A stretch of 41,267 bases of DNA, from contig NC_057760.1 in NCBI RefSeq assembly GCF_004010195.1, positions 1,568,963 through 1,610,229 on the forward strand, written 5' to 3'. Shown here piece by piece: positions 1 to 41,267 of the stretch. The stretch comes from Chiloscyllium plagiosum (lineage: Eukaryota). The notes under the pieces were generated by a model that made no database searches, had not been told where the DNA came from, and saw nothing but the letters and a program-made list of their open reading frames with translations. The translations under genes were made by a program, and so were the position numbers. Positions within the stretch are counted from its first letter, which is position 1, and each line of letters opens with the position of its first letter.

Positions 1-529
1 GTGTTAATCTGGCTTTGTCAGGTGTAGTCTGTAAAGTTTAGGATGAGTCAGGAATGATATGTTGTGTGTGATAGTTGTTCACAACTTAAAGGTCCTTTTA
101 TTTTTGGTGAGTGACTACGCCTTCAGTTGCCTCAACGTTAAACTCTGGAATTTGCTTAGTTACAACCAAGTGAGGAGGGTTGAATCAGCTCCTTTGTTTT
201 TTCACCGCTCTCATTCAGTTGTAATAAATATTGAAAATACTTTTTAATATTCAGCTGTCTCATGTCAATTAAAATGTAGTAGTGGTGAAAATGAAGGGAC
301 AAGTTTTGCTTGAGTGGGATAAAGAGGAATTACTAACTCCAAGATAACTAATAAACTACAACATCAAATACACATTTAAAGTGGGAGTGTCTAAAAGAAA
401 GATAAGGATTGTAAAATTTTAAAAGTTCTAAAATAGTCATTAAGTGTTAGAGTTGAACCTGAGACCACAGCTTTTTGGCTGATTCTCTGCAGGACCACGT
501 TTGCAGAATCCTTGAGTTCTCGCTCAACA

Positions 530-727
530 AAGACAAAATACTGTGGATGCTGGAAATCTGAAACAAAAGCAAAGAATGTGGGAGAAACTCAGTAAGTCTG
601 GTGCCATCTATAGAGAGAGAAACGGAAGTTAACTTTTCTAAAGAAGAACCATATCAGAGTCAAAGCATTAACTTATGTTTCTCTCTCCACTGATGCTGTC
701 AGACCTCCTGAATTTCTCCGCATTCTC
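530..727. mobile_element. Degenerate fold-back Penelope-derived element
   Basis: Arms gaatgtgggagaaactcagtaagtctgg...agagagagaaac and gtttctctctccactgatgctgtcagacctcctgaatttctccgcattc are imperfect reverse complements; shares the ctgtggatgctggaaatctgaaac start with 40140-40353. Confidence 0.6.
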
Positions 728-975
728 TATGATGGTTCATTGGTTGTTGCTAACTTTTTGACAGATTGAGAAAGAAATGTGGTGTTGAGAGAGAGAGAGT
801 TTTTCAGTCTTCGCTGTTACCCAATCCATGTTCTCTTGCCCAAAAGCTGTTTACATGAAATCTAATTTACTTGTGCATCTCCAGGTCTCTCCCAGCTGTG
901 TTATCCCTAGACGTCTCTCACCCTAGTATATGGAACTTCCAGAAGGGTGTTGTTCGGATGTCAGGAACTGGAGCG

Positions 976-1028
976 CTGTGTCTGTGTCTGTGTCTGTGTC
1001 TGTGTCTGTGTCTGTGTCTGTGTCTGTG
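976..1028 (+). repeat. (TGTGTC)n microsatellite
   Basis: About 8 perfect hexamer copies. Confidence 0.95.
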
Positions 1029-1214
1029 TGGTGGGGGTGATTAGGTTTCAGTGCCTTTTGACAAATTGTTAATTTTAGCTCAGACTATGCCACTGGTTTC
1101 GTGAGCTTGGTTCAACCTGGTCAGGAGATCATGGTGCCCATCTTAAGTCCCTGCTTCTTCCTTTGTGAAGCCATTTTCGTTCATGATGACCTTGGAACAT
1201 TAAAATCAGACTAG

Positions 1215-1492
1215 ATTCATAGAGTCCCTTTGGAAACAGACCCTTCGGCCCAACCAGTCCATGCTGAACATAATTCCAAACCAAACTAGTCCCACACCTG
1301 CCTGGTCCCAGCCCATATCCCTCCACACCCTTCCCATTCATGTACTTACCTAAGTGTCTGTTAAATGTTGCAACTGTGCCTGCATTCCTCAGGATGTTCA
1401 TTTCACAAGTGAACCACCCTCTATGTAAAAGATTTGCCCCTCATGTCTTTTTAAAATCTCTCTCCTCTCACCTTAAAAATATGCCCCCTAGT
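1215..1492 (-). mobile_element. CR1/HER1-type LINE 3' fragment
   Basis: Reverse complement of the LINE 3' end (ttcatagag...gaaacagacccttcggcccaac...cccatatccctc), same family as 30177-31160. Confidence 0.8.
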
Positions 1493-2479
1493 CTCGACAA
1501 TGGAAGTTGAATGCTGGTAGTCCACCCGTTGTGACAGCTCAATAAACCGCTCTACCTCTCCCTCTCCTTTTAAAATTGCCCTGAGTTTCTGGTTACCAAA
1601 CCCTAACATCTCCTTGCATGATCAAACCTTATCAATGTGCAACTGAAGCCCTTAAAGAGGCTCACGATGTCAAAGGTGCTCTATAAATGTAAGTTGCTGT
1701 TGTGTGGGGCGCTTGTTTTTTTTTCAGCTGGAGTGTGCTTGTGCCCACTTCTTGATATAAAATAAACGTTATTTTTAAAGCTTCATTCTTTTTGGATACG
1801 GGTGTCGCTGGCAAGGCCAGCATTTGTTGCCGATCCCCGATAGAGAAGGTGGTGATGAAAAGTGAAAAATGACATTCTGTGCCCGCTCTTGGCAACTTGT
1901 GATATAGGGTCTTCCCAGTCAAGTTGCAGATACTTTTTAGTATTAGATTTTATTGTCAAGTGCACACAAGTAGAGGAATACAGACTGGAGTGCAGTGAAA
2001 AGTGGACAAAGTCACCATTCTCCAGTGTCATCTTGGCTCCACACTTGATTGCAAAACTGGAATTTTTTTTTAAAAACCTGCAGAGGTAAAGAAAACAAAG
2101 CCGAAAGGAATGAGAGATGCCCAGTTAGCAGAGTCCTCTTTAAGTCTTTTCTCCATGCGGGCACCGGGGCCAAGCCACAGCCTGGAATCTCGACAGGAGC
2201 AGTCAATGTGATTAAAACTGGTATCTCCTTTTCCCTCCTACCCCCTACCCACTGTTCATGCAAAAGATGATTTGACTTTGCGACCGAGGCAAGCTGCAAT
2301 TGTGAAATCTAGACTTGGGAAATGTAATGAGAACTATTCAGTTATGAGGTAGAAATAGAATACACTGGAACTGCATGCAGCTGCTACTTCTGTGCCTGAG
2401 GGGTTGGGTAAATTAGCTTCATACCTGGAGAAGCAAACAGGCACAATTTCTCCAATTGGCCAAGAATCCTGTGAGATTT

Positions 2480-2830
2480 CTATAAGATACAGGAGCAGAA
2501 TTAGATCATTCAGCCCATCAAGACTTTGTCAATTGGTTGTGCTGATATGTTTCTTGACCCCATTCTCCTGCCTTCTCCCCATAACCCTTGATCTCCTCAG
2601 CAGTCAAGGACCTATCTTTCTCTGTCTTTAATGCATTCAGTCACTTGATCTTCACTGCCCCTCTCTGGCAATGAGTTCTACAGATTCACCACCCCTCTGA
2701 CTGAAGAAATTCCTTCTCATCTCCATTCTAAAGGGTCGTCCCTTTAACTTGAGGCTGTGCCTCAAGTCCTAATCTCTTGTGGTGAAAACGTCTTCTCCAA
2801 GTCCACTCTATCTAGGCTTCTCAGTATTCT
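2480..2830 (-). mobile_element. CR1-type LINE 3' fragment
   Basis: aggagcagaattag..cattcagcccatc tail and agattcaccacccctctgactgaagaaattcc (reverse complement of the FF.QRVV.LWN region). Confidence 0.7.
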
Positions 2831-3669
2831 GTAAGTTTCAATCTCAATTCAGTTGTAGCTTGGTTCTAAGAGGAGAGTCAATGCAGGACAGAATGAGGCC
2901 ATTCTGCTCATCATTCTCCCCAGCCCCACCACGTCTTAGCCCTGAGGGCCCGTCTGATTTCCTTTAGAGACTTTTTAATCGTCTGCAATCACCACCTCAT
3001 GGTTACCATTCGAGTAAAAAAAAAATTAAGTTTTTCCTTATATATCCCCAGCCGCACAAACTCCAGTCTCTCGCCAAGAGCTGCAGAAGTTGCTAAACAT
3101 GAGAACAGGCTTTTCCAGTGTCGCGGAATGGGAATTCTGTCCTTGAATGTTCTCCACAATTTCGATGCAGAACTTGCCATGCTCAGGTGATGTTAAGGAT
3201 GGAGTTGGACTTGGGTCTGTTCATCTCCCCCTCCCCCCAGCCTAACTGTTGGAGACCATCCCCTCCCTCAGCCTTGCTACTGCTGCCACCACCTCTTGAG
3301 TAGAAATGAACTTCTGACATCCTCATCTGATCCTTTAGTTGTCTCCCTTTAATTTGCCTCCCCTGTTTTGGTGTTCCACTCTCTAAAGTGGCCCCTCTGT
3401 TATTAAAGAATCTAAAATGCATGTTGTTGATACTGCTGCTTCAGCTAAGTTTGCACCATCAAAGCTGATCCGATTCCGGGAGGCTCTCGTCTCGGCTTTA
3501 TTTTTCCTGCGTTCGGAATCTGCTGTCTCTCCCTTTCATCATGTATAATTGCAGGGCAGAGCTTTTGTTGTGGGGTTTAATTCGGTGGCTGTTGTGTTTA
3601 ATCACCAGCTATTTACCGCCGCTGCCATGATGCACTTTAATGAGAAGCAGGAATGATCTTTCGCCCATT

Positions 3670-3930
3670 TCGAAAGCACCTTGTGTGACTGTGTGACAGC
3701 TGCAGAGCGGTTTGGGGTGGTGCATTGCTCTTTGAAGTGTGGTTACTGTTGTAATGCAGGAAACACGGCTGTCAATTTGCACACAGCAAACTCCCACAAG
3801 TGAGGCCAAGCTGATGACCCAAGCCATGACCCCACCAACACTTCTTCCAATAACGGCAATGGGATCTACTGCGTCTGCCGGAGAGGGACAGGTGGAGGTC
3901 TTTGGTTTAACGGCACACACTGAAAAGTGA
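3670..3930 (-). mobile_element. Deu-domain SINE (SacSINE1/AmnSINE-like) fragment
   Basis: gttgtaatgcaggaaacacggctgtcaatttgcacacagcaaactcccaca is the reverse complement of the conserved Deu-domain core; related copy at 9265-9640. Confidence 0.6.
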
Positions 3931-4077
3931 TTGCGCAGTGGGCCGGAGAGGTGGGAGATCCACCCTGACTCTCTCCCTAATCACCGTTGTGTGGGCATAC
4001 GTGTTTGTGAGAATGTCGGGTTTATGACTGGCCTGTGACATTGTCTACAGTCAGAGGGATTGGCATGATTATTAGCA

Positions 4078-4172
4078 GCTGAAAATGTGTTGCTGGAAAA
4101 GCGCAGCAGGTCAGGCAGCATCCAGGGAACAGGAGAATCGACGTTTCGGGCATAAGCCCTTCTTCAGGAGTC
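4078..4172 (-). mobile_element. Penelope-type terminal fragment carrying a minimal hammerhead core
   Basis: Minus strand reads gactc-CTGAAGA-a-GGGC-ttat-GCCC-GAAA-CGTC-gattc; the same family occurs at 8468-8625 and 12395-12590. Confidence 0.7.
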
Positions 4173-4499
4173 ATTAGGGACATTTAAGCTGGACATGCAC
4201 ATGGATAGCAGTGAGTTGAGGGGCGCTTAGGTTAAGTTATTATATTTTACATTAGGATTAAACCTCGGCACAACATCATGAACCAAGGGGCCTGTTCTGT
4301 GCTGTACTTTTCTCTGTTCTATGATTTGCTGTTCACAAGTTGCAGGTAGAATGCGCTGTTACAATTGTTACTGGAGAATTGATGCTGATCACAGGGTGGA
4401 ATGATGCAATTGGTAGAGCTAACCAAATTGTCTCATTCCATCCCCTGTGCCCTCATGCTTTCCCCTGTAGCTTCTTGAATATTTCCCCATCAAGTATTG

Positions 4500-5480
4500 T
4501 AGAGTCATAGTGATATACAGCACAGAAACAGACCCTTCAGTCCAACTTGCTCATGCAGATCAGATGTCCTAAATTAATCGAGTCACATTTGCCAAATTTG
4601 ACCCATCTCCCTCTAAACTCTTCCTATTCATGTCCCTATCCAGATGCCTTTTAAAAGCTTTAATTGTACTCACTTCTACCATTTCCTCTGGCAGCTCGTT
4701 GCATACACACGCCAGCCTCTGTGCAAAGGTTGTCCTTCAGGTCTGATTAGATTCCCTACAGTATGGGAACAGGCCCTTCAGCCCAACAAGTCCATACCAA
4801 TCCTCCCAAGAGTAACTTAACTCCCAAGAGTAACCTCCCAAGACTAATGCACCTAACACTATGGGCAATTTAGCATGGCCAATTCACCTGACCTGCACAT
4901 CTTTGGACTATGGGAGGAAACCGGAGCACCCGGAGGAAACCCACACAGACACGGGGAGAATGTGCAAACTCCACACAGACAGTTGCCCGAGGTGGGAATC
5001 GGACCCGAGTCCCTGGTGCTGTGAGGCAGCAGTGCTAACCACTGAGCCACTGTGCCGCTCTTAAATCTTACCCCTCTCATCGTAAACCCATGTCCTCTAC
5101 TTTTGGACTCCCCTACTCTCGGTAAAAGAATGGCCATTCACCTGATACATGTCACTCAGTAGTTTATAAACCACAGCCTCCTACACTTTAGGGGAAAGAA
5201 AACCTCAGTCTCTCCTTGTAACATAAACCCTCTAATCTTAGTAAGATCCTTGTAAGTCTTTATTGCTCCCTTTCAGATAAATAACATTCTTCCTATTAGC
5301 AGGGCGCCCAGAATTGTATGTAGTATTCCAAACGTAGCCCCACCAACATCCTGGGAAGCTATAACATGACTTCCCAACTCCTGTTTTCAGTGCTCTGACC
5401 AATGAAGGCAAATGCCAAATGCCTTCTCTACCACCGTGCCACTTTCAAGGAACTATATACCTGCACCCCGAGGTGTCTCT
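4500..5480 (-). mobile_element. CR1/HER1-type LINE fragment interrupted by a SINE
   Basis: LINE sequence runs 4500-4744 (...gttgtccttcaggtct) and resumes at ~5058 (ctcttaaatcttacccctctc...). Confidence 0.8.
4745..5058 (-). mobile_element. HE1-type tRNA-derived V-SINE, near full length, nested in a LINE
   Basis: Minus strand: gcggcacagtggctcagtggttagc (A box) ... tctgtgtggagtttgcacattctccccgtgtctg V-domain ... gggcctgttcccatactgtagggaatctaatc tail. Confidence 0.9.
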
Positions 5481-5543
5481 TGGGGTGCAGATTTGGGCAG
5501 TGCAGTAGCACTGTGGTAATGTCACTAGACTAGTAATCCCAGA

Positions 5544-5676
5544 ATCCTGATAAAAGATTCCGACCTGAAATGTTGATCCTCTCCTCCTCCTCTGATGCTG
5601 CCTGAACTGTTCTGCTTCCGACAGCTCCACTCCTTATCCACTCTGACTCTCCGGAATCTGCTGTTCTCACTATCTC
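5544..5676 (+). mobile_element. Penelope-derived insert with 14-bp target-site duplication, inside a SINE
   Basis: ctagtaatcccaga at 5530-5543 and 5677-5690; the insert begins with a decayed hammerhead-like cctgataaaag...gaaatgttg. Confidence 0.7.
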
Positions 5677-6999
5677 CTAGTAATCCCAGAGTCCCAGGTT
5701 AGTATTCCAGGGACATGGGTTCAAATGCACATTAGCACATGGACTCAGCGGATCAAGAGGGTAGCTCCCCCTCTCAAGGGCAACTCGGGGCGTGCTGGCC
5801 AAGCCAATGATGCCCACGAGTGAATTTTAAAAATTCCACTCGAGCAGATGGCAAACTTTGCATCCCATAAAATCCAGAATAAAATGGTTCCTAATGCAAC
5901 CTTGTTAAAGTTGATCAGTTCACCAACAGTGAAGAAAATCTGCCCTCCTTACCCGGGTCTGGACCTACACCTCACTGCAGGGCTGGGGCTCTGCTCTTCA
6001 CTCACCTTCGAAATGGCCCCTAGTGAGGCGTTCAGTTGCGGGGGGGGGCATTCAAGAATGGACAACAAACAACAGCCTGGCCAACTTGGTCCGTATCCCA
6101 TGGAAGAATTTTAAAAAGTGAAGCAAATCACAGACACAAACACCTATTTATAAAAACAATGAGGAAAACTGAAAGGAGCTGGAAGATTCAGTTGCTGATT
6201 TAAAACTCTGACAGAAATTGTAAACTTTGAAATAAGTAGTGAGACTTTGCTTTGCCTTGTGGCTTTCTTAATTACTTTTCTTCTTTTTTATTTGTCAGTC
6301 TCGATACCTTTTCTCTCTTTGTAAGTATCACTTTCTCTTTGTTCTGCTCTCTCAATGTCACTGCGCTGTTGTTTGATCTTGGGGGAGCCACAGTTGCGGG
6401 TTGTTTGAAGGGGGCAATAGATGTTCTGTAACCAATCTGTCCAGGGTTATCATCACATACCTCTTGAGCAAATAGCAGTTGAACCTGGGCCTCCTGGCTC
6501 CCAGGTAGGGACACTACCACTGCACCACGAGAAGGGCTATATGCTGCTTGCTAGCTGAGGGATTATCCAAGGTTTTGAGCCAGGGTCAGCACTGGTTCTA
6601 ATAACAATGAGGCCTGACTGAACTGACGTTTGAAGGACAGCAAAATTAGTGTCATAGTTAACCTCAGGGTCACTCTGCTTTCTCTGCACGGATGCTGCCA
6701 GACCTGATAAGTTTCACCAGCAATTTCAGTTTTTGTTCGAGGTTTCAGGCATCTGCAGTTCTTTATTTTTGTGAAATTAGGGTGTTTGGCAAAGACCTTG
6801 AGCAGTGCAATTGGGCAGTTTAATCAGGTCATGTGTTCCAATGCTACAGCAGCTGACTGCAGTAGCCACGTCCACCTGGTCACATAGTCTTAGTCTCTTT
6901 ATTGGACTTCAGCCGAGGTCTGTTTTGTCCCAGTGTTCCCCTTCCTCCCCTTCCCCCCCCCTCCACCGCCATCACTACTCCCAACCAAGACTGGGAGGA

Positions 7000-7430
7000 A
7001 CAGTGCCGAGGGAGCACGGCAATATGGGAGGGTCAGTACTGAAGGAGCACCGCACTCTGGGAGCATCAGTGCTGAGGGTGCCCTGCACTGTTGGATGTTC
7101 AGTGTTAGGGGACTGCCACACTCTCCAAAGGTCAGTACTGAACAAGTGTTGTACTATCAGAGTATCAGTGCTAAGGGAGCACCGCCGTGTCAAAGGGTCA
7201 GTATTGAGGGAGCATGCATGTCAGGGTCAGTGCTAAAGGAGCACCATCCTGTTGGCAGGTCGATGTTGAGGGAGCATCTTAGTGTCTGGCTGTCAGTGTT
7301 GAATGAGCATCGCAGTGTCCGAGCGTCACACTGTTCGAGGGTCACTATTGAGACAGTGTTGCATTGTCCCAGGGCCAGTGCTCAGGGGCACCTCACTCTG
7401 GGAAGGTCAGCAATGAGGCACAACCGCTCA
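7000..7430 (+). repeat. Degenerate 33-bp satellite (cagtgctgagggagcaccgcactgtcagagggt), about 13 copies
   Basis: cagt-c/a-ctga motif recurs at 7001, 7034, 7067, 7100, 7133, 7166, 7199; reverse-complement remnant at 11330-11412. Confidence 0.85.
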
Positions 7431-7504
7431 ATCAGAGTAAAACTTAATCATGTGTGGCCTTGGAAGTGGATTCATCAGGAACTTCCAAAAGAGAACTGGA
7501 GAAG

Positions 7505-7830
7505 TACAGACGTTTATAAAATCATGAGGGGCATGGATAGGGTGAATAGCCAAGGTCTTTTCCCCAGGTTAAGGGAGTCCAAAACTAGAGGGCATAGGTT
7601 TAAGGGGAGAGGGGAAAGATTTAAAAGGAAGCTGAGGGGCAACTTTTTCACGCAGAGGGTGGTGCGTGTATGGAACAAGCTGTCAGAGGAACTGGTGGAG
7701 GCTGGTACAATTGCAACACTTAAAAGGCATTTGGACTGAAATGTGGATGGGAAAGGTTTCGAGGGATATGGGCAAATGGGACTAGTTCAGTTTAGGAAAC
7801 ATGGACAAGTTGGGCCGAAGGATCTCATTC
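7505..7830 (+). mobile_element. CR1/HER1-type LINE 3' fragment
   Basis: Encodes VYKIMRGMDRVNSQGLFP...TRGHRFK...LRGNFFTQRVVRVWNKL, the CR1 ORF2 C-terminus. Confidence 0.9.
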
Positions 7831-7869
7831 TGTGGTGTAAGTCTTCACTCTGTAAAATCTCTCATAAGC

Positions 7870-8063
7870 AACAGGTCGGTAAAAGCCCAGTTTCTGTTGC
7901 AGATCATCATCCAGTGACCTGCTGCCTGCAGAAGCTGTTTCAAACAACTCTGGCCACTATATGTCAACATTAGACGGGGACAGCTATGAGCAGCATTTTC
8001 AACTCAGGCAGCTGGTCACTGGATGATAATCTGCAGCAGGAACTGGGCTATTACCAACCTGTT
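7870..8063. repeat. Inverted repeat / MITE-like hairpin with 59-bp arms
   Basis: 7870-7928 and 8005-8063 are reverse complements with 6 mismatches. Confidence 0.85.
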
Positions 8064-8467
8064 TCTGCAAAACACGCTTGGTGTGAGACATGTCCAGACC
8101 ACAGTGTGAGTGAATCAGTTTAATACAGAACAAACCAGGAATTGAATCCAAGTGTTTTTATTCCCCTTCGTCACAGTGCACTAAACCATAGTACCACCTT
8201 TCTTTATTGGAGATGCACCTGGAGTATTGTGTGTAGTCAGCCAAAATGTTGGGGAGTTGTATTCTGTGTTGATGAAATGTTTAAAAAAAAATCTGTATGC
8301 TGTTTTAATCAACAAGTGTTAAAAGAAGCCGGTGATTTGATCTGGTTTCTATCAGTGAGGTGTAAGTATCGGAAGCTGTGCTATGAGTGTTTCACAGTCA
8401 GGGGCTTCATACACAGAAAGACTTTAGTTTTGTTTCACTATTTATCCTGTGGCTCTGAAGGACTGGG

Positions 8468-8625
8468 AGAAAGTGAGGTCTGCAGATGCTGGAGATCAGA
8501 GCTGAAAAATGTGTTGCTGGAAAAGTGCAGCAGGTCAGGCAGCATCCGAGGAGCAGGAGAATCGACATTTCGGGCATAAGCCCTTCTTCAGGGCTTATGC
8601 CCGGAACATCGATTCTCCTGCTCCT
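8468..8625. mobile_element. Fold-back Penelope-derived element with hammerhead core on the minus strand
   Basis: Hairpin 8549-8625; flanked by aaggactggg (8458-8467) and aagggctggg (8626-8635), a TSD-like pair. Confidence 0.75.
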
Positions 8626-9264
8626 AAGGGCTGGGTACATGTTACATCAGTGGTCTGTGGTGCTTGATATTTACCTAGCTGATGCGATTGAAAGTCTCAA
8701 GACTTTCAAGTTGGTGAGCTTGAGTACTAATTGGCAGAAAAGAATGAGGCAACATCTGTGTATTTCACGTGTTTCTCGGTGTGAGCCGTAGTGCACGGTT
8801 AATTGGGTCAACAGAGCATCCATTTTGCACACGACAAGGTCCCAGAGTCAAAATAATGACTGACGGGTCAATCTCATTTTTATGGTGTTGATTGGTAGAG
8901 TGTAGCCAAGGTACTAGAGATCCTTCACTCCCCTTCCACTCCTATCCCATTCCCTCTCCCTCTCCCTCTCCCTCTCCCTCCCTCCTTCTCTCCCCCCCTT
9001 CCCTCATACCGTTTCATTTCAAGGAACTCTTGTGGTGCAACGCTGCTGCCCCTATCTCTGAGCCAGGAGGCTCAGGTACAAGTCCCACTTGCTCCAGGCA
9101 TGTCTGAGCAGCAGCTCAGTTTTTAAACAAAAAAAGGAAAAGAAATCCATTCTACGTCCATTCCTGTTGAGCAGCTTGGACCTCTGGGCCAAGCCTGCCT
9201 CAACATGAAAACAAGTTTAATCACAGTGGGCATAGCTGCAGAACGGAGGACAAACCGAGCAGCC

Positions 9265-9640
9265 AGGAGTTCCTCAGTGGCAGAGCTCTGTCCTCTGACT
9301 CAGAGATCTTGGCCTGCTCCACAGACCCTAGCATGTGATGGAGGCCTAGTAATGAGAAGTGCCAGGGGTCCGGAAGTGTAGTCTTTCAGGATAAGACATC
9401 AAACTGAGGCCCTCTGGGTCAGTTGGGAAAGATCCCAAGGCAAATGCTGGGAGGTGGGTAGAGGCGGGAAATGTAAGCAATCTCCCCATTGTGCTGGGAT
9501 TCAGTATTAATCCCTCAACCAACATCACATTTTTGTAAGAAAAGAATTCTGGGTCATTGCTCTTTGTGGGATCTTGCCGTGCTCAAATCAGCTGCTGTAT
9601 TTCCTACATTGCAGCCTCTTCAGAAAAAGTGCTTAATTGG
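9265..9640 (+). mobile_element. Deu-domain SINE remnant
   Basis: cattgctctttgtgggatcttgccgtgctcaaatcagctgctgtatttcctacatt core. Confidence 0.55.
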
Positions 9641-9907
9641 GTGAGGGGGTGGTGAGTTTGGGTAGGGAGGTTTGATGCCTGCAGATTATAGGGGAATGCT
9701 GGCGGTCAAAATTTTGTACTTCGGAATTTTAAAAAATTAGCTTACAGGGTGTGAGTGTCGCTGGCTAGGCCAGTATTAACACCCATCTCTAATGGCCAGT
9801 TATGTGTCAACCACACTGCTGTGGATCTAAAATTACATGTAGGCTAGATCTGGACAGCAGATTTCCTTCTCTATTTAGTGAACCAGATGGCTTTATAGAC
9901 GCAGTGT

Positions 9908-10370
9908 TGAGTCATAGAGTCATACAGCACGGAAACAGACCCTTCAGTCCAACTTGTCCCTGTTCACAAGACATCCCAATCTGACCTAGTCCCATTTACC
10001 AGCACTTGGCCCACATCCGTATAAACCCTTCCTATTCATATACCAATCCAGATGCCTTTTAAGTGTTGTAATTGCACTAGCCTCCACCACTTCCTCATTC
10101 CACACAGGCACCAGCCTCTGCGTGAAAAAGTTACTCCTCAGATCCCTTTCAAATCTTTCCCCTTAAACCTGTGCCCTCTAGTTTTATACTCCCCCAACCT
10201 AAGAAAAAGAGTTTGGCTATTCACTTTATCCATGCCCCTCGTGATTTTATAAACCTTTATAAGGTCACCCCTCAGCCTCTGACTCTCCAGGGAAAAGAGT
10301 CCCAGCCTATTGAGCCTCTTCCTATAACTCTAAATCTTCAGTCCTGTTAACATCCTTGTAAAGCTTTTGT
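9908..10370 (-). mobile_element. CR1/HER1-type LINE 3' fragment
   Basis: agtcatagagtcatacagcacggaaacagacccttcag tail followed by the reverse complement of the ORF2 end. Confidence 0.88.
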
Positions 10371-11035
10371 CTACTTGCTTAACACCCTTCCAAAATGTCC
10401 TTTTACGACAATCGCCGGTGATCATCCTTTAATTTTCAGGTGTTTACTAAATTCAAATATTGCTATCTGCTGTGCTGGGATTCGAACCTGTGTCCCCAGA
10501 ACATTAGCCTCGGCTCCGGAATGCTGATCTTGCAACATTACCACTACGCCTTGTTTGATTATCAAACAAAAACACCGAAGTTTGACATTAAGCATGAGGA
10601 TGCAGGAGGGAGGGAGGAAAGGCGATAGCATCAAAAGAGGGTAGATATATCAATATTTTCCAATCCATACTGCATGGTGGATAAGTCTTTACCGGAATTG
10701 CAGCTGTCGCAATAAAGTTCGCTGCCCCCACATTGAGCTGTTTATCAATCAGTTCTCCCAGTGGAGCACGTTTTCCTAGTTCCCAGAAAAGCACAATGCA
10801 TTGCTGAGTGATAATTGCTGAAGTAAAACTTCAGTCGAGCACCTCCAGCTCACCCACTACTGAAACGAAGTCGAGTGTTTGAGATATTTTAAAGGTCAGG
10901 TATTGATTTGAGTGGATCACAGCTGAATTGCAGAGTGCTAGGACTTGCGGTGGACTCAGGGGAAACAAAACCACTCTCTTCAACTGCAAGTTCCAAGTTT
11001 TTGTTCGGTGCTCACCACACGACTCATGTTTAAGC

Positions 11036-11116
11036 TTAAAAATAACACAACGCCAGGTTATAGTCCAACATGATTTTTAACTTTGTACACCCCAGTCCAA
11101 CACCGGCATCTCCAAA
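11036..11116. mobile_element. Short internally deleted Penelope-type remnant with 12-bp flanking direct repeat
   Basis: tcatgtttaagc at 11024-11035 and 11117-11128 flanks aaaataacacaacgccaggttatagtccaac...cccagtccaacaccggcatctccaaa. Confidence 0.5.
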
Positions 11117-12394
11117 TCATGTTTAAGCGAACCTTGGTGTGATGTGTGGGTCTGAGAGGGGAAGCGTGGAGTAAATACTTTCCACATAAGGAAGGTCGAG
11201 AAGAGAAACTCACCAGGAAGCCTCAAGGTTTAACTAGGGAAAGGCATTTGTGTAGCACCTTTTGCCAGGTCAGCAAATGAAGTGCAGTTCCTGTTGAAAT
11301 GTATGAAACGTGGCAACTGATGGGTGCACAGCACTGACCCTCCAACAGTGTGGTGGTGCTCCCTCAGATTTTCAGAGCTGAACCTCTGACCATGTGGTGC
11401 TCCCTCAGCGCTGGTCCTATAAGTATTGGCCTGGATTAAGAGCTTAATTCCTGGAATGGGACTGGGACTCAGAACCTTCTGACAGTGAGAGGAGGCTATG
11501 ACCCTCTGAGTAATGACTAACACTGCAACCTAAAAGGACCAGGCAAGCAGGCACACAGGAATACTGCTGCCTTCCAGTTCACCTCTGAACCGTGCAGAAT
11601 CCTGACTTAGAACTCTGTCAGTCATTCCATCTGTGTCACTGTATCAAAGTCTCTGTGCAGTTCTCTGTGCGTCTTACACTACACAGACTGCAGCAGTTCA
11701 GAAAGACACCTTGCCACCACCTTTTCAAGGGGCAATTAGTCTGGGCAGGATTTGCCAAGAGGCATCCCACATTATGAATTATACACCACATTACCATGAG
11801 TGCGACAAAGTGCAAATTGGCTTTTCAGCTGGAGACCATTCCAAAAATATGAAGGTCACTCTAACCCTCCCTCTTTGTTCGCCCACAGGATTCCTGAACC
11901 TTTCCTGATATGGTGTTAGAATTCTGTAACACAACCTGTGGGCCCTAATGCCTGAGCCGTGTTACTGAAAGAGTTGTCCCATTAGTCCCAGTGCCCCATG
12001 TTCTTGCCATCAGTGTCTCTTGCATGAAATACAAACATTTCCTTCTCCTATGGTCAAGAACTCACTTTTGGAAGTCACCGTGTCCCCTTTGCACTAACTT
12101 ATCCAACCATAGCATGCTAACGCGCTAAATGTATTTACCACAATCCCATTTGTTTGGGCATCCAGTTATTGCACCTCTGGGATTTTTCCGACTCCAGGAG
12201 GGAAGTACAGTGGATGCCTGAAATGAAAGTAAGAGGGGCTGCAGATATCTGTGTTGAAAGAGAGAAGAGCAAGTTAACGTGGGGAGATGATGACCTAATG
12301 TATTATTTATTGGCTATTAATCCAAAGGCCCAGGAAATGATCTGGGGACTGGATTTGCACCCCATCAAGTCAGCTGGTCGAATTTGGAGAAAGC

Positions 12395-12590
12395 GAGAAC
12401 TGCAGATGCTAGAGATCAGAGTCAAGAGTGTGGCGCTGGAAAAGCACAGCAGGACAGGCAGCATCCAGGGAGCAGGAGAATAGACGTTTCGGGCATAAGC
12501 CCGTTATCAGGAGGGGTTATGCCTGGAACGTCGCTTCTCTTGCTCCCCGGATGCTGCCTGACCTGCGGTGCTTTACCAGCCCCACACTCG
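12395..12590. mobile_element. Fold-back Penelope-derived element inside a tRNA-SINE
   Basis: Arms 12426-12502 and 12513-12589 are reverse-complementary; the host SINE resumes at ~12596 (cagatggtggaatttgaattcag). Confidence 0.75.
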
Positions 12591-13424
12591 CGACCCAGAT
12601 GGTGGAATTTGAATTCAGTAAGAATCTGTAAGTAAGAATGTGATGATGACCATGAAACCGCAGTTTATTTTTTTTTTAAGAAAACCCCATCTGGTTCACT
12701 AATGCCTTCCAAGGAAGGCAACCTGCCAACCTTAACTGGCCGGGTCTACGTGTGACTCCACATCCACAGCAATGTGGTCGATTCTTAACTGCCCTCTAGC
12801 CAATTAGGGATGGGCAGTAAATGCTAGCCCAGTCAGTAGCGCCCACAACCCGTGAACATGTAAAATATAATTTCTCAGAAAGTTATGGATCAGGAGTAGG
12901 CCATTTAAGCCCTTGAGTCTGTTCCACCATTCAGCTTAGATTTAATGCTGAAGACCCGAGTGCGGTGTTTTGATCCCTCAGCTTTATGACTCAGCAGCAG
13001 TCGAAAGTAACCCCCCACTCCCCCACAAGGCCAGGGTGTAGCAGTGCAAGCCTCTATCGCCTGTTTAGACTCCCGGAATGATTTGGGGAACTTGCACGGC
13101 AGGGAGACCCCTCAACACATTTTTTTTTTAAACTGGAAGCTGAGAGCTGCTGTCTCATCTGATGAATGTTGCCAGTCTGTATCAGGCTGGGGAAGGGGAG
13201 GTAGAATTCTGTCCTTGGTATTTCCCCGTGCACTTTGCTGCTAAGGTGGGGATTTACAGCAGTCGCTTGATGACGATCTCGAGTACTGAAATTAAAACCA
13301 GCACCTCTTTCACTGAAACAGAAATGCCATCTTTCATTACACAACTACTTTGACACTCGTTGCTTGAGTGTTTCGCATTCATGGTTAGGCTTGGTGGCCT
13401 TTTTCTTATTGGAACAAAATTTTT

Positions 13425-14135
13425 CTTTTAATTCGTTTGTGGGACGTGAGCGTCACTGGCTGGCCAGTGTTTATTGCCCGTCCCTAGTTGCCCTTAACAA
13501 ACTGCCCCTCTTGAACTGCTGCAGTCCATGTGCTGCAGGCAAACCCATGATGCCCTTGAGGAGGTAATTCTAGGATTTTGTCTTAGCAACACTGAAGGAA
13601 GTGATACATTTCCAAATCAGGATGGTGAGGTGTTCGGAGGGGAACTTGGAGGGAATGTTGTTCCTATTTACTGCCTTTGTCCTTTTTAGATAGAAGTGGT
13701 CATGGGTTTGGAAGGATGACGTCTGAGAATTTTTGGTGAATTTCTGCAGCGCATCTTGTACCAACTGCTGATACTGAGCGTCAGTGGTGGAGGGCAAGGA
13801 TGTTTGTAGTGGTGCCAGTCAAGCTGACTGTTCTTTCCTGGATGGTGTCAAGCTTCTCAAGTCTTTTGGTAGTTAGGAGTATTCTTCTGACCTGTGCTTT
13901 GTAGATAGCAGATAGAGTGTGGAGGATCAGGAGGTGAGTTACTTGCTGCAGTATTCCTAGTCTCTGATCATGTGGCAATTGTATTTATATGGCAGGTTCA
14001 GTTGAGTTTCTGTTCAGTGATAATCCCCAGGAAGTTGATATTGGGGGATTCAGTGATAGTAACATTCCTAGAAAGTCAAGGGGCAGTGGTTAGATTGTCT
14101 CTTATTGGAGATGGTCATTGCCTGGCATAGTGTGA
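13425..14135 (-). mobile_element. Second LINE family (CR1/L2 group), 3' fragment
   Basis: Minus frame RLGILQQVTHLL...IYKAQVR...LEKLDTIQ (post-RT motif); its tail is shared with the second SINE family. Confidence 0.75.
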
Positions 14136-15153
14136 ATGTTCCTTGTACTTTGTGTATTGCTATTGGCAGGTGGGTTGCCAATAAAGTTCATTAGTTCTCA
14201 AAATTTGCCACTTGGGAGCAAGATATGTCTAGTAACTCAGAGGGTTTGGAGTTGTCAATCCCAGAGGGCTGTGGGCGCCCAGTCTTTATGCATATTTGAG
14301 GTAGAAATCAAAATATTTCTGGGGGCCAGTGGCATATGAGACTGTGGGGCTGACGTGATGAAGAAGTGATTGTGTTCAGTGGTGAGGCTGACACGACAGG
14401 TTGAAAGGGCTGCAGCAGTATGGCCTGCGATTCTGTCCTATGCTGGTAAACTGTGGAAATGGAAACTCTGCCCAAAGGAGGGGCACTCAGTGCACCCCCT
14501 GTGTTGTATTCAGAATGTTATCCCAACACCCCCCCCCCACCATAACACCACCCCCCCCCCCAAAACACCACCCCAATCCTCACTGCTCAGTGCCAATCCT
14601 CACTGCTCAGTGTTGGTGCAGAACTCGAGAAACCAGCAAAGATATTTCTCAATCCCATTCACATCCTCTCTTCAAAGACAGGAAATTGTCTGTACTTCCC
14701 CTTGCACTCAAATATCAATAAAATTCAAGAAAATGGAACCTTGAGCTCCAGACATTTGAGCCTTGGGTTGTTGAAATTTCACTCCGTTATGGTCGTCTTT
14801 TACAGTCAGTTTAGTTTTGGAGGCTCATAGCCTAGTGGCTACTTTTTAATGGTTTTGAATAATTTTGCAAGTTAGAATGCTGAAACAGGTCTTTAATGTT
14901 CAAAGGGGGAAGGTCAATAAGGTAGGAGAGAAGTAGATGTTTCCATTTGTAAGGAGACAAGAACGTGGGGCCCATCACTAATAAACATGGAGAATGGAGT
15001 CTTACTCCCTTGAGGAATGGAAGAGAATGAGGGATTTGCTCCCACGAGGAGTGATGAGGGGAGAATGGGGGACTCGCTCCCACAGGACGTGGGGGGAACA
15101 ATAGGGGACTCATTCCCATACGGAGTGGGAAGAGAATGGGGGGTTTCAGTCCC

Positions 15154-15293
15154 NNNNNNNNNNNNNNNNNNNNNNNNNNNNNNNNNNNNNNNNNNNNNNN
15201 NNNNNNNNNNNNNNNNNNNNNNNNNNNNNNNNNNNNNNNNNNNNNNNNNNNNNNNNNNNNNNNNNNNNNNNNNNNNNNNNNNNNNNNNNNNNN
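15154..15293. other. Assembly gap (140 N) inside a G-rich degenerate tandem repeat
   Basis: N run flanked by repeated ggggagaatggggactcgctccca-like units (about 14990-15335). Confidence 0.95.
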
Positions 15294-16544
15294 AGAATGG
15301 GAAACTCGCTCCCATGGGGAGCAGGGGAGAATGTGGGGTTTGGTCCAGCAGAGATAGGTCAAGGCCAGTAACAGAGATGCAGTGGAGAGAAAAGCTGCAT
15401 AAACCCAGGAGGAATAGAGAGTATGGGGTTGGAGGGGAGGGAGCTGCAGAGGGATGGAAATGAAGAGAGAGGGGTGTGAGGGGGAAGGCTGCTGTGGAGC
15501 AGGAACACTGGCACGGAGCACAGAGGGGTCAAATGACCTGTTTCTGTCCTGCAGAATAATTGTGATTTTTGGTATTTCTGATTTGTTTCATAAAATCTCT
15601 AAACATCCAGTTTGTAAAGTTTGGAACTGGTTTCCTGTGTGACTCTAAATATACAAGTCCAGGCTGTATTGACAGTGTGCTGGCAACATGGGGAAGTCAG
15701 GCATAGCTGTCTGTCGTCTGAATTTTCTCCAACTCCTGAAAGCCCAGAGCTGTGAGTAAGTTATGGTCAAGCACTCTGACTGGAAAATTTCCCCCAGTTT
15801 GCCGACCTTTATTTTGGTTGCGGTACTTGTTTGCTGAGCGAAATGTGAAACTAGGAGTTAAAGTGCAGTTGTTTCACTGTGAGTTCAGTGCTCGGATCTG
15901 TCCTGGAACGAAACGGGGGGGGGGGGGGAGATATTTAACTTTTCCACTTCTGTCCTTTTTACCCTTACCATCACTGGGGTGGCCTCTTTTCAACCTTTCC
16001 TCGGCATCCGATTCTGAAACCCGACTTGATTTTTTCCCCCTTTTTTGAATATTTCTTTCCCTCCGACCCACGCAAAGGGACATTGAGGTAAAGGCCCAGT
16101 AACATCTTGCCATGAAAGGGAGAGCCTTCTCGGTTCACGTTTCTATTGCCCTTGAATTTTTCTCTTAAAAGGACATGCTAACCCACTGTCTCACTTCTAA
16201 AATATTAGGAAGTTCCTTTTAAAATGAGGGAGAAAATTGCAGGTTTGAGAGCCAACCCAGCACTCGCTCAATTTGGGGAAGCCGCACGTTTGTGCCTGCA
16301 CCTGATCAGCAGAGATGCTGGAGTCTCCGTTTAGGGAAGGAAATGTACTGTCCCTTACCCGGCCTGGCCCATGTGTTGCTTTCTGTAGGCCCAAAACAGT
16401 CTGGAAGATTCTTAACTGCTTTCTGAAGCAACCCAAACAAGTGTTTGTTGTCTGTCTTCAGCGTCTTTCTCATTTCGGAAGGCCGTTAAGAGTGAAACAC
16501 GCCGCTGTGGATTCACATGTTGAGTCAGAGAGGTTTTTTTTTTA

Positions 16545-17180
16545 GTGGCAGAGTACTAGGCCCTTCAGCCTATCATGTCTGTCTGGTCATCAGCTCCAAT
16601 CCTATTTTTTTTAGCACTTGACCCCTAGCCTTGGATGATATGGAGTTTTAGGTGTTCATCTGAATGCTTCTTAGATGCCTTGAGAATTCCTACCTCTATG
16701 AACCTGTTATGCATTGAGTTCCAGATGCCCACAGCCCTCTGGGTAGTCATAAAGCTACGAAACAGATCCTTTGGTCCAACCAGTCCCTGCCAACCATAAT
16801 CTCAAACTAAACTAGGCCCATCTGCCTGCACTTGGTCCATGTTCCTTCAAACATTTCTTATTCTTGGATTAATCCAAATGTCTTTTAAACATTGTAACTG
16901 TACCCACTTCCACACACACACACTATTCTCAGTGTAATAAAAGAAAATTGCCCCCATGACTTCTTCAAATTTTTCGCCTCTCACGTTAAAAAAATCCCCC
17001 TAGTCTTGAATTACCCCACCCTAGAGAAAAGACTCTTGCTATTCACCCGATCTATACCCCTCAGGATTTTATAAACCTCTATAAGGCCATCCCTCAACCT
17101 CCTACACTCCTGTGAAAAAGTCCCAGCCTATCCAGCCACTCTTACAACTCAAACCCTCCATTCCTGGCAACATCCTGGTG
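16545..17180 (-). mobile_element. Two adjacent CR1-type LINE 3' fragments
   Basis: ggcccttcagcc and gaaacagatcctttggtccaacc tails plus ttttataaacctctataagg (reverse complement of LIEVYK). Confidence 0.75.
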
Positions 17181-17194
17181 AAAAGATTTTTCCA

Positions 17195-17535
17195 AGGGAG
17201 GCAATGGCCCAGTGGTATAATTAAGGAATTGTTAATGTTCTGGGGACCTGCGGACTCAAACATTTGAATCCTGCCTGCCATGGCAGATGGTGGAATTTGA
17301 ACTCAGTAAAAATCTGGAAACGTGAGCCTAATGATGACTGTGAATTGATTGTCGGAAAACCCTGTCTGGTTCCCTAACGTCCTTTAGGGAAGGAGAGTGA
17401 CATCCTCACCTGGTCTGGCCTACATGTCACTCCAGACCCACAGCACTGTGGTTAATTCTTAACTACAGCCTGGGTAAGTAGGGATGGACAATAAATGCTA
17501 ACCTAGCCAGCAATGCCCTCATCATGTGAATACAT
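17195..17535 (+). mobile_element. tRNA-derived SINE, second family, near full length
   Basis: gggaggcaatggcccagtgg head, ggcagatggtggaatttga body, gggatggacaataaatgct tail; other copies at ~9735-9895(-), 10420-10550(-) and 12595-12860(+). Confidence 0.75.
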
Positions 17536-17969
17536 TTTTTTTTAAATCCCCTCCTGCTCCTTATCTTAAAACCATGCCCTGTGGTTATTGACCCCTCTAC
17601 TAAAGGGAGAGGTTTCTCACTATCTACCTTGTCTATGCCCCACAGACAGGGTAGACCTCAATCAGAACATTGCCCTCTGCCTCCTCTGCTCTTAGGAAAA
17701 CAGCCCCAGCCTATCTAGTCTCTCTTCGTTGCTGAATATCTCCTGACTGGGCAACATCCTGGTGAAATTCCTCTGCCTCTACCATGCCTCTACGTCACGC
17801 AATCACATTGTTCCTCGAGTGTGGCGACCAGAACTGCGCACGGTAGGAGTTTGTCTTAATTCGTCAGCGCAAACTTTGTAGGCCAGACATGTAAGGACGA
17901 CAGATTTCCTTCCGGAAAGGAATTGAATGAATTTCAGTGAAGATCGAGGGTGATTGTCTAAGAAGAAGG

Positions 17970-18232
17970 AATAAGGGGTGAGCCATTCAGGACTGAGATG
18001 AGGAAGCATTTCTTCACTCGGAGAGTTGTGAACATGTGGAATTCTCTCCCACTGAAAGCTGTTGGGGCCAGCTCGTTAGGTATATTCGGGAGGGAGTTGG
18101 GAGTGGCGCTTGCAGCTAAAGGGATCAAGGGGTGTGGAGAGAAAGCGGGACTGGGATACTGAGATCGCACGATCAGCCATGGTAGACCAGGCTCGAAGGG
18201 CCGAATGGCCTGCTCCTGTACGTATTTTCTAT
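17970..18232 (+). mobile_element. CR1-type LINE 3' fragment
   Basis: RKHFFTRRVVNMWNSLP motif and gggccgaatggcctgctcctg tail. Confidence 0.85.
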
Positions 18233-18473
18233 GTCACCGTTGGCAAGAATGGCTTTCAACTCCATGTTTTATTCATTGAACTAAAATTTCCTCATGGTGG
18301 GACTAGAGTCCTTTTCCCCAGAGGGTTAGTGGGGAGAGATTGCCAGCTCAGTGACGTTACCACAATGCTCCCTCAATGGTTCTCTCTGCCCAGTCCTGTG
18401 GCTATGCAGGGCGCCATACAAAGGGATTCAGACTCCGGTAACGGCCTGTATCTGTTCTCTGCAGGGGTCCAAC

Positions 18474-19534
18474 ATGGGAGCAGCCGAGGACGAGCTGATT
18501 GGGATCCCTTTCCCGGAGCACAGCAACGAGCTGCTGCATAGCCTCAATGAGCAGAGGCGCAAGGGGCTGCTCTGCGACCTGACCATCGTGGCTCAGGGGC
18601 TGGAGTACCAGACTCACCGGGCAGTGCTGGCCGCCTGCAGCCAGTACTTCAGGAAGCTGTTCACCGCCAGGCCCTTCCGAGGCCAGCGGGACGTCTGCGA
18701 GCTGGACTTTGTGCGTCCCCGGGTGCTGGGTGCCCTCCTGGAGTTTGCCTACACGGCCACTCTGACGGTCAGCAGCTCGGACATGAGGGAGGTGCTGCAG
18801 GCGGCCCGCCTGCTGGAGATCCAGTGCGTGACCGATGCCTGCGCTGACATCCTGCAGAGCAGTGGCGCCTCTGAGCCACCGCAGCCCACCCCTGACCCAC
18901 CAGCCATCTACGCCGGAGCCAGCCTGTACCCGGAAGGTCCTGCCCAGGAGGAGGCAGCAGCAGTGGCTGCCGCGGCCGATCTACAGACGCTGGAGGTGCC
19001 CAAGGTCCGGCGCCGCAAGAGGCCCAAGAAGCCGCCCCGTCTCTCGCTGAACCACCGCGGCAGGAGCCTGTACCGGATTGTCCAGCCGCTGCAGACCTCC
19101 ATGGATACAGACGCCGAGCTGGACCGGAGGCACCCAGAGGCTTGCCTGGGAGAGCAGGAGTGCAGCCCCGGGGCTGGCGGCCAGCAGGAGGGCGAGGGGG
19201 ATGGGGGTTTCCTCGCCGAGGAGGGAGGGGGACTGTCTTGTCACCAGCTGGCCCCCTCCTCCTCCCCTCTCCTCCCTCTCGCCGGCGACGAAGAGAGCGC
19301 CGAGCTACCCGCCTCCACTTACCTGAGCCTGGTCAGCAACGGTCTCCTCAGCGACGGGCCACTTTCCGCGCTCGACAGGGCCCCAGGGACCCGCCGCAGG
19401 AAGTCGCAGATGCCCCAGGAGTGCCCCATCTGCCACAAGGTCATCCACGGAGCGGGCAAGCTCCCGCGGCACATCCGCACCCATACCGGTGAGAAGCCGT
19501 TCGCTTGCCAGGTCTGTGGCGTCCGCTTCACCAG
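18474..19534 (+). CDS. ZBTB7B: ZBTB7B (ThPOK/cKrox) first coding exon: BTB/POZ domain, linker, zinc finger 1 and first half of finger 2
   Basis: Acceptor tctctgcAG ends at 18464, followed by gggtccaacATG (ATG at 18474). Translation MGAAEDELIGIPFPEHSNELLHSLNEQRRKGLLCDLTIVAQGLEYQTHRAVLAACSQYF (ZBTB7-type BTB) and KSQMPQECPICHKVIHGAGKLPRHIRTHTGEKPFACQVCGVRFTR, the ZBTB7B-type rather than ZBTB7A/C-type sequence. Donor AG|gtatgt after 19534, phase 2. Confidence 0.96.
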
Positions 19535-19639
19535 GTATGTCGTTCTCTGCACTGCAGGCAACGTGACGTGGGTCAAGATAGGGAGAGCTGGTTACACTCA
19601 CCCTTTTACTAGCCAGACTACCCTCTTGTGCTCCCCCCG

Positions 19640-20205
19640 GTCGCACTTTCTCTGGCTCTCTCTCTCGCACTCTCTCCCTCTCTCTCTCACTCGCACTTTT
19701 CTTCACTCTCTCTTACTCATATGTTCGTCTCTCTTTCTCTCTTTCCCTCTCACTCGCACTTTTCATCTCTCTCTTAAATGTTCGTCTCTCTTTTTCTTTC
19801 TCTCTCTCTCTCGCTTCTCGCTCTCTGTCACACTATATCTCCCTCACACACTTTCTCTTTTTCTGTCGCCCTCTCTGTTCCCACCACCACCCTCTCCATC
19901 TTATCCACTTTGTCCTTGTCTTCTTTCCAACAGCTTTGTTCCCTCACTATCACCCTGTCTCCTTATGTCTCCCCATCCCCTCCATCCCAATATCTCTCTC
20001 TGTCTTTCCCTCTTCCCTGTCTCATTCTTCTCAACTCTCTCACTTCCCACGTTTGAATGTATTGTGTCCCTCTCTCTCCCAGCTGTCTCCCTCTCCCTTC
20101 TTTACTGATTCTTGCCCACCCACCACTCTCTCTCAATCTCTCTCTATCTATCTCTCTCTCCCTTTTCCCTTCCTCATCTGCTTGCCTTCTTTCCTATCCC
20201 TCCCA
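19640..20205 (+). repeat. CT-rich low-complexity tract in the ZBTB7B intron
   Basis: Long (CT)n-like polypyrimidine sequence; it accounts for the spurious Leu/Ser extension of the 585-aa ORF. Confidence 0.9.
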
Positions 20206-20276
20206 CTGTCTGTCCGGATGCTCTGAAGCCCCTATACTAACGGGTGTTGAGAAAGTTTGTAACTCAGGTTGAAGTT

Positions 20277-20412
20277 CTGGATGTAGGTTTGCTCGCTGAG
20301 CTGGAAGGTTCATTTTCAGACGTTTCGTCACCATACTAGGTGACGTCATCAGTGATGTGATGGTGACAAAACATCTGAAAATACACCTTTCAGCAAGCAA
20401 ACTTACATCCAG
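20277..20412. mobile_element. Fold-back Penelope-derived element with an intact hammerhead core on the minus strand (20316-20355)
   Basis: Terminal arms ctggatgtaggtttgctcgctga / tcagcaagcaaacttacatccag; the minus strand reads tca-CTGATGA-c-GTCACC-tagtat-GGTGAC-GAAA-CGTC-tga. Confidence 0.8.
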
Positions 20413-20724
20413 CCTCCATATTCTCTCCCACCTACCCTTCTTGTGATCCGTCACCTCACAGCCAGCCCATCTCCCCATGCCTCAGCTCCCTCCAACCCCA
20501 TTTCTTTCCTTTCCTTCCTTCCGCCTCATCTCATTCCCCTTCTTTGCTTTCTGTCCTCTTCCCTCTGCCATTTTGTTGCCTGCCCCCAGAGCCTCCACCA
20601 CTCAATATGATAATGGCCGATCATCTAACTCAGTACCACGAACCCACAATCTCCCCTGTATCTTTTTCAACTAAAACCAGGACTGAGTTATTTTCCCATT
20701 TATTTTTTGTAATGTGATGCTTGG

Positions 20725-20931
20725 CATGGGTTTCCTCTGGGTGCTCCGGTTTCCTCCCACAGTCCCAAGATGTGCAGGTCAGGTGAATTGGTCATGCTAA
20801 ATTGCCCGTAGTGTTAGGTAAGGGGTAAACGTAAGGGTATGGGTGGGTTGCGCTTCGGCGGGGCGGTGTGGACTTGTTGGGCCGAAGGGCCTGTTTCCAC
20901 ACTGTAAGTAATCTAATCTAATCTAATCTAA
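20725..20931 (+). mobile_element. 5'-truncated HE1-type SINE with (AATCT)n tail
   Basis: gggtttcctctgggtgctccggtttcctcccacagtccc ... gggccgaagggcctgtttccacactgtaagtaatctaatctaatct. Confidence 0.9.
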
Positions 20932-21071
20932 TTTATTGCCCATCCCTATTTGCCTCCTTGGGGGGGGTGCGGAGCTGCCTCCTTGAATCCCTGAGGTGCA
21001 GATGACCCCTCCACCCAGTATTAGCATTGCCTTGTTTCACATCATGGCTTCAGTGGGCCAGAGCAATGAAT

Positions 21072-21570
21072 TATAGAATCCCTACAGTGCATAAAGAGGC
21101 CATTTCCCCCTTCGACCCTTCAAAGAGCTTTCTGCTCGACCCCCTCCAATCCCACATCCTATCCCCGTAACACCACATTTCCTTGGCTAACCCACCTTAG
21201 CCTGCAATCCTTGGGCACTATGGGACAATGTAACGTGGCCAATCCACCCGAACTTGCACATCCCTGGGCACTATGGGACAATTTAGCATGACCAATCCAC
21301 CCTAACCTGCACATACCTGGACACTACGGGACAATTTAGCACCTAACCTGCACATCCCTGGGCACTACGGGACAATTTAGCATGGCCAATCCACCCTAAC
21401 CTACTCACCTTTTGGACTGTGGGAGGAAACCGGAGCACCCGGAGGAAATCCATGTAGATACGGGGGGGGGGGGGACAATGTCTGTGTGGAGTTTGCACAG
21501 TTGCCCTGAGGCTGAATTGAACCCGGGTCCCCGGCTCTGTGCGGCAGCGGTGCTAACCACTGTGCCGCCC
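21072..21570 (-). mobile_element. HE1-type SINE with internal tandem expansion
   Basis: tRNA-like head at 21500-21570(-); about four 53-bp units at 21212-21402; tagaatccctacagtg tail. Confidence 0.85.
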
Positions 21571-21809
21571 AGTGGTGGTTGGATATTTGGCCATGAGAGG
21601 CATCGCATTGCCCCCTCGTGTTCCAGGAGTAGCACAGGGTTGGGGGATGAGGTGGGAGGAGGGGTGTTGGGGGAAGCACAGGGTTCCATTTGGGGACAGG
21701 TGTAGGGGGGGATTAGACTGCGGCGACCCGTGGGAAACTGTGCTTGTTCTGAACCCTGTCTTCCTCTTGTTTTCCCCTCGCGGTCTCGTGCCCATCTCGG
21801 AATCCGCAG

Positions 21810-22860
21810 GAATGACAAGCTGAAGATTCACATGAGGAAACACACGGGCGAGAGGCCGTACTCATGCACCTGCTGTGATGCTCGCTTCCTCCACAGCTAT
21901 GACCTGAAGAACCACGCCCGGCTCCACACTGGGGACAGGCCCTTTGAGTGCAGCCAGTGCCGGAAGGCCTTTGTACGTATTGACCATCTCCAGCGACACC
22001 TGAAGGGCCAGAACTGTCTGGAGATCCGCACCAGGAAGCGCCGGGGTGACAGCCAGGGACCACAGGAGCACCTGGTCAACTGGGAGCACTCAGGAATGGA
22101 TGGCACCTTCCCAGAGGAGTACAGGATCGAGAGAGAGACCCTAGGAATGGACTGTGTCTTCCCAGAGGGATACAGGATCAAGAGGGAGACCCATGGAATA
22201 GACGGTGCATTCCCAGAGGAATATGGAATTGAGAAGGAAACCCCGGGAATCGACAGTGCATTCCCAGAGGACTATGGGATCAAGAGGGAGCCCTCGGGGA
22301 CAGACAGGAAATTCCCGGAGGGATATGGGATCAAGAGGGAATCCCCAGGAATCGACGGTGCATTCCCAGAGGACTATGGGATCAAAAGGGAGCCCTCGGG
22401 GACAGACAGGAAATTCCCGGAGGGATATGGAATCAGGAGCGAGTCCCCAGGGATTGATGGTGCGATCCCAGAGGGATATGGGATCAAGAAGGAGCCCTCG
22501 GGGGCAGATAGGAATTTCCCAGAGGGATATGGGATCAGGAGCGAGTCCCCAGGGATTGATGGTGCGATCCCAGAGGGATATGGGATCAAGAAGGAGCCCT
22601 TGGGGATCAGCAGGAAATTTCCAGAGGGATACAGGATCAAGAAGGAGCCTCTGGCAATAGATTGTACCTTTCCCGAGGGATACAGGATCAGGGGGGCACC
22701 TCTGGGACTAGACGGCACATTCCCAGAGCGATACAGGATGACAGTGGAGCCCCCACAAACAGAAGGAGACAGTGACCAGGATGACTTGCGAGTTTGGGGC
22801 CACAGCACTGTCAAGTGGAATAGTCAGCCAGGGGAAGACATCCTGGTGGATCCCTCATAA
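21810..22860 (+). CDS. ZBTB7B: ZBTB7B last coding exon: rest of finger 2, fingers 3-4, tandem 17-aa repeat tail, stop
   Basis: Acceptor ccgcAG at 21808-21809; phase matches the previous exon (AG+G=Arg). [78 protein letters not shown] is diagnostic of ThPOK. TAA ends at 22860. Spliced CDS 2112 nt = 703 aa. Confidence 0.95.
22108..22755 (+). repeat. Coding minisatellite, 51-bp / 17-aa unit (consensus [17 protein letters not shown]), 12 full copies plus a partial 13th
   Basis: Units start at 22108 and every 51 nt up to 22720, with no frameshift or stop. Middle units alternate PSGTDRK-type and SPGIDGA-type ends. Confidence 0.95.
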
Positions 22861-23074
22861 TCTGACCAAGCACAGTTATATTTTTTTATAGATTGCTGCA
22901 AAACTCCCCTGCTCAAACCTTTGCATATTATCTGCTTCAGTGGGACTGTGAAGCAGGCTGTGGGAGGCAGGGTTTTTTTAAAATATGCTTTAAGCCGTTC
23001 AGGACAAGTGTCTGCCTCTATGCACCTTTTTAATGTTTCTGGGATAAGTGGCAACTTTTGCAATGAAACACTGT

Positions 23075-23640
23075 TTTTGTGTGTGTTTGTATATGTCTAA
23101 GTGAATGTGTGTATACTTGCGTAAAGTGCAAGTGAGCGTGTGTACTTGTATGTGTCTGAGTGAATGTGTACATGCGAGTGTACAGTGTGTGCATGTGTTT
23201 GTGTGTCTGAGTGAATGTGCGTGGACTTGTGCAAGTGTACAAGCATGCATGTGTTTGTGTGCATGAATGTGTGTGTAAGTCTGCATGTTATGTGTATGCG
23301 GTAGAAATTGTGTGTACTTGTGTAAATGTGCAAGTGTGTGCACATATGTTTGTGTGAATGTGTACGCATGTGTAAATATGTATGCATTTGATTCTGAGTC
23401 AATGTCTTTGTACATGTTTAAATGTGCGTGTGTGTGCATGCATTTGTGTGAATGAATGTGTACACGTGTGTAAATATTTGTGTCTGCATTTGGTGAGTGA
23501 GTGAATGTGTGTGTGTGTGCTTTTGTAAATGTGCGAATGTGTGGCTGAGTGAATGTGTGCGTGGAGGTGTGAAAATGTGCGAGCATCTGATATGTATGTA
23601 TATGTCTGTACCTGTGACTGTGTGTATGTATGTCTGAGAT
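23075..23640 (+). repeat. Degenerate (TG)n tract
   Basis: About 560 nt of alternating TG/CA/TA dinucleotides. Confidence 0.9.
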
Positions 23641-24720
23641 AATTGGGCGTTACATGTTTTTGAATGTTCTCACTTTGGCAGCGAGAAGCCATTTGTGTCT
23701 GATGTGATGCCCAGCACACAGGCACAAGCATCGGGCACATCCCTGGAGGAATGTCGCCCCTGATGGGTACTGGTATCAGGCAGTCCAGGGGAGCGAGCGG
23801 GAGACACACACAAGCTGCCAAGCAACTTTCTCCGGAGAGTTAGAGTTGGCTCACGTTGGTGCAATTGTTGCATCATGTGGTGCGGGTGAGGACCTGCCAC
23901 TCCTGGGCTTTGCTGACCTGCCGTTTCCGAAAAGGGCGAAGCATTTGCACTTGGCTCTACATGTCCAGCCAGCGTAGCCATCGTTTCCAAATCCACAGGA
24001 TGGTCTCCGTTTGGCCTTTGTTCTTCGTCACACCTTCCCCGCTGAATTCCCCCCCCCCCCCCGACACACATACACACAATCAATCATTCCTCCTCTCTGG
24101 AGAATCGAGCACAGCTCTCACCAAGAACTCTGCGCCCCTGCTTGCGGTTAGTAACCACTTGCAGAACCAGCTCACCAAAACAAAAATAAAATTCTGAACC
24201 ATTGAGAAAACAGATGTGATTCCACTAGTTTATCACCTGTCCTCAGGGTGATGAGAGTGAAGGTAGATTTGAAATATTAATATATTTTAAATTATGTATA
24301 AAAGTATATTAAAAGTTATAAATGTTGCTGCCCTATGCATGTGTGTGAATGTGAAATATTATCAGCAAATATAGTAACAACTTTATTTAATTACTGATCG
24401 GAAATTGAACCTTTTATACGATACACAAGGTTTTGAAATCTTGAATCTTTTCAGATATATCTGTTTGATTGTCTGCTGTAGACTGCTGCCTCTTTTTAAT
24501 GCTCTTTCTCTTTCTCTCTTTCTCCTTCCCTCTCCAACTCCTTTCCCCCCGCCCTCCCCCTCTCCCTGGAGGCATGCAGTTTGCCCAGTGTGCACTTTCC
24601 CGGTTCCAAACCAATGCAAGTGGCGGACGACGGCTCCCGGTCACTGCTCACCCAATGGTGAACCAGGACTGCGGGGCGTTGGTCCGCCCGCGTTTACCGG
24701 ACACTGTGACATCATTTTAA

Positions 24721-24980
24721 TGGTGGGGGGGACTGTTGGTCAGGGCCACACACCCCTCAGCCTGACAAAGAAATGTCAAAAAGCACTTTTTGTTTTCTTA
24801 TGGAGCTCGGGGGAGTTTGGTAATGTTCCCAGTATCTAATCCCATGTTCTTGGTGGGGGGGACTGTTGGTCAGGGCCACACACCCCTCAGCCTGACAAAG
24901 AAATGTCAAAAAGCACTTTTTGTTTTCTTATGGAGCTCGGGGAGGTTTGGTAATGTTCCCAGTATCTAATCCCATGTTCT
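24721..24980 (+). repeat. 130-bp direct tandem duplication
   Basis: 24721-24850 and 24851-24980 are identical except gggagtttgg versus ggaggtttgg. Confidence 0.95.
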
Positions 24981-24989
24981 CCCTGGGAT

Positions 24990-25165
24990 AGGGGGGACAG
25001 TGTAGAGGGAGCTTTACTCTGTATCTAACCCGGTGCTGTCCCTGTCCCTGGGATGGAGGCACAGTGTAGAGGGAGCTTTACTCTGTACCTAACCCAGTGT
25101 TGTCCCTGTCCTGAGAGTGTTTGATGAGGGGGACAGTGTAGAGGGAGCTTTCCCCTGTCCCTGAC
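24990..25165 (+). repeat. About three copies of a 65-70 bp satellite (gggacagtgtagagggagctttactctgtatctaacc...)
   Basis: acagtgtagagggagcttt recurs at ~24997, 25061 and 25133. Confidence 0.85.
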
Positions 25166-26461
25166 CTTGTGCCCTGTTTCCCCCCCTTGCTTTCTGACCC
25201 TGGATGGAGAATTGCATCCCGGTCGAGGAGGGCAAAGGTTCGTTTTAAAAACGCCGGGTCTTGGGTGCGGGGTCCATGCTGGGGGTGGGGGGGGGGGGGG
25301 GGGGTGTCTCCCACACTGTCCTAAAGGAGCTGCCAGCATGGCAGGTGTGGGTGACTGTGCTGAGAGGCACGGCAGGGGCAGACTCGGTGGCTGAATTTGG
25401 CTGGACCCCTGGACAATACCCCCTTCCCTCCTCCCCGGGGTTGGGGTGGGTGATACTGCTGGGAATGGAATGTATGCGCGGTGAGTGGTAGTGGGCTTGC
25501 AAATGCTGGAAATTATTTGAGGTTTTCTGTAAAGAGGTACCTCCCACTGAGGGTAGTAGGAGGCTGGTGCCCTTGACGATGTTGAACTTGACCATTGGAG
25601 CATAGCTCCGACTCTTGCACTTGCTGCACTGTCAGTCTTTCTGTTCGGTGTTTAGACCATAGCCTAGTTGCACTTTAACCTCTAATACGTGTGTCCCCCC
25701 CCCAACCCCTTTTAGCTTAATTTTACCTCTCCAGCCTGTGGACCTGATTTTTGGAGGGGATTCCTTTGTGCACCTTATTGAGTTTTGTTCATTTGTTTGT
25801 TTGATGTATAGCTTCCCCCCCCCCAACCCCCACCTCCACCCGGGTTTCTGCCCAGCAACCCGGCTTTGCAGGCTGTACCACACCGGGGTCCAGATCCCCG
25901 TGGTCTTGTGGCACAGGACATTCCTCGCAAGTTTTTGACCCTTCCAAGAGAGATTTGATTTGACATCAAGAATTTTTATTAGGTTGCAGGATGAGATTTT
26001 GGCGTTTTTGACATTAAGAATGCACTTGTTATCATGCAAGATGATTTTAATTTTTTTTGTGTGTGCGCGTGCGTTCCTGTGCTGGCTGTAAATACTGATT
26101 TCTTTTTAAAACGATAAAGAATGTGCCTTAATGATGGTGGCCTGTTTATCACTGATGGGTAGTGGAAATAAATTTTGATCTCTCAGCCGCTTTTCACGAG
26201 TGTCTCTCAGTTTATCAGCTCGGTTGTGATTCATTCCAGATCATTAAATGTTTTATTTTAATTTCTTCGGCGGGGTGCGGTGGAGAGAAAGTGGGAGCCC
26301 TTGTCTCCCGCAGAGTAAATTGTTGCACCCCTCCCAAGATACGGCATTCTTGAAGTTTTGTCCTGATTGCGTGCAACTTTAATTTCTCTCTCTACCCCCC
26401 CCCACTCTCTGTGTCACAACAAGAACAAGTTCTCAACCAGTCAATGACGATCAAATATTAT

Positions 26462-26467
26462 TTTATT
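26462..26467 (-). promoter_or_regulatory. Candidate DCST2 poly(A) signal AATAAA
   Basis: TTTATT on + at 26462-26467, about 490 nt downstream of the DCST2 stop on the minus strand. Confidence 0.55.
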
Positions 26468-26602
26468 CAGATGGAGGCATTTATAGTGGCGCGGTCTGAC
26501 ATTGCCGCTCCCCTGTTCCAGCTGCTCCACTGCCATCACCCTATTGGACCATAGGGAATAAGGGGTGATGGAGTGCAGTTATTTCCCTTGGACCTGTATT
26601 TG

Positions 26603-26945
26603 TCTGCTGTGTATAACTTAGGTAACCGTGACTCCCTCCCTTCCCCCACATCCCCCACTGATATCTGCTGTGTATAACTTAGGTAAACGTGACTCCCTCC
26701 CTTCCCCACCCCGACAATATCTGCTGTGTATAACTTAGGTAAACGTGACTCCCTCCCTTCCCCACCCCGACAATATCTGCTGTGTATAACTTAGGTAAAC
26801 GTGACTCCCTCCCTTCCCCACCCCGACAACATCTGCTGTGTATAACTTAGGTAAACGTGACTCCCTCCCTCCCTTCCCCACCCCGACAATATCTGCTGTG
26901 TATAACTTAGGTAAACGTGACTCCCTCCCTTCCCCCCTCCCCCCG
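26603..26945. repeat. 56-60 bp minisatellite, 6 copies, in the DCST2 3' UTR
   Basis: tctgctgtgtataacttaggtaaacgtgactccctcccttcccc starts at ~26603, 26664, 26720, 26777, 26833 and 26893. Confidence 0.95.
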
Positions 26946-26951
26946 TCAGCC

Positions 26952-27288
26952 CTATTTGAGTTTGGGCAGGACCAGTTTCCAGTCCTCGTCCATGTGGGTG
27001 TAGGTCAGGGGCGTTTGCGCCTGAGCAGTGACAGCGGTGCCACTGCTGCTGGGCGTGTCCACGCGCACGTCCCTCAGGGAGCCAGCCTCACTGCCGCTGT
27101 CACTGCCACTGAGGGAGGGCGTATCCTGCCGCTGGCCCCCCCGCCGCTCTGCCCGCTCCAGGTCGGCCACCGTGACCAGGTCCCGGCTGCTCCTCTTGGT
27201 GATGAACTCGCTGGGGTCGTACGGCTCCTCCGGGCTCGTCTCCTCCTCCGGCGATTTCTCCTGGTACCCGAAATCCGGCTCGCTCTCG
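26952..27288 (-). CDS. DCST2: DCST2 last coding exon (acidic/Ser-rich tail)
   Basis: Pyrimidine-rich acceptor ...ccccggcccggcAG|C GAG AGC GAG CCG; AG+C=Ser joins in frame; ESEPDFGYQEKSPEEE...DEDWKLVLPKLK* (TAG at 26952-26954); GC/CpG-rich coding-like composition. Confidence 0.8.
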
Positions 27289-27434
27289 CTGCCGGGCCGG
27301 GGTGGGAGTGGGTGCAAGGGGAGGTGGGAGCAGGGAAAGTAGGGGCGGGCGGAAAAGAAATGTTGAGAGATGAACCGTTTCCATAAGTGAAGTTCACAAG
27401 GGTTTCTGAGCCATGTTCAGCGACCACTCGCGCA

Positions 27435-28415
27435 TGTTACACAGGAACTGGAGGCCATTCAGCCCCCCCTACCTGAGCCTGTTACACAGGAACTGGAGGC
27501 CATTCAGCCCCCCCTACCTGAGCCTGTTACACAGGAACAGGAGGCCATTTAGCACACCCTCCTCCAACCTGTTACACACAGGAACAGGAGGCCATTCAGC
27601 CCCCTCCTCCAGCCTGTTACACAGGAACAGGAGGCCATTTAGCACACCCTCCTCCAACCTGTTGCACAGGAACAGGAGGCCATTCAGCCCCCTTCTCCAA
27701 CCTGTTAGACAGGAATGGGAGGCCATTCAGCCCCCTCCTCCAACCTGTTAGACAGGAATGGGAGGCCATTCAGCCCCCTCCTCCAGCCTGTTACACAGGA
27801 ATGGGAGGCCATTCAGCCCCCCCTCCTCCAGCCTGTTACACAGGAATGGGAGGCCATTCAGCCCCCTTCTCCAACCTGTTAGACAGGAATGGGAGGCCAT
27901 TCAGCCCCCTTCTCCAGCCTTTTACACAGGAATGGGAGGCCATTCAGCCCCCTTCTCCAACCTGTTAGACAGGAATGGGAGGCCATTCAGCCCCCTTCTC
28001 CAACCTGTTAGACAGGAATGGGAGGCCATTCAGCCCCCTTCTCCAGCCTGTTACACAGGAATGGGAGGCCATTCAGCCCCTTCTCCAACCTGTTAGACAG
28101 GAATGGGAGGCCATTCAGCCCCCTTCTCCAACCTGTTAGACAGGAATGGGAGGCCATTCAGCCCCTTCTCCAACCTGTTAGACAGGAATGGGAGGCCATT
28201 CAGCCCCCTTCTCCAGCCTGTTATACAGGAATGGGAGGCCATTCAGCCCCTTCTCCAACCTGTTAGACAGGAATGGGAGGCCATTCAGCCCCCTTCTCCA
28301 GCCTGTTAGACAGGAATGGGAGGCCATTCAGCCCCCTTCTCCAGCCTGTTACACAGGAATGGGAGGCCATTCAGCCCCTTCTCCAGCCTGTTACACAGAA
28401 GGAGGCCCATTTAGC
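27435..28415. repeat. About 43-bp minisatellite, 22-23 copies, in the last DCST2 intron
   Basis: Unit cctgttacacaggaatgggaggccattcagcccccttctcca(a/g); gaggccatt counted 22 times plus one degenerate copy. Confidence 0.95.
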
Positions 28416-29249
28416 CATCTTGTTGAGCCTGTTCAACAGTAACTCAATCTTTTTGATCTTTTCCTTCCATTCGATCAGAGAACATTTTTTTTCATTGGTT
28501 CCTTATTCCTCAGTTCCCTTAACCCAATTAAAAATGCCTCCATCTCGGTTGTGGTGTTTTTCAAGTGGTTCCAATCCTCAAGTCCATCCATAGCCAGCAG
28601 TTTTATTTTGGCGGGGTGGTCTCCCAAATGACACAGTCTGAATTGAAATGTTCTGACCATGAATGGGATCGCATTAGTAAATCGGACATTTGCAAATCAG
28701 GGACACCCTGCATTGGTTTTCCAAATTACTTGCCGTAGCCATGCACCAATCTTTCGTGATTAATGCACTAGGATGCCCAGATCTCTCTGCACCTCGGAGC
28801 TCTCACCATTTTAATAGTATGCTTTGTCGCTATCCTCCTTGCCAAAATGGACACTCCCATGTTTTCTTACATTGTGCTCCATTATTCCGCTTACCCGACC
28901 TATCCCTTTCACAGAGTCGCACAGCATGGAAACAGACCCTATGGCCCAACCAGTCCGTGCCGAGTGGGATGCTCTTCGGAGGGTCGGTGTGCACTCAATG
29001 GGCCAAATGGCCTGCTTCCACACCAGGGATTCTATGACCAAGCGGAGGGGCTTGTCAGCTCCTGTGCCACCCTGTTGCTTGATGAGGCAGCCAATGCTAC
29101 AGCGCACGGACGACCTGTACTCTGTCTGAAACTGTTAAATTCTGAGCGGGTCGAAGGGGGAGTAGAAATCCGAGGCCCTTCACCCCAGGCCCCCATCCCA
29201 ATGGCTTTATTTTGAGAGGTGGGGGGGGGGGGGAAGGGTGAATCAGTTT

Positions 29250-29700
29250 ATAGAGTCTCGCAGCACGCAAACAGACACTTCAACCAGTCCGTGCTGACTA
29301 TAATCCCAAACTAATCTAGTCCCACCTGCCTGCGCCTGTCCCATATCCCTCCAAACATTTCCTGTTCATATGCTTATCCAAATGTCTTTTTAAACATAAC
29401 TTGATACCTCTTCCTCTGGAAGTTCTTTCCACACACTAACCACTTTGTATAATTTTTTAAATTGCTTGAGTCTTTAAACCTTTCTCCTCTCAGCTTAAAT
29501 ATATGCCCCCCCTCATCTTGAAATCCCCCACTCTAGGGAAAAGACACCTGCCATTATGTATGCCCCTTGTGATTTTATAAACATCAATACCTGCGCTGCA
29601 GTGAAAAGAAAAGAATCCCAACCACTCCTTCGAAGCCAAACCCCTCCGCTGATAGCAACATGCCGGTAAATCTCTTCTGAACTCTCTCCAGCTTAATAAT
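29250..29700 (-). mobile_element. CR1/HER1-type LINE 3' fragment
   Basis: Same tail and body as 1215-1492 and 16750-17180. Confidence 0.8.
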
Positions 29701-29710
29701 TAGCTGACCT

Positions 29711-30155
29711 GGGTTGTATGTTTGCTCGCTGAGCTGGTAGATGTGCTCTCAGATGTTTTGTCACCATGCTGGGTAACATCATCAGTGAGCCACCAGTGAA
29801 GCGCTGGTGTTCTATCCTGCTTTCTATTTATGCATCTTAGTCTGTTGCAGTGGGTGATTTCATTTCCAGTTCTTTTTCTCAGAGGTGGGTAAACGGGGTC
29901 CAGATCGACGCATTTAATATCCGGCCTTCAAAGCGGAACTCCATCAATAAACACGTTGATTTGGACCCCATTCACCAACCTTTGGGGAAAAAGAACTGGA
30001 AATGATATAACCCACGTTAACGGACCAAGGCACATAAATAAAAAACAAGACATAACACCAGCGCCTCACCAGATGCTCACTGATGATGTTACCCAGCGTG
30101 GTGACGAAATGTCTGAGAACAAACCTATCAGCTCAGCAAACAAACTTACAACCTG
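29711..30155. mobile_element. Penelope-like element 3' ends in inverted (fold-back) arrangement, with ORF C-terminus and hammerhead motifs
   Basis: About 205-bp imperfect inverted arms. 29928-30005 encodes SKRNSINKHVDLDPIHQPL, resembling the NSINKHxDLDPIY end of Penelope GIY-YIG ORFs. Hammerhead-like motif at 30076-30117(+). Confidence 0.8.
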
Positions 30156-30176
30156 AGCCACAACCAGAGCGACAAA

Positions 30177-31160
30177 TAGAGTCATAGAGATGTACAGAAA
30201 CAGACCCTTCGGTCCAACTTGTCCACGCTGACCAGATATCCCAACACAATCTAGTGTCACCTGCCAGCACCCGGCCCATATCCCTCTAAACCCTTCCTAT
30301 TCATATACCCATCCAGATGCCTTTTAAATGTTGCAATTGTACCAGCCTCCACCACATCCTCTGGCAGCTCATTCCATACATGCACCACCCTCTGTGTGAA
30401 AAAGTTGCCTCTTAGGTCTCCCTGTCACCCTAAACCTATGTCCTCTAGTTCTGGACTCCCCCACCCCAGGGAAAAGACCTTGTCTATTCACCCTATCCAT
30501 GCTCCTTATAGGTTTTATAAACCTCTATAAGGTCACCCACTCAGCTTCCGACGCTCCAGAGAAAACAGGCCCAGCCTGTTCAGCCTCTCCCTATAGCTCA
30601 AATCCTCCAACCCTTGTAAATCTTTTCTGAACCCTTACAAGTTTCACAACTTCCTTCCTATAGCAGGGAGACCAGAATTGCACATAATATTCCAACAGTG
30701 GTCTAACCAATGTCCTGTACAGCTGCAACATGACCTCCCAACACCTGTACTCAACGCTCTGACCAATAAAGGAAAGCATACCAAACACCGCCTTCATTAT
30801 CCTATCTACCTGCGACTCCACTTTCAAGGAGCTATGAATCAGCACTCCAAGGTCTCTTTGTTCAGCAACACTCTCTAGGACCTTACCATTAAGTGTATAA
30901 GTCCTGCTAAGATTTGCTTTCCCAAAATGCAGCACCTCGCATTTATCTGAATTAAACTCCATCTGCCACTTCTCAGCCCATTGGCCCATCTGGTCCAGAT
31001 CCTGTTGTAATCTGAGGTAATCTTTGCTGTCCACCACACCTCCGATTTTGATGTCATCTGCAAATGTACCAACTGTACCTCTTATGCTCACATCCGAATG
31101 GACTTGCACTAGAAGGTCTCTTTGTTCAGCAACACTCCCTAGGACCTTGCCATTAAGTAT
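30177..31160 (-). mobile_element. CR1/HER1-type LINE, ~1 kb 3' fragment with RT C-terminus
   Basis: FADDIKIGGVVDS...LQQDLDQMGQWAEKWQMEFNSDKCEVLHFG...LYRTLVRPLLEY. Confidence 0.95.
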
Positions 31161-31383
31161 ATACGTCTTCAGTGCAAAAACCTCAAAAATTGCAATATCC
31201 TTCCTGTAACAAGGAAGCCAGAACTAGACACAGTTCTCTAGAGGATGCCTTCTGTTTGACCTGAACATGCCGTACCAGCTCCTAGGTGTGAGCAATGAAA
31301 GCAAGCCATCTTAACCACCCTGGCCGCACATAATGGGCTCCTCGTGCGAAAGGTTCCTCCTGACATTTCCTTGGTGCTGTTAC

Positions 31384-31644
31384 CTTTTGTCACTGCGTCG
31401 CCCGGGGACTGTGGACTCCAGGCCATCGCTGGAAGGGCCTGTGGACTCCCGTCCGAAGAGGGCAGCCTTGAGAGCGGCCTGCTTCTCCCCGGTGATGGCC
31501 AGGTCCTCGTAGAGTGCGGCCCTGATCCTCCGCTTCAGGAGGGCGCGCAGCTCCCTCCGTTCCTGCTTGGCCTTGTCCTGCCGGCTCTTCATTTTTTCCA
31601 GGGCGCTGAGCCACAGTTGCACTTTGCCAGAGTCGCTGGAGTCC
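31384..31644 (-). CDS. DCST2: DCST2 penultimate exon
   Basis: ccccatccccAG|G GAC TCC AGC GAC ... GAC AAA AG|gtaaca; phases match both neighbouring exons. DSSDSGKVQLWLSALEKMK resembles DCST2 DSSDEEGPQLWLAAA. Confidence 0.87.
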
Positions 31645-31880
31645 CTGGGGATGGGGGAGACGGGGTGGGGAGAAGAGGGTGGGGATTTAAGGTTTCGCAA
31701 GGCCACTCACTCTGAGAGGGGGAACACGTATGGCCTCTCTGCCAATAAACTTCACATCCCTCCCGCTCAACATCCCTGCGATAGTGTGACATCAGTGCAC
31801 AGCAAGATCCCTCTTCTTCCCCCCGCACCCGCCCCCTTCAAACGGGCACCAAAAGGCGAGCAGTGTCAGGCGGAGGAGGT

Positions 31881-32307
31881 GGGTGGCATGCTGGTTCAGC
31901 GGTTAGCATCGCTGCCAGGCACTTGATTCAATTCCAGCCTTGGTGATTGAGTGCAGCTTGCGCGTTCTCCCCGTGACTGCATGGGTTTCATCTGGGATCG
32001 CTGGTTTCCTCTCGCTGTCCAAAGATGTGCAGGTTAGTATGGATTGGCCATAAGAAATTATCCGTAGTGTCCTCGTATGTGCAGGTTAGGGTGGATTGGC
32101 CATGCTAAATTGTCACGTAGTGCCCAGGGATGTGCAGGTTAGGGTGGATTGGCCATGCTAAATTGTCTCATAGTGCCCCAGGGATGTGAAGGTTAGGGTG
32201 GATTGGCCGTGCTATATTGTCCCATAGTGCCCAGGGATGTGCAGATTAGACGGATTGGCCGTGGCAAATTGTCCCATAGTGTCCAGGGATGTGCAGGTTA
32301 GGGTGGG
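31881..32307 (+). mobile_element. HE1-type SINE with internal tandem expansion
   Basis: Head gggtggcatgctggttcagcggttagc, V-domain, then five full plus one partial ~53-bp units from ~32024. Confidence 0.85.
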
Positions 32308-32641
32308 TTCGCCCTGAGGTCTGTGATCCCGGACTCTTTCCAAGGCTGAGTTCTTACCGCAGCGCAAATATTGAATGTTGCTAACAAACCTGACATCGGA
32401 CTCCAAAAGAACCCAATCTTCGCAGTAAACCACAGACAGGGTCCAAAGCCTTGAGCTCCCTCCCTGACAATACAAGGGAGCCCCTGCACCACACGGGGGA
32501 CTGCTCTGTTTCTCCAAGACGGTACACAGCCATCTTCAAAAGGAGTGTTTAGGGGCCAATCACACATGCTGCCTCAGTGATAGCCGCAAGTCTAAAGGAA
32601 AACACGTCGGTGATTCGAAAAGCGACATTCATGGTACTTAC

Positions 32642-32735
32642 ACCTCCTCATCAATGTCTCCTTGGTATGCCAGTGGTCCCATGCAGATTGAACAGATGTT
32701 GTTCATGTGCTGGTAGCAGTCAGTGCAGTAGAACC
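32642..32735 (-). CDS. DCST2: DCST2 exon encoding the second half of the C-terminal Cys-rich RING-like finger
   Basis: Minus strand: ctccctctctAG|GG TTC TAC TGC ... GAG GAG GT|gtaagt; 94 nt; (G)FYCTDCYQHMNNICSICMGPLAYQGDIDEE(V), resembling recalled mammalian DCST2 [32 protein letters not shown]. Not called in the ORF track. Confidence 0.9.
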
Positions 32736-33289
32736 CTAGAGAGGGAGCAAGCATTGGTTCAAACGAGGGTCAAAGGAACTTGAACAAGAAGGGGGCGTGT
32801 TGTGTGTGTGAATGTGTGTGTTAGTGTTCTGGATTCTCTCTTACAATGGACCACACAGGAATTGGCTGTTGTGCTCAACTGCTCTCTCTCCCACTTCAGG
32901 TTTCATCTTACCGACAGAGACTTCTCTCCCTCAGGTCTGCGGTGGCACACGGAGTCACGACCCTGAGGCTCCCAATCCAGGGACTTGACGTCCACAGAAA
33001 AGGCACGCTCACAAAGCCACCCAACAAGTCAAGTTGCACACCTATCCTTCCGACACACGCCCAACGGCAGGAGAGAGACCCCGGTATGGTTGGGTCATAC
33101 CATGCCAGGGCATCATAGTGGCTCAGTGGTTAGCGCTGCTGCCTCACGGCGCCAAGGACCTGGGTTCGATTCTACCCTCGGGCAACTGCCACCTCCAAAG
33201 TTGGAGATGTAGTGGACAGCGAAGAAGCACATTAGAGAGAGCGTGGAATGCGGGGTTACAACTCAGAGAGGGTGCAGAGTAAGAAAGAG

Positions 33290-34255
33290 AGATCAGAGAC
33301 AGAGGTGGAGGGTTGCTTTTCAGACTGGAGGCCTGTGACCAGTGGAGCGCCACAAGGATCAGTGCTGGGTCCACTGCTTTTCATCATTTATATAAATTAT
33401 TTGGATGTGAGCATAAGAGGTATAGTTAGTAAGTTTGCAGATAACACCAAAATGGGAGGTGTAGCGGACAGCAAAGAAGGTTACCTCAGATTACAACAGG
33501 ATCTTTCCAGATGGGCCAATGGGCTGAGGAGTGGCAGATGGAGTTTAACTTAGATAAATGTGAGGTGCTGCATTTTGGGAAAGCAAATCAGGGCAGGACT
33601 TAATGGTAAGGTGCTGGGGAGTGTTGCTGAGCAAAGAGACTTTGAAGTGCAGGTTCATAGCTCCTTGAAAGTGGAGTCGCAGGTAATAGAATAGTGAAGA
33701 AGGCGTTTGGTATGCTTTCCTTTATTGGTCAGAGCATTGAGTCCAGGAGTTGGGAGGTCATGTTGCGGCTGTACAGGACGTTGGTTGGGCCACTGTTGGA
33801 ATATTGTGTGCAATTCAGTTCTCCTTCCAGTCGGAAAGGTGTTGTGGAATTGGAAAAGGTTCAGAAACGATTTACAAGGATGTTGCCAGATTCAGAGGAT
33901 TTGAGCTATAGGGAGAGGCTGCATAGGCTGGGGCTATTTTCCCTGGAGTGTCAGAGGCTGAGGAGTGATCTTATAGAGGTTTGTAAAATCAAGAGGGGCA
34001 TGGATAGGATAAATAGGCAAGGTCTTTTCCCTGGGGTGGGGGAGTCCAGAGCTAGAGGGGCATAGGTTTAGGGTGAGAGGGGAAAGATATAAAAGAGACC
34101 TAAGGGGTAACTTTTTCACACAGAGGGTGGTACGTGTATGGAATGAGCTGCCAGAGGAAGTGGTGGAGGCCGGTACAATGACAGCATTTAAAAGGCATCT
34201 GGATGGGGACATGAATAGGAAGGGTTTGGAGGGATATGAGCCAAGTGCTGGCAAT
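33290..34255 (+). mobile_element. CR1/HER1-type LINE, ~1 kb 3' fragment (frameshifted)
   Basis: VTSGAPQGSVLGPLLFIIYIN...SKFADNTK RT motifs through RGNFFTQRVVRVWNELP; preceded by a SINE head at 33108-33185. Confidence 0.95.
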
Positions 34256-34281
34256 TTCTGGCTGTAACAGGCTGCTCCTTT

Positions 34282-34781
34282 NNNNNNNNNNNNNNNNNNN
34301 NNNNNNNNNNNNNNNNNNNNNNNNNNNNNNNNNNNNNNNNNNNNNNNNNNNNNNNNNNNNNNNNNNNNNNNNNNNNNNNNNNNNNNNNNNNNNNNNNNNN
34401 NNNNNNNNNNNNNNNNNNNNNNNNNNNNNNNNNNNNNNNNNNNNNNNNNNNNNNNNNNNNNNNNNNNNNNNNNNNNNNNNNNNNNNNNNNNNNNNNNNNN
34501 NNNNNNNNNNNNNNNNNNNNNNNNNNNNNNNNNNNNNNNNNNNNNNNNNNNNNNNNNNNNNNNNNNNNNNNNNNNNNNNNNNNNNNNNNNNNNNNNNNNN
34601 NNNNNNNNNNNNNNNNNNNNNNNNNNNNNNNNNNNNNNNNNNNNNNNNNNNNNNNNNNNNNNNNNNNNNNNNNNNNNNNNNNNNNNNNNNNNNNNNNNNN
34701 NNNNNNNNNNNNNNNNNNNNNNNNNNNNNNNNNNNNNNNNNNNNNNNNNNNNNNNNNNNNNNNNNNNNNNNNNNNNNNNNN
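34282..34781. other. Assembly gap, exactly 500 N
   Basis: Round-number N run typical of an unsized scaffold join. Confidence 0.95.
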
Positions 34782-35944
34782 CGACCCTGTCGATATTTAC
34801 AAGAGCTGGGTGAACCAGATGGAGACTGAAACTGGGCAGAGAAGGTAAAGGTTGGAACGGTGTGTCAGCGGGTGGGGGCAGGGATCACCATGACATAGGT
34901 CCCTCCCGTCTGGCGAAGTGGAATCACTTCCTGCCCCCCAAGGGTTGCAGGCATTGCTGTACCTGCTCTTGTCCTGTGCTCCCTTGTGGGCATTTGGCAA
35001 AGACCCAGATCAGGCTGGGCTGTGGGTCCCTCCCCAGTTTTTGAGACAAATTCTCAAACTCACACAGGGCAAAAGGAGTTTGCCTATGCTAGAAATCACA
35101 CAGGGCGGAGAGTGTATCTTTGACATCTAATATTCCTAAGGTAATTGGTATCTATTATTGGCCACTCAACCCCTACTCCTGATAGCAAATCTCTGCAGCA
35201 ATGTAGTAATCGTGGAATGTTTAGTCCCATTGCCAGTGGCTTTGTATCCACCACTGTGCTGGTGTGTCGCTTGCTCCATTCTCCTCAGGCTTGAGGGTGG
35301 GTAGGATCAGTGCCCACCCCCAGTCAGCAGATTCTTTGATCTGAAGCAAATCTCTTTCTAATTACACGGCTTCAGGTTACGTGCATGTGTGGCAAGGTGA
35401 TTTAGAAACCAATTAAAATTGGGGAGGGTAGGGAGAATTGATGAGGTGTCTGGTTTTAAATCTAACCAGGTTTGTCCTGCACATTTAGCTCTAGGCCTGC
35501 TGTTTTGAATTCTGTACCAGACTTCACTCTCAACTCCTGGTTTGAAGAGAATCAAATGTTTTTTTTCGGCTTACAGGGCCTTCTGTACTGTTCACTGAAG
35601 AATGTTAAGGCAATAAATTTGTTCCGAATGCTGCTCTCCTGTTCTCACTGAAGCTCGCAAGGCTTCAGTCTCCAGCTGATACTTTATTGAATACCTTTTC
35701 TTCCAGGTTAGCACTGGGCTATCTGGCTGCCACTGAATTCATCTCTTAAGCTCTCTCCTTTGTCTCAGTTAACATCTGCGTGCGAGTAAGCAGGAGCCTT
35801 CAGGTTCCAGTTGTGGGGTGTCGGAAAATCTGTGGCCTGTGGCCGCCTCCAACCAAACCATTGAGGCAGGCGCCTTCTGATCTGTATCTCACGATGATCA
35901 ACAGCATTAACCTTCGTTGAATTTCTCTCCCCATCCCTACCCTC

Positions 35945-36535
35945 AAAGTCAACATGCTGGAGCTTACCATTGACCAGGCACCAGCCATTTCAATACAATT
36001 GCAAGAGCAGGTCTGTGGCTGTGAATTCTGTGGAGACTAACTCTTCTTTGGTCTCCCAAAAGCTGGTCCACTGTTGGCAAAGCACAAGTCAGGAGTGTGA
36101 TAGAATATTCTGCACTTGCCTGGATGGGTGCAGCTCCAACAACACTGGAGAAGCTCGACGCCACCCTGGACAAAGCAACTTGCTCGATTGGCACCACATC
36201 CACAAGCACTCGCTCCCTCCCCCACTGATGCTCAGTAGCAGCAGTGCGTACCATTGACAAGCCAGGCTGCAACGTCAGTGGCACTCCTTGAACCCGTGAC
36301 CACTTTCATTTGGGGCAAAGCTAGTAGACATGGGAAGATCACTGTCTGCAAATTCTTGGGACTTTCACTGGGTCAAAATCTCGGAACACTCCCTCTTTAA
36401 CATCACTGAGTGTCCCTATGCATGGACTGTGGTGGTACAAGAAGGCAGCTCACCACAGCCTTCTCAAGGGGCAATTAGGGATGAGCAACAAATGCTGACC
36501 CAGTCAGCAATGCTCATGTCACAAGATTGGATAAT
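35945..36535 (+). mobile_element. Second LINE family, 3' fragment
   Basis: Frame reads KAQVRSVIEYSALAWMGAAPTTLEKLD; tail cttctcaaggggcaattagggatg; a minus-strand piece lies at ~37000-37235. Confidence 0.8.
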
Positions 36536-37517
36536 AAAAGCACCACAAGCTGAATGCTGATTTGCTTTGCTTTTTCCTTTTAAACATAAGGGTTGTAGAA
36601 CTTTGTCAAAGGACTTCACCTCTAAAACAGTACTCAAACATAATTCTTTCATGTTGTGACCTCGTTGATTCTTTAACCAGGTATTTATTTCAAGCAGGGC
36701 CTGTCATTCTTCCATATCTCTGGTGCTAATTCCAAATCTTGGAACAACTCTGGCTTACTAGCTCTTTCTCTTAACAAATTCCATTTTTCATAAAAAAAAA
36801 TTCTCTTTCAAAATTCACTTTGTCAGTCAAGTCCAAAAATTGCCACCTCCTAAGCCTTTTTCCCATGGCTTGGGTGTTATGTTCCCTTTTAAATTGTTTT
36901 ATGTTATAAACAGTCGCCTGTCATCCCTACAGGGCTCCCACCGGCTGCCCAGACCTGCGCATCAATTTGCAGTCCGGTGAGTGAACAGACATTTGGGGAA
37001 CTGGGGAGTGCTTTATCCCAGATGGTGCTGAGCTTCTCAAGTGTTGTTGGAGCCAGGCAAGTGGGGATTATTCCATCGCACTCCTGACTTGTGGCTTGTC
37101 GATGGTGAACAGGCTTTAGGGGAGTCAGGTGGTGAGATACTCACTGCAGGATTCCCAGCCTCTGCCTGTTCTTGCTGCCGTAGTATTTATATGGCTGTGT
37201 CCAGTTCAGCTTCTGGTCAATGGTAACTTCCTGGGATTATGGATCTGGCTGTCGTTGTATTTATCTCTCGTGAATGCACGTATTGAGACTGGCAAACCGT
37301 TCTCCTTATCGGTGTCTGTCTGTCGATTTTATACGCGTCAAAGTCTGTGCAGGGCTGTACCATTTCAAAGTGTGGCCATATCTTTTGTGCAAAGGAACTC
37401 AAAACTTTGCAGCAGATTTATCAGAATAAAACTGTGCTTGCGATCGTGAACTCCCAAGACCACTTTAGCTTCACCTGTCTCTAGCACTGAGTTCTGTAAA
37501 TTGAGACGGCAAGACAT

Positions 37518-38058
37518 GTGTTGCGTGCAGTTCTGGCCTCCTTCCTATCGGAAAGATGTTGTGAAACTTGAAAGGGTTCAGAAAAGATTTACAAGGATGT
37601 TGCCAGAGTTGGAGGGTTTGAGCTATAGGGAGAGGCTGGAAGGCTGGGGGCTGTTTTCCCTGGAGCGTCGGAGGCTGAGGGGTGACCTTATAGAGGTTTA
37701 TAAAATCATGATAGGCATGGATAGGATAAATAGACAAAATCTTTTCCCTGGGATCGGGGAGTCCAGAGCTGGAGGGCATAGGTTTAGGGTGAGAGGGGAA
37801 AGATATAAAAGGGACCTACGGGGCAACATTTTCACACAGCGAGGGTGGTACGTGTATGAGCTGCCAGAGGAAGTGGTGGAGGCTGGTATAATGTCAACAT
37901 TTAAAAGGCATTTGCATGGGTACATGTGTAGGAAGGATTTGGAGGGATATGGTCCAGGTGCTGGCAAGTGGTACGAGATTGGATTGGAATATCTGGTCGG
38001 CATGGACAGGTTGGACTGAAGGGTCTGTTCCCGTGCTGTACATCTCTATGACTCTATG
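37518..38058 (+). mobile_element. CR1/HER1-type LINE 3' fragment
   Basis: CVQFW...LERVQKRFTRMLP...RRRLRGDLIEVYKIM and tail ctctatgactctatg. Confidence 0.95.
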
Positions 38059-38118
38059 TCAAAAACAAGCAATTGATTTTCTCTTTCCCTCTTTCTCTCC
38101 CTCTCCTTCCCACTTCAG

Positions 38119-38259
38119 CAAATTGCCATATGAGGTGACTCCAGAGCAAGCCCTGACCCACCATGAGGTCCAGCGAAGGTTGGACATATCCATTCGCAAT
38201 CTCCGGGCTGCTACTGACAAATTCCTCTCTGCCATTATCTCCGGCGTGGACAAAATACC
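38119..38259 (+). CDS. IQGAP3: IQGAP3 internal exon (RasGAP-related domain)
   Basis: Long polypyrimidine tract plus ttcAG at 38117-38118; (S)KLPYEVTPEQALTHHEVQRRLDISIRNLRAATDKFLSAIISGVDKI(P); donor CC|gtacgt. EVQRRLDI favours IQGAP3 over IQGAP1/2, and IQGAP3 lies near ZBTB7B on human 1q. Confidence 0.88.
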
Positions 38260-38587
38260 GTACGTACTCTGAAGCTTTCTCCAAGCATATTTGGCATGGC
38301 CTCAACCTTACATGTGGTTGTGGATGTTGTCAGTCAGAGGTCAGTGTCTCATGGTTGCTTGTCATGACTCCTCCATAACTTGAAAAGAGAGTCAGCATTT
38401 CTCTTAACACTTGCAAATCTCAAAATGCCCCACAGAATTGTTATGGTGCAGCTCAACTTGGTTGTTTGAGCTGTCTGAATGATCATCGTGTCTTAGTGCC
38501 ATTCTCCAGCCTTTTTCCCCAGAACCCTGCCCGTTATATCTACTTAAATAATCACCCATTGCCCTCTTTTGATGGTGAATGATACAA

Positions 38588-39125
38588 TAGAATCATAGAA
38601 TTTCACAGTGCAGAAGGAGGTCATTCGACCCATTGTGTCTGAAATGGTTCTCAAAAGAGCAACCCTGCTAATTCCACTCTCCAGCCCCATCTCTGTAGCC
38701 CACTAATTTCACCATCTTTCAAATATATATTCCACTCCCTTTTAAAATCTCCCAGTGGAATCCATCTCCCCCGCTTTTCTGGGCAGCGCATTCCAAATCC
38801 TAACAATTCTTCTCCTATTACTCCGAGCTCTCGTGCTAACAATTTTGAAACTGCTATCACCAGTTACTGACATATTAACTAGTGGGAACAGAATCTCCTC
38901 CTTTACATTGTCAAAATTGTTCATAATTTTACACACCTCAATAAGATCTCCTCTTAATCTTCTCCCCTTCAAGGATAATAAACCCAATTCCTCTGTTGTT
39001 TCCTGGTATCTAAAATCTCTCCTGCTGTATAATTCTGGTAAATCTCCTTTGAACTCTCTCCTGGGCTTTAACATCCTCCCTTAAATAAAGTGCCCAGTAT
39101 TGATCTTCCAAATGTGGTCTGACCA
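38588..39125 (-). mobile_element. Older CR1-type LINE 3' fragment
   Basis: LGLLSLKGRRLRGDLIEVCKIMNNFD...VRIWNALP on the minus strand. Confidence 0.85.
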
Positions 39126-39558
39126 ATGATTTGCAGAATGGCCTTTATTCATCGGGGAATAGAAGCCAAGAATAAGGAATTTATGCTAATTACGTATTTT
39201 TAACAAAAGGTCCAGCCTCAACTGGAGTAATGCATCCAATTCTGGCACCACATACAAAGGAAGATGTGAAAGTAGTAGAGAGTGCCAGCTTGGGAAGGAT
39301 GGCTCGTGTGTGTGCGTGTGCTGACACAGGCGGGAAGTTAGTGTGTGGGGAAGGGGGGGGTGGTCATGCTGATTGGCTCAAGTCCTACTGTAAATGATAT
39401 TGATCAAATTTCTCACAGCTCAATTGCATTGTGGGTCCCAATGATTTACTGATTTTAAACGGGAACATTGTTAAACTGGGAAACGTTAAATGTGAACTTG
39501 CTGTTTTTATGATGTGTAGTTGCTATTGGAGGAAACTTATTAAACAACCATCCGCTGC

Positions 39559-39880
39559 ATAGAATCCCTACAGTGTGGAAACAGGCCATTTGTCTAATAC
39601 GTCAACACCAACTCTCTGCAGAGGAACCCAGCCAGACCCATTCCCCTACCCTACCGCTCTACATTTACCCCTGACCTACATATCCCTCCGCACCATGCGA
39701 TAATTTAGCAATTCACCCTAACTTGCACATCTTTGGACTGTGGGAGAAAACCAGAGCATCCAGAGAAAACTCATGCAGACGCAGGGAGAATGTGCAAACT
39801 CCACACAGACAGTCGTCAGATGCTGGAATTGAACCCAGATCCCTGGCGCTGTGAGGCTGCAGTGCTAACCACTGAGCCAC
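39559..39880 (-). mobile_element. HE1-type SINE, near full length
   Basis: gtggctcagtggttagcactgcagcctcacagcgccaggga head, V-domain and tagaatccctacagtgtggaaacaggcc tail. Confidence 0.9.
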
Positions 39881-40139
39881 ACAATAATGAAAAGTAACCT
39901 CCCTTTTCTTAGTAATGTTGATTTGATGGACAGACAGTGGTGCAAGATGCTGAACGCAGCTGTGACTGCTTCACAACCCTAGCTCTTGGGTGCAATTGCA
40001 ACATTTAAAAGATATTTTAGACAGCTACATAGATAGGAAAGGTTTTGATGGATACAGGCCAAATGCAGGCAAATGAAACTAGTTCGGTTCAGGAAACCAG
40101 GTCAGCACGGATGAGTTGGGCCAAAGGGTCTGTTTCTGT

Positions 40140-40353
40140 GGATAAAAGCAAATTACTGTGGATGCTGGAATCTGAAACCAAAAGAGAAAATGCTGGAAAA
40201 TATCAGCAGGTCTGTAAGGAGAGAAAAGAGCTGACGTTTTGAGTCTAACTGACCCTTTTGTCGAAGGGTCAGTTAGACTTGAAATGTCAGCTCTTTTCTC
40301 TCCTTACAGATGCTGCCAGACCTTTTTGAGATTTTCCAGCATTTTCTCTTTTG
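40140..40353. mobile_element. Fold-back Penelope-derived element with 14-bp TSD, inserted in a CR1 tail
   Basis: gggtctgtttctgt at 40126-40139 and 40354-40367; arms ~40178-40258 and 40264-40353 are reverse-complementary. Confidence 0.8.
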
Positions 40354-40885
40354 GGGTCTGTTTCTGTACTGAATGATCCTGCTGAGTCACCTAGATCAGC
40401 TGCAGTTAACGTTGGGGGGTGATTCTCAAATTAGATGAACCAAGCCCCACTCAGTCGGCTCTGAATTGTTGCCCACTGGCTCAGGCTTCAGTCCCATGGA
40501 GTAGATTGTTGCTACATGTCAGAAGAGCTCACCAACTAATTGGCCATGTGAGCAGAGGTATCAAGTGTCAATCTCCAGTAGTGGGAGTCAATGTACTCGT
40601 TTGCAGAGGGTTGTGAGATTAAAGATTCTTCTCCACGCTGTTTCCCATGTCTGCAAAAGAAGGAGGTTAATGGCTTTTTTTAAATGCAGGAAAATCTGGA
40701 GCTGACTCAGACTAACAGTCAAAAAAAAAGAGGAATCGCACATATAATCGATGGGGAGGAAAACATGCAGGGTTGGAGGGGAGATGAGTTGGAGAGCCAG
40801 TGTATGCTCGATGGGCCAAATGGTTGCCTGCTGTGCGAGGAGATCCTATGAGAACCTAATATTCGTCATCTTGTTCCAAGTGCAG

Positions 40886-40970
40886 GTACGGAATGCGGTA
40901 CACTGCCAAAGTGTTGAAAAGCTCGCTGCATGAGAAGTTCCCGGGTGCCACTGAAGCTGAATTGTTAAAG
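40886..40970 (+). CDS. IQGAP3: IQGAP3 next internal exon
   Basis: tgcAG|G TAC GGA ATG CGG ... TTA AAG|gtaagc; CC+G=Pro continues the frame; YGMRYTAKVLKSSLHEKFPGATEAELLK is the typical IQGAP GRD continuation. Confidence 0.9.
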
Positions 40971-41267
40971 GTAAGCTTTAACTGATGGATGTGGAATTTC
41001 TATGTCTGTCTCTCACATCATGCTCTTCTTGCCCCCCACATCCACCACCACAACCACAAGCTCTCCCACTTTGTCTCTTTCTTCTTCACCCCCTCTCGCA
41101 CTCCCGTCTCTTTACCTCTCTCTTTTCTTTCTCTCTTGCTCTCGTGCTCTCTCTCACTCTGTTGCATTAATACCATGGGTGCAGCATTGTGACATGTTTA
41201 CTAGAAGAGTCCGTCTCTGCACCACCATTAACACCTCTCCCCCCAACATCTGCCCCATTAACACCAC

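Follow-up and report, generated by a model that had tools for sequence, protein, structure and literature searches.

A tandemly amplified KEPE/SUMO-type motif array in the C-terminal tail of shark ZBTB7B (ThPOK)

Described SUMO motif systems and the shark ZBTB7B gene

SUMO motifs of transcription factors are usually scattered single sites, and synergy-control motifs usually number one or two per protein. The latter have a functional definition, drawn from activators: they restrain transcription only where a promoter offers several sites. In nuclear receptors such as Nurr1 they consist of a SUMO consensus with proline or glycine on its flanks (PMC3554661, available part). The KEPE motif, known from the C/EBP regulatory domain, lies in predicted disordered parts of nuclear transcription factors and is gained or lost between paralogues; there the motifs are scattered, arise by point mutation and number 0-3 per NFATC paralogue (PMC2638927, available part). 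According to the same part of that paper, almost every second protein contains a psi-K-x-E match, and false matches predominate. HIC1, a BTB-zinc-finger repressor, has a psi-K-x-E-P motif, and SUMO on its K314 favours MTA1/NuRD binding (PMC5356852, available part). SUMOylation of BTB domains in other ZBTB proteins is described in the accessible portion of a preprint (bioRxiv 10.64898/2026.09.10.750468). Bony-vertebrate ZBTB7B/ThPOK, mainly known as a repressor and the helper T-cell switch in mammals, has a BTB domain, four C2H2 fingers, a basic stretch past finger 4 and a non-repetitive tail of at most 140 aa.

We found that ZBTB7B of the shark Chiloscyllium plagiosum has the same BTB, finger and basic-stretch layout, whereas its tail is 280 aa long and contains 13 tandem repeat units. 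Its motifs agree with the patterns published for SUMO, KEPE and synergy-control sites, as the initial annotation had proposed for SUMO and synergy control: the KEPE pattern [MILVFT]K.EP.{1,4}[DE] was found in four units, and the proline-flanked consensus in 6 of the 12 full units when called with a flank spacing taken from general knowledge. Unlike the scattered KEPE motifs, those of the shark arose as a 17-aa unit, which includes a conserved upstream F-P-E-x-Y, was duplicated in tandem. In contrast to the one central-region site of HIC1, up to eight sites lie C-terminal to the fingers, in sharks only, and a regular array of this size is unusual for a transcription factor. Coding minisatellites in disordered regions share the in-frame unit, the A/B higher-order structure, the copy-number change between species and the homogenisation within orders, but in the shark the protein concerned is a conserved regulator of immune lineages, and a modification site is predicted within the unit. 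The array is thus a tandemly amplified KEPE/SUMO-type motif on a BTB-zinc-finger repressor. It is undescribed as far as the literature could be searched, although the kinds of component are all known: no published description of a ThPOK repeat tail was found in searches conducted mostly without subscription journals, and the available part of PMC10768021 does not mention ThPOK.

The window, meaning the whole stretch of DNA analysed (41,267 nucleotides), contains the gene on its plus strand as two coding exons, running from an ATG at 18474 to a stop codon at 22858-22860 and giving a product of 703 aa. Both exons matched the annotated protein P0121 (RefSeq ZBTB7B-like, Chiloscyllium plagiosum, 703 aa) with no mismatch, and Pfam, translation and alignment agreed on a BTB domain at the N terminus plus four C2H2 fingers. 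The first coding exon (18474-19534) encodes the BTB/POZ domain (PF00651, E=4.9e-29), a linker, finger 1 and the first half of finger 2, with a GT donor just past 19534. The GT-AG intron (19535-21809) is absent from transcript-derived contigs of runs X1, X15 and X2. The last coding exon starts with the second half of finger 2 and fingers 3 and 4 (21810-22017; Pfam C2H2 matches and ZBTB7A finger structures). Past finger 4, a basic RTRKRR stretch (22027-22044) is a likely nuclear localisation signal; 7B retains part of the R/K-rich signal known from ZBTB7A (PMC9932118, available part).

Other features of the window were also recorded. Assembly gaps of N (15154-15293 and 34282-34781) lie outside the coding exons. 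GC-rich, exon-like open frames on the minus strand (26952-27436 and 31380-31706), with no Pfam family over the cut-off, may belong to a neighbouring minus-strand gene. The frames 6894-7739, 30591-31223, 33236-34065 and 37450-38019 are presumably the ends of LINE reverse-transcriptase fragments; one of them was scanned against Pfam (6894-7736), without a match. Minisatellites occur at 27435-28398, 26603-26935, 24721-25111, 32024-32313 and 21201-21402, with periods of 43, 56, 130/64, 53 and 53, respectively, none a multiple of three, and with 0-15% indels.

The gene had been named as ThPOK beforehand, and this was borne out. A genome search found three ZBTB7 loci, and for each of the nine bony-vertebrate ZBTB7B proteins compared this gene was the nearest of the three, whether the BTB region, that of fingers 1-2 or that of fingers 3-4 was used. 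In a BTB tree, unrooted and mostly poorly resolved, the other two shark genes shared one well-supported branch. Among the best 120 matches, all the named BTB-bearing ones were ZBTB7B or hypothetical according to NCBI; the automatic UniRef label of P0001 reads ZBTB7A. The ZBTB7B gene neighbourhood includes DCST genes. None of the 10 matches to the DC_STAMP family (PF07782) fell on this contig, in a search that intron-split genes can escape, and the neighbouring ORFs had no Pfam match over the cut-off. Based on the protein comparisons, we accepted the gene as ZBTB7B/ThPOK. The other ZBTB7 paralogues (L010, L011, L013 and L014, on G000 contigs C1 and C31) are 7C-like and 7A-like and have no tail array; the first coding exons of shark ZBTB7A and 7C contain three and two psi-K-x-E motifs, respectively. 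Among ZBTB7B linkers, psi-K-x-E was found in 2 of 117 proteins. Directly past the BTB domain, the linker of Narcine ZBTB7B (P0011 / P0128) has a separate expansion of a short G-N-P-E-V-like repeat, so repeat expansion has taken place in ZBTB7B on more than one occasion.

Repeat units, transcripts and selection

The array comprises twelve full units of 51 bp (17 aa) at 22108-22719 (P0121 residues 454-657), in register and with no indel or stop, followed by a partial thirteenth unit at 22720-22755, which has no lysine and is equivalent to the last unit of other sharks. The frame then stays open to the stop codon through a C-terminal cap (22756-22860) made of W-G-H-x-x-x-x-W and a terminal D-P-S, which in alignments is common to sharks and looser in most rays. 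The unit consensus is F-P-E-x-Y-x-I-K-x-E-(P/S/T)-x-G-x-D. F/I-P-E-x-Y-x-I was found in all 12 full units, psi-K-x-E in seven (units 2, 4, 5, 6, 8, 10 and 11, as IKRE or IKKE) and IKxEP in five of these (4, 6, 8, 10 and 11). The unbroken frame, the unit number and each motif count were exactly those of the initial annotation. The lysine codons of the seven units lie at 22180, 22282, 22333, 22384, 22486, 22588 and 22639, and the predicted acceptors in P0121 are K478, 512, 529, 546, 580, 614 and 631. TRF gave a period of 51 with 12.4 copies, and periods of 102 and 204 scored higher, which reflects an alternating A/B higher-order repeat seen in units 4-10: units 4 and 6 are one base apart and units 7 and 9 two, while neighbours differ by 9-19. 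When unit columns were shuffled, at least seven psi-K-x-E arose in 327 of 20000 trials and at least four KEPE motifs in 45 of 20000, counts tested only once the motif had been noticed. Because the units are related copies, the seven psi-K-x-E are not seven independent events.

Four of the 24 listed sequencing runs were examined for transcripts, no run being recorded as RNA. Contigs from three runs belonging to three studies (X1, X15 and X2) join the end of the upstream exon to the acceptor, with the contiguous match stopping at 21807; since they cross the exon junction, they derive from spliced transcripts. One 932-base contig spans from the upstream exon to 22461, and further pieces reach 22600 (unit 10) with no indel. 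After a filter that drops some records, no contig of the four runs covered the stretch between 22601 and the stop, but the contig-bearing runs contain 0.91-0.95 of the sampled words of 21811-23050, so the last part of the exon is probably present too. The single raw single-cell run gave one read within the approximately 2% of the run sampled. Thus, the array is coding and is spliced into mRNA at least to unit 10. Read-through to the stop codon had been named as a check; spliced transcripts were found to reach unit 10 of the array, and the stop itself was not directly observed. Contigs from other samples showed single-base differences at 22142, 22314 and 22555, none shifting the frame and each altering an array residue (L to P, F to L and I to V). 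A species-specific oddity or an assembly artefact was ruled out, the array being annotated in eight shark species and present in contigs from the three studies.

Neutral divergence of the array in orthologues would have spoken against the initial proposal; among the units of this array, the differences lie mostly at silent sites. Comparing units inside the Chiloscyllium plagiosum array, and not between species, we obtained a pairwise pN/pS of 0.44. Of 36 possible silent changes 23 were seen, and of 117 possible replacement or stop changes 26 (p=8e-6); the bias persisted in each class when transitions (p=0.002) were separated from transversions (p=0.005). These p-values are approximate because the units are related. 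We conclude that the array is under purifying selection.

The same data bear on an alternative, namely that a minisatellite expanded in a dispensable, disordered tail and was tolerated there, the SUMO motifs being copied passengers and selection merely keeping the frame open to the cap and the region soluble. Copy number does drift among carpet sharks (10, 12, 12, 13 and 13), the unit is altered to 16 aa in the sawshark, and rays manage without an array; many other minisatellites occur in the window, and an unrelated 51-bp open-frame repeat (L003) exists elsewhere in the genome, all of which would suit such an expansion. However, the silent-site bias is specific to the coding frame, where synonymous changes were enriched with an odds ratio of 6.2, against 3.5 in the antisense shadow frame and no enrichment in the other four; the coding frame is also the only one of the six without stops across the array. 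Four amino-acid columns are invariant among units, three of them with silent variants. Moreover, the array is better conserved between orders than the linker (56-68% against 44-47% identity over aligned residues with horn, basking and saw sharks), and the two Chiloscyllium species have equal unit numbers and 237 of 244 residues identical. Tolerated expansion, with both of these parts, is therefore an improbable account.

Distribution of the array and of its lysine

Units were counted by pattern, with the partial last unit counted in. Among carpet sharks, both Chiloscyllium species had 13 units, Hemiscyllium and Stegostoma 12 each, and Rhincodon 10. The sawshark Pristiophorus had nine units, mostly of 16 aa, and the horn shark Heterodontus and the basking shark Cetorhinus had five each. 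The sevengill shark Heptranchias had two units, and the sawfish Pristis and a ray-like protein one by pattern and two by eye, all lysine-free. No unit matched the pattern in Hemitrygon, Mobula, Hypanus, Narcine and Rhinoraja. Searches for homologues found no ZBTB7B from chimaeras, ground sharks, dogfishes or a second mackerel shark. The array, which had been presented as confined to this lineage, was absent from 98 bony-vertebrate ZBTB7B proteins (several partial), whose tails past the last finger reach at most 140 aa; four of them had psi-K-x-E there, one site each. In full-length mammal sequences the tail is 85 aa, shorter and non-repetitive as anticipated.

In basking, horn and saw sharks, units were more alike within species (0.64-0.75) than between species (0.47-0.60), which points to homogenisation or to separate expansions per order, whereas units of two carpet sharks compared were as alike between as within species (0.56-0.61). 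The array thus appears to derive from a roughly two-unit element of elasmobranchs, multiplied to 5-13 copies in four shark orders. The proposed lineage-specific and copy-number-variable character was therefore upheld in part: copy number varies and bony vertebrates have no array, but it is shared by several shark orders, and a lysine-free element of about two units is already present in the sevengill shark and sawfish.

No copy of the repeat was found elsewhere in the genome, including ZBTB7A and ZBTB7C, the other 23 of the 24 matches being 24-34% identical. Three loci inspected as possible copies (L002-L004) were unrelated repeats without psi-K-x-E; L003 (G000:C99735) is a near-perfect 51-bp tandem repeat with open frames of more than 600 aa on both strands. 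A search among 1.84 billion representative sequences gave 16 matches, one of which was shark ZBTB7B; eight of the other 15 were inspected and rejected as unrelated repeats. In searches with the array, every Atlas match scored below 0.9, the PDB gave no match and no Pfam family exceeded the cut-off.

We found that conservation was uneven along the unit. Over 82 units, the columns held F in 69, P in 76, E in 74, Y in 74, I/M/V in 81 and the final E in 78, while the lysine column held K in 49, R in 12 and E in 11. The acceptor lysine, present in 49 of the 79 units of the eight expanded arrays, is the least conserved core residue. This counts against SUMO attachment, since a SUMO site would be expected to retain its lysine best. 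All eight sharks with expanded arrays had at least one psi-K-x-E site in the tail: 6-8 per array in each of the five carpet-shark species, 5 of 5 units in the horn shark (lysine likewise in 5 of 5) and 7 of 9 in the sawshark (lysine in 8). The basking shark had lysine in one of its five units and arginine in four, and no psi-K-x-E was found in the unexpanded tails of the sevengill shark and rays. Thus, three of the four order-level expansions are lysine-rich and the basking shark is a counter-example. The KEPE pattern occurred 3-5 times per array in six of the eight expanded arrays, in five of five units in the horn shark, in none in the basking shark and sawshark, and in 1 of 98 bony ZBTB7B proteins. 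In the carpet-shark arrays, lysine tends to be missing at either end, in the first and last units, and is mostly present in the inner, recently expanded ones; the lysine of unit 9 is present in one Chiloscyllium species and absent in the other. The inverted SUMO pattern, in its usual form, is also matched twice in carpet sharks, as D-R-K-F/I. A VKPE found in several sharks and rays was excluded as a second SUMO site, as it sits within the folded BTB domain.

Considering the poor conservation of the lysine, an older aromatic-acidic docking motif, F-P-E-E-Y-x-I-x-x-E, may have been the object of selection, with the lysine incidental or an overlaid switch. The motif would bind a partner directly or act as an acidic activation or condensate 'sticker', and repetition would raise its valency. 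It is, unlike the lysine, near-invariant across the 82 units, exists lysine-free in the sevengill shark, the sawfish and a ray-like protein, and was multiplied with arginine in the basking shark; the 204 residues of the array also have a net charge of -10 and 22 regularly spaced F/Y. On the other hand, no partner or known motif matched it in Pfam, Atlas, PDB and representative-sequence searches, only an eroded form is left in stingrays, devil ray, electric ray and skate (no unit by pattern in five species), a comparison with the conserved tail of tetrapods gave no significant resemblance, and the expanded units of three orders are lysine-rich. We regard such a docking role, in either form, as the chief alternative to the multi-SUMO reading, possible but somewhat doubtful. 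It is compatible with that reading, and both can hold.

The multi-SUMO reading and the ThPOK context

With about an even chance of being right, we propose that the tail is a disordered multi-SUMO platform whose redundant sites give a dimeric repressor an added capacity for co-repressor binding or synergy control. SUMO attachment to the tail is predicted from the motif. An ancestral shark-ray element of about two units would have been multiplied and homogenised by unequal crossing-over, either per order separately or with turnover. Being unfolded, the tail would let UBC9 reach each I-K-x-E, and up to 14 acceptors would be available on a dimer joined through the BTB domains, only a few of them predicted to be modified at once. 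By analogy with HIC1, the tags would serve as binding sites for co-repressors that contain a SIM, NuRD/MTA1 for instance, or alternatively damp activation at multi-site promoters, by analogy with synergy-control motifs; the tail would thus add a dose-tunable repression module to ThPOK. The proposed redundancy would allow single units to lose their lysine. Disorder of the array is weakly supported by composition, by the absence of domain matches and by AlphaFold: with 20 sequences, helices appeared in the BTB domain and fingers and the array had no secondary structure (pLDDT 35-42), but the whole model is of low confidence (mean pLDDT 41.7). The single-sequence model was uninformative, the fingers themselves being unfolded.

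A broader version of the multi-SUMO reading is that sharks repeatedly made a two-unit ThPOK tail into a SUMO-valency dial: separate orders would have multiplied lysine units to 5-13, bony ThPOK would have no such module, and the basking shark would carry a SUMO-dead arginine version. This version is speculative, and we hold it to be rather unlikely. A further explanation keeps SUMO on the lysine-rich tail and assigns it mainly to the turnover of ThPOK and not to co-repressor binding, through SUMO-targeted ubiquitin ligases or through direct switching with ubiquitin or acetyl groups. Proteins bearing several SUMO tags are recognised as substrates by ubiquitin ligases of the SUMO-targeted kind. 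Moreover, acetylation and ubiquitination of KEPE lysines are raised in the available part of PMC2638927, and K314 of HIC1 is both acetylated and SUMOylated (PMC5356852, available part). Nevertheless, a turnover role carries every weakness of the SUMO reading, and by either route we consider it very improbable.

If the multi-SUMO reading holds, the sharks provide a series for relating SUMO-site number to repressor strength (two units without lysine, five with, five mostly without, nine, and 10-13). The natural lysine-rich, arginine-rich and two-unit tails make the effect of SUMO valency directly testable, and a shark-only module on a conserved factor is a concrete, testable difference. It would also raise the question of whether sharks differ in how they wire the fate of helper T cells. 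The initial annotation stressed ThPOK as the CD4 T-lineage regulator; this role is unsupported in sharks by the one expression study found, a bamboo-shark atlas in which, according to its available part, ZBTB7B is not T-cell specific and the organs named are spleen, liver and kidney, with no thymus (PMC11372145). The CD4 angle for shark ThPOK is thereby weakened.

The tails of other proteins yielded further observations. Most tetrapod ZBTB7B tails (e.g., P0015-P0067) share G/A-L-D-L-S/T-N-G, which is absent in shark and ray tails and which we take to resemble the CtBP-binding motif of HIC1. Tetrapods and sharks may have gained different co-repressor handles on the same ThPOK tail. The idea, formed by eye, that the array is an amplified tetrapod tail motif was not supported: an hhalign comparison of the shark unit/cap profile with the tetrapod tail gave a probability of 0.56%, and 5 of 100 column shuffles scored equally. 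Finally, the ENA protein P0143, which is unrelated, has tandem 18-aa units each with G-I-K-K-E-P, a case of convergence on an array of this type of motif.
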